From Ruditapes philippinarum (Eukaryota), in NCBI RefSeq assembly GCF_026571515.1, contig NW_026863152.1, positions 186,001 to 250,000 on the forward strand: 64,000 bases of DNA, read 5' to 3'. The stretch's first letter is position 1; every line of letters starts with the position of its first letter. Made by a program: the position numbers and the translations under genes. Shown here one piece after another: positions 1 to 64,000 of this stretch. The notes under the pieces are model-generated. The model worked only from the letters and a program-made list of their open reading frames with translations. It searched no databases and was not told the origin of the DNA.

Positions 1-1044
1 AATAGATGACATGTACATTTGTATTTATTTAAACCCTATATGGTGAATTTCAGAACATTTTGTTTTTCTCTAGTAAGGGTTACTTTCCTTTTTTCGTAGA
101 ACTATTCCACGCGGATTGAGAAATATTCGGAGGAATTTGTCGAATTAGATTTTCCTGGCAAAAACATGTTGCCATATAAAAGCGGCGGCGGGTAATTACA
201 GAAATCATCGGAATCTATCTCAACGGACAAAAGAGCACCGAAAAGAACACAAAGAATCCATTGAAAGCAAAAGTTTGTAATCAACTACGCTCACTTTCTC
301 GTCGTAGGAATAAGCTGGCGCCATATTGTACTCAAATCACGGGAGAATTTTTTTCCATTCACTTTTTTCATATTTCCTTTCGCAATTACTATCCCTGACC
401 AAACCTAATCAAACAAATGCAGACCTGAAAAGATATGAAACGGCTACCCATTTAGTTTAGCCACTCTTGCTTTTATAATAGATTGGATTTGCAGATGAAA
501 AATAATATAGATGTGTTGCTTGAGAATAGTAGAGAGGTCATATTCGTATGTGAGATGGCAAGAAAAAATATATATGGTAATATCTATCCTAAAGAAGTAT
601 CCTTTGAAATATTTTCATTCAAAGAGAATAGGATGTACAAATAAGCCCTTTTTGCTGGTCTTGTACGAATTAGGTACTAATAACTCTTTACCTGCAGAAG
701 TTGGGTAATGTATTTGCCGAACTTTGAATTTGGAAAAGTGTACTCAATGTTTGAGGGATTTTAATATCGAAAGACAAAAATTGCGGCTAGTTAGACTGCA
801 TAAAATAAAGTCAGATACGTCCGCGCACCTCTACCTTTCGCAATAATCCAAACCCTAACAACAACTACATCATCAACAACAACAAAAAATAAAAACAAAC
901 ATCAACAAAACAAAGCAGTGGACATATCTGAGGCTTTTAATTGTTTGAAAATAAAAGATATGTCTTTTTTTTAAGTCCATGAATTATATTCGAAAACGAA
1001 TTAAAAAGTTCCCTAGCATAATTTTCAAAAGTTCTTTTAGCGAG

Positions 1045-1302
1045 ACTTCCGCGCATGCGCTTTTCCGACACAGCGTCATTCTTTGGTCCTTTTTTTATCA
1101 AGGTACGCACAACAAAATTATTATTCTGACAAGTTTAGACAGCCGAAATATAGCCTCACATCCTTATTAATATATCTTTAACTATATGTAATTAAATAAG
1201 AGTCTGACAGAAGAAAGATTTTTCCGCGACACAAGGTCGTGAGCATCGCCGTACTTGTGACGTCATCACGTTCAGTACCAGCAGTAATTAAATTCACTTC
1301 CG
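1045..1302. promoter_or_regulatory. Putative promoter motif cluster (ETS ACTTCCG, NRF1 GCGCATGCGC, CRE TGACGTCA)
   Basis: ACTTCCG 1045-1051 abuts a perfect NRF1 palindrome at 1051-1060; full CRE at 1258-1265; second CACTTCCG near 1295-1302; locally CpG-rich; possible donor GAAAG|GTAAAG at 1537/1538. Confidence 0.45.
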
Positions 1303-2232
1303 CTCAGATTATTCCGCACTTCTGCTAAATTGCATTCATATTTAATAACTCCATGGATTGAATCGGTATCCCGTCTCGGCTGAACTGGTAACAATACAAA
1401 ATTCTTAATCTCTCGAGGACCACCGAAGTTGCTACTCCAGAATTGAATAAAAATATTGAAAAGTTAATGAAAAATCATCGAGGCAGTCTATGTGTTTGAT
1501 TATACTTTCCGCGTATTAATCCTCAGTTTGTAGAAAGGTAAAGTTCATTTACTGCCGCAGAAAACCCGGGTACTAGTCTCGTATTGAGTTTCAAGTGATG
1601 CAGAATTTTTACATGGAAATACAGGAAATAAGCGGCCTGAAGAATCAAAGAAAATTATTAGCTACTTTTTTCATTATACGTTTGTAAAATAAACGTACCT
1701 GTTCGATATTTAGGTCAGTACACGTTTAATTACTCAGCCCGAAATCAAATCATCTTTTGGTGTTTCTAATTAAGAAATAAAAAAGAGCAAAGAATCTTAT
1801 TTTAAAGAGGGAAACACAAATCTTATAAAAGAAATCAAAAGTTGTTTACAATGTGTACGAATTGCAGAAGAAAATTAGTCCGGAAAAATAGCTTTGTGTA
1901 ACTTATTTATATAGCTGATTTTATAGAGAAATGAGCCAACTCATAATTCCTCAAGCTTTGCCTTGACTTTCTATAACAGCAGTTTTTAAATTCAAGTGCT
2001 GGAAACCGGCAATAGAATTAGCGTTCCGACTTTCTTTAATAGCAGCATTTTAGTCCAATTGCTGGAAATCATAAGTGTGACCCGGACGAAAAACAAAATG
2101 TTAAATTCTAATTCACATAGTGGCATCATATAGCATAGTAGCATGGCACTATTTCTAAGTGTCATTTGACACTAACATAATCAAAGAAAATTTGATATTT
2201 AATTACCTGATAAGGTTTATAGAGAAATAATT

Positions 2233-5200
2233 GTAATGTAGAATGATGTTGCTGGACGTAATGTAGTATGGTGTTGCTGAAAGTAATGTAGTATGATGTT
2301 GCTGAAAGTAATGTAGTATGTTGTTGCTGGAAGTAATGTAGTATGATGTTGCTGGACGTAATGTAGTATGATGTTGCTGGAAGTAATGTAGTATGATGTT
2401 GCTGGAAGTAATGTAGTATGATGTTGCTGGAAGTAATGTAGTATGATGTTGCTGGAAGTAATGAAGTATGATGTTGCTGGAAGTAATGTAGTATGATGTT
2501 GCTGGAAGTAATGTAGTATGATGTTGCTGGAAGTAATGTAGTATGATGTTGCTGGAAGTAATGTAGTATGATGTTGCTGGAAGTAATGTAGTATGATGTT
2601 GCTGGAAGTAATGTAGTATGATGTTGCTGGAAGTAATGTAGTATGATGTTGCTGGAAGTAATGTAGTATGATGTTGCTGGAAGTAATGTAGTATAATGTT
2701 GCTGGAAGTAATGAGGTATGATGTTGCTGGAAGTAATGCGGTATGATGTTACTAGAAGGAATGTAGTATGATGTTGCTGGAAGTAATGTAGTATGATGTT
2801 GCTAGAAGTAATGTAGTATGATGTTGCTGGAAGTAATGTAGTATGATGTTGCTGGAAGAAATGTAGTATGATGTTGCTGGAAGTAATATGATGTTACTGG
2901 AAGTAATGTAGTATGATGTTGCTGGAAGTAATGTAGTATGATGTTGCTGGACGTAATGTAGTATGATGTTGCTGGAAGTAATGTAGTATGATGTTGCTAG
3001 AAGTAATGGAGTATGATGTTGCTGGAAGTAATGTAGTATGATGTTGCTGGAAGTAATGGAGTATGATGTTGCTGGAAGTAATGTAGTATGATGTTGCTGG
3101 AAGTAATGTAGTATGATGTTGCTGGAAGTAATATTGTGTTATGATGTTGCTGGAAGTAATGTAGTATGATGTTGCTGGAAGTAATGTAGTATGATGTTGC
3201 TGGAAGTAATGAAGTATGATGTTGCTGGAAGTAATGTAGTATGATGTTGCTGGAAGTAATGTAGTATGATGTTGCTGGAAGTAATGTAGTATGATGTTGC
3301 TGGAAGTAATGTAGTATGATGTTGCTGGAAGTAATGTAGTATGATGTTGCTGGAAGTAATGTAGTATGATGTTGCTGGAAGTAATGAAGTATGATGTTGC
3401 TGGAAGTAATGTAGTATGATGTTGCTGGAAGTAATGTAGTATGATGTTGCTTGGAAGTAATGTAGTATGATGTTGCTGGAAGTAATGTAGTATGATGTTG
3501 CTGGAAGTAATGTAGTATGATGTTGCTGGAAGTAATGTAGTATGATGTTGCTGGAAGTAATGTAGTATGATGTTGCTGGAAATAATGTAGAATGATGATT
3601 TGCTGGAGGTAATGTAGTATGATGTCGCTGGAAGTAATGTAGTATGATGTTGCTGGAAATAATGTAGAATGATGTTGCTGGAGGTAATGTAGTATGATGT
3701 CGCTGGAAGTAATGTAGTATGATGTTGCTGGAAGTAATGAGGTATGATGTTGTTGGAAGTAATTGTAGTATGATGTTGCTGGAAGTAATGTAGTATGATA
3801 TTGCTGGACGTAATGTAGTATGATGTTGCTGGAAGAAATGTAGTATGATGTTGCTGGAAGTAATGTAGTATGATGTTGCTGAAAGTATGTTATATGATGT
3901 TGCTGTAAGTAATGTAGTATGATATTGCCGGAAATAATGTAGTATGATATTGCTGGACGTAATGTAGTATGATGTTGCTGGAAGAAATGCAGTATGAATG
4001 TCGCTGGAAGTAATGCAGTATGATGTTGCTGGAAGTAATGAGGTATGATGTTGCTGGAAGTAATGTAGTATGATGTTGCTGGAAGTAATGTAGTATGATG
4101 TTGCTGGAAGTAATGTTAGTTATGATATTGCTGGAAGTAATGTAATATGATGTTGCTGGAAGTAATGTAATATGAAATTATGTTGTTGGAAGTAATGTAG
4201 TATGATGTCGCTGGAAGTAATGCAGTATGATGTTGCTGGAAGTAATGAGGTATGATGTTGCTGGAAGTAATGTAGTATGATGTTGGGTGGAAGTAATGTT
4301 GTATGATGTGGGTGGAAGTAATGTTGTATGATGTTGCTAGTAGTAATGTAGTATGGCGTTGGTGGAAGTAATGTAGTATGATGTTGTTGGAAATAATGTA
4401 GTGTGATATTGCTGAAAGTAATGTAATATGATGTAGCTTGAAGTAATGTAGCATGACGTTGGTGGAAGTAATGTAGTATGATGTTGCTGGAAGTAATGTA
4501 GCATGCGTTGGTGGAAGTAATGTAGTATGATGATGCTGGAAGTAATGTAGCATGACGTTCGTGGAAGTAATGTAGAATGATATTGCTTGAAGTAATGTAG
4601 TATGATGTTGTTGGAAATAATGTAGTATGATATTGCTGGAAGTAATGTAATATGATGTTGCTTGAAGTAATTTTGCATCGTTATTTTTGAAATAATGTTG
4701 TATGATGTTGGAGGAATTAATGTTGTATGATGTTGTTGAAAGTAATGTAGTATGATGTTCCTGGAAGTAATGTAATTTGATTTTAATGGAAGTTATGTTA
4801 TCAGATGTCGTTGGAAGTAATGTACTTTGATGTTACTGGAAGTAATGTAGTATGATATTGCTGGAAGTAATGTAGTATGATGTTGCTGGAAGTAATGTAG
4901 TATGATGTTGCTGAAAGCAATGTAGTATGATGTTCCTGTAAGTAATGTAGTATGATGTTGCTGGAAATAATGTAATATGATGTTCCTGGAAGTAATGTAG
5001 TATGATGTTGCTAGAAGTAATGTAGTATGATGTTGCTGGAAATAATGTAATATGATGTTCCTGGAAGTAATGTAGTATGATGTTGCTGGAAGTAATGTAG
5101 TATAATGTTGCTAGAAGAAATGTAGTTTGATGTTGCTGGAAGTAATGTAGTATGATGTTGCTACAAGTAATGTAGTATGATGTTGTTGGAAGTAATGTAG

Positions 5201-6058
5201 TATGATGTTGCTGGAAGTAATGTAGTATGATGTTGCTAGAAGTAATGTAGTATGATGTTGCTGGAAGTAATGTAGTATGATGTTGCTGGAAGTAATGTAG
5301 TATGATGTTGCTGGAAGTAATGTAGTATGATGTTGCTGGAAGTAATGTAGTATGATGTTGCTGGAAGTAATGTAGTATGATGTTGCTGGAAGTAATGTAG
5401 TATGATGTTGCTGGACGTAATGTAGTATGATGTTGCTGAAAGTAATGTAGTATAATGTTCCTGTAAGTAATGTAGTATGATATTGCCGGAAACAATGTAG
5501 TATGATATTGCTGGACGTAATGTAGTATGATGTTGCTGGAAATAATGTAATATGATGTTGCTGGAAGTAATGTAATATGATGTTGCTGGAAATAATGTAG
5601 TATGATGTTGCTGGAAGTAATGTAGTATGATGTTGCTGGAAGTAATGTAGTATGATGTTGCTAGAAGTAATGTAGTATGATGTTGCTGGAAGTAATGTAG
5701 AATGATGTTGCTGGAAGTAATGTAATTTGATGTTGCTAGAAGTAATGTAGTATGATGTTGCTGGTAGTAATGTAGTATGATGTTGCTGGAAGTCATGAAA
5801 TATGATATGATGTTGTTGGAAGTAATGTAATATGATGTTGCTGGGAGTAATGTTATATAATATGATGTTGCTGTAAGTCATGTATAATGATGTTGCTGGA
5901 AGAAATGTTATATGATCTTGTTGGAAGAAATGCAGTATGATGTTGTTGGAAGTAATGTTATGTGATGTTTTTGGAAGTATTGTATAATGATGTTGCTGGA
6001 AGTAATGTAGTATGATGTTGTTGGAAATAATGTAATATGATTTTGCTGGATGCAATGT
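2233..6058. repeat. 25-bp tandem minisatellite (GTATGATGTTGCTGGAAGTAATGTA)n, roughly 150 copies
   Basis: Period of 25 read directly; homogeneous core, more degenerate at ~4150-4830 and at the right end. Confidence 0.97.
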
Positions 6059-7949
6059 AAAATGGTACCTAAAGTGTTGCAGTTTGATGTTGACGGTAGT
6101 CATTTTAGTGGATAAAGTTACAATAGTTTGCTTGTTTGAGAATGCCAAATTTTATAGAAATATATATTTTGGTGGTGGGACCCAGATTAGATATTGTTTT
6201 TAGTGTGTTTTTTGACATAATAGGTCAGGATTTTCGAGATTCATTTTTCATTTGATGTATGTTTAGGCTAATAACATTTGTGCAAAATTTCTGACCATTC
6301 CCTCAGTCTGTTGTACCAGAATTATCATTTTAATTGTGCAAAAAACGACCCAAAATGAAAAGCGTTGCAACGCTTTTCATTTAAACCGGGCTAAGAATTT
6401 TACTTAAAATCTATTTGCAATATATATATATATCTTTATTATCTTTTTTAGATTTTTCCATTTTAGATGCATTACTAGATCTATGTTAGAATTTCAGATT
6501 TTATGTTTTAGTTCTTTTTACCTCAGTTGAGTTCCTTTATAAATAATAATGGTTAAATGTCTGCATAATGTAAACATGATAATAATTGATGTTCACATTC
6601 ACTAAAGGCATATATTTTATATTTTGTGCACATACAAACACAAGACTTAATGTGTGTTGACCATTCAAGCAGTTTTTAAATTTTTCCTCCCATTTTTGTA
6701 ACAAACTAATTATAATGTCATCTTTTTGCATTGTTTTTTTTTTAGAAATGTTTTATTTGTAAGGGATATTTTATCTCTCTCCCTTCAATTGTCTTTTTGC
6801 TTTCTTTCTTATTATTTTATTAGGTACAAATTATTTTTTTACATTGTTTATTAAAATTAACGTTTAAAGGGAGGTAATATAGACACGACTGTGTAAAGTG
6901 TTTTGCCACAGTTGTCTGTCTTTGCAGATTACTGATACAGTGTAAAACTTGACAATATTTGCTCGTATTGTTGCTATCGCCCTATCTTTGCATTTGTAAA
7001 ATCATGTGATTTACCCTCGTTTGCTTATGAAAAATCTTATTTTATTTTTGAAGAAAATATTTTGCTGATAGGACCATGCTACTCATAATACTGGGCTGGG
7101 ACTGTGTATTTTAAGGTGTAGTAGTTTGAGTATATGTCCTCGCAGGTACCCCTGGATGTTCATATTTTACCCATTACTTCATATTTTACCCATTACTTCT
7201 AGTACTGATTATAAATTACGGATATAGTTTACATGTTATAATAATAAATATTGCTATTCAAGTAATCGCCAAGTTCCAAGGGGCCGAAGACCTTAAATCT
7301 CCGTTTTACAATTAAAGGGAAATAACTCGTAAGTTACAAAATTTTCAAGGCATATTTTTTTTAAGAATGTATCATACATATGTTAAAATTCATAAAGATG
7401 CGGAAGGAAAAATATAAAAAAGACGACTTTTGTTGAAACTTAGTTTTGTTCCTGTATGGTTGGTGGTGACAATGTCACGTGGGAGGCCAAACTTGGGTTA
7501 CAGCAAATGAAAATCAAATTGACAGTAAGCCTAATTTCCTCCTATAATTGACATGAGTAATTTCATAATTAAGCAGTTCGTATGAACGATGCAGTCATAT
7601 TTGGTTGTATATTTATAGTAAATGAGCCGCGTACATGTTTAGGGTTGTTTATTTTTACTGCAATTTTAGCTCGTCACGTTTAAGTCTTCCTATACTTAAT
7701 AAAATTTATAATTTTTATATATTTAAAACCAATGTCTCTTTTTAGATATATGTGTAGACCTAGAATGTTAATATCATATTAAATATACTTTCAACAATAA
7801 CAACATTCAGGATTTTATTGCAATTTGTGCATATTAGTAAATTTTTGGTACATGCACCTAAGAAATTAAGAACCTTATCGATTCCAGAAGAGCGTTTATG
7901 GCTTATTAGTTATGAATATTTAACGCTGAATAAAATGATGATGATGTTT

Positions 7950-7984
<35 letters not shown>

Positions 7985-8249
7985 ATATCATTTATACATG
8001 TATGTAAACTTATGACTGAGACGTACACCTGTACCTAAATTACCTAAAACAAGGTCAATCTGGTGACAGGATATTAATTATATTGGGATAGTAAGTAACA
8101 TTTGCTTTTCTTATATGGCACACAAACATGACTAAAAGTAAGTAAACATATTTCTTTTTTTATGCATATACAATGTTTATTTTAGTCGTCTTTGCATTAC
8201 ATAGTGTTCATGATTATATATCTAACAAGCTTTAAGCTAGTTTAATAAT

Positions 8250-10790
8250 AATTGTTATGTAGACTATATGCTTGAATAATAGTTTTAATGCTTGTTTAAT
8301 GATTATGATTATATAGACTATATGCTTGAATAATAGTTTTCAAGCTTTTTTAATCATTATGCTTATACAGAATTTATGCTTGAATAATAGTTTTCATGCT
8401 TTTTTAGTCATTATGATTATATAGACTTTATGCTTGAATAATAGTTTTCATGCTTGTTAAATCATTATGATTATATAGACTCTATGATTGAATAATAGTT
8501 TTCATGCTTGTTAAATCATAATTGATATATAGACTTAATGCTTGAATAATAGTTTTCATGCTTCTTGCATCATTATACTTGTTAAGACTTTATGCTTGAA
8601 TAATAGTTTCCATGCTTGTTTAATCATTATGCTTATATAAACTTTATGCTTGTATAATAGTTTTCATGTTTATTTAATCATTATGGTTATATAGATTTTA
8701 TGCTTGAATAATAGTTTTCATGCTTGTTTAATCATTGTGATTATAAAGACTTAATGCTTGAATAATAGTTTTAATGCATGTTCAATCTATATACCTTTAT
8801 AGTATTTCTGCTTGAATTGTTTTAATGCCTGTCTCATCCTTATGCATATATAGTATTCATGCTAGAATTATTTCAATGCTTGTATAAATCATATGCTTAT
8901 ATAGCCTTTATGCTTGAATTGTTTTAATGATTGTCTAATTTGTATGCTTAAAAAGCCTGTATGTTTGAATATTTTAATGCTTGTCTAATTCTTATGCTTA
9001 CATAGCCTTTATGCTTGAATCGTTTTAATGCCTGTCTAATTCATATGCTTATATAGCCTTTATTTTTGAATTGCTTCAATGCTTGTTTGATCCTTATGCT
9101 GATATAGTATTAATGCTTGAATTGTTTTAAGGCATGTCTTATCCTTATGCTTATATAGCCTAATTCTTATGATAAAATAGTCTAAATGCTTGAATTAATT
9201 AAATGCTTGTCTAATTCTTATGCGTAATAGTATTTATGCTTGAATTGTTTAAATGCTCGTCTTATTCTTATGCTTATAAAAAAAAATTTGTTTGAAATGT
9301 TTTAAAGCTTATCTGGTCCTTATGCTTATAGTTTTAATGCTTGAATTGTTTCAATGCTTGTTTGATCATTATGTTCATATTGTCTTTATGCTTGAATTGT
9401 TTTTATGCTCGTCTTATTCTTATGCTTATAAAGTTTTTATGTTTGAATTGTTTTAAAGCTTATCTGATCCTTATGCTTATAATCTTGATGCTTGAATTGT
9501 TTCAATGCTTGTTTGATCATTATGCTTATATTGTCTTTATGCTTGAATTGTTTTTATGCTCGTCTTATTCTTATGCTTATAAAGTTTTTATGTTTGAATT
9601 GTTTTAAAGCTTATCTGGTCCTTATGCTTATAGTTTTGATGCTTGAATTGTTTTAATGCTTGTTTGATCTTTATGCTTATATTATATTTATGCTTGAATT
9701 GTTTTTATGCTCGTCTAATTCTTATGCTTATAAAAAATTTTATGTTTGAATAGTTTTTAAAGCTTATCTGGTCCTTATGCTTATAGTTTTGAATGCTTGA
9801 ATTGTTTTAATGCTTATATAAATATTATACTTATATAGCCCTTATGCTTGAATCGTTTTAATGGTTGTCTAATTTTTATGCTTATAAAGCCTTTATGTTT
9901 GAATTGTTTTAATGCTTATCTGATCCTTATGCTTATAGTCTTGATGCTTGAATTGTTTTAATGCTTGTTTGATCCTTATGCTTATATAGTCTTTATGCTT
10001 GAATTGTTTTAATGCTCGTCTAATTCTTATGCTTATAAAGTCTTTATATTTGAATTGTTTTAAAGCTTATCTGATCCTTATGCTTATAATCTTGATGCTT
10101 GAATGGTTTCAATGCTTGTTTGATCATTATGCTTATATTGTCTTTATGCTTGAATTGTTTTTATGCTCGTCTTATTCTTATGCTTATAAAGTTTTTATGT
10201 TTGAATTGTTTTAAAGCTTATCTGGTCCTTATGCTTATAGTTTTGATGCTTGAATTGTTTTAATGCTTGTTTGATCTTTATGCTTATATTATATTTATGC
10301 TTGAATTGTTTTTATGCTCGTCTAATTCTTATGCTTATAAAAATTTTATGTTTGAATAGTTTTAAAGCTTATCTGGTCCTTATGCTTATAGTTTTGATGC
10401 TTGAATTGTTTTAATGCTTGTTTGATCTTTATGCTTATATTGTATTTATGCTTGAATTGTTTTAATGCTCGTCTAATTCTTATGCTTATAAAGTTTTTAT
10501 GTTTGAATTGTTTTAAAGCTTAACTGGTCCTTATGCTTATAGTTTTGATGCTTGAATTGTTTTAATGCTTGTTTGATCTTTATGCTTATATTGTATTTAT
10601 GCTTGAATTGTTTTAATGCTCGTCTAATTCTTATGCTTATAAAGTCTTTATATTTGAATTGTTTTAAAGCTTATCTGATCCTTATGCTTATAGTCTTGAT
10701 GCTTGAATGGTTTTAATGCTCGTCTAATTCTAATGCTCATGAAGTATTTATTTTCTTGAATTGCCCTTATGCTTGTACAGTCTTATGCTT
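8250..10790. repeat. AT-rich tandem array: ~54-bp units changing to ~51-bp units with a 151-bp (51+51+49) higher-order repeat
   Basis: TTGAAT anchor recurs at 9341, 9392, 9443, 9492, 9543, 9594 and 9643; three subunit variants recur in fixed order. Confidence 0.93.
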
Positions 10791-10854
10791 TTTATTAGGG
10801 TAAATGTTTATACAGGATTTACACTTCTATAGTTTATACACATGCACATAATGT

Positions 10855-11198
10855 CATAGGCACGATTGGATTTTTCCTTCTTTAGAAAGGGTAAACATTA
10901 GTTTTATTAAATAATGGTTTAAGAATATGCTAGATGCTTATCACAATGAATAAAATAGCGCTGAATATGAAATTATTTGCAATAAAACTAGCATTTTGAG
11001 TTACATACGCAATACAAAATCACTGTAACTGTACTAATTGCCAAAAGGCAACAGGGGTAAAAGAGGATTCAGGAAATTGGACAATGAGTCACTTTTTTGA
11101 AATAAGTACAAGGCAAGAATAAAAAATAAAAATAAAAAAGAGTTAAAAACTTTCAGAAATAAAAATAAATTCATATCTTGGGCATGATGGGTTTTTAA
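10855..11198. mobile_element. Degenerate copy of TTAA-flanked (Kolobok-like) MITE family A
   Basis: Shares TAGCGCTGAAT.TGAAATTATTT and CAAAATCACT.TAACTGTACTAATTGCCAAAA with 34174-34518. Confidence 0.65.
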
Positions 11199-11329
11199 GC
11201 TTCACATTTTTTTATATGCTTATAGGGTGGTTTAAGTAGATGCTTATATAGCATTGAAACCCATTTTGTATTTATCTTTTGAATTCGTGTAAGACTTTAT
11301 GCTAACATGGTTTACATTATCAACGTTTA

Positions 11330-11750
11330 TTTAATGCTTTATTTTCTTTTTGCTAATATTCTTCATTCTTTTATTGTCTTTATGCTTATTTAATCTTTAT
11401 GCTTATTTAGTCTTAATGCTTTTATTTTGTTTTTTTTTCTTTTTTGCTTATTTAGTCTTTACGCTTTTATTGTCTTTATGCTAATTTAGTCTTAATGCTT
11501 TTATTGTGTTTTTTTATTTAGTCTTTATGCTTTTATTTTCTCTATGCTTATTTAGTCTTTATGCTTTAATTTTCTGTATGCTTATTTAGTCTTATATGCT
11601 TTTATTATAGTTATTCTTATTTATTTATTCTGCTTTAATTGTCATTTTGCTTATTTAGTCTTTATACTCATATTGGTTTTATGCTTATTTAGTCCTTATG
11701 GTTTTACTGCATTATCCATATTTAGTCTTTATGCTTTTATTGTCTTTTAT
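11330..11750. repeat. Degenerate ~18-20-bp tandem repeat (TATTTAGTCTTTATGCTT-like)
   Basis: Repeated GTCTTTATGCTT core. Confidence 0.8.
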
Positions 11751-11850
11751 GTTAACATACTCTTCAATGTTTAGTATTACTTTCTATGTTATGGTTTTAA
11801 CATTATATCCGCTTTATTTTATCAAGTTAGTTGTGTGTCTATTTAAACAG

Positions 11851-12149
11851 GAAATCTAAAGAAAAAAGCAAAACCAGAAAAGGGGTCCAATGAAGTATAC
11901 ATTCATGCTTTACGAACTCTCTTCGCTTCTAAGGTTGTTTGGGGTGATGGTGAACGGAATGACAGCGCATGCGCAACAAAAGGGGTAGATCACGAGGAAG
12001 AAAGCGCGTCTGGGCGTAAGAATAAAAGTGATGAAGAAAAAGAAGACAAAAACAAATCGGCGTTGTTAAAATGGCCTCACGAAAATGCTGTTGTAAATCT
12101 ATTAACTTTAACTGGAACATATTACATTAAAAGTAACATATGGGAATGA
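11851..12149 (+). CDS. Candidate terminal coding exon of an unidentified gene (98 aa then stop, E/K-rich)
   Basis: Acceptor-like TTTAAACAG at 11842-11850, then 2 nt and an open frame NLKKKAKPEKGSNEVYIHALRTLFASKVVWGDGE...YYIKSNIWE* in a GC-richer island; no recognised homology and no phase-compatible upstream exon found. Confidence 0.25.
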
Positions 12150-12393
12150 CGAGAGGACAAAGTTCAACTATCCTTCCATCGTTGTACTGCCCTATGTGAA
12201 AAAGAACTTGTTGATAGTTCACATGAACTAATTTTGTTTGTTTCGTTTTCTTACAAATTCCAAACTCTGTTGTTTTCGTTTTGATCGAAAGATGGTGCTT
12301 GCATTTGTTACATGCATCAAAGGACATGCTGTACCCTTGGTGTTGTAACCTGTTAACACATCTGTGTGGTGCATTGTTGAAGCCGAAACAGAA

Positions 12394-12450
12394 CCTTCGA
12401 ACCGGCGACCTCCGGATTAGAATTCCGGTGATCTACCACTATACTGTACC
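12394..12450 (-). mobile_element. tRNA-derived SINE head fragment (Arg-TCT-like)
   Basis: Minus strand has A-box-like TATAGTGGTAG, stem CCGGA-ATTCTAA-TCCGG and B-box GGTTCGAA; no acceptor stem. Confidence 0.5.
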
Positions 12451-13565
12451 ATTGTTCCATTTTTCTAGATAACCTGAGACACTGTATGACCATATAACAA
12501 GTATGGCTTATGTAAAATTTATGTTTTACGAAATTAACAAATACAAATACAATGTTTTACTTGAAAATAGTGACGTAAATAAATATAGAAGATAGCAAAT
12601 GTTTGTTTTGTACATAATAAATGTAGATTTATCATTAATTTGCTGCTTATTAATTATCTTTAACAATCTTAAAACACACACGCACGCACGCACACACACA
12701 AACAACAACAACAACAATTCACTTTACAATTCACTCTCTTTCTTCCATATACAGAATACGGTAACAGAAACGACTCTTATCTTTTCTAACTTAACCATCT
12801 CTCGATAACATACGTTACCTTTCTCCTTTTATTGCAAGCCGTAACATGTCATTTTATTTCTATGACTACGACACATACGATACCGCATCGTAAATCGTAA
12901 CATGCCCTTCTGAATTTATTAGTCCTTTTTGCATGCTGTTACTTTTCAGTTACATTGTATATGGAAGCCTATTTTGGATACATTAGAGAGCTTGCCATAT
13001 GGCAGAAAAGTTATCTGCCCTTGATTGCCCACCATGCGGAAATGGTTACACGAGAGATAGTGCCTATGTTTGAAACTAAATAGAGGAAATTTGAATGGAA
13101 GAAACAGCATAAAAAGTCATAATTAAGTAGAGGAGATATGACATAATTAATAAATGTTCATTTTGAGACAATTCAAATGTTAGCATGATCGTTTTTGATA
13201 GAAGTGTTTGCTTTTTACGACCGCCATGGCAGTATATGGGGGGAAAAGTAGCTGGCCAACTCTCATAAACGGCTCAAAGAATTTTCTCTCTCGGATGTCT
13301 CTACAAAGTTGAGGTAAATGATTTTTTTATGGAATAAATTATATGAATTATTTTACATTTGTACTTTCCTTGAAACGCGGTAAATGTAAACAAAACACAC
13401 TGTTAATTGCATCTGTGGACAATGATGTCAATACTATACTTCTCGACCAAGAACATTGTATTTTGCTGCTATTTAACAAAAGTTTAAGGAATATTTAACG
13501 TCCACTGCATTAAAAACTATCTTTTGATATCTTACTAGAACAGTTTGTAAACCCTTGACATCTTC

Positions 13566-13726
13566 GGGTGTCCTTGGCCGAGTGGATAAGGTCGTTGACT
13601 TCAAACCAATTGTCCCAAATTCCCAATCCCGACAGGGACTGAAGTCATCCCTTTGAGGTGCCCATTCGTGTCTGAAATAATGCACGGAACGGCACCTGAG
13701 GTATTCGTCCACCAGTAAAACTGGAA
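13566..13726 (+). mobile_element. tRNA-derived SINE with Meta-like central domain, internally deleted
   Basis: TGGCCGAGTGG A-box head; GGTGCCC...CTGAAATAATGCACGG...GGCACCTGAGGT...TCCACCAGTAAAA resembles the MetaSINE domain as recalled; related copies at 44511-44762, 52366-52481 and 58606-58706. Confidence 0.75.
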
Positions 13727-16700
13727 TGATAAGTACTGTTTTGGAATGGCAACTACCGACCAAGACTGACAAGCACAGGTATGGACTAACCAATACGGGT
13801 CTGGAATGACAAGCACTGGTCAAGACTGACAAGTACTGGTATGGACCAACTATTACTGACCTGGAATGACAAGAACTGGCCTAGACTGACAAGCACTGGT
13901 ATGGACTATCTATAAATGGCCATGATTGACAAGAACTGGCCTAGATTGGCGAGCATTGGTATAGACAATGTATTACTGACCTGGAATGACAATAACTGGC
14001 CTAGACTGACAAACACTGGTATGGACTAAGTGTTGCTGGCCTGGAATAACAAGAACTGGACACTGGTATGGACTATCTATGACTGGCCTGGAATGACAAG
14101 AACTGGCCTAGACTGACGAGCACTGATATGGACTAACTATTACTGGCCTGGCATGACAAAAACTGGGCTCTGGTATGGACTATCTATTACTGGTCTGAAA
14201 TGACAAGAACTGGCCTAGACTGACGAGCACTGATATGGACTAACTATTACTGGCCTGGAATGACAAGAACTGGGCACTGGTATGGACTATCTATTACTGG
14301 TCTGGAATGACAAGAACTGGCCTAGACTGACGAGCACTGATATGGACTTACTATTACTGGCCTGGCATGAAAAAAACTGGCATAGACTGGTGAGTACTGG
14401 TATGGATTATTACTAGCCTGGAATAACAAGAACTGGCCTAGACTGGCGGGCACTGGCATTAACTAACTATTACTGGTCTGGAATGACAAGAACTGGCCTA
14501 GACTGGCGAGCACTGGTATTGACTAACTATTACTGGTCTGGAATGACAAGAACTGGCCCAGACTGGCAAGTATTGGTATGGACTATGTATTATTGACCTG
14601 GAATAACAAGAACTCGCCTAGACTGGCGAGCACTGTTATGTTGTATGGACTAACTATTACGAGCAGAAATGGCCAGCAATAGACCAGTATTTGTCATTCC
14701 AAACCAGTAATAGATAGTCCATACAAGTACTTGTCAGTCAAAACCAGTATTTGTCATTCCAAACCAGTAATAGATAGTCCATACAAGTACTTGTCAGTCA
14801 AAACCAGTATTTGTCATTCCAAACCAGTAAAAGCTAGTCCATACAAGTACTTGTCAGTCAAAACCAGTATTTGTCATTCCAAACCAGTAATAGATAGTCA
14901 ATACAAGTACTTGTCAGTCAAAACCAGTATTTGTCATTCCAGGCCAGTAAAAGCTAGTCCATACAAGTACTTGTCAGTCAAAACCAGTATTTGTCATTCC
15001 AAATCAGTCTATGCCAGTTCTTGTCATTCCAAACCAGTAAAAGCTAGTCCATGCAAGTGCTTGTCAGTCTATGCCAGTTCTTGTCATTCCAAACCAGTAA
15101 TAGATAGTTCATACAAGTGCTTGTCAGTCTATGCCAGTTCTTGTCATTCCAGGCCAGTAAAAGCTAGTCCATACAAGTGCTTGTCAGTCTATGCCAGTTC
15201 TTGTCATTCCAGGCTAGTAAAAAGCTAGTCCATACAAGTGCTTGTCAGTCTATGCCAGTTCTTGTCATTCCAGGCCAGTAAAAGCTAGTCTATACAAGTG
15301 CTTGTCAGTCTATGCCAGTTCTTGTCATTCCAGGCCAGTAAAAGCTAGTCAATACAAGTGCTTGTCAGTCTATGCCAGTTCTTGTCATTCCAAACCAGTA
15401 AAAGCTAGTCCATACAAGTGCTTGTCAGTCAAAACCAGTATTTGTCATTCCAAACCAGTAAAAGATATAGTCCATACAAGTACTTGTCAGTCTATGCCAG
15501 TTCTTGTCATTCCAGGCCAGTAAAAGCTAGTCCGTTACAAGTGCTTGTCAGTCAAAGCCAGTATTTGTCATTCCAAACCAGTAAAAGATAGTCCATACAA
15601 GTGCTTGTAAGTCTATGCCAGTTCTTGTCATTCCAGGCCAGTAAAAGCTAGTCCATACAAGTGCTTGTCAGTCTATATATGCCAGTTCTTGTCATTCCAG
15701 GCAAGTAAAAGCTAGTCCATACAAGTGCTTGTCAGTCAAAACCAGTATTTGTCATTCCAGGCCAGTAAAAGCTTAGTCCATACAAGTGCTTGTCAGTCCT
15801 ATGCCAGTTCTTGTCATTCCAAGCCAGTAAAAGCTAGTCCATGTCCATACAAGTGCTTGTCAGTCTATGCCAGTTCTTGTCATTCCAGGCCAGTAAAAGC
15901 TAGTCCATACAAGTGCTTGTCAATCTAGGCCTGTTCTTGTCATTCCAGGCCAGTAAAAGCTAGTCCATTCAAGTGCTTGTCAGTCTATGCCAGTTCTTGT
16001 CATTCCAGGCCAGTAAAAGCTAGTCCATACAAGTGCTTGTCAGTCTATGCCAGTTCTTGTCATTCCAGGCCAGTAAAAGCTAGTCAATACAAGTGCTTGT
16101 TAGTCTATGCCAGTTCTTGTCATTCCAGGCCAGTAAAAGCTAGTCCATACAAGTGCTTGTTAGTCTATGCCAGTTCTTGTCATTCCAGGCCAGTAAAAGC
16201 TAGTCCATACAAGTGCTTGTAAGTCTATGCCAGTTCTTGTCAGTCTATGCCAGTTCTTGTCATTCCAAGCCAGTAAAAGCTAGTCCATACAAGTGCTTGT
16301 CAGTCTATGCCAGTTCTTGTCATTCCAGGCCAGGAAAAAGCTAGTCCATACAAGTACTTGTCAGTCTATGCCAGTTCTTGTCATTCCAGGCCAGTAAAAG
16401 CTAGTCCATACAAGTGCTTGTTAGTCTATGCCAGTTCTTGTCATTTCCAGGCCAGTAATACATAGTCCATACAAGTGCTCGCCAGTCTAGGTCAGTTCTT
16501 GTCATTCCAGGCCAGTAATACATAGTCCATACAAGTGCTTGTCAGTCTATGCTATGCCAGTTCTTGTCATTCCAGGCCAGTAAAAGCTAGTCCATACAAG
16601 TGCTTGTCAGTCTATGCCAGTTCTTGTCATTCCAAGCCAGTAAAAGCTAGTCCATACAAGTGCTTGTCAGTCTATGCCAGTTCTTGTCATTCCAGGCCAG

Positions 16701-18660
16701 TTAAAGCTAGTCCATACAAGTGCTCGTCAGTCTATGCCAGTTCTTGTCATTCCAGGCCAGTAAAAGCTATTCCATACAAGTGCTTGTCAGTCTATGCCAG
16801 TTCTTGTCATTCCAGGCCAGTAAAAGCTAGTCCATACAAGTGCTTGTTAGTCTATGCCAGTTCTTGTCATTCCAGGCCAGTAAAAGCTAGTCAATACAAG
16901 TGCTTGTCAGTCTATGCCAGTTCTTGTCATTCCAGGCCAGTAAAAGCTAGTCCATACAAGTGCTTGTCAGTCAAAACCAGTATTTGTCATTCCAGGCCAG
17001 TAAAAGCTAGTCCATACAAGTGCTTGTCAGTCTATGCCAGTTCTTGTCATTCCAAGCCAGTAAAAGCTAGTCCATGTCCATACAAGTGCTTGTCAGTCTA
17101 TGCCAGTTCTTGTCATTCCAGGCCAGTAAAAGCTAGTCCATACAAGTGCTTGTCAATCTAGGCCTGTTCTTGTCATTCCAGGCCAGTAAAAGCTAGTCCA
17201 TTCAAGTGCTTGTCAGTCTATGCCAGTTCTTGTCATTCCAGGCCAGTAAAAGCTAGTCCATACAAGTGCTTGTCAGTCTATGCCAGTTCTTTGTCATTCC
17301 AGGCCAGTAAAAGCTAGTCAATACAAGTGCTTGTTAGTCTATGCCAGTTCTTGTCATTCCAGGCCAGTAAAAAGCTAGTCCATACAAGTGCTTGTTAGTC
17401 TATGCCAGTTCTTGTCATTCCAGGCCAGTAAAAAGCTAGTCCATACAAGTGCTTGTAAGTCTATGCCAGTTCTTGTCAGTCTAGGCCAGTTCTTGTCATT
17501 CCAGACCAGTAATAGATATAGTTAGTCCATACCAGTGCTTGTCAGTCTAGACCAGTTCTTGTCATTCCAGACCAGTAATAGATATAGTTAGTCCATACCA
17601 GTGCTCGCCAGTCTAGACCAGTTCTTGTCATTCCAGACCAGTAATAGATATAGATAGTCCATACCAGTGCTTGTCAGTCTAGGCCAGTTCTTGTCATTCC
17701 AGACCAGTAATAAATATAGATAGTCCATGCCAGTGCTTGTCAGTCTAGGCCAATTCTTGTCATTCCAGGCCAGTAATAAATATAGATAGTCCATACCAGT
17801 GCTTGTCAGTCTAGGCCAGTTCTTGTCATTCCAGACCAGTAATAAATATAGATAGTCCATACCAGTGCTTGTCAGTCTAGGCCAGTTCTTGTCATTCCAG
17901 ACCAGTAATAGATATAGTTAGTCCATACCAGTGCTTGTCAGTCTAGGCCAGTTCTTGTCATTCCAGACCAGTAATAAAGCTAGTCCATACAAGTGCTGTG
18001 TCAGTCTATGCCAGTTCTTGTCATACCAGGCCAGTAAAAGCTAGTCCATACAAGTGCTTGTCAGTCTATGCCAGTTCTTGTCATTCCAGGCCAGTAAAAG
18101 CTAGTCAATACAAGTGCTTGTTAGTCTATGCCAGTTCTTGTCATTCCAGGCCAGTAAAAGCTAGGTCCATACAAGTGCTTGTTAGTCCTATGCCAGTTCT
18201 TGTCATTCCAGGCCAGTAAAAGCTAGTCAATACAAGTGCTTGTTAGTCTATGCCAGTTCTTGTCATTCCAGGCCAGTAAAAGCTAGTCCATACAAGTGCT
18301 TGTTAGTCTATGCCAGTTCTTGTCATTCCAGGCCAGTAAAAGCTAGTCCATACAAGTGCTTGTCAGTCTATGCCAGTTCTTGTCATTCCAAGCCAGTAAA
18401 AGCTAGTCCATACCAGTACACCATTGACATGGATTATCTATTACTGATTTCGAATGACAAATACTGGTCTAGACTGGCAAGCACTAGTATGAAATAACAA
18501 GTACTAGGCTGACGGGAATGGTCTATACTGGCAAACCCTGGTCTGGAAAGACAAGTTCTGGTCTCCAATGACAAAAACTGGACGGACTATCAATAACTGG
18601 CCTGGACTCACAAGAGCTGTTCTGGACTCACAAGAGCTGGTCTGGAATAACCAGTAGTGC
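13721..18660. repeat. 60-bp tandem satellite (3 x ~20-bp subunits) with a centrally inverted block
   Basis: CTGGAATGACAAGAACTGGC-CTAGACTGACAAGCACTGGT-ATGGACTAACTATTACTGGC at 13721-14660; its reverse complement at ~14680-18415; original orientation again at ~18420-18660; 64-bp variant at ~17470-17980. Confidence 0.96.
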
Positions 18661-19541
18661 CTCCATACGTAGGAAACATGGTTGACACCTTTGTTAGGTT
18701 CTAGTCAATTACAATAGAAAATGAGAAAACAAACTACTACATTCAAATGAATTTATTGTGAAGCCATAAAGTAAGAACACAGTGACTTTAAAATTCAAGA
18801 AAATGACGCAGTGACAGTTACAATAATACATATAGCGATACATTTATAGTTAAAAAGTATACATTTTTATTATCTTAACATCTTTTCTTTTAGAAACAAC
18901 TAAGTCTGTTGATATGCAGATTCGTAATTCGTTGATGGAAAGTTTCTTGTATATTTAATATTTTAATAATAAAATCCATTATAGATATATATTCACGTTA
19001 AATTAAATGTTATATTTAAATGTTGATACACACAAAAAAAATCATAATACATGCAATTCTTACCTGAATATTTCGGCAAGAATTAAAAAAAGCTGAATAT
19101 AACAAATAATGTAATACAATAATATAGATGCATGTACATACAATGTACATGTAAAAGACAAAACATTATGAAGCATTAACAATATACATGTATGTATTAC
19201 GTAATAAAAAAAGTTTGTAGTCTGTAAAAATACCTTAATTAACACAACAAAAAACACCTAAAAGGCTTCAGAAACCTCTTTTTGCTTCTTTAGAAAGGGC
19301 AAATATGAGTTTCATGCTTTGAGAAACAAAAGATAAAAGTATTTCTGAGGCATAATGGGCCTTTAATACTTATAAAATAATAGAAAATCGACTTGTAGAA
19401 GTTATATGGTAATTATGTTTAAAATAAAAAACGAGTCACTAATCTTTGAAATTTGACGCTAAAAGGTTGCGACGGGGCACTTTTGCTTAAAATTAACTAA
19501 CAATACGTAATAATTATAAACAACAATTTCTGAGCAACATT

Positions 19542-19765
19542 TGAGCCGTGTCACGACAAAACCAACATAGTGCGTTTGCGACCAGCATGGATCCAGACCA
19601 GCCTGCGCATCCGCGCAGTCTGATCAGGGCTTACCGACTCTATTATAAGTAGAGAAACTGATAGCGAACAGCTTGGATCCTGATCAGACTGCGCGGATGC
19701 GCAGGCTGGTCTGGATCCATGCTGGCCGCAAACGCACTATGTTGGATTAGTCGTGACGCGGCTCA
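19542..19765. mobile_element. Foldback MITE with ~85-bp terminal inverted repeats (TGAGCCG...CGGCTCA)
   Basis: Arms nearly complementary (GACCAGCATGGATCCAGACCAGCCTGCGCATCCGCGCAGTCTGATCAGG); second copy at 62003-62239. Confidence 0.9.
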
Positions 19766-20511
19766 TTTCATTACTTCTGAGATGATTTTGTAGACATGTT
19801 CGATCGGACAAACTTATTTAAAATTGATTCAACTTGTAGAAGTTCTTTTAAACTTAATAAATAACTTGTTACTTTTATAATGATATTAATAAGTAAAAGT
19901 AAGACTCTAATAACCAAATAAGAACTATTTGTTTTTTCTGCTAAATGCAAGGAGCGGAGCGCCCGGTCGGAAGTTAAATAGACACGAACTGGCTCAGTCG
20001 TTTATGCGCGCGCAATTTAATATAGACGGGTTGGAAACATTTTGTTGGAACCAGTCAGGAATTTGTCAGATTCATCCATTTCATTGGATGAAAAAGTAGG
20101 TCAAAGACTAGCCTAAACTACAAATGGACGGAATAAGAAGTTCTTTTAAGGCAAAGTTGAAGGTACTCGTCCTAGATGTCTGGTGACGATGTGAAGACCG
20201 CGGTATTTCTTTTCCTGAAAAATTAATTTCAGAAATACTAGCTAGATTAACTATAACATATAAAGCACGATGGCCATTGATGCACAATAAAATTAACAGA
20301 AAAAAAGATCAAGTTGGCTCTATGCAATTTTATGAAACATGCCGATAGCATTTGTAGAAACCGGTTCAAATGTATGTCAAGTGAAATGATGTGAATATTT
20401 TCACCATATGTCTTTAGCAGTTTATACAATTCAAAGGCCTTATTCAAATGTGTCACTAACTCTGCGTATTTTACCCCTTTGGTCTATAAAGGATTTATTT
20501 TCAGTTCAAAT

Positions 20512-20760
20512 GTCGGAAGCTATAAGCTTATAGCAACACGCTCGAAACCAGTCCTGGAATCAACCAGTGTGAAGTTTCTTGCTCACGGAAACAACGGCTT
20601 GCCCCTGGTGGTGGTGGTAGCTTTTACTCAGGATCACAGCAGTAAGCCAGCCTGCATTTACCAGAGTACAGTTCAGCCACAGCACCCCTGTTGGGGATTG
20701 AACCTACATAAACGCGTTCAGCAATCCTTACATAACTAGTCTAACTATTCGACAAAGCCA
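20512..20760 (-). mobile_element. CORE-type tRNA SINE interrupted by a 77-bp insertion
   Basis: Minus strand GTTGTTTCCGTGAGCAAGAAACTTCAC..CTGGTTGATTCCAGG; B-box-like GGTTCAATCCCC; tail GGAAGCTATAAGCTTAT also at ~45384-45415. Confidence 0.55.
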
Positions 20761-21699
20761 CTTTTGACAATATTTTATATTTGTGCGCACCGGCTTTAAT
20801 TGAAGCTCACCGTTTGAGGCTGATTAATTGAGTTAACACTTTAAACTGAAGGATTGAGGATGGAAGTATCTGCAAACCAATATTTCGGCCCTTTCACTCA
20901 TACCTCAAATAGATACGGATAAACTTTTTTAACATTACGAGTAATCAGCGATGTGTTCCAAATGAAATTGAAGGCAACTTAAATCGGAACGTAAGTGTAT
21001 GTGGACAGCTTCAAAGGGTATGATGTCGGTTTGGTTGGAAACTGAAGCCAGAACGTAAGAACACGGGTCCAACTTTAAATGCAAAGTAAGCAGATCTGAC
21101 AGAAGAAACACCAGAATGTGGTTAAACTAAAAAACGAAACGCTATGGGATTAAGGGGAGAGGGTGTGAAGCGGAGGTCAAGCTTAGAAGATATTGTGCTA
21201 ATAAAAATCAGTTTGACATATTTGATAAGATAAAAAAAAACAAATATTTCAAGTATTCTTTTGTAAGAGGTCGTCAAAACAGTGGTACTACATTGTATTT
21301 TCATTAAACTGTATAATTTTTCTTTCAATTGATTTAGCACAACTGTGTTTCTATATACAAAAAGGTAAGGCACTTTTTTGTTCAAGATTTTGTTTCCCTA
21401 TATTTTGTATAAGGAAAAAATGAAATAAGATCAGTTTACATTGAGATTCGCAAGATACTTGAAATAAGGTAATAAATGTTAATTTCGTAAGACGAATGTG
21501 CCAATGATTACAATTTCCTTCATATATACAACTTATTATTTTCATTTTATATTGTTGATGTCCCGTTTAATATTCATGTGTAAGGAGATATAATGTGGTA
21601 ACAAGAATTAAACAAGAGCTTGATTACACAAAATCTAAATAAGAAAAAAATGTTTCCGTAAATATAGTGAAATGAACATGATGAAAAAAATCCAAACCA

Positions 21700-22980
21700 A
21701 ACTCTAGTTTGTATGTGTCTTACGATTACTGCATAAAATCACATGTTAACACTGATGGTTTACAGTGTGAAAATGATTTCGGCATAAAACCACATATTAA
21801 CATTAATTTTCTAAAGTGTGTAAAAGATCTCTGTATAACACTAATGTTTTAAAGTTTGTAAATTATTTCTGCATAAGGTTACATGTTAACACTAATGTTT
21901 TAAAGTATATTAAATATTTCTACATAAAAGCTTATGTTTACACCAATGGTGTAACGATTGTCAAAGAGTTCTACTTAAAATCACATTAACATTAATGGTT
22001 TAACTTTTGTCAAAGATTACTGCAAAAAATCACGTTTACAATAAAGTTGTAAACTGTGTCAAAGATTTCCACATAAAAATCACATATTTGCAATAAAGTT
22101 GTAGTGGGTCAAATATTTCTACATAAGAATCACTTGTTTACTCTAATGTTTTAAATGATTTCAAATATTTCTACATACAATTACATGTTTAAAGTAATGT
22201 TTTAACGTTTGTCAAAGATTACTTCATAAAAATCACATGTTTACACTAATGTTTTAACATTTGTCAAAAATTTCTACCTAAAATTACATGTTTACACTAG
22301 TGTTTTAAAGTTTGAAAAATATTTCTACATTAATTACATGTTTACACCAATACTTTAAAGTGTGTCAAAGTTTTCTGCACAAAATTACATGTTTACTCCA
22401 ATGCCTTTAAGTGTGTCAAACATTTTAGCATAAAATCACATGTTTACACTTATGGTAAGATTTCTACATATAATCATATTGGCACTAATGTCAATGATTT
22501 TTGCATAAAATCAAATGTTAACACTGATGGTTAAAAGTGGTGCAAAGGTTTCTGCATACAATAATATGTTTACACTTATGGTTTAATGTGAATTAAAGGT
22601 TTCTGTATAAAATAACATTCTTATGACAAATTATCAAAAGTTTCTATATAAAATCTGTGAAATGGTTTTCTAAAAAATTACATGCTAATTTTTAGAGAAC
22701 ATTGTAAAATCAAATATCATGTTTAATACAGCAATTTTACGACAAATTGCTAAATGGTTACTATATGAAATTACATTTTTATGCAAATGTTTTGAAAGTG
22801 CATATCATATCATATCATATCACAAACTTACATCAAAACTGTAACATGTTGCCTAAAGGTGACTGTATGATATCATTTGTTTTCACCATTATTTTTTTTT
22901 TAAAGTGACTGAAAGATTTCTGCAAAGAAACACTTTTTTCACATGTAAAGTTACCCTTTTTGTAAAGTTTGTCAAAAGAT
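21700..22980. repeat. Degenerate ~51-bp tandem array (CATAAAATCACATGTTTACACTAATGTTTTAAAG...)
   Basis: ACATGTTT anchors at 22183, 22235, 22286 and 22336. Confidence 0.85.
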
Positions 22981-23128
22981 TATTGGAATTAAATAACATA
23001 AGATGACACCAAATGTTTACACGTGGTTTACCTCGTAATCAAAATGGCAGCTTTTTATTTGTTAATCCTTGCTTGGTAGCAAAATGACTAGAAGGAATCT
23101 TTCACAAAGTTGCATTGAAACAATATTA

Positions 23129-24720
23129 AACAAGAGGGCCATGATGGCCCTGAGGTCGCTCACCTGTATATACCCCCCACCCCAATGTTGCAGGGCCAAT
23201 TTAACCCAAGGGCTTTTATTTGCACAAACTTGGTAGACACCCATAAGAAGATGTTTCATGCTAAACATCTAAGCTCTAGCTCATTGGGCTTTTTAAAAGA
23301 AGATTTTTTTTAAAGTTAATACTATACACATATACAAAAATGTAGTTAAAAACAATGACACCCCTGGGGCCGGGCCAGTTTTGACCCCAGGGCTTTTATT
23401 TGAACAAACTTTGTAGACACTTACTAGAAGATGTTCCATGCTTAATATCTAAACTGTAGCTATTTGAGTTTTTTCAAAGAAGATTTTAAGTTTTTGCTAT
23501 ACACATATAAAGAAAATCAATGACCCCCGGGGCGGGGCCAATTTTAACCCCAGGTCTTTTATTTAAACAAACTTTGTAGACACTCACTAAAAGATGTTTC
23601 ATGCTTAATATCTTAACTTTAGCTATTTGGGTTTTTTCAAAGAAGATTTTTTAAGTTTTTGCTACATGTATACACATATAAGGAAAATCAATGACCCCCG
23701 GGGCGGTGCCAATTTTGACCCCAGGGCTTTTATTTGAACAAACTTGGAAGACACCTATTAGAACATGTTTGATGCAAAATATCTTAGCCATAGCTCTTTG
23801 AGTTCTTTAAAAGAAGATTTTTTAAGTTTTTACTATATGCATATAGGGAAAATCAATGACCCCCCGGGGCGGGGCCAATTTTGACCCCAGGGCTTTTATT
23901 TGAACAAACTTGGTAGACACTTATTAGAACATGTTTCATGCTAAATATCTTAGCTCTAACTCTTTTGGTTCTTTAAAAGAAGATTTTTTAAGTTTTTACT
24001 ATATGCATATAGGGAAAATCAATGACCCCCTGGGGCAGTGCCAATTTTGACCCCAGGGCTTTTATTTGAACAAACTTGGTAGACACTTATTAGAACATGT
24101 TTGATGCTCAATATCTTAGCCATAGCTCTTTATGTTTTTTAAAAGAAGATTTTTTAAGTTTTTACTATATGCATATAGGGAAAATCAATGACCCCCCGGG
24201 GCGGGGCCAATTTTGACCCCAGGGCTTTTATTTGAAGAAACTTGGTAGACACCCATTAGAACATGTTTCATGCTAAATATCTTAGCTCTAGCTCTTTGGG
24301 TTCTTTAAAAGAAGATTTTTTAAGTTTTTACTATATGCATATTGGGAAAATCAATGACCCCCAGGGGCGGGGCCAATTTTGACCCCCAGGGCTTTTATTT
24401 GAACAAACTTGGTAGACACTCACTAGAAGATGTTTCATGCCAAATATCTAGGCTCTAGCTCTTATGGCTTTTTAAAAGAAGATATTTAAAGTTTTTTCTT
24501 TTGGTTGCCATGGCAACCAGAGTTCTGCATGGAATTAAATTCTTTGAACAATTTTTAAAGGTGACCACCAAAGGAACATTCCTGTGAAGTTTGGATGAAA
24601 TTGGCTCAGTGGTTTATGAGGAGATGTCATTTAAAGCAAAAGTTTACGGACGGACGGACGGACGCCGGACGAAAAGCGATCACAAAAGCTCACCCTGTCA
24701 CTTTGTGACAGGTGAGCTAA
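23129..24720 (-). mobile_element. Non-autonomous Helentron-associated (HINE/pearl/DINE-1-like) element with ~8 internal 166-bp repeats
   Basis: Minus strand: 5' subTIR AGCTCACCTG with short inverted repeat, (CGTC)n microsatellite, 166-bp tandem units, 3' subTIR CAGGTGAGC, palindrome AGGGCCATCATGGCCCT, then CTTGTT; near-identical termini at 59949-61848. Confidence 0.9.
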
Positions 24721-25390
24721 CAATATAGACATACGTTTAAAATTAATCTATTTGACAGCACAATGTAATGCCTATCTTAGAAAATATCTTTAAAAATGTC
24801 ACACTAAAATTGTTTATATCTTCATATCTTCTTTTCTTCATATCATCCAGGTTATTTCCAAGTAAAAATGTAAAAGGTCTGAATAAGTAAAAAACAGACC
24901 ACCTTGCCCTTATAACATGCTGGTATCAAAAACAATACATAACTAGAAGTCCCAGATGGTCCTGAGAAAGAAGTGACAACACACAGTGGTAACCGCACAA
25001 TCCATTCAATGCAATATACATGTACATCGGGTGAGCAGATAAATGTATAAACCGGCATATTATACAAAGACAAACCAGTTAGTGAAAGATAATGTGAATT
25101 TAATCACATATAGTAATCAAGCCAATTTCACTTTTTTGACCCATACATGATTGTATAACACTCTGGTCTGGGATTTCTGAATATGATACGGGCAGTATAC
25201 AAGGATGATTAACCAATCACATGCGGCTTACACATCACGTGCCACTCCATAGACAAAAAACCTTGTCACGTGACCCTCCTTGCCTAAAAATTGATTGTAT
25301 TCAAGTTACCTTGCTTTAAGCTACACAGATTTTGCACCATTCAGCCCATTGTCATTAATTTTTTGACCTAGAGTTTCTCTAATTGTCTTT

Positions 25391-26983
25391 CTACGTTTCA
25401 ATAGGCACAGTTTCTAGCCTCATATCTTTTAATGGTCTTCCCTCTGGTATATCGGTATCCTCCAGCTCCGCGATGGATGTGTCGTGTTCCACAGTGAACA
25501 CAAGGTCGTTCTTGTATCGTCGGTACTGGTAATATCGTCGGCACGATATCATTATCCTCTTTCTATACTTGGTCACGAGAAAAACTGTCGTCATAAACAC
25601 AAAACAGATAACTGCAATTATAATGCCAGTTGCAAATCTAGATGCATGGTCGTCCTTGAAGGATTTACAGGTCAGGTTCACCGAGTGCAACGTAGTGACG
25701 TTTCGTCCAAAATGAACTTTCGGTGTAGAACAAACCAACTGGGCAAAACTGGTTTTAACAACCGTATTGTTTCCAAATATAGAACTGTTCAGCATCCATT
25801 CTACTTTGCAGTCACAATTTATTGGAATTCGTTTTAAACTCACTGTCTCCATTTTCGACCAATCAAAAAGGTTTTTCGGAATGTACGTTACTCCACTTCC
25901 TTTCAAAAAGAATGACGTCACTTTTGGAGTGGACATGAACGCCGTTTCATCAATCGTGCGTAGTTGTTTACAGTTATCTAGGTCTATTGACATGACATTT
26001 GGCATTCCGCGAAAAGCATCTGGACCCACAGAGGTTAACAGAGGCATATCTCTCAACAGAAGACGTTGAACATTTTGCAAACCGTCAAACATGCCCGCGG
26101 TAACTGTACGGAACCTTGTACCGGCCATGTTCAGGTGCACAATTTTAGATAAATGTTTCCAAGTGTCTTTTGTAGCGGACGAAATATGGGTAAAATCCAG
26201 TTCCACTCTTTGAAGAGAGCCGCTAATGTTAGGAAAGACCTTGATTTCACTAATTGGGTTGCTATCCAAATATATGTCTTCCAGTACAGGTAGATATCCA
26301 TTGGCTGCCTCAGATATTGATTTTATGTCATTGTCAGTTAAAAATAGAATTTTCAGTGATGTCAATGGCGTTAAAGGCTCCAGTGGGATTTCTTCTAAAT
26401 GATTACTAAACAAATTCAAGGTCTCCAACGAAGATACCCCTTTGAATGCCCCCTTTTCAATTGAATTTACCCTATTGTGTAATATATTAAGAGTCGTTAG
26501 TTTCGACATGTTGACGAAACTATTCGCTTTTAATGTAGTCAGGTGGTTTGAATTAAGAACAATCTTATCCATGTTTGGCAGATTAGCAAACACGCCCGCT
26601 TCAATCTCATTCACAACGTTACTCCTTATATTTACAACTTTAATTGTTTCTCTAACAGCGTCGAACGTCCCAGGAGCAACTGTACTCAGCTGTCCATCAG
26701 TTATATACAATTGTTCTAATTTAGTAAAGTTTTCGAAATCTCCCTCCTTCAATGCAGAGATGGAATGTTGTTTTACTGTAAGCGTATGTACTGACTGCTT
26801 GTTTGTAAAGTTAGGGATGCTTGACAAGTTTGTACATTGAACAATTCCTAAATCTGCTTTGTCACATTGACAACCTGCGTCACAAACGATAAAGTTATCA
26901 CTATCGTCTGCTACAGTGTGTGACGTCAACAATAACAACGTAAACACTAATAACTCCATTATGCCACCAGTCAACACATGCAT
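25391..26983 (-). CDS. Leucine-rich-repeat type I transmembrane protein (signal peptide, LRRNT, ~12 LRRs, LRRCT, TM, ~60-aa tail, no TIR); single coding exon, 530 aa
   Basis: MELLVFTLLLLTSHTVA signal peptide (start may be Met9); CDAGCQC..VQC cap; LxxLxLxxN repeats; PINCDC..W..C C-cap; TM GIIIAVICFVFMTTVFLV; 5'UTR acceptor TTTCAG at 27113-27118. Confidence 0.95.
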   Translation of the reverse strand: MHVLTGGIMELLVFTLLLLTSHTVADDSDNFIVCDAGCQCDKADLGIVQCTNLSSIPNFTNKQSVHTLTVKQHSISALKEGDFENFTKLEQLYITDGQLSTVAPGTFDAVRETIKVVNIRSNVVNEIEAGVFANLPNMDKIVLNSNHLTTLKANSFVNMSKLTTLNILHNRVNSIEKGAFKGVSSLETLNLFSNHLEEIPLEPLTPLTSLKILFLTDNDIKSISEAANGYLPVLEDIYLDSNPISEIKVFPNISGSLQRVELDFTHISSATKDTWKHLSKIVHLNMAGTRFRTVTAGMFDGLQNVQRLLLRDMPLLTSVGPDAFRGMPNVMSIDLDNCKQLRTIDETAFMSTPKVTSFFLKGSGVTYIPKNLFDWSKMETVSLKRIPINCDCKVEWMLNSSIFGNNTVVKTSFAQLVCSTPKVHFGRNVTTLHSVNLTCKSFKDDHASRFATGIIIAVICFVFMTTVFLVTKYRKRIMISCRRYYQYRRYKNDLVFTVEHDTSIAELEDTDIPEGRPLKDMRLETVPIET

Positions 26984-27414
26984 TTCGTTCCTTAATTACC
27001 CCAAGAAAGGATATTCCTCACAAGTATGAAGGTAGCGACGAAGTAATGTCTTCAGTTCACTTCTAACCAGTTTTATTTATTGATCGCCATCACCGAGTGT
27101 CAAATTGTAAAACTGAAATTGAAAATAAAATCATTTAATAAAAAAACCATAGTAAAAGAAATTCGAAACTGCTGCCATTTCTTATATGTCAAGTTAAGTG
27201 TGTGACATATTTAATGTAAATGTTGACTCCTATAATAGTGACAATATCGTCAATTACATTAAACAAATATTGTCAAATCAATTAAACAGTTAATCTATAT
27301 TTTTCTTGGATTCTTTTATTTATATATTTTTACATCTGTCAATTGTTAATGACCATGCAGATACCAATGTTAATGTTGTAGTAGGTGTTAGCGATAATGT
27401 GGATGATCATAAAT

Positions 27415-28228
27415 TCATAATGGTGGTGGTGGCCTATGTGATGATAATAATAATGAAGTGACGATGATGATGATGCTAATATCCATGATAATAATGATGG
27501 TGATGTTAATTATGATGATAATGATGATCATGATGATGGTAGTAATGGTGATAATGATAATGTTGGTGACGATGATAATGATGGGGGTGGTAGTAATGGT
27601 GATAATGATGATGGTGGTAATGGTGATAATGATGGCGTTGGTGACTATGATGATAATGGTGATGGTAGTAATGGTGATAATGATGGTGGTGGTAATGGTG
27701 ATAATGATGATGGTGGTAATGGTGATAATGATGATGGTGGTAATGGTGATAATGATGGTGGTGGTTATGGTGAAAATGATGATGGTAGTTAAATAGTGAT
27801 AATGATGATCATGATGGTAGTGATAATCATGATGCTGGTGATTATGATTACCGTGATGGTTGTGGTGACAATAATCATGATGGTGGTTGTAATTATTATC
27901 ATGATGGTGATGGTGGTGGTAAAGATGATGTTGGTGGTTATGATGATGATGATAGAAGGGGTGATTATGATTATCGTGATGATGGTGATGACAACAATTA
28001 TAATATTGGTTTTTATTATTATCATGATGGTGGTGGTGATAATGCTGGTGGTAATGACGATCATGCTGATGATGGTAATAATGATAATGATAGTGGTAAA
28101 TCATGTTGATGATGGTGATGGTAATGTTGTTGTTGTTGATGATGATGATGATTATGATGCTGATGATGTTGACGGTAATGATGATGATCATCATATCATG
28201 ATGGTGGTAGTTGTGATGATGGTGATGA
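27415..28228. repeat. Compound (GAT/GGT/AAT)n trinucleotide low-complexity tract
   Basis: Direct reading; produces spurious poly-H/M/I ORFs. Confidence 0.95.
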
Positions 28229-30579
28229 AAACAAAATTTCAGCAACCTGTCGCCCGACTACATATCGTAACTACTGATCTCAATGACAGATTGCCATTCA
28301 ACATCGGACTAATTAATCAAAAAGTGACTTGTCATGTATGCCCTTTATACACTGTACATTACCTGGTCATATAAATACTGACCGTGTATGTTTATATAAG
28401 GCATATAGATCGTGTAGATCGGATTTACATTGCCAAAATTTTTAGCCTACTGGAGGCAACAGGCACTACCAATGCGACCAGTGCAGACCAAGATCAGCCA
28501 GCACATCCGTGCCGTGTGACCATGGTAGGTCTATGCACTGTTCGCTTATTGAGTCAGTACATATTTTAAAAACTTTCGCTAAAATAAAAAAAGATGAATA
28601 GTTGGCAAGATTACAAAATGGACAAGTTCATGTAAGATATTAACCCTGGCAGAGGTTAGAATGTCAATAAATACACCGTACACTATCTTGGATAATGTCT
28701 ACACCTACATGAAATACTTATACTAAGTGATTTAGTACACTTTTCCTTTACAATATTACACGTTAATGTTTGTTTTATTTTAATCTGTTTCACTAACATT
28801 ATATTTATCCTGTTATCACGATGGTGTTAATATCATTTAGGTACCGACTCGGGTTGTGAGTTTCTTGTGAACATATATGCGAGATCCAAGTATATATGTG
28901 ACACTGTTAATATAATATAGCGATTTTATAAATCATATAATATTTAATCAAATAGAATCAGCTTCACCTTTGATATAAATAAGTCAAGAAAAACCAACAT
29001 AACCACAAAATTATACAAAAGTTTTAGTTACTTTTTTCTTTCTTTATGATGGAGAATTTCTGAAAATATTACCGGGGGGAGAATATATTTTGACGTTGGG
29101 AATGCTACTGGGGTCTTTTTCAGCTATTGTAGGAAAAAGGTCCCGGACAACTATTGGAGGGAAAATCGGCATTTTGGGAAATTTGAAAAGTTGACAATCA
29201 ACCTAGTATATTACTTTTAAGTTGTTTTTTTACTTGGTATGATGCCACTTTCTTTTAAGAAAGTCAAAACATTTCTATTTTTTCCTCAAAAATCGAAACA
29301 GCTTAATTTTTTGAACTGCAGTTGAATTTGTTTGTTTCTTTGAATTGGGAAAAAGAGGCTATTTTAGATTGTAGATGGGGCCATATTTCGCCCCCTGGTG
29401 ATACGGTGAAAATGATCTGGGTGTCCCATTTTGGTCCAAAAAGAGTGTTCTAAAACACCGGTATAAATATATATTCATTAATTAGAGGCTTATATGCAGG
29501 TTTTATGCTTAATAAAGTTGAATTTTCTATTGAATCATTTGTTAGCAGTATCCTTTTAGACTTTCACTATATATTCTATACCATATATACCAAAAAGTGT
29601 GTAAGATTATAATTCTAAAACAATGCCATTTTATCTCGTCCAATTTTAAGTATCATATTACAGAACGACTGTTGTCACCGATTTCAACTGTTTTTCCGTC
29701 ACCCTCTCTCCTAAACATATTCTACGGTGTGTGAAGGTGTGTTGCTTTAACTGTAATTGACTAAAGCCGATGACGTTTGTAAAAAGATATCTTATATTTG
29801 CCTTATTAGTCTCGTTGCTACAACAACAGTCATCATATTCAATATCGGATTCTGTACTGACTTCAGGTTGTGACTCAGGTAGTACAGTGTATATCACTTC
29901 TATACAGATAACAATAGCCGATCAATACAATGACTGGAAGTGATATTCTACTTGATCAATGCATAATAAATTGGGGAAAATGGTAAAACAGTCTTGTGTG
30001 TATGTTTTAAATATTTAATGACCAAACCGGGGAAAAACTTGGCGACAAGCATTTTCTGTGGTGTACGGTATATAATATCATCTTCATTGTACCATTATCG
30101 GCACATTCATATAGCAAATAATCTAGTAAATACATTTTGTACATGATACATTATGCAGCACCTCTGACCATTCACTATACATGTATAACTAGCAGACTCG
30201 TATTTGTCTTATTTTGAAATTTAAATTCCCATCCTTCTCCTCAATCAGTTACATGCGGCATTCCGACACCCAAAACTTTGCTCTGTCATACTTAAACACT
30301 TTTACCGAACACCTAAATTTTAGTCATGTTTCCATGAAAAATATAAACAGCTTATCGGAACATTAAAATTACCGACCCGGTTTCCTTAATAACAATACTT
30401 CCGCAATTTTTCCCCGGCCCTGCTTTCAAATTTACGCTACACTCGCCATTCTCTCATCAAAAGCCCGACTCTGCTCCTAATGTAACATCATTCCCGCATT
30501 CTCTCGACATATTAATTCCTTGTCCTGTCCCAATATAAAACAGCAGTCTAATTTTTTTCTCGACATCAAAATCATAGTC

Positions 30580-31860
30580 ATATAACCCTCGTAGTTTCTG
30601 ATTCCCTCTCCCTGCCATGTCCCCATAAAAACATAACCCTCGTAGTTTCTGATATCCCTCTCCCTGCCATGTCCCTATAAAAACATAACCCTCAGTTTCT
30701 GATATCCCTCAACCTGTCTTGTCCCTATAAAAACATAACCCTCACAGTTTCGGATATCCCTCTCCCTGTCTTGTCCCCATAAAAACATAACCCTCGTAGA
30801 TTCTGATATCCCTCTCCCTGCAATGTCCCCATAAAAACATAACCCTCAGCTTCTGATATCCCTCACCCTGACATGTCCCCATAAAAACATAACCCTCAAT
30901 TTCTGATATCCCTCTCCCTGTCTTGTCCACATAAAAAATAACCCTCACAGTTTCTGATATCCCTCTCCCTGTCTTGTCCACATAAAAAATAACCCTCGTA
31001 GTTTCAGATATCCCTTTCCCTGCAATGTCCCCATAAAAACATAACCCTCAGTTTCTGATATCCCTCTCCCTGTCTTGTCCCTATAAAAACATAACCCTCA
31101 CAGTTTCTGATATCCCTCTCCCTGTCTTGTCCCTATAAAAACATAACCCTCACAGTTTCTGATATCCCTCTCCATGTCTTGTCCCTATTATAGCATAAAC
31201 GTTTTAGTTTCTGATATCTAGCTCCTCACAATGTTCCCATAATAACTCAACTCTCGTAGTTTTTGATATCCCTCTCCCCGCCAAGTTCCCGTAATATTAT
31301 AACCTTTCTGGCAGTTTTCAATATCTAGCTCCGCACTTTGTCCCAATAATAACATGACCATCGCGGTGACTGCTATATTGTTCCCAAAATTGTCCCTATA
31401 ATAACATAACTCTCGTAGTTTCTGATATATAGCTCCCCAACACGTCCCATAAAACATAACCCTCGTAGTTTCTGATATATTGCTCCCCACTATATCCCAA
31501 TAATAACATAACCATCGCAGTTCCTGCTATATAGCTCCCCACCATGTCCCATAAAACATAACCCTCATAAATTCTGATATATTGTTCCCCACTATGTCCC
31601 CATAATAGCGTAGCGCTCACAGTTTCTGATTTTTAGCTCCCCGCTATATCCCATTTATCATAACCGTCGCAGTTTCTGATATATTGTTCCCCACTATGTC
31701 CCTATAATAACATAACTCTCGCAGTTTCTGATACCTAGGTTCCCCACTATATCCCATTATAACATAACCCTCGCAGTTTCTGATATATAATTTATACCCA
31801 CGAAACAAACTGCTCTCGCAGTTTCTGATATCTAATAACAACTTTCATGTCCCAATAATA
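30580..31860. repeat. ~49-52-bp tandem array (CCATAAAAACATAACCCTCGTAGTTTCTGATATCCCTCTCCCTG..)
   Basis: AGTTTCTGATAT anchor recurs at about 51-bp spacing; diverges to the right. Confidence 0.92.
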
Positions 31861-32213
31861 ACATATCGACATCTAGGCATAACTTCCCCATAATAACATG
31901 ATATATATCTAGATTAAGGTCTCCGTCCAGGTCCCTATAATCAGTTTACTACTTTGCAGTCATTCAGTTTTAGCGTTGGAGTTCCATCCTGACAAAATTG
32001 TTTTATACGTTTTAGAATTTTCATTGAAGATTTCTTTATTGGCAAGATCTTAAAGATTACAAATGTATATTTCGCATTTAGTTATTTACACTAGGTAATC
32101 GCATTAACTTTTCAGTCCAATACACATTTATGAATGCATATTTTATAAGCGAATACGTACAAACTCTAATGACCCTCTAGGTATTCCATAGTATATACAT
32201 TTAAGGTGTTTTC

Positions 32214-32573
32214 CATAGGAACTCGAGAACGGGACCGCAGATTGCGGCGTATATTTTCGATCTTGTAACGGTTTTTAAAAACGTTTCTGCTACATTTAAA
32301 TATCTTTTAGTACTATCCGAGTGTATGGACTCAAAAAATATATTATCAATTGAACCCAATCTGTCTCTTTTAAAACTGTACTTTTTTTCAATATACCGTA
32401 AATTTGACTGATTTTTAAATTAGCAGATTATATTTAATTGAGATTAGATAATTAAAGACCACCCGCTCGCATAATATGAAAAGATATTCAAGGGTCGGAC
32501 AAACAATATGTAAAGCCGGTACGGATTCGGATTTATGCGCCGCAATATGCGGTCCTGTTCCAGAGCTCCTATG
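32214..32573. mobile_element. 360-bp MITE with ~40-bp imperfect TIRs (CATAGGA...) and 8-bp TSD GTGTTTTC (P- or hAT-type)
   Basis: GTGTTTTC at 32206-32213 and 32574-32581; TIRs CATAGGAACTCGAGAACGGGACCGCAGATTGCGGCG vs CATAGGAGCTCTGGAACAGGACCGCATATTGCGGCG. Confidence 0.88.
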
Positions 32574-33077
32574 GTGTTTTCTACAAAATCATACAGTCTT
32601 CAGTCGCGTGATTAGTTTATATAAATTTTAATGACATTTCGTGCTTCTTTTACAACCGATAGCACACATTTTCACTTACAACTTAATGCAAATTGTGACT
32701 CATTTATGAAACTCGTTATCAGAGACAATCGCTACATACACAAAAAATAACGCCAAGTCACTGTCAGTGATTGAAAAAAACAACAACAAAAAAAACAAAC
32801 AAACAACAATTAAACATTCGAAAGGAAAAATAGAAATTGTGGTGGAAAAAAATCCCGACCTTCACGATGTTAATATGTACGCTACATTTTTACATCACTG
32901 CTGTATATGGTATAGATATTAACTTAACCCACACACCTGCATGGTCGATAACACTTAAACACCTGTATACAGGTAAATGCATTGTTAATGCACCTTAAAA
33001 CTCGTACATTTTATTAACTTCCGGAAAATCAAAATCCAAGTTTTCATTGAATTATAAACCAAATTTGCATATCTTAC

Positions 33078-33200
33078 CTTGAGTCACAACAATGATAAAT
33101 AAATCTTAGCTTATTTCACGAAAGCTGTTACCTTTTATTATCCGCCATTTTGTTTTACGGTTTATTGACGACATGGACCTGTTTAGGATTACCTCCCTTT
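33078..33200 (-). other. Putative non-coding first exon of the LRR gene
   Basis: Strong donor CAAG|GTAAGA at 33078/33077; YY1-like CAAAATGGCGG at ~33142-33153; nearest downstream gene on this strand has an unpaired 5'UTR acceptor. Confidence 0.4.
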
Positions 33201-33479
33201 ACAAAAGTCAATAAATAAATTGATTGATTTTAATACTGTATGTAGCGGTGTAATATACATGTATAACACGACGTCATTGTATTAAAAGTAAAGAAAAATG
33301 ATCAAGATTACAAAATTCTGTTTAATTCAATAAAATACACTGACATATATGGAGTAGTTGCTGCAAGTAAAAAAAAAACACATTTTATTTTAAATACGTT
33401 TGAAAAAAATGTAAAAGAAATGTAAGCTAAAACAATTATAAGATATGCAATGGCCTGACTTCATATGGAAATAGAATGT

Positions 33480-36400
33480 TTAGATTTTGAGCTTGTTTTT
33501 AACTTGACGTTCAAGGGAGCCCTCGTTGGTCTTCTGTGGTTGGCGCACGCGATAAAACCCGCCAATCTGTACATGTGAGTAGGTCATGTTGATCCAGGCA
33601 GAATGGGTTATCCTGTTCATAGTGAACCTGAAACAAATAGGAATCATGCCGATTAACTTTAAATAACCGATAAATTTAGAATGATCGTAAAATTTTAAAT
33701 CATCGATTAATTTAAAAATCGCCGATTAATTAGAAATATCCGATAGAGTTAAATCAAAACCACCGATAAATTTAATAAACACCGATATCTAAAAGTTTAG
33801 ATCACCGACAAGCTTGATATTTCCGATAAATTAAAATCAAAATCAGCGATAAACTTAAAATCTCCGATAAACTGATACTTTAGTTATTGAAAACATTTAT
33901 CATTAAACGACACATAAAGGAGCAAAGTCATACACACAATAAAGCGCACCACAATCATATCATCTAAATGTTTAAATTATCCCGAAAGACCAAATAATAA
34001 GATGTAAAATCAAAACACATTGAATAGTGTAGATATCGGTAATCAAAATACAAATGATAATGCACAAAAAAAATGGTTGCTGTTCAAAAAACATGACTTT
34101 AAAAATAGATAAGTACTTAACAAACCATGTTAAAAGTCATTTACACCTTGCATTACAATTACATTACATTACAAGGCACATTATGCCTCATTCTTTCCAA
34201 AAGTGCAAGCATGCGTTTTATAACGTTGAAATAATATGGTTTTAGAGCATGTTAGGTATTGTTACCTGAATAAAGTAGCGCTGAATGTGAAATTATTTTT
34301 CATAAAAGTAGTAAAATGTAAAGAAAATAGAATTTTGTCTGTCATACAAAATCCAAAATCACTATAACTGTACTAATTGCCAAAAAGAACCAGAAGAAAA
34401 ATGGTTCAGGTAATTGGCTATATGTAACATTTTGGAAACTGTAAAAGTACACCAAAATGAAAAGCTTTTGAAAAAATCAAAACTTTAAGCAATTCTGGGC
34501 CGCATAATAAGCCTTTAAGTATGTACTAGTAACTTTAAAAAGTAATACACTCTATACTAATACACCCTTAACTATTTACGTTGTTAAAATGTTTTTGTTT
34601 GTATAATTGCAGTATAAGTAACAAGGAAAACCAGGGAAGGTAAGTATGTCAAACTTCTGTGAACAGAATAGCAAGAGAGTTTACTTACGCCATATTCTGT
34701 GAAAAGAACATAAAGGAATTTAAGTTAGGTCAAGATCTGTAAAACAGAATGTCAGGTTAGTTAACTTAGGCCATATTCAGTGATCATAAAGTTAGAATAG
34801 GTTATTTAGGATATATATCTATTATGTGAACAGAACTTCGGGAGTTAAATTAGGTCATATATTGTGAACAATAATGTAAAGGGAGTTAACTAAAGTCATA
34901 TTCAATGAACATAAAGTTGGAATAGGTCATTTAGGTCACATTCTGTCATAATGACATAATGTCAGGGGAGTTAACTTAGGTCATACTCTGTGTTATCTTA
35001 GGTCATATTCTGTAAGCAGAACACAAAGAAAGTAATTTATGTCATATTTGTGAACAGGACCTCGTGAGAGGTATTAACTCAGGTCATATACTGTAAACAT
35101 AATGTCAGGGGAGTTAACTTAGGTCATATTCAATAAACATGCATGGTTAACATAGGCCATATTCAATGAACATAAATTAAGAATATGTCATTTTGGTAAT
35201 ATTCTGTGAACGGACCCAAGGGAGAGGTAACTTATATACAATGAACATAATATCAGTGGAGATAACTTAGGTCATATTCTATGTTCTTTTAGGTCATATT
35301 CTGGGAGAAGAATGCAGTAGAGATTACTTAGGTAACATTCTGTGAACAGAACACCTAGAAAGGTAAGTCGGACCATATTCTGTAAATAGACCGTCGAGGA
35401 GTTACCTTAGGTCATATTCTCTTCACAGTAGATCAGGATATGTAGTTTATGTCATATTCTGTGAACAAGACGTCAAGGGAGATGAATTGAGCCGAATTAT
35501 GTGAATAGAACGACACATGTGTCAATTTAGGAGTAGTGTGTCATATACCATGAACATAACGTCAGGAAAGGTAATTCAGCCAAATTATGGACAGAACGGT
35601 TAAGAGTTACCTTAGGTCATATTCCATGGTCATATTCTGTGAACAAAACGTCAAGGCCAAATTATGCGTGGGTAACTTGAGATGTATTTTGAGGATCATG
35701 TTAAAACTAAATATTTCCTCGTAATAAATGAAAAAAGTATAAAATAAAAGATCATACTAGTGAAAAATAAGAAAATGCAACGCGAAATAAATGGATAGAT
35801 CATTGACTAGGATTGTGATATTGTGGCGTGAGTAGTATTATTACTTTTCCGAGAAATGTTAAATCATGATTTAAAAGTTTTCAATCTGTGACGTAAATAG
35901 TGATCTAAATCCTTAATTACTTAATGAAAACTGATAGTAACTGTGACATATATTATTAAAAAACATGTGTACATGTGTATGTATATATAAAACATATAAT
36001 TGATCAAAGTGAAGTAAAGAAAAATATATTCTTTCTAAGCAAAGAAATATATATCTTTAACAAAACAGTCATGATAATAATGTACATTTGATAATGTCCA
36101 CCAACCTTTTTTGTTTAAACATAGTTTATTTCAAGCAAGTATACGCATTTACAAATAAAACTTTAGAACACATGAAATGCATGAAGAAAGATCAGAACCG
36201 AAAGCTGATGCTTATATAGGTCTTATCCTAGTATTTATTTGCTAAACATTGGCAGTGTGTATACGTATGTACATGGATATGTATGAAAGTATAACGAGTA
36301 AATTTGTAATTCTAAGAAACCAACCAACCTTGTCTCTGGTTTGTACGCAAGCATGCCCTTTGTTAGACCTTTTAACTCCTTGGTAAGTGCAATAAGTTTA

Positions 36401-38672
36401 GCGTCTGGAAAGCGAATCTCCTTGGATGCGTTTTCGATGATGTCACCACGAATTGTTCCCAGAGGGGTATGACCTGTGCAGACGGAATAGAGCAGGGCGC
36501 CAAGAGACCAAATATCCGCCTGCTTAGGGTTAAACGCTGATTTTTCCAAGATTTGTGGTGCTTGATAACCTTTAAAATAGTGTTTAAAGAAATAATATAC
36601 CTTAAAAATGAACGCTTCATGTCATGACAAAAACGTGCATTTTGAATTGGAAACTAGAACTATGGCACGACAAATAAGCATTACAAAATATTGATTGTAA
36701 TGAATTTCAGCGCACTTTAATTCAGTTGCTCCCATTTAATCAATGTGCGCTGTATCAACTTCACAATAATAAAAAACGAATTTCAAAAAAAAATAAGTTT
36801 TATTATGGTGTGATAAGAATTTACAGACACTGTTTGCAAGAGATGCTAAGAGAAACATAGTTAAAAAAATGGAATCCCTAAAGAACGCCCAAAACGACAT
36901 GAATTTAAATGTTGCAGTTAAGTCTGCTCTTGGAAGAGCAAAGATTTAAACTTACCGAGTGACCCGCAGTCATCCTCGCAGAGTGGATCGGAAGGCGAGA
37001 ATTTAACAGCGTGACCAAAGTCACAGAGCTTGGTTACGTTGTTCTGAGAGATGAGCACATTCTGGGGACATATATCACGGTGGGCATACCCTTGACTGTG
37101 AATATAGTCTACGGCTGAATGAATCTGCTTGAAATAACGTTGAGCAACTGTCTCCGGCAAGAATCTCGCTTCCTGCAATTATGCATTCATTTCATATTTG
37201 ATTATTTCTGTATGGTAATCAAATTCAATTCAATTCAATCTATTTATTGCATAAAGCATGTAACATATTTATATTGAACAATACATGAAATACAATGGAA
37301 ATGTATGGATTTTACTTATGCTTATACAATAATAATTGACAAAAAATTTCCTAAAATGTGAGTCCAGTAACAATATGCCATTGTTTTTAAAGTATTGCGG
37401 GAATAGTAACGGGTCCGTTAATTGTGTGCATGGAGGGAACTGGAGATAAAATTGTACCCTTACTGCTATAGTATTTGAAGAAAATAAACAATTTATTGAT
37501 CATTACATAAATTTATGATGAAAAAATAAGTAAAAGTATGCCATTTTATCCATATATATAGGTACTAAATTGTGCTAAAAACTAAGTTAAAATACATTTT
37601 TTTTCTCTAAAGGGGGGACATTCCCAAAGGTACGCGGAAAGAACTGTTTAAAGACTAGAATATGGTCCATTTCTAGCATAAAATACTGTCTAAACGTATA
37701 ACAATACTAGAATGTCTCAAAAGTAATGCATTTTGTACATTGTATAAATTTGTAAGCATTAAAGTCACCCGCCTCCAGATAGAAAAATGGAAATAAATTC
37801 AAGTAAAAGGAAAATACTGGTCTATAAAGTTAGTTTTAACATATAATTATTTTTTGTTAATACGAGTCGGTTTAAGATTTAAATCCTTTTAAAAATTTTG
37901 CCACAACATCTTGTCCTAAATAGAAACGTAATTGTCGTATGCCTTTGAAGTGAATATTAATGTATTAAAAATAATTTTGATATTTTCTGGTAAATACCTG
38001 AAGTTTTAGGAGCTGTTCTAAGTTTCCGTTTTCGCAGAACTCCATCACTGTCCCGACTCTTCCGTGATAGCTGATGTTACTGATCCAGGCAACAATGTTG
38101 GGATGATTGAGTTGGCGGTGAATTGTCATTTCATCCAACATGTCCGTCTTGGACGGAGACCTGTTCCGGCGAGGTTTGCCGCTGTTCAGCTTCAACGCTA
38201 CAGGCACCGTCTCGCACTCCTGGAAATGTTGCAGTTTGTGTAAATTCTGTGCCATAATCACGGTGCCAGATCGAGCTTTAGCCACGACTTGCAATGGTTT
38301 GTAGCCAAGGAGTTCGAGGTCAACTATGATACCGTCGTAGTACAAATTCCCGGTGCGGATTGGACGCTGTGGGTACTTGCTGAGAGGAACCGGATACCTG
38401 TGGGACCAGGCGTCTCCAAAGTCGCAAGAACTTTTATAAATATCGTAGCTTTGTGGCGGGGTAACATCCGTGTCGCTTCCTTCCCCCGCAACAAGTGCTA
38501 CATATTGATGAACGCTCGTATTCTGGAAGTCGCCGCTAGGGGAAGCTGTTGGCGCTCGAAGAAGAGTTTTAGAAGCTAACACGCCGCTAACTTGCGCTGA
38601 TTCTTGAGTATTGTCGTCGCCACTAACATGGTGATCCATTTTTCTCTTCTTTAATTCCGGTTCAATATTCAT
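33480..38672 (-). CDS. TSSK-like (CAMK group) Ser/Thr kinase-fold protein, 426 aa; exons 38672-37998, 37172-36956, 36569-36329, 33627-33480
   Basis: VALK, MEFCENGNL, HRDICPQN, KLCDFG, CGSLGYQAPQ, DIWSLG, PETR..W motifs; GT-AG introns with phases 0, 1, 2 join to 1281 nt; AATAAA on the minus strand at 33384-33389. Confidence 0.88.
34174..34518. mobile_element. TTAA-flanked (Kolobok-like) MITE family A, in kinase intron 3
   Basis: Termini AGGCACATTATGCC / CGCATAATAAGCCTTTAA; related ends at 19259-19366, 40362-40739 and ~59226. Confidence 0.65.
34690..35680. repeat. Degenerate ~40-bp tandem repeat (TTAGGTCATATTCTGTGAACA...) in kinase intron 3
   Basis: Recurrent AGGTCATATTC core. Confidence 0.85.
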
Positions 38673-38776
38673 TTTGTTCGAGCAATGGCCGAAGCATATC
38701 TTTTTTGTTTTAACTTACGTTTTTTTCACAGTCTCAGCAAACTTGTATGTTCATCGTCTTGACGACGTCCTAGCTA

Positions 38777-38784
38777 TGACGTCA
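38777..38784. promoter_or_regulatory. Full CRE (TGACGTCA) about 105 bp upstream of the kinase ATG
   Basis: Exact palindrome, with further ACGT-core sites at 38760-38810. Confidence 0.5.
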
Positions 38785-38901
38785 ATTAAACAACGTCGTC
38801 ACGTCTCGTTCTCGTTAAAAAACGTTGTCCGACTCAACAGCGATACTACATTCATTGTGGAATAACAAGATGCTTCCCGAGTTTATAAAGGATATTTAAG
38901 T

Positions 38902-39040
38902 GTTTTTTTCTATAAATACATGATTTATTTTCATTGAGTGGTATAAAAATGAATATTTCATGAGTGGCGGTAGCCACGAGTGAAATATGGTAATTTTCAT
39001 GCCAGAAGATGAAAATAAATCATGTATTTATAGAAAAAAC
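38902..39040. repeat. ~140-bp imperfect palindrome (31-bp perfect outer arms, GGCGGTAGCC centre), probably part of a non-autonomous transposon
   Basis: TTTTTTCTATAAATACATGATTTATTTTCAT and its exact reverse complement. Confidence 0.8.
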
Positions 39041-40922
39041 TTGAATTTCTGTTTAATATATACATTTTTCTCTTTTTTGACATTAAAATTTAAAATACTT
39101 GTCCTTAAATGTTGTGTACTGGCAGAATTTAAAAGAAAGTACATGTAGTCCGGCAAGACACCAGTGAAAATACGGAAAATATGTTTCACTGCAGTGAACA
39201 ATTTATTTTTACAGTAAAAATACGGAAAATGAAAATAAGCATTTTATTTCATCAATATTTCATTTACAAGTATATAATAAATAAATTTATCTAATATAAG
39301 ATTGATCTCTATGTAAACGTTAAGTTTCCAAATGGTTACTCATTGACTATAATTAAGTCTAAAAAGGCTTGTCTACGGCAAAATTTCATCTAAAAATTCA
39401 TTTTCACATGACGTCGCTTGTTTTAATTTAATCTAATGTAACAAATGGGTTTTTCTTTAAAGATGAATTGTACAATCCAGTTTTTTGTTGATTTGGTTTT
39501 ACGGCGCACGGACAAAATTTAGGTCATATAGCGCCGAAACAGGAAAGATGATTTCGGCTACCCTCGAGAGCAACACCAGGAGTCGAAACCATCGGACCTG
39601 CTGGAGGAAAGAGATGCTAAGACTTTAATAGTTCGAACCCATTTAGTTGCCTCTAGATCACACGAGGGAAAAAGGTGGCTGCAATTCGTATGCCAAAAAG
39701 AAATCAGCGATATTGCCCGTTAAGAGGTGATTTTGTCGTCGATTTTTGGCATTTTTCTGGCTTAATTATATCACGTGATACAAAGAATCTACAGAGACGT
39801 TATTTCATACAGACGAAGATTAAAATCATTCTTGGTCTGCTACGACATACGACCAGGTGCTGACCATGGTTACCGTCACGTCCATGCCGCCTGATCATGG
39901 TCGGCACTGTTGGTATTTCAATCAGTACATATTTTAAACAATTGATTTTATATATGTAGGTATTTGTTGCTATATTAATATTCTGTGACTCATATTGACA
40001 TTCTGAAATTTTGGAGTAGTTTTGTTAATTGTTTAAATTACCATACTTAATTTCTTAAATAATGTAAATATGTTATAACCGCCACGGTAACTTGCGATGA
40101 ACATGTACTTGTCTTTGCCAATAAAATATTCGACTTGCTTTGACTTTAAAACTTTCCCTGATTACACGATGAATGGCTTCGTTCAGATTGAAAGGCGGAT
40201 AAGTTTATTTAAAATAATTATAAAGCGTGGTCAGCGTTCAAGGCTTGTCACGCGACCGCTTCTTCCCGCTTTCTATTTATTCGGGCTTATTGTTTTATAG
40301 AGGTCTTTCTAAAATGACGATTAGAGTAAAATTCTATACTGTATATGTAATTAGTAATATTACTCATATTAAGCCTCAGAAATGCTGCCATTTCTTTTTC
40401 TCAAAAACATTTTAATTTTTTTTGGTATCTTATTACGTTTAAAAAAACTCATTTGCCATATATGTAGATGAACTATCTTACTAGATTCTATATTGGTCTT
40501 TTTGCTTTGTTGTCAATTGGTATAATTCTAGCGAATTACTATTTTATACAGAAGTCAAAATACAATTTTGTTTACATTTTGCTTCCTTTACAACACATTA
40601 CTGCACATTAAGCGCTACTTTCCTCAGTTGTTAACATCAAAATTACCCTAAATCCTTTATTAAAACATTATTTAACATATGACTGACATTTCTAAAGAAT
40701 TTTTTAAATATGGATTTCTGAAGGAACGTGTGCCTTTAAATACTTAATACATGGAATAGGTACAATCCCAGCATAATGCCAACACTTCCACTTATAGAAA
40801 TTTCCTAATACATGTTGTATTTTGGCGCCAAAATTAAACCACAACCGCACGTTGACCTGGCAGTGCAGATAAAAAAAGATTATTTTCCCCGCAATCACAT
40901 GCTATGGTAAAGGGGGCTAGGG

Positions 40923-41036
40923 GTCGAGGTGGACTTGTTGAATAGAACAGCTAACTAAGGCATCATTTATACATGAACAGTCGAGGTGGACTTGTTGAAT
41001 AGAACAGCTAACTAAGGCATCATTTATACATGAACA
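40923..41036. repeat. Perfect 57-bp tandem duplication
   Basis: 40923-40979 is identical to 40980-41036. Confidence 0.95.
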
Positions 41037-41842
41037 TAAAAGTCCCAGTTTATTAAAGATTGCTTCCTTTCTTTATACATTGTAAATGGTAACTGGGAAC
41101 GAGTGCAGATGGTCTTGTGTTTTTAAACTCCTTACTTGCTGACTTTTGAGAAGTTGATTTGCATAGCTCTGATTTTTTTAATATAAAGCCTGGTGTGGCA
41201 TAAAATCCAAGGAAAGTAAAATAAATACATGTAAATAAGTTGAACTCTGAGATACAAAAATTTATAGTCAATCACCAATGCGTTCACTTAATTACCGTTA
41301 ACAAAATCATTATTTTTACAAATACATTTATTTCATATCATAAATAGTAAAAATATTTCTTGTTACATGTATATCATATGAAGTCATGGGGAAACTTTCA
41401 AACATGATGAAGACATTAATAATATTATCAAACTTTTAAATATTGTGACAAACTAAGCTTGAAATTTTAACAAATCATGCATTTGCAGTGATGAAATACC
41501 AGATGAAATAACAGATCTTAAAATTATATATCATATAAACAAACAGTAACAGATTATGTTCCTTTATAATTTTAATGTAATTGCATTCTACAAAAAATCA
41601 TCTTCTAACAAAGTACCTTTAAAAAAATCCAACTTGATATTTGTTTGAAATACACCCAATGATTATCTATTGTTTTTGTTACTAAACTTGAACACATTTA
41701 CTTCAAATTTATAAACCAAAAAACAACTGGAAAATTATTTCAAGCACTCTCAAGTCTACTTCAAGTTTCAGGAAAAACACAATACTTTCCTGGTGAGCTC
41801 ATCTTTTTCATAATGCTGTATTAACCACCAAAATGAGACCAT

Positions 41843-44800
41843 TCATAAAAATGAAGTTCCGGTGCCACCGGACTGAAACCGCGAACCCAACTCTCGAGAT
41901 CGTTTAATGTAAGCTTGTTTCTGAGCATTGTCAAATCTGTTCACTTTGAGATCAAGGTCACGGTCAAAAGGTCGCCTCTCCTCACCTTTATCTTTCTTCT
42001 TCTTTTTCTTTTTCTCTTCCTTTTTCTGAAAAGAAAAAAAAATACATTTAGCAATGTTATAAAATTGTCATTCAGAGTACAGTAAAACTTCTACAAAGTA
42101 ACACCCTTTGGGAGACAACGGTTTCGACTGTTGATGACAGGTGTTATGATAACAAGATCACAAACCAACACAGTTTATCAAAACATGTTTCACTTTATCA
42201 AAGCTGCATGCCTCCAGATGAGCGAAAATTATTTCAATAAAAGAAAAACGTACTAAGATTTTAGGGAAAGTAAAAATATTCAAGATTCAAGTAATAATTT
42301 ACATGTTATGATTAATGACTGATTATTAGGTATTTACATGTATAACTATATTTCTAATACGTTACTAATGCAGTAAAGGCTATTTTGTCATATTTTGTCC
42401 TCTTTTTAGTCATTAACGTGGGTTGTAAGTGCCATTGATAAAGTGTAAGGTTATTTCAATAAATAATACGTTTAAACATATTTTCAAAATTTTCATGAAA
42501 ATTAGAATGAATCTGGAGGCATGCTGTTTTAAGCTTCATTGGTAGATAAAATAATTAGTTGCCTTTAGTTGTTATACAAAGTTTAATTTATTGTTAATTG
42601 TTACTTCAGAAACAAACAATACTCCATTTTCTTTAAAGAGGTTATTACACTTTAAAGAACCACTCTTCAAGGGTTTCACTGTATACCAATTATCAATATT
42701 TTATGTCCTTTTGGTGTAATGAACTGCATTAATGTAAGGGAAATTATTTCTAATTTAATGTTTTTATCAAGAAGTTTACAAATACTCAGGAAGAAATAGT
42801 TTTGTCAAATGAATATTATCTCTAATAATCATCTCAATATTTGTTTTAAAGTGGATTCAATTGGTCTACAATGAGCATATTTTTTTCATAAGTATGTCAG
42901 ATATTGATAAAAACAATAAAAATATATTATATAACATTTGGATATTGTTGTAACAGGATGTTGATAAGAGTTCTTAATTGATTTAGTATGATCATATATC
43001 TGATGAATACTAATATTTTGTTCTAGAACACTTTTCATCTGCTATATATTTATATGTCATATCACATCATGTATGCAACACTTACCAACAAAATTCATTT
43101 ATACTTCTTTTGCAGACAAGGGGGTAATTCATATTCTGGAGTGGGTTTGGCATTTTTATAAGTTTCCGACAGAGGGTCATTATAATACAATTAATGACTA
43201 GTGTGCCATTGAATATGATGTGATATTCACCGGCAGATGACATATTGACCAAGGCGTAACTTTTAACTATAATTGTAAAGTAACAATATTTTAATTGAGA
43301 AATATACCATAAAGAACAAAACGCAACAATTATATTTTAATAAGCACGCGTTATTTACAGTCTAAGATATATGGTCATTGAATATGAGACTCAATCTATT
43401 TTTAGACTTAGAAAATCCAATTCAGCCAGTAAATATGATACTAAACCCAGTGAATATGATTCTATAAAAAGTTCTGTTGACTACTGTTTGGACCAATGAG
43501 ATTGCAGCTATATTTAGATCATATTATAATCAAATTTATGTATGATTTTCACTAAAAGAACATATAAGTAAATATCCAAACCTTTACGTTAATATTATAT
43601 TTGATGCATATTTTGAAAAACAGAAAAGTGAAATCCTAGAGGGGTCATGATTCTCTTACACCCCTCTGGATTTGCACACATGGAGTATTTTTTTTTATTT
43701 ACATAAAGAATGATATCTACCGTATTACTTCAGTGGTAAGAGAAATTCTATTCACATCACTATCTTCAAAACATGAAGAAAGATTATTGTATATATACAT
43801 TGTATTATGTAAGTGTATACCTTTTTCTTCTTCAATTCCTTCTTGTGCATGTCCAGCAGAGACTCTGGGCGATGTTTTTTCTGTCAAAACAAAATAAGAC
43901 ATCATCTCTTACTATCCATACATCAAACGCAATAGGATGTGCCCCTTGATGGCAATACTTACAAGTGTCATCATAAACAATCTATGAAATTTAACATCAG
44001 ACTATGATGGGAATGCTGACAACTATTCTAAACCTAGACATGGGGGTGAGTCATATTTTCTACTTGACTTTTATTCTACTTAAAACATATCTAGCACAAA
44101 TGCTTAATTGCACTGTCCTATTTTTTTAATCAGTGTGTTAATCTATTATTTCCTTTTGAGATTTGGACGCAACAAGAAATAAAGGCATACATTGAGTACA
44201 AAGTTTCAAAGAAGATGAACTAACTGAACAGTAGCTGTTCAAGAAGGTGTATGACAGGCCACAGAAGTAAATGACATCATGAAGACACAAAAATCTCCCT
44301 AAATTATTCCATTAATTTCATACAGAAGAAGCAGATTTTTTTTCTTACATTATATGCTTCAATTTCTTTTGTTGCTTGTTTGTCTTTGTCACTCTTGAAA
44401 TGATGATTCCTGTCCTTCTTCTTGTTCTTGTCATCCTATAAAATACAGGCATGATAAAAGCATTTAATTTTCATTTTTTGAAAAATTATTTTTGGATTGT
44501 TTTTTTTTTTGCACCACACAGTATAGATTATATGGCAACTTTCTATCTATACTGGAAGAGGAAGAACTCAAGTGCTCCTCTGTGTATTATTTCAGGTACA
44601 AATGGCACCAGAGTAGAACCACCATCGTTCCCTAAGCTAGCTGGATAGGTTCTTCAAATCAAAAATTTAAAGTCCCTATTGAAATTCAAACCCACAGCAG
44701 TGAGGGGCAAGTGGTTTGAAGTCAACAACCTTAAGGCTTAACCAATCGACAATGGATGCCCCAATTATTAAAATATTGTGCAATTTAAAATATATCAAAT

Positions 44801-47800
44801 TTTATTGGGACGTACTTCAAACATTTTTCATGCATTTTAATACACAGATATGTCAATAAGCCCTTCAGCATGGTAAACATTTTCCACAAATATTGTGCTG
44901 AGTGAAATTTCCCTAAGCACAAAGACTGAAGCTCAGCCCACTGACTTAAACTATGTGAACATTTTCAAATCTGTGAACATTAAGTCTACACAATTACCGT
45001 ATGCATAATTATACTGACCAATATTTTACAACTTATGATTCAATATCTTGTTCATTACCTTATTTTTCTTGCCCTTCTCATGTGGTGCCTCTGTCCAGCT
45101 CGAATCTTGTTCGGGGGCATCTCTCGCTCTAAACTGTCTGTTGCTCAAACCAAAACTAGCACCCATCTGCTCTGGTAATTCTGTCATCCAACTTTCTCTC
45201 TGTTTCGGTACTTCAGCCTCATCTGTCTATAACAGAAAATTACAAATTAGTCATTTAAATTAATGTCTTTAACTACATGTGTAGTTAAGAAGAAAGGAAA
45301 AGTAAAATGTAAACTTGCATAAAAGATATCAGTCACTCTAATTGTACATTAGTTTATACAAATTTATTTTAGTTTGATTGTGTTGGAAGCTATAAGCTTA
45401 TTGAAACACTCTCGAAGAATTGTACATTGATAACCAATCTGTATTTGTTACTTTATATTATACACTAATTTCATTTTCAGATCATGTCAGAAAGTACTAT
45501 GCCTATTCGATGTTATTGATATAACTGTTGCTCTACTCAGGTACCCTTTTATGTTTCAAATCATTTAATGCATTGAGGGTTACTTCAGGTCTTCCAACAA
45601 GGCTACGAACTTTCCACATAACCTCATCAGCCGTAACTGTTACTTATAACCCAATTGTAAGTGCAATTCGGAACTGAATATCAAATTTCATGAGGGAAAT
45701 GAGGAATCCTTTCTATTTCTTGGCCTAAAAAAAATTGAAAACCTAAGATTTTTAGTATTATGAACACAGTGCAACATCATTAAATTTTCATGTTTATAAA
45801 ATAAAATCATAAATTAAGTTTCACATGCTATTAACGCCTTAAAAAAACAACAACAAAAGCGAAACATTAAGCAAAATTACTGTTGTGGTTGCTGTTAATT
45901 TCTGTTTCATTTTCATAGCTCTAGCTTCAAACTCATTCACTGCAGAAAGGTCATCTTGTGAAGCCTGCAGACCTAAACTTGGTCCTATTACTTCATCATC
46001 ATCACTTCCTTCACTATCTTTCTGCATATTGCTATCACTTTGAGGTAGCGAAGCACCTAGTTCTCTAGTGTTTTTATCCAGTGGTACAGTCTGTGATGAT
46101 GAAATGTCTTTTGCCCTTTCGGATACATGTGATCGCTTTATTTTCTTTCTATGCCTACAATTTGAATCACTGTCTGAAGATGATGATGATGATGATTTTG
46201 AGTCTGAATCTGAGTCTGAACTATACTTGGATGAATGAGGAAAATTTGATGGCAAAACAGGGCCTATAACTTTAGCACTTTTTTGTTGTTTACAGGTGGA
46301 TGGTGCAGTTGAATGTGGGCTGTTAGAGGTAGGTTTGGTGCTGGCAGGAGGTAAACTCGGTCCATATTGGTCGTCATCATCATCACTGTCATTGGAAGCT
46401 TGCTGCATACCTTCATAAATATAAATCAATAAAATTTTAATACTAGAATTATACAGAAACCTTAAAGCTGCATGGCTCTGGATGAGCCAACATATTTCAA
46501 GAAAATCAAACTTGAGAAAAATTCACTAGAGAAGTACAATAATTTTCAAGATTCTATATCTTATATTCAAGTAATATTTCATTCTCTTTCACAGTGTCAG
46601 ATGTGCAAGTTATACTCAATCCTCTGAGTCACTCTTGGTACACATTTCTCACACAGTCACTCTCTATTTTATGCAAAAATGCTTTTTCAGTGTTTTAAGT
46701 GGATTCCTCAATCCTCCAAGGATTTTGCATATTCCTTATTCTCTGTACTATAAGCCTACCAACTTCTGTCAAAGATACTAACAATATTTCAAGGGACATA
46801 GTTAACTGGACAAGCAATTTGAGATTGGCACTGCATTATCTTATCCTTAGACACAAGCTTTGTGAGTGATTGGGATTACATTTTTACATTTACACTTTGG
46901 GATGACATCCCCAGTGTCAATACTCACTGAAGCTAAAAACTGAGAATACACCGATTAATAGTTTCCGAACTAGCAGACAACAGGCTATTCCTTAGTATCA
47001 GTAGTTTTTCAAGTAAAGAAAACTGGTAGCCTATCTCACTTTATAAAATGTATGTAAAATGGTCTGACATATGGTAGGTTTAACAGTTACTTTAAATACT
47101 TTGGTGTTAAAAGGTGTGTTGAAGTAATACTGTGACGAAGCTAAGATCCAAAGCTTTCTATGGATGTAATAAATTTTATAATCAGACAATTAATCACAAC
47201 AAATTAATGGTAACTGTTTAAAAACTATTTAACTTTTATTGTTTTAGCATTTATAAGAGATATTGATTTTACTCAAAGATAAGGGAAACAACAGTTATTA
47301 GTATTTTTCACTTGGTTATTAACATGTACATACTTCATATCGAAAGTATTTATAAATGGGTGTATTGCCCCTTATAAAAGATGAAAACAAACAAACATTA
47401 ATTAGTTTTAAGTTGTATAAAACCCGCACGAGTATCGGACCTGGGAAGAAAATATGACCACATTGAAAAAAAACCCTCTGTGTTCATCTTAAATGTGTCA
47501 AAAACCAAAAATAAAAAAAAAATAAAAAAATTTTAGCCCCATTAAAGATATACTATAAGTTTAAAGTATATATTTAACGGGGCTCAATTTTTTTTTTTTT
47601 TTTTTTTTTTGGTTTTTGACACATTTAAGATGAACACAGAGGTTTTTTATCAATAAGGGCTGGCAAAATCTGATTTTGACTTACTTAGATTTTGCCTGCC
47701 CTGTCAATGGGGTCATATTTTCCTCCCAGGTCCGATACTTGTGCCTAAGTATAAAACTGTATAAAACTGTATTTGTTGTTTCTTGATTTTGAAATTATTG

Positions 47801-48340
47801 TACATATTTTGATTTAATTGATTACAGAATACCTAGAGTGAAAGAAATTTGTCAGTTCACATGTATTTTTTTTGAACACTCTTGAAAGCAAGTGTAGCGT
47901 CCATTAGTTGAAATCATCTCCAAACCTATTATAATAGCAGCAGAATATTTTGGTTCGGAATATTTCATTCTGTTAATGGCAATATTCATGTATGTTATAT
48001 TACCAAGACATTCTATGTTACAAATCTTAAGCTTTTGAAAACAACATAATTTTTCAGTTTTTCAACTTTTATAAAAAATTTCAACAGATACACGTAAAGC
48101 TTTAAAGACCCTCAAAAATTTAAGTATTAAATTTAACATAAAAAGGTTTATTTGGGGGTTAGACAAAGCAAATACAACATGGTACGAATTGTAGAGGGAC
48201 GGATTAATTAAAATGCGAGCATATTAAAGGACGAATAAGACTGATCCCAAAAAACAGTTTTTACTATCTTCTTGCTCGTTTTTTTTTTATCTTTTACCTG
48301 GTGGTAAAGAAGGTCCATAAATATCTTCGGTACTTGACAT
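41843..48340 (-). CDS. GPALPP1: GPALPP motifs-containing protein 1 (DUF3752), 356 aa; exons 48340-48298, 46410-45881, 45226-45059, 44435-44349, 43880-43821, 42025-41843
   Basis: Repeated GPSLPP/GPVLP motifs, RESWMTELP, SSWTEAP, RPESLLDMH, RRPFDRDLDL, LGSRF; all introns GT-AG; phases consistent (1071 nt). Confidence 0.93.
42198..42532. mobile_element. TTAA-type (Kolobok-like) MITE family B
   Basis: TIR GCATGCCTCCAGAT / ATCTGGAGGCATGC; other copies at 54678-54989 and a left end at ~46462-46570. Confidence 0.75.
44511..44762 (-). mobile_element. Near full-length Meta-like tRNA SINE in GPALPP1 intron 3
   Basis: Reverse complement matches the head and core of 13566-13726, plus ATCCAGCTAGCTTAGGGAACGATGGTGGTTCTACTC. 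Confidence 0.75.
47426..47744. mobile_element. Foldback MITE in GPALPP1 intron 1
   Basis: Terminal arms GCACGAGTATCGGACCTGGGAAGAAAATATGACC / GGTCATATTTTCCTCCCAGGTCCGATACTTGTGC; inner arms CTCTGTGTTCATCTTAAATGTGTCAAAAACC also complementary. Confidence 0.85.
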
Positions 48341-48502
48341 TTTGGCCTGACAAAGCACACATAAATAGCAAATAGTTTTTAATTTTGTTTCAAATCAGTC
48401 TCAATTACACAAACGCTTTCAAAACTTAAAAAAAGCTTCCAGTGATACAGATTAGAAAAACAACTTGTGCAATTTTCAAAACTTCTAATTTATCATTTCG
48501 AC
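48341..48502. promoter_or_regulatory. Compact bidirectional promoter between GPALPP1 and PIN4
   Basis: Divergent ATGs at 48340 (-) and 48503 (+). Confidence 0.8.
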
Positions 48503-51500
48503 ATGCCGAAAAACAAAGGTGGCGGTGGTGGTGGTGGAAAAGGTGCAAAAAGTAAAGGGGCAGAGGGTGGTGGCGATTCTCAACAGAAACAAGCTAAAGG
48601 AGGAACAGCAGTTAAAGTAAGTGACATAGATTTCGGATAATATATTTTTCGGATAAAACTGGATAGACTGAACTGTTAAATATTACTCAGAATATGCCCC
48701 ACTTATTGAATGTTATTGGTCATTGATAATGGAAAAGATATACTCACTAACAAAGTTCTATGCTCCTGCGTTTATGAATAAATTATGCAAATAAGCCAGG
48801 TTGAGCCACCGTTATTTGACCGGCTGGAATAAAAACTACCATGACGGTGACAATGCTGGATATGTAATGAAAATTACGCCGTGTAGTGCAAAGATTTTAT
48901 GTAATGAAAATTACGCCGTGTAGTGCAAAGATTTGGACATTGCAATTAAAATTAACACTTACGTTGACTCAAACTGTTCCTTGTCAGCAAAATTGAAACC
49001 GAAAGTAGTGGTTGTTCTAGAACTTTAAATCGAATAAAATGGGTGGGATTTAACCACCGCGCATGCCCTGTGCGAACGTATTGTTTACATCCGGTTGTAG
49101 CATAGGGTAAGAGTGCAAACTTTGTTAGTGATACTCTAAAGATGGGACATTTCAAATGAAAATATTGAAGAATATTTTTTAAAAAATCATAATATTATAC
49201 CGCAGTATAGGTCCAAAAAAAATATTGCAAACCAAAAAGTAGCCTAACTAATTCGGTTTGATGCATTTAACAGATAATTTTTTTTCCTACTGTCAAACTG
49301 TTTTCCTTCTGTCAAAACATTACAATTTACATAGCCTGATATCTCTATGACAAGTTAAATTAGTTGAACTAACCAAAAATTGTACCTTGAATGGGAAAGC
49401 CAAATACTTATAAATGATGCATCATAAATTCAGAAACAAATATTGTTCGATATATTTATCCTTGAAAATTGCGTTACACAAGAAATAATAAAATATTCAA
49501 TTTCAGGTTCGTCACATTTTATGTGAGAAACAATCCAAAGCACTAGAGGCAATAGAAAAATTAAAAAGTGGAATGAAATTTAATGAAGTTGCTGCTCAAT
49601 ACAGTGAGGACAAAGCTCGGTCTGGGGTTAGTTGAAACTATGTTGAAAAAAATTATCTTCCCAAGAGAAAAGTTTTGGAAAATCAGAGAGTTTTTGATTG
49701 CGCAAGTTGAACTTTGTCAATCTACATAAAGATTAAGTACCGGTAAAGCAAAAAATCAAAGCACAGAAGGTGCTGAATTTGTTTGGGTCTCAGAATGTAA
49801 GAAAGGTGCAGGTTGTGAGATTATATGTATAGTGCCACCAATGCTTTCCAGCGTTTTAATTGTAGTAAATTGGCTATAAGACTAATTGCAACACTGATAT
49901 TCAATCCAATGTTTATTTGACTTTAACAATTTGAAAAAAAATGAGTTACCTTTACTGGGATTTGAACTCCAGACCTCTCGCTTCCTAAGCGAGCCCGAAA
50001 ACCCTTCAGCCACGGTGAATTAATTTGTGAACGGGCTGAAGAAAACCATATTATTCTAAATTAGGGCTTGTAAGGACTTTAACTGTTGTTTAACACAGAT
50101 GTAAATAATCCTGGAGCTTACTATAAGCATTTATATTTATAAAAAATCAAAGTGCTGCAAGTTCTGTGGTATTTTCTGATCTTTGCAATCTAAATCGTAC
50201 TGTATATCTGTATGCATTTTCCTGTATAGGTTTATTTTTATGTATTATAATTCATTTTGCAAGGCACCAGAGTTTGATACATACGGAATTCTGCATAACT
50301 AGAGTTGCATCAAAAAATCATTTATGTTCATTTTTTACGACAGTTACACTTTATCCTTGCATATCATGGCTACTTCCTTAACAAAAACACTTAAAAAAGA
50401 ATTTATCAGAAAAAAAATTTTACTCGACTGGGATTCGAACTCGAGACCTCTCACACACTAAGCGAGCGCGTTACCACTGTACCACGGAGAAGTTATACAC
50501 AGAAAGTCTGAATAATATCAAGTCATTCTAAATTGAGAACTTCCATTGCATTTCGGGTTTGTAATCCTTATTAATTTCGAGGTATTTTGTTCAGGGTAAA
50601 CCTGTTGTTTAAAATTGAAGTAAATATTTTAGCGAAAATCCTCTCGCCCAAACAGTCCGACATGTAGAATCTATATATTCCACTATTCGGTTTGTGTAGT
50701 ATTCGGTTATAAATAGTATTTTCATTGATAAAATCATATTCATCCGCGTAATTTGTGATTGTGCATTTATTGACAATTCTATAAGCTAACGCTATTGTTT
50801 AACTTTACATGCGTTGTAATTTGTTGGATACTTGTAACAAAATAAAATATTTCTTTCTTTTAAATCGCTAGTTTTAAGCTGTTTTGAGAACTACTTGTTG
50901 TTAGGTTTGTTGTAAACTTCTGTGTCAGAGATTGAATGTCCGCTTTGTATTTAGTTATTTTCGATCAGAAAATACAATAAAACAATATTAGAAACCTTCG
51001 ACCATTCGGGAATTACTTTGCTTGAAAATTGATGCGCCTGTCTTTGACCATCTTTACGCAGTGATCTCCCCTGAATTTTTCGGCTTTAGTGTACATACAA
51101 AAGGGAAGTAACCGCTTCAAAAAAGTGGACTACTTTCGGCATTTGCAATTAAGAACATTATACTCTGAAATTTCGCTACCATTATTTGTTTGGTCTGACG
51201 ACCCAAACAAATAAAAAACTGAGTTAAAATTGAAGTCTTATTGATATGGAAGTCAAAGTATTTTTGAAATAACCATCAGCCCCTCAGCTTATTTATGTAT
51301 TGTAAAAAAAAATGTCTGTTATAAATGATCATGTACTATAGTAAACAATCAAATGTTACAATAATTGACAATGTTGAATAAAAGAAAGCTTTAGTAAATT
51401 AAAGAACTGATTCAATCGCTTGTAAGCATTTTTTTGTTTTAAGTTAACAAAATTATTTTAAAATTACCAAGAAGTGGTTAACTGCTAGATAAAATTGTCA

Positions 51501-51819
51501 GTTTTCACTGGCTGCTTTAAATCACAGACCTAAATTGACATTAAGGCCTGGCTTTAACTTGATAGACTATATAGAGAACTCTGGTGAAAGCAGAATCTTA
51601 ATTGCATCTGCTTGTATGTATATATATTCTGTTCAATGTGTTTGTAATTTTTGTTTTTAGGGTGACCTTGGCTGGATGACCAGAGGAAGTATGGTTGGAC
51701 CTTTCCAAGAAGCAGCATTTGCCATACAGAATAGCACAACTAACAGTCCCATATACACTGATCCTCCTGTGAAAACTAAATTTGGATATCATGTAATAAT
51801 GGTGGAAGGAAAAAAGTGA
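48503..51819 (+). CDS. PIN4: Peptidyl-prolyl cis-trans isomerase NIMA-interacting 4 (parvulin-14), 130 aa; exons 48503-48616, 49507-49626, 51661-51819
   Basis: [14 protein letters not shown].. basic N-terminus, [67 protein letters not shown]; phase-0 GT-AG introns. Confidence 0.97.
49945..50490 (-). mobile_element. Two related tRNA-like repeat heads (~49945-50015 and ~50422-50488) in PIN4 intron 2
   Basis: Minus strand TGGTACAGTGG A box and GTTCGAATCC B box; no paired acceptor stem; shared flanks (ATTCTAAATT, CTGTTGTTTAA). Confidence 0.55.
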
Positions 51820-53370
51820 TCATTTGTGTTTTGAACATATTCAGTTTTTAACCATTTCATGCAAAAGTGTTCAATTTTCACATTGTTTTAGATCATCATA
51901 TTTAAAAATTGGTCATTAATTTGTGAGTTAATCATGATTTTGTTTAAGGTATGTTATGGCAATTGGTGTTTATATGATATTACTGTCTTAAAAATGAAAA
52001 AGGTTTTTGTTTTATATTTGTCCATTCATTTTTAATTGTCCGTTTTTAAAATAGAACTTTCTATGTACAATTTTGTATAGTTAAGAATACATCTACATGT
52101 ATCTGTATTAGGACCAAAGAAGTTACAGTCAAGGCAATCTCAACACAGAAAAAGATTGATAATGAAAAAGTCCTGTTATGCAAAACAAAAACAAAAATGT
52201 CTCTATAAATTATTTTTCCATGCTACTAGTTTCTATTATAAAATTTGCTAACTATGTTTTCAATTGAAATACAATGATGATCTTTTATAGCTGTTGACCA
52301 ATTTTGAATAATTTTGCTTTTACCCCTATTGGTTCCAAACTTGTTACAGATGTTAAATTTTATCGTGTGAGGACGCCCTCTAGCTAGCTTTCAGAAAATG
52401 GGTGGCTCTACTAAGGTGCTGTTTGGTGCCTTAAATTATTCACATAGCAGAGATCTGAGATCTTCCTCCACCAGTAAAGCTTCACATTGAGACTTGGAAC
52501 CAGTCCAGAAATAAGTGAAGATTTGAAACAAAACACCTTATAGGTGGCATCTTTTTTTAATTGGAAGTCAATATTGCTATGTTATCTTAGTTTTCATAGG
52601 GATATAATCTAAAAGTTTCAAATGTAATATTTAGAAAATTTCAATGAAAAACAGTACCTATACATGTAAGATCCTGATGCTTATTATTAATTATAAGTAA
52701 AAATATAAAGTAACTTTGTTTTTATTTTTTCCATTTTTATTTTTTGACAAAAGGAAACTCGTGTTACTACTTTTGTTCAATTAAACCTGCTAAAATGAAT
52801 TTGCCCTGCTCTGAATATTGGAACAGTCCATCTGCAGTCTAAGGGTTTTTCAATATAAAAAAACCCATAAAATTGGAGGTTCCAACAGTAAAGGCTGGCC
52901 TGGCTCTATACATTGTACGTGCACTAGCTTGTGGCAAAGCTAATTTCTTCTGTTCAAGTAGGTTATACAGGTTAAAATACTTGAATTTGTAACAATAAAT
53001 GTGATTTGACGAATCACCTCAATGAAGATTATTATGTATTTTCACCTTTAAGGCTAGTGCTAATAAAACTAATAAAAGACAACCACAACTTTTTACCTCA
53101 CTGACCTTAAATGTCTCTTACGATAGAGGTATACACACTGTATTTAGAATTTTGTCAATGAAAAAAAAAGAGCGATTACTGATCACAGCTACTGTGTAGG
53201 AGACACAAAAATTATTATCAGGGCAAACCATGTTTTTCATTGAAGGGCCATAACTCAGTCCAAAATCATTCAACCAGAAAACCCTTTTTAAATGCTACAG
53301 ATCAATCCTGTCAAGTTTTATTGAAATTGCATTAGTGGTAAAAGAGGGTAGTCCAGACAAACTTTAAAAA

Positions 53371-54008
53371 TAACAAGACCTGTTGGAGAACAGCGACGGT
53401 CGACTATTCGAAAAAGTTGTCACCAAGTATAAATAATGCTTACCTATATGAATACATAAAATTGTCCGAAAGGTACAAAGGCTTGTTATTAAGATGTTTT
53501 ATTGAGTAAATCACTGCTTTATTATTATGAATGCATAAAATTTTCCCAAAAAAAGGCACAAACCCTTCAGTAGTTATTGTGATACCAGCCTTACACGCAA
53601 AAACTTTACCAAGAATTTGTAAGCTGAAAAAAGGGGCATAATTATGCAAAAAAAACAAATCAGAGTTATGGGACTTGTGCCAATCATGTAAGATAATCAC
53701 AGAGAACAAGTGTGTGAAGTTTCAATCCATTCCCTTCAGAAGTTATGGAGATACTTGCGTACACACAAAAACTTAACCAAGAATTTCTAAATCGAAAAAG
53801 GCGCATAATTATGCAAAAAAGCAAATCAGAGCTATGGGACTTGTGCCAATCATGTTAGATAATCACAGAGAACAAGTGTGTGAAGTTTCAATTCATTCCC
53901 TTCTGTAGTTAAGGAGATACTTGCTTACATGCAAAAACTCAACCACAGGGACGCCGACAAATGAGTGACTGCATTAGCTCAATTATTCTGCAAATACTTG
54001 AGCTAAAA
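53371..54008 (-). mobile_element. Degenerate HINE/pearl-like element with two ~170-bp repeats, nested in an older related element
   Basis: AACAAG.. and ..GAGCTAAAA termini; duplicated GGCATAATTATGCAAAAAA..CAAATCAGAG.TATGGGACTTGTGCCAATCATG block; AAGGGCC.CAACT-like units on both flanks. Confidence 0.65.
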
Positions 54009-55244
54009 ATCATTAAAGGGCCGCAACTGTAAACAAAATTCACTGAACCGGAAAATGACAATTGCGGCACAAAAAACAGACAATTTCTTATTGGAGATCT
54101 TTTACACCTGTGAATTTGTAATTTCCTTTATCCCGCATTGACAAACTGAATTAACCAACTAATATAGACATGACAATTTAAAACAGGAATTTGTAAAGTA
54201 CAAGTCAATGTTTTATAAATAACTTTTAATGATGAAGTTTAAGGTACAAATAATTGCACAACATGTTAATTGTTATTAAATAACTTTGTAAAACATGAAT
54301 TATTCACATGATTATTCTAACACATGATTATTCTTATATAACACATAATTATTCAAGTATAGCACTATGAAAGAAAACAGGAGGAAAAAAAAAAACTTTC
54401 CAAAACAAAAAGTCAATGAAGGCTCCGCTCTTACTGACTTGAGAAAAGACTATAACTAAATAAATTACATTTCATGTTTTAAGCCAACTGCCAGCGAAAC
54501 TCTGTGCCAAAATACCCCTAAGATTTTAACTCAACAACAAGATGCTAGTAACATAGTTTTTGACCCCATAATGACCCGATATTCAACTTAAATCTAAAAA
54601 TCTATAAAGAGTAAACATTCTGAGGTTGTGATAGTTACAATCCAAAAACAGATTGTGTCTGAAATGAGCATTATTTATACCTCCAGATGAGCAAAACTAT
54701 TTCAATAAATCAAACTTGTGAAAAATGTACTAAGATTTTAGGCAAAGGAGAAAGATTCAATATTCAAGTAATAATTTACATGTTATTAGCAATCAATGGC
54801 AAATTTTTCATTATGTATAACTATATTTCTACTGTGTTACTAACGCATATTTTTGTAATAACATGGGTTATAAGTGCCATTTATGATGTGTAAATTGCTT
54901 CCTTTTGTTACTAAACAATATTATACATTTAATTTCAATATCAAAATTTTCATGAAAATATGCATAAATCTGGGGGCGTGTTGCTTTAAAATTTAACCTA
55001 CTAACCTATAACTTGACACTTTATGTATAGGTTAGTGTTTGTTAGTCAGTATTTACAAAATTAAATTGATCTTGAACGGCCCAGCCAACCAATTTAGTGT
55101 TTGGAATTATTTTTATCAATAGTCTATTACATGTAACTACACTGATTAACAATTTGCCTTTTTACCAAAGTAAATGTGTTGCCATTCAATTAAAATACTG
55201 CAGTCCTATTTGACAAAATATAATTTCAAATGCTAATCAAGACA

Positions 55245-56840
55245 AACTAGAACTGCCACTATCATGGCGTGAATACCCCCGCATACCACTTTGTCAGAAT
55301 CAACAGTGGCCATTTAGAGCTCAAGGACAACCTCCCTGCCAAATCTGAGGTTACTAAGCCAGTGCATTTTATAAGTTATGTATTCTACATGCTTCAAATG
55401 TGAAAATGTCAAAATCAATACATTGCAGACAGAACATTCTTTAGCAATTGAGAAGAAAAGCTTTTTTTTGTCAAGGTCCCTGTGACCTTGACCTTTGACC
55501 CAGTGACCTGAAAAATCAATAGGGGTCACCTTATAGTCATGATCAACATCCATGCCAAATATGAAGACTGTGGGTCAAAGGAATCTTAAGTGAATGGGTG
55601 GACAAACTTTTTGAAGTCAAAGTCCCTATGACCTTGACCTTTGATCCAGTGACCTCAAAATCACTAGGGGTTATCTACTAATCATGACTAACCTCCATTC
55701 CAAATATGAAGACTGTGGGTCAAAGGAATCTTAAGTTATTGGGCGGACAAGCTTTTTGAAGTCAATGCCCCTGTGACCTTGATCTTTGACCTGGTGACCT
55801 CAAAATCAATAGGGGTCATCTACTAATCATGACTAACCTCCATGCCAAATATGAAGACTGAGGGTCAAAGGAATCTTAAGTTATAGGGCGACAAGCTTTT
55901 TGAAGTCAAGGCCCCTGTGACTTTGACCTGGTGACCTCAAAGTCAATAGGGGTCATCTACTAATCATGACTAACCTCCATGCCAAATATGAAGACTGCGG
56001 GTCAAAGGAATCTTAAGTTATTGGGCGGACAAGCTTTTTGAAGTCATAGCCCCTATGACCTTGACCTTTGACCTGTTGACCTCAAAGTCAATAGTTGTCA
56101 TCTACTTATAATGACTAGCCTCCATGCCAAATATGAAGACTGTGGGTCAAAGGAATCTTAAGTTATTGGGCGGACAAGCTTTTTGAAGTCAAGGCCCCTG
56201 TGACCTTGACCTTTGACCTGGTGACCTCAAAGTCAAAAGGGGTCATCTACTAATCATGACTAACCTCAATGCCAAATATGAAGACTATAGGTCAAAGAAA
56301 ACTTAAGTTATTGGGCGGAAAAGTTTTTTGAAGTCAAGGCCCCTGTGACCTTGACCTTTGACCTGGTGACCTCAAAATCAATAGGGGTCATCTACTAATC
56401 ATGACTTACCTCCATGCCAAATATGAAGACTGTGGGTCAAAGGAATCTTAAGTTATTGGGCGGACAAGCTTTTTGAAGTCAAGGCCCCTGTGACCTTGAC
56501 CTTTGACCTGGTGACCTCAAAATCAATAGGGGTCATCTACTAATCATGACTAACCTCCATGCCAAATATGACGACTGTAGGTCAAAGGAATCTTAAGTTA
56601 TTGGGCGGACAAGCTTTTTGAAGTCAAGGCCCCTGTGACCTTGACCTTTGACCTAGTGACCTCAAAATCAATAGGGGTCATCTACTAATCATGACTAACC
56701 TCCATGCCAAATATGAAGACTAAGGGTCAAAGGAATCTTAAGTTATTGGGCGGACAAGAAAAAACCGACGGACAGCCGGACGGACGGACAAGCTGATTCC
56801 AGTATACCCCCCTTACAACTTTGTTGTGCGGGGGTATAAT
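55245..56840 (-). mobile_element. HINE/pearl-like element, second family, with 9 internal 145-bp repeats
   Basis: subTIRs ATACCCCCGC/GCGGGGGTAT, 5' hairpin, (GTCC)n, 3' palindrome GCCA..TGGC followed by CTAGTT; unit anchors at 55483, 55629, 55774, 55918, 56056, 56201, 56346, 56491, 56636. Confidence 0.9.
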
Positions 56841-57537
56841 AAATACATTTGTTAAGAATATCTAAATAATAAGTTAAACTCTGTAAATCAAAACTCTGTT
56901 AATCAAATCAACACAATACACAATTAATTATGATTCAAAAACATTTGTATTGTATACATGTTTTGTTAAATTATCTCAAAAGTTTTATACGGACAAGCAA
57001 TTTCTTTTGCATTGTAAATTTCTGAAATGCAGTAATTTTCACACACAAAAAACCCCCATAAAATTCTAAATAGCTAAGAAAAAATAACATTTAACTCTAA
57101 ATAGCTAAGAAAAAATAATATTTAACTCTAAATGGCTAAGAAAAAATAACATTAATAGAAAGAACATCATATCAAAAATCACAAAAATAAATGATAAATT
57201 TATCCTTAGCACTTGATACAAGCATCTTAACATTTGTTTGCTATGGAGTATTGGCTGCAAAATCTGAACCAATTCTACCAGTGCTGACCACGATCAACAA
57301 GCATCTCTAATCATGGTCATGCACTGTTTGCTATAGAGTATTGGCTGCAAAATTTGTACCAATGCTGCCAGTGCGGACCATGATCAACCAGCATCTCTAA
57401 TCATGGTTTGCACTGTTTGATATTCAGTGACTTAGTAAGTACCTGTTTTGAGATTTTTCCTAGAAATGATAAATGATTTTGTTTAAATTGAAAAATGTAG
57501 ATCTACAAGTCATTTTAAGATATGTAGCTGGATGAAA

Positions 57538-57908
57538 GTTAAATATGCTTATAATGAAATACAAACCAATACAAATGATCCCTAAAAAAAACAAAACACA
57601 ATTGCAAGTCTAGTCATATACACCTATTTTTAGCACACATGTTGATTCAATTCCGCTTATACAAAATTAAACAAATGAATTTAATATCATTCTCTATGAT
57701 CACATTACTCAGTTCCCATAATGACGAACGTTAAATATGCATATAATGAAATACAAAAAAAAATACAAAATTTAATGCTCCCTAAAAAAACACAGATTCA
57801 AGTCTTGTAATATTCACTCATATTTAGCACAAATGTTGATTCAACTCTGCTTTTACAAAGTTACACAACTAAATAATATCCTTCTCTATGTTCACATCAC
57901 TCAGTTCC
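57538..57908. repeat. Diverged ~190-bp tandem duplication just downstream of the FUNDC stop codon
   Basis: GTTAAATATGC...CTCAGTTCC at 57538-57716 and 57730-57908. Confidence 0.85.
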
Positions 57909-57988
57909 TGCAAGAAGTCATAAATAATCATCACCCCACCCACTTGTGTGAAAGAATGTACATTGTTTGTGTTGAATGTTTTGAGTAA

Positions 57989-60900
57989 TCAAAATGCTAA
58001 ACCAATGAAAAATCCACCAACAAAACTTCCAGCCAAAAACATGTTCTCTTGTGCAAATCTTCGTAACTGAAAGGAAAACAAAAGAAAATATTAAAATATG
58101 CTAAGTCAAGACCCACGTAACTATACTGAAAAGGAAAAATTCTGATTGGATAAATATTTTGGCAATGGTCTTCATATAACTACCGGTACATAATATTCAG
58201 TTTAATTTGATTTATTACACAATATTTGACAGGTACTTGAAACAAACTATTTTAAATGTTCTATATTGGCCTTATACTAAAATAAGCCTTAATGTATAGT
58301 ATATAGCCCATAAAGAACATTAAAAATAGTTTGTTTCATGTACCTGTGAAATATTGTGTCAACAAAATTAAAATAGTTTAAGCTTAATAGCCTGCTGGCA
58401 GGAACAGATTCTACCCATGTCATCTGATCACTATCTGCAGTGCACTGTTTACAATTTGCTAATGTATATTTTGAAAATTTTCCCCAACAATGATGAACAA
58501 GTTTTGACCAGCTTCAAAGATAGCTGTGCAAGTACTAGTATATCTTGACCAGCACTGGTCACAAGGGAAGAATAAGTTGCCACCAGGTGGCAATGGGGCT
58601 AAGTAGCATCAACACTGTAAGGTCATATTGCAACTTTTCAGCTTTACTGACTAAGGAAGACCACAGGTGACATTTTCTGTATAATTTCAAACTAGCCTTT
58701 CCGGACATGAGTTTTGCTTTTATCAGATTGATTTGTATATCACTTTAATAAAACTCAAACATCCTTATTTAACATCTTAGTTTTAATTGATTGTAAAAAG
58801 CTCTGCCATAATGATATAGCAAATAAATAAAACAATAATTCCATACTCAAAATCGATACACTCAGGTTATCCATTTCTATGAGGCAACAGTTGTGCTTAC
58901 TAAAACAACCAATTTTGGCGAGGATCAAGGAGGAGGCTGAAAATACAACCAATTTAAACAGATGACATAAATCGCCAATCTGCTAATGATAACCTTGCTT
59001 ACTTACGTTATCGACTAGCTGAGGAAACTGTCTGTTCGCTTCACGCTGTACTTTACGTTTGGCCTGTGTCACTTCCTTATTGACTTTGGACCAATTTATC
59101 TGTATGTAACCTTGATGTTGAGCTATCTGAAATTTATATTTGAGACGTTTGAATAATTCTGTCTGGTGCTTGTCTTAAGCAACACGTGAGCAGATGGAGT
59201 AAAATAATTCTTCAAAAATATTACATTAAAGGCACATTAAGCCTTAGAAATTAATTAAATTTCTTTCTGTAGAATGGGCAAACACATGTTTCAATTTTTA
59301 GGGCCCAAAACAAAAAGGATTTTTACGTTTCAATAAATTATCGATAATTAAATATATTTCAATATAAGTTATTTCTAAGTTTATTAAAATAACATACGGT
59401 ATTCGGACTAAAACAGTTCTGGACATGAAATAAAAGACAAAAAGTTTGATCCCACCAAACTTCATATTAAACGAATAAGTTAATAAATATGGAAAACAAA
59501 TATTCAAACATCAGAATCCACAATTTTTACTCAAGTAAAGCGAATGGTTGTAAGTTTCAAAGCATTAACTAAAAGGGTCGTTAATAAGTGTAAGTGACAA
59601 CATTTTTGGTTTATCTCGGCGGTCGATCCACCTTACTTGCTTTCCTGGATATCTAACCAGTAATTGCCAATTTCTCAGCATGTGACCTTCTATTAACGCG
59701 ATATAATTTCTGGTTGAATGTGGAAAGACCATTAGACTCTATGTCAGAGGTCAACTGTCACAATTTATGCCTCGTCTAAGGATCAAAGCAGCAACCGTTA
59801 GATAACCAAACCGATGCTCTTTATTGAACTGAGCAGGCAAACATTATTAGCTCTATCTTATTGTTAAAACCATTAATGTGGTTTTTGTAGTGATTTGAAT
59901 GAGGTGCTAGCAGATTTTCTGATGAGAAAAAAGCTATAGAAAACAAAGACAAGAGGGCCATGATGGCCCTGAGGTCGCTCACCTGTATATAGCCCCCCCC
60001 CCCCCCGGGCCAATTTTACCCAAGGGCTTTTATTTGTTTATTTGAACAGACTTGGTAGACACCCATAAGAAGATGTTTCATGCTAAACATCTAAGTTCTA
60101 GCTCATTGGGTTTTTTAAAAGAAGATTTTTTAAGTTTTTACTATACACATATAGTTAAAAACAATGACACCCCTGGGGCAGGGCCAGTTTTGACCCCCGG
60201 GCTTTTATTTGAACAAACTTTGTAGATATTTACTTAAAGATGTTTCATGCTTAATATCTAAACTCTAGCTATTTGGGTTTTTTCAAAGAAGATTTTTAAG
60301 TTTTTGCTATACACATATAAGGAAAATCAATGACCCCCGGGGCGGGGCCAGTTTTGACCCCAGGGCTTTTATTTGAACATACTTGGTAGACACCCATTAG
60401 AACATGTTTCATGCTAAATATCTTAGCTCTAGCTCTTTGGGTTCTTTAAAAGAAGATTTTTTAAGTTTTTACTATATGCATATAGGGAAAATCAATGACC
60501 CCCTGGGGCGGGGCCAATTTTGACCCCAGGGCTTTTATTTGAACAAACTTGGTAGACATTCACTAGAAGATGTTTCATGCCAAATATCTTAGCTCTAGCT
60601 CTTACGGTTCTTTAAAAGAAGATTTTTTTAAGTTTTTACTATATGCATATAGGAAAAATAAATGACCCCCCGGGGCGGGGCCAATTTTGACCCCAGGGCT
60701 TTTATTTGAACAAACTTGGTAGACACTCACTAAAAGATGTTTCATGCCAAATATCTTAGCTCTAGCTCTTTGGGTTCTTTAAAAAAAGATTTTTTTAGTT
60801 TTTACTATATGCATATAGGGAAAATTTTTGACCCCCTGGGGCAGGGCCAATTTTGACCTCAGGGCTTTTATTTGAACAAACTTGTTAAACACTCATTAGA

Positions 60901-63900
60901 AGATGTTTCATGCTAAATATCTTAGCTCTAGCTCTTTGGGTTCTTTAAAAGAAGATTTTTTAAGTTTTTACTATATGCATATAGGGAAAATCAATGACAC
61001 CCTGGGGCGGGGCCAATTTTGACCCCAGGGCTTTTATTTGAACAAACTTTGTAGACATTCACTAGAAGATGTTTCATGCCAAATATCTAAGCTCTAGCTC
61101 TTACAGTTCTTTAAAAGAAGATTTTTTAAGTTTTTACTATATGCATAAAGGGAAAATCAATGACCCCCGGGGCGGGGCCAATTTTAACCCCAGGGCTTTT
61201 ATTTGAACAAACTTGGTAGACACTCACTAGAAGATGTTTCATGCCAAATATCTTAGCTCTAGCTCTTTGGGTTCTTTAAAAGAAGATTTTTTAAGTTTTT
61301 ACTATATGCATATAGGGAAAATCTATGACCCCCTGGGGCAGGGCCAATTTTGACCCCAGGGCTTTTATTTGAACAAACTTGGTAGACACTCACTAGAAGA
61401 TGTTTCATGCCAAATATCTTAGCTCTAGCTCTTTGGGTTCTTTAAAAGAAGATTTTTTAAGTTTTTACTATATGCATATAGGGAAAATCAATGACCCCCT
61501 GGGGCGGGGCCAATTTTGACCCCAGGGCTTTTATTTGAACAAACTTGGTAGACACTCATTAGAAGATGTTTCATGCCAAATATCTAAGCTCTAGCTCTTA
61601 GGGTTGTTTAAAAGAAGATATTTAAAGATTTTTCTTTCGGTTGCCATGGCAACCAGAGTTCTGCATGGAATTAAATTCTTTGAACAATTTTTAAAGGTGA
61701 CCACCAAAGGAACATTCCTGTGAAGTTTGGATGAAATTGGCTCAGTGGTTTATGAGGAGATGTCACTTAAAGCAAAAGTTTACGGACGGACGCCGGACGA
61801 AAAGCGATCACAAAAGCTCACCCTGTCACTTTGTGACAGGTGAGCTAAAAAACTAGGAAATTTTAAAGCAGCCTTCAGCTTTTTAAAGGTTATTTATGTT
61901 ATTTTTAGATAAATTGTTTCATATAATTGTCAAATCAAAAGAAGAAAGGTGGTCTAATCTACTGGTCAACCCTCTATATTTAAATTAATAAAGCAGACTA
62001 TTTGAGCCGTGTCACGACAAAACTAACATAATGGGTTTGCGACCAGCATGGATCCAGACTAGCCTGCGCATCCGCGCAGTCTGATCAGGATCCATGCTGT
62101 TCGCTATCAGTTTCTCTACTTGCTATAGCGTTTGTAAGCGAACAGCATGGATCCTGATCAGACTGCGCAGATGCGCAGGCTGGTCTGGATCCATGCTGGT
62201 TGCAAACCCATTATGTTGGTTTTGTCATGACGCGGCTCATTTGTTCTATTTTTAGCAACAAACATCACTGTCGTGTTATAAATAGCTCACTTGGATGCTG
62301 TTTTGAGGAAGGCTAACACATAATTGTTTTTCAAACTGAAGGCGGCTTTAAGAATACAGTTGTGGTCCAACAAGCAGAAAGCTATAAATTAATAATGTAG
62401 TAAACTAAGAAAAAAACGTTAAAAGTTTAATAGTTAAGAACTAAATAAAATTCTGTATAAACCAATTGTTCTAACAGTGGGTGGTACTATCACCCCACAA
62501 CCATCTTATAGTGGTTGTTAATATAACCCTTCACTAATCTTTAAGACTGTCTATCCTACAACTGTCTTACAATGGCTAGTAATATAACCCTATAACCATC
62601 TTACAAAGAGGGGTTATATAACCCTACAACCGTCTTAACAGCTAATGGCAATATAATCCTACAACCATCTTACAATGGGTGACAATATAACCCTACAGCC
62701 ATTTTACAGTGGCTGGTAATAATAAATATAACCCTTTAACTGTATATCATTGACTGGTAATATAACCGTATAACTGTATTTCAGTTAATTGTATAATAAC
62801 CCTATAAAAAGTTGGTGAATATAACCTCAGTGTTCGAAATTAGCAGTAGTCCCATAGCCCGACTTCTAAATTTCTCCTCGGGCTACCAACTTTTCACAGT
62901 AACAAGCCCGACCAGGCTACTGTATTTTCAGAGACAATATGAACAACTGTTTTGAACAAATGAATCGTGCTAGTGAAATGTCTTTTGGGCTAGTGAATAT
63001 TCCAATCTGATAGTACGACCAGCCTAGTGGATTCAAATCCGAATTTCTTACACTGTAACCTTACAAACATCATACAAAGAGTGTAATTATATAATCCTAA
63101 AACCATCTAACAGTGACTGGTAAAATAATCCTACAGTCATTTTACACTGGCTTGTAATATAAAACCACACAGTTATTATACATTGGCTGTTTATATACAT
63201 TGTAACCCATACAACAGCAGAAATTGGAACACACTCCTTGAAGTTAGTAACAGATTTACGTAACATGTAACTTGCAAATTGAAACAGAACAAGAACAACA
63301 AGTACCTGTATAAGAAGCACTGTCGTGCCTAAACTGCAGGCAGCTATTTTGCCAACTTTAATAAACAAATAGCCTGAGAACCTGTAAAATAAGTTTGGAA
63401 GGTTATAAAGCTTGGTCATAAAAACATTTGTTAGAGCCATTAAAAGCAGCTTGGCCACATTTTCTCACTTTAAAGTTATTCACAGTGAAAGGCAGTTTTA
63501 TAATTATGTAAAAAAATAAAATAACAACCAATTTCTGGGTCTTGGGTTGTTATTTACCATTATTATCCCTAAAACTGACACAATGTTCTGTAAAAAGTAC
63601 TGTATTTTATGGAAAATTGCATATAAAACATCTTACAAAAATATTACACGGACAAACAGGGCAGTCCCACTATCATTTGAATCAATGGTATGCTAAATTT
63701 CATTATAAATTCCACAATCATGCCTGTTTTAGCAAGCATATTGTTATTCAGTTATTCATACAGTTAATCTTCGAAATGCAATACATTGTATATATATTCT
63801 GATTTGTATGTCATTACTTGAATGCAAAACACTGTGAAACACTTTAAGGGTGGGTGAAATGTGGCCAAGCTTCGAGTATGGGACATGACTGTGATAATGT

Positions 63901-63981
63901 ATTACCCTAATTAGTAGAAGTGAAGCTCCAATACTGATGGCAACTGATTTACCAACCTTCACAAACAGATAGCCAGATGCA
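57989..63981 (-). CDS. FUNDC1: FUN14 domain-containing protein (FUNDC1/2), 3' part; alternative exons 63981-63906 or 63381-63306, then 59126-59007 and 58066-57989; 5' exons lie beyond the window
   Basis: GYLFxKVGK..LLIQ, IAQHQGYIQINWSKVNKEVTQAKRKV, RFAQENMFLAGSFVGGFFIGLAF* match FUNDC1 [48 protein letters not shown]; GT-AG sites; phases consistent. Confidence 0.93.
58204..58369. repeat. ~165-bp imperfect inverted repeat in the last FUNDC intron
   Basis: ACACAATATTTGACAGGTACTTGAAACAAACTATTTT vs AAAATAGTTTGTTTCATGTACCTGTGAAATATTGTGT. Confidence 0.85.
59949..61848 (-). mobile_element. Second copy of the 166-bp-repeat HINE element (~10 units), intronic in FUNDC
   Basis: Same termini, microsatellite and unit as 23129-24720. 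Confidence 0.9.
62003..62239. mobile_element. Foldback MITE, same family as 19542-19765
   Basis: TGAGCCGTGTCACGACAAAA...TTTTGTCATGACGCGGCTCA. Confidence 0.9.
62828..63055. mobile_element. hAT-like MITE (CAGTGT..GAAATT TIRs) inserted in a degenerate ~35-40-bp tandem array (62480-63140)
   Basis: CAGTGTTCGAAATT / AATTTCTTACACTG; TAACCT on both flanks (partial TSD). Confidence 0.65.
63306..63381 (-). CDS. FUNDC1: FUNDC alternative exon B (76 nt): FSGYLFIKVGKIAACSLGTTVLLIQ
   Basis: TTTTACAG acceptor, CAG|GTACTT donor, phase 2 to phase 0. Confidence 0.9.
63448..63871 (-). other. Intronic long-range stem (arms 63830-63871 and 63448-63487) between the duplicated FUNDC exons
   Basis: AGCTTGGCCACATTT (15/15), TTAAAGT and TTCACAGTG blocks are mutually complementary. 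Confidence 0.8.
63906..63981 (-). CDS. FUNDC1: FUNDC alternative exon A (76 nt): ASGYLFVKVGKSVAISIGASLLLIR
   Basis: AATTCCAG acceptor, AGG|GTAATA donor, same length and phases as exon B. Confidence 0.82.
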
Positions 63982-64000
63982 CTGGAATTCAAACATATAG

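What the first reader, a model, noticed from the sequence alone, without database searches (positions are those of the whole stretch)
63306..63981. Tandemly duplicated, probably mutually exclusive transmembrane exon in the mitophagy receptor FUNDC1/2
Seen: two homologous 76-nt exons 524 nt apart, both with AG/GT sites, phase 2 to 0 and no stops. They share 15 of 25 residues, and 8 of those 15 use different codons, which points to an old duplication with both copies under protein-level constraint. No other FUNDC exons lie between them, so this is not a whole-gene duplication. Because 76 is not a multiple of 3, including both or neither shifts the frame. Known: this segment corresponds to [23 protein letters not shown] of vertebrate FUNDC1 (end of TM1, KVGK loop, TM2). 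Inference: the gene makes two isoforms with swapped membrane helices. Exon A has Arg in place of the conserved Gln, and would give Cys instead of Trp at the junction if the upstream exon ends in TG. This could tune mitophagy by tissue, sex or hypoxia state. I know of no described mutually exclusive exon in FUNDC genes, but I cannot search for one.
Basis: partly seen in the sequence, partly recalled or inferred. Interest (0 to 1): 0.88.

Follow-up and report, generated by a model that had tools for sequence, protein, structure and literature searches.

The report
Clam FUNDC1 mutually exclusive exon pair
The Manila clam's only FUNDC1-type mitophagy receptor gene has two alternative copies of one 76-base exon, used one at a time, so it makes two proteins that differ in a membrane helix hairpin; the switch is real and shared with other clams, but what it changes in function is untested.

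Summary
On the minus strand, exon A (63981-63906) and exon B (63381-63306) are both 76 nt, run from phase 2 to phase 0, and have AG/GT splice sites. They share 15 of 25 residues, and 8 of those 15 use different codons.

- **Gene:** it is the only FUN14 locus of Ruditapes philippinarum. A 42-kb second copy, probably a haplotig, also carries it.
- **Upstream exon:** The junction residue is therefore Cys with A and Trp with B.
- **RNA evidence:** spliced contigs from two studies show E1-A-E3 and E1-B-E3 at exactly the predicted junctions. No A-B joint is listed. A makes up roughly 32% and 63% of the total.
- **Frame lock:** A plus B gives a stop in B. Skipping both gives TGA at the junction.
- **Other species:** RefSeq X1/X2 models differing only in this block exist in Ruditapes, Mercenaria, Mya and Dreissena, and a metagenome contig carries both exons in tandem. 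B resembles the single exon of other molluscs. A is a faster-evolving derived copy that always ends in Arg.
- **Prior description:** no paper found describes it.

It is a new member of a known kind. Functional difference and regulation are untested. The scan's index holds no FUNDC1 or FUN14 note on other DNA; its only note here covers the intron stem on this same stretch.

The parts
63906..63981 (-). Exon A (2a), 76 nt, phase 2 to 0. This is the derived copy: it ends in Arg, and its first base T makes the junction codon Cys.
   Evidence: Joints E1-A and A-E3 appear in RNA contigs of runs X1 and X4. It is 100% identical in the second genomic copy. It is present in RefSeq isoform XP_060561551.1.
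63306..63381 (-). Exon B (2b), 76 nt, phase 2 to 0. This is the ancestral-type copy: it ends in Gln, and its first base G makes the junction codon Trp.
   Evidence: Joints E1-B and B-E3 appear in runs X1 and X4. 75 of 76 bases are identical in the second copy, and the one change is synonymous. It is present in RefSeq isoform XP_060561550.1. It resembles the single exon of other molluscs.
63382..63905 (-). Intron between A and B, 524 nt, with GT..AG ends.
   Evidence: The predicted fold is more stable than all 100 shuffles, z = -2.94. It is about 86% identical between the two genomic copies.
63831..63871 (-). 5' arm (in the RNA) of a long inverted repeat. It starts 34 nt after the donor of exon A.
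   Evidence: There is a 15-nt perfect core plus an imperfect extension of about 25 nt. It is paired in both the MFE and the centroid fold. In the second copy the core carries C>U, which keeps a G.U pair in the sense RNA.
63448..63487 (-). 3' arm (in the RNA) of the inverted repeat. It ends 66 nt before exon B.
   Evidence: The whole arm-to-arm segment occurs nowhere else in the 1.4-Gb assembly except in the second copy.
59007..59126 (-). Exon 3, 120 nt, phase 0 to 0. It is the common acceptor for A and B and encodes the loop between helices 2 and 3.
   Evidence: PF04930, 28.2 bits; joints from both A and B, and on to exon 4.
57989..58066 (-). Exon 4 coding part: the last helix and the TGA stop.
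   Evidence: The E3-E4 joint is seen in X1 and X4.

Best explanation
Exons A and B are a tandem-duplicated, mutually exclusive exon pair in the single FUNDC1-type (FUN14) gene of Ruditapes philippinarum. The gene has five coding exons: E1 (just outside the window), A or B, E3 and E4.

**Shown:**
- Each mature mRNA carries exactly one of the two exons. This gives two 139-residue proteins that differ only in a 26-residue block.
- A is a major form, not a trace.
- Both exons are kept intact in a second genomic copy whose introns have diverged.
- The same pair exists in Mercenaria, Mya, Dreissena and one unknown bivalve.
- The frame penalises the wrong combinations. A plus B runs into TAA at the eighth codon of B. 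Skipping both makes TGA at the E1/E3 junction.

**Inferred:**
- The 26-residue block covers the end of helix 1, the KVGK turn and helix 2.
- Nonsense-mediated decay clears the mis-spliced forms.
- One duplication happened in a common ancestor of Venerida and Myida. B kept the ancestral sequence and A diverged.
- The two proteins differ in how the membrane hairpin packs or which partner it meets. The positions that consistently separate A from B (residues 12, 16 and 19 of the block) fall on one face of an ideal helix, and the block always ends in Arg in A.

I put about 0.5 on a real biochemical difference between the isoforms. A predicted stem in the A-B intron may add to the exclusion, but that is not shown.
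For: - **Anatomy:**
- **One locus plus a second copy:**
- **Junctions:** all five predicted junctions were found to the base in contigs of runs X1 and X4, which come from different studies. In L012 coordinates they are E1-A 4350>5281, A-E3 1542>4275, E1-B 3774>5281, B-E3 1542>3699 and E3-E4 561>1423. All skipped stretches have GT..AG ends on the minus strand.
- **Depths:** 87.9 (A) against 188.8 (B) in X1, and 379.5 (A) against 201-249 (B) in X4.
- **Second copy:** exons are 98.7-100% identical while introns are 85-94% identical.
- **Isoform pairs in four species:**
- **Double inclusion:** Mercenaria isoform X3 is the frameshifted A+B form.
- **Tandem arrangement elsewhere:** contig L013 carries A-like and B-like 76-nt exons in tandem, with AG/GT sites.
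- **Distribution of the A type:** the Arg-ending type was seen only in Venerida, Myida and L013, among about 60 FUN14 proteins from molluscs and outgroups.
- **Single origin of A:** A exons fall on one side of a branch, support 72/75, with 0 of 500 shuffles as clustered.
- **Both are good FUN14 domains:** 77-89 bits against a cut-off of 22.5.
Against: - The two informative runs are recorded only as 'RNA?'. They are Logan contigs, which cannot give reliable ratios and drop rare forms.
- 16 weaker joints were not shown, so a low level of A-B joining in Ruditapes is not excluded.
- The two raw-read RNA runs had almost no reads on the coding exons and added nothing.
- No functional or tissue data exist.
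- The structure model is poor (mean pLDDT 50), so the helix boundaries are soft.
- The exon tree rests on 25 columns.
- Genomic DNA of other named species could not be fetched.
Confidence: 0.88

Rival explanations
1. Exon A is a decaying duplicate that is included by splicing noise. Only the B isoform matters.
For: - A evolves faster than B between species: 12-19 against 19-24 identical residues of 25.
- A scores lower against the FUN14 profile in three of four species.
Against: - A accounts for roughly a third to two thirds of junction depth in two runs.
- It is base-for-base identical in the second genomic copy while the introns differ by 6-15%.
- It is intact, 76 nt long and Arg-ending in six species or contigs.
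- A separate Logan transcript (P0008) carries it.
Confidence: 0.04
2. The pair is real, but the two proteins are biochemically equivalent. Both exons are retained only because regulation was partitioned between them and the frame lock makes loss costly.
For: - The residues invariant across the family (KVGK, and the Ala and Gly of helix 2) are kept in both exons.
- Most differences are conservative hydrophobic or small-residue swaps.
- There is no functional evidence either way.
Against: - A has fixed differences kept across species for a long time: the terminal Arg in 6 of 6, and no Ile after KVGK in 6 of 6.
- Under pure equivalence these positions would be expected to wander.
Confidence: 0.3
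3. Mutual exclusion is enforced mainly by RNA structure. The roughly 40-nt stem loops out the middle of the A-B intron and leaves too little room between the donor of A and the branch point of B, so A cannot be spliced to B.
For: - The stem is in both the MFE and the centroid fold, and no shuffle folds as well.
- A 15-nt perfect complement is far beyond chance in 524 nt.
- The segment is unique in the genome, so it is not a multi-copy element.
- The second copy keeps the stem, with a change that is G.U-compatible only in the sense RNA.
- 34 nt lie before the stem. Branch-like motifs lie 16-44 nt after it.
Against: - In contig L013 the strongest inverted repeat of the A-B intron has its 5' arm 568 nt from the donor of A, which is a different geometry.
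- The introns are not alignable between the two species.
- Looping out an intron more often helps splicing than blocks it.
- A double-inclusion model exists in Mercenaria.
- Two alleles are too few for a covariation test.
Confidence: 0.2
4. The A-type exons arose by separate duplications in each clam lineage and look alike by convergence.
For: - The exon tree is weakly resolved: 25 columns, support 72/75.
- Scallops show that this gene can evolve alternative exon pairs independently, at exon 3.
Against: - The derived states, the order A then B and the 76-nt length are the same in Ruditapes and L013.
- The first ten intron bases after A are identical in the two.
- A exons group together, and 0 of 500 label shuffles are as clustered.
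Confidence: 0.05

Closest known systems
Mutually exclusive exons born by tandem exon duplication (general class; for example the events reviewed in PMC8373072)
   Same: Adjacent homologous exons of equal length and phase. Exactly one is used per mRNA. The result is a substituted protein segment of the same size. Both copies are conserved.
   Different: None in kind. This is a new gene for the class. The length is not a multiple of three, so wrong combinations are frame-penalised.
Oyster alternative oxidase with duplicated exon 10 (Crassostrea virginica, PMC5589949)
   Same: A bivalve mitochondrial membrane protein with two alternative copies of one exon. One copy is conserved across taxa and the other is derived. 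In the oyster the derived form becomes dominant under air exposure.
   Different: There the last exon is duplicated, so the choice is made through alternative 3' exon use. Here an internal exon pair is flanked by shared exons. No stress response has been measured for the clam FUNDC1 pair.
Vertebrate FUNDC1 and FUNDC2 paralogues
   Same: Two versions of a FUN14 three-helix outer-membrane protein in one organism (from general knowledge).
   Different: Vertebrates have two whole genes. The clams have one gene that varies only 26 residues while keeping the same N-terminal LC3-interacting motif, loop and last helix.
Scallop FUNDC1 isoforms that swap exon 3
   Same: Same gene family, same phylum, and isoform pairs that differ in one exon-sized block.
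   Different: A different exon is swapped: the loop between helices 2 and 3, 39 against 40 residues, so there is no frame lock. It was seen in Mizuhopecten, Pecten, Ylistrum and Argopecten but not in clams. Ruditapes has one exon 3.
Steric-hindrance exclusion (alpha-tropomyosin exons 2/3) and competing-stem exclusion (Dscam-type docking and selector sites)
   Same: The outcome is an exclusive choice between neighbouring exons. A strong intronic stem is present here.
   Different: The linear intron is 524 nt, far above the steric limit. No docking and selector pair was identified, and the stem is not conserved in position in L013. These mechanisms are recalled from the literature and were not tested here.

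Membership tests
FUN14 / FUNDC1-type protein | A FUN14 domain (PF04930) above Pfam's cut-off | tested here: met
   Both isoforms cover profile positions 2-92 of 92, at 87.5 bits (B) and 82.2 bits (A) against a cut-off of 22.5. The genomic exon 3 alone scores 28.2 bits.
FUN14 / FUNDC1-type protein | An N-terminal LC3-interacting motif (aromatic-x-x-Leu after acidic residues) ahead of the helices | tested here: met
   Exon 1 encodes acidic residues followed by F-E-V-L, conserved across the mollusc orthologues. Binding to Atg8/LC3 was not tested.
FUN14 / FUNDC1-type protein | Three membrane helices | tested here: inconclusive
   The AlphaFold2 model gives helices 33-58, 60-78 and 123-138, plus two loop helices. 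Mean pLDDT is only 50.
Mutually exclusive exon pair from tandem exon duplication | Adjacent homologous exons of the same length and phase with their own splice sites | tested here: met
   Both are 76 nt, run from phase 2 to 0, have AG/GT sites, share 15 of 25 residues and lie 524 nt apart.
Mutually exclusive exon pair from tandem exon duplication | Transcripts that join each copy to the same upstream and downstream exons | tested here: met
   The E1-A, A-E3, E1-B and B-E3 joints appear in contigs of two runs from two studies. RefSeq isoforms agree.
Mutually exclusive exon pair from tandem exon duplication | Forms with both exons or neither are absent or rare | tested here: inconclusive
   No A-B joint or E1-E3 joint is among the listed joints, but 16 weaker joints were not shown and contigs drop rare forms. 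The depths of A and B sum to about the depth of the shared joints. Both wrong forms hit early stops. Mercenaria has an A+B model.
Mutually exclusive exon pair from tandem exon duplication | Both copies conserved in related species | tested here: met
   Isoform pairs exist in Mercenaria, Mya and Dreissena. Both exons are present in contig L013. Both are intact in the second Ruditapes copy.
Exclusion by incompatible U2/U12 splice sites | One intron of the pair has U12-type consensus sites | tested here: not met
   All donors and acceptors are GT..AG with U2-like context, and no ATATCC-type donor is present.
Exclusion by steric hindrance | The donor of the first exon lies within about 50-60 nt of the branch point of the second | tested here: not met
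   The linear distance is about 465-500 nt. It would be met only if the predicted stem acts as a shortcut, which is untested.

The most novel reading that the evidence does not exclude
The A/B choice is a regulated switch, hundreds of millions of years old, that changes the membrane-embedded face of the mitophagy receptor. Burrowing clams would then run two mitophagy settings from one gene, for example normoxia against hypoxia or air exposure. In Ruditapes, which inherits mitochondria from both parents in a sex-linked way, it could also bear on removal against retention of sperm mitochondria. Scallops reaching a similar two-isoform state through a different exon would then point to repeated selection for FUNDC1 isoform diversity in bivalves.
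Probability: 0.15. Interest if true: 0.7.

Novelty: new member of a known kind. Interest (0 to 1): 0.42.

Why it matters
FUNDC1 is studied almost only in mammals, where variation comes from phosphorylation and from a separate FUNDC2 gene. These clams instead vary the helix 1 - turn - helix 2 hairpin by exon choice while keeping the LC3-binding end. That amounts to a natural experiment on what the membrane part of the receptor does.

The derived copy has been kept across Venerida and Myida with fixed differences, so it is likely to matter. The animals concerned tolerate hypoxia well, and one of them has unusual mitochondrial inheritance.

The event class is common, automatic annotation already carries the isoforms, and nothing yet shows a functional difference. 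The value is that of a good, testable lead rather than a surprise.

Tried and rejected
- **Raw-read RNA runs X21 and X23:** almost no reads fell on the coding exons, so they gave no junction counts. Only the Logan contig runs were informative.
- **The look-up of encoding contigs:** Genomic loci of Mercenaria, Mya, Dreissena, Mactra, scallops and oysters could not be inspected, so dN/dS and intron comparisons with named species were not possible.
- **Exon-only protein search with the exon B open frame:** it found only close matches. Full-length searches then used the database's own records (P0003, alignment A3). The only joining was a frame check inside a script.
- **Third copy of the exon:** a weak hit at 62914-62885 contains a stop and does not extend. 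Rejected as chance.
- **Second exon 3 in Ruditapes, as in scallops:** none found.
- **Inverted repeat as a multi-copy transposon:** no other copy exists in the genome and no target-site duplication was seen. A single old insertion cannot be excluded.
- **Cross-species support for the stem:** not found in L013.
- **Structure model:** too weak to map residue contacts. No fold search was run on it.
- It was repeated from stored records.
- **Literature:** no paper links FUNDC1 to mutually exclusive exons as such. The co-occurrences are generic method text, and the bivalve papers that mention FUNDC1 do not treat its splicing.
Full report
**What is in the sequence.** The feature lies on the minus strand. 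Exon A runs from 63981 down to 63906 and exon B from 63381 down to 63306. Each is 76 nt, preceded by AG and followed by GT, and open in the frame that starts in phase 2 and ends in phase 0. The intron between them is 524 nt.

**The gene.**
- The window is G000:C11639:186001-250000.
- A PF04930 scan of the whole 1.4-Gb assembly finds FUN14 exons only here and on a 42-kb contig, C2985.
- Reading beyond the window end shows the first coding exon. Its ATG is at window-equivalent 66007 and its last base at 65862. It encodes an acidic stretch with an F-E-V-L motif and ends ...GGA TG|gtaaat.
- Downstream lie exon 3 (59126-59007, 120 nt) and exon 4 (58066-57989 including the TGA stop).
- A tblastn of database isoforms against window-equivalent 40000-78000 finds only these five exons. 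There is no third copy of exon 2 and no second exon 3.

**Second genomic copy.** C2985 carries the whole gene in the same order. Introns are 85-94% identical and differ by the presence of tandem arrays. Exon A is 76/76 identical. Exon B is 75/76 identical, and the single change is synonymous. Exons 3 and 4 have one change each, and all splice sites are kept. Whether C2985 is a haplotig or a recent duplicate, both alternative exons are protected relative to their surroundings.

**RNA evidence.** I laid four runs on the shorter copy (L012 = C2985:12500-18200), because it holds all five exons within the 6,000-letter limit.
- Logan contigs of X1 and X4, from different studies, contain joints at exactly the predicted bases: E1-A (4350>5281), A-E3 (1542>4275), E1-B (3774>5281 after the stated 2-base shift), B-E3 (1542>3699) and E3-E4 (561>1423). 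All skipped stretches have CT..AC ends on the plus strand, which is GT..AG on the gene strand.
- In X1 both A joints have depth 87.9 and both B joints 188.8. In X4 the A joints have 379.5 and the B joints 201-249. The sums are close to the depth of the shared exon contigs.
- A is therefore about 32% of the total in X1 and about 63% in X4.
- Contig depth is a poor measure, and the samples are coded, so this shows only that A is a major form and that the ratio varies.
- No A-B or E1-E3 joint is among the listed joints. However, 16 weaker joints were not shown and contigs drop rare forms.
- The runs are labelled 'RNA?'. Five canonical spliced joints and exon contigs at depths of hundreds show that they are RNA.
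- The two raw-read runs had next to nothing on the coding exons and are uninformative.

**Frame logic.** Including both exons reads exon B out of frame and hits TAA at its eighth codon. Skipping both makes TGA across the E1/E3 junction. Both stops lie far upstream of the last exon junction, so nonsense-mediated decay is expected. This is an inference from the general rule and was not tested. All sites are GT..AG of the U2 type, so U2/U12 incompatibility is excluded. The linear intron is far too long for simple steric exclusion.

**Identity and relatives.**
- A protein search with the open frame around exon B returned a RefSeq protein of Ruditapes philippinarum encoded on the 42,472-bp contig.
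- Searching with that database record and listing its clusters shows that RefSeq already holds both forms. On the window's contig these are XP_060561550.1 (X1, exon B) and XP_060561551.1 (X2, exon A). The second contig has an equivalent pair.
- X1/X2 pairs that differ only in the same 26-residue block also exist in Mercenaria mercenaria, Mya arenaria and Dreissena polymorpha.
- Mercenaria isoform X3 is the A plus B double inclusion, read out of frame and truncated. This shows that its genome has A followed by B, and that the wrong form can be made.
- A marine metagenome contig from an unknown bivalve (L013) carries an A-like exon (310-385) and a B-like exon (1403-1478). Both are 76 nt with AG/GT sites, in the order A then B. 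Its first ten intron bases after A are identical to those of Ruditapes.
- A Logan transcript from yet another species (P0008) carries an A-type block.

**Which copy is ancestral.**
- Among about 60 FUN14 proteins from bivalves, gastropods, cephalopods, a chiton, a brachiopod, annelids and chelicerates, the block ends in Gln (rarely Lys) and has a hydrophobic residue after KVGK, like exon B.
- The Arg-ending type was seen only in the Venerida and Myida species and in L013.
- In a tree of the 25-residue blocks the six A exons form one side of a branch (support 72/75, with 0 of 500 label shuffles as clustered). They have longer branches.
- Between species, A-A identity is 12-19 of 25 against 19-24 for B-B. 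Even so, Tyr4, Val9-Gly10-Lys11, Gly18 and Arg25 never change in A.
- The simplest reading is one duplication before Venerida and Myida split, with B conserved and A diverged but constrained. From published bivalve time trees as I recall them, that split is a few hundred million years old. I did not check the date here.
- Absence of A in other orders rests on annotated proteins only, not on genomes.

**What is swapped.**
- Both isoforms are full FUN14 domains.
- The AlphaFold2 model is weak (mean pLDDT 50). It places helices at 33-58 and 60-78 with the break at the Gly of KVGK.
- The positions that consistently separate A from B are 6, 12, 16, 19 and 25 of the block.
- On an ideal helix (100 degrees per residue), positions 12, 16 and 19 lie within about 40 degrees of each other. 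The invariant Ala14, Gly18 and Leu22 lie on another face. This is geometry, not a model result.
- It suggests that one surface of helix 2 is exchanged while the small-residue packing face is kept. In A an Arg then replaces Gln at the end of helix 2.
- From the mammalian literature as I recall it, the KVGK turn faces the intermembrane space and its first Lys is implicated in OPA1 binding. Both exons keep that Lys, but A changes the residue right after the motif.
- None of this was tested.

**The intron stem.** The A-B intron holds an inverted repeat with a 15-nt perfect core and about 25 further imperfect pairs (window 63831-63871 and 63448-63487).
- It is paired in the MFE and the centroid fold, and no shuffle of 100 folds as well (z = -2.94).
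- The segment is unique in the genome apart from the second copy. There the core has a C>U change that keeps a G.U pair only in the sense RNA.
- It starts 34 nt after the donor of A and ends 66 nt before B, with branch-like motifs 22, 35, 50 and 59 nt before B.
- I found this before consulting the scan's index, which holds a first-stage note on the same stretch with the same idea (s1-807819).
- In L013 the strongest inverted repeat has a different geometry and the introns do not align.
- I rate a structural role in exclusion at about 0.2.

**Literature.** No paper in the held library describes alternative exons of FUNDC1. The co-occurrences of the terms are generic method text, and the five papers with FUNDC1 and bivalves do not treat splicing. 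The nearest described case is the duplicated exon 10 of oyster alternative oxidase, where the derived variant becomes dominant under air exposure (PMC5589949). The Manila clam multi-tissue, two-sex RNA-seq study does not mention this gene. It offers the data for the obvious test (PMC9803972). The scan's own index lists many other candidate mutually exclusive exons in this genome. These are unchecked notes, but they suggest the class is common here.

**Verdict.** This is a real, expressed mutually exclusive exon pair shared by venerid and myid clams, in the single FUNDC1-type gene. It is already modelled by automatic annotation but not described. It is a new member of a well-known kind. The functional claims (tissue, sex or hypoxia tuning) remain open. 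Interest is moderate.

Noticed in passing
Proteins P0014/P0018 (Mizuhopecten), P0013/P0024 (Pecten), P0015/P0017 (Ylistrum), P0010/P0011 (Argopecten); alignment A1: Scallop FUNDC1 isoform pairs share one exon 2 block but swap the whole exon 3 block, the loop between helices 2 and 3 (39 against 40 residues). This looks like a second, independent alternative exon pair in the same gene family. Ruditapes has only one exon 3.
   Followed up: partly
window 60037-61633, and window-equivalent 64811-65598 (L011 3038-4634 and 7812-8599): Tandem arrays of 166 bp (9.6 copies) sit in the B-E3 intron, and arrays of 164 bp (4.8 copies, 98% alike) sit in intron 1. Both are missing at these places in the second copy C2985, which makes its gene about 3 kb shorter. 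A related array lies elsewhere on C2985 (9131-10872).
   Followed up: partly
G000:C2985:11646-18093 against window 57005-66174: A 42-kb contig repeats the whole gene at 85-96% identity. RefSeq annotates it as a separate locus with its own X1/X2. It is probably an uncollapsed haplotype, so the gene count of two in the annotation is likely inflated.
   Followed up: partly
window 63000-63060: About 60 nt at this spot match dozens of other contigs at 93-98% identity. This is a short, high-copy interspersed repeat in the B-E3 intron.
   Followed up: no
window-equivalent 68000-73000 (L009, upstream of the gene on the minus strand): Long open frames of up to 186 residues lie here with no FUN14 similarity. 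They are possibly a transposable element or a neighbouring gene and were not examined.
   Followed up: no
Protein P0037 (Mercenaria isoform X3): A RefSeq 'uncharacterized protein' model is in fact the A plus B double-inclusion transcript of the FUNDC1 gene, read out of frame after exon A.
   Followed up: yes
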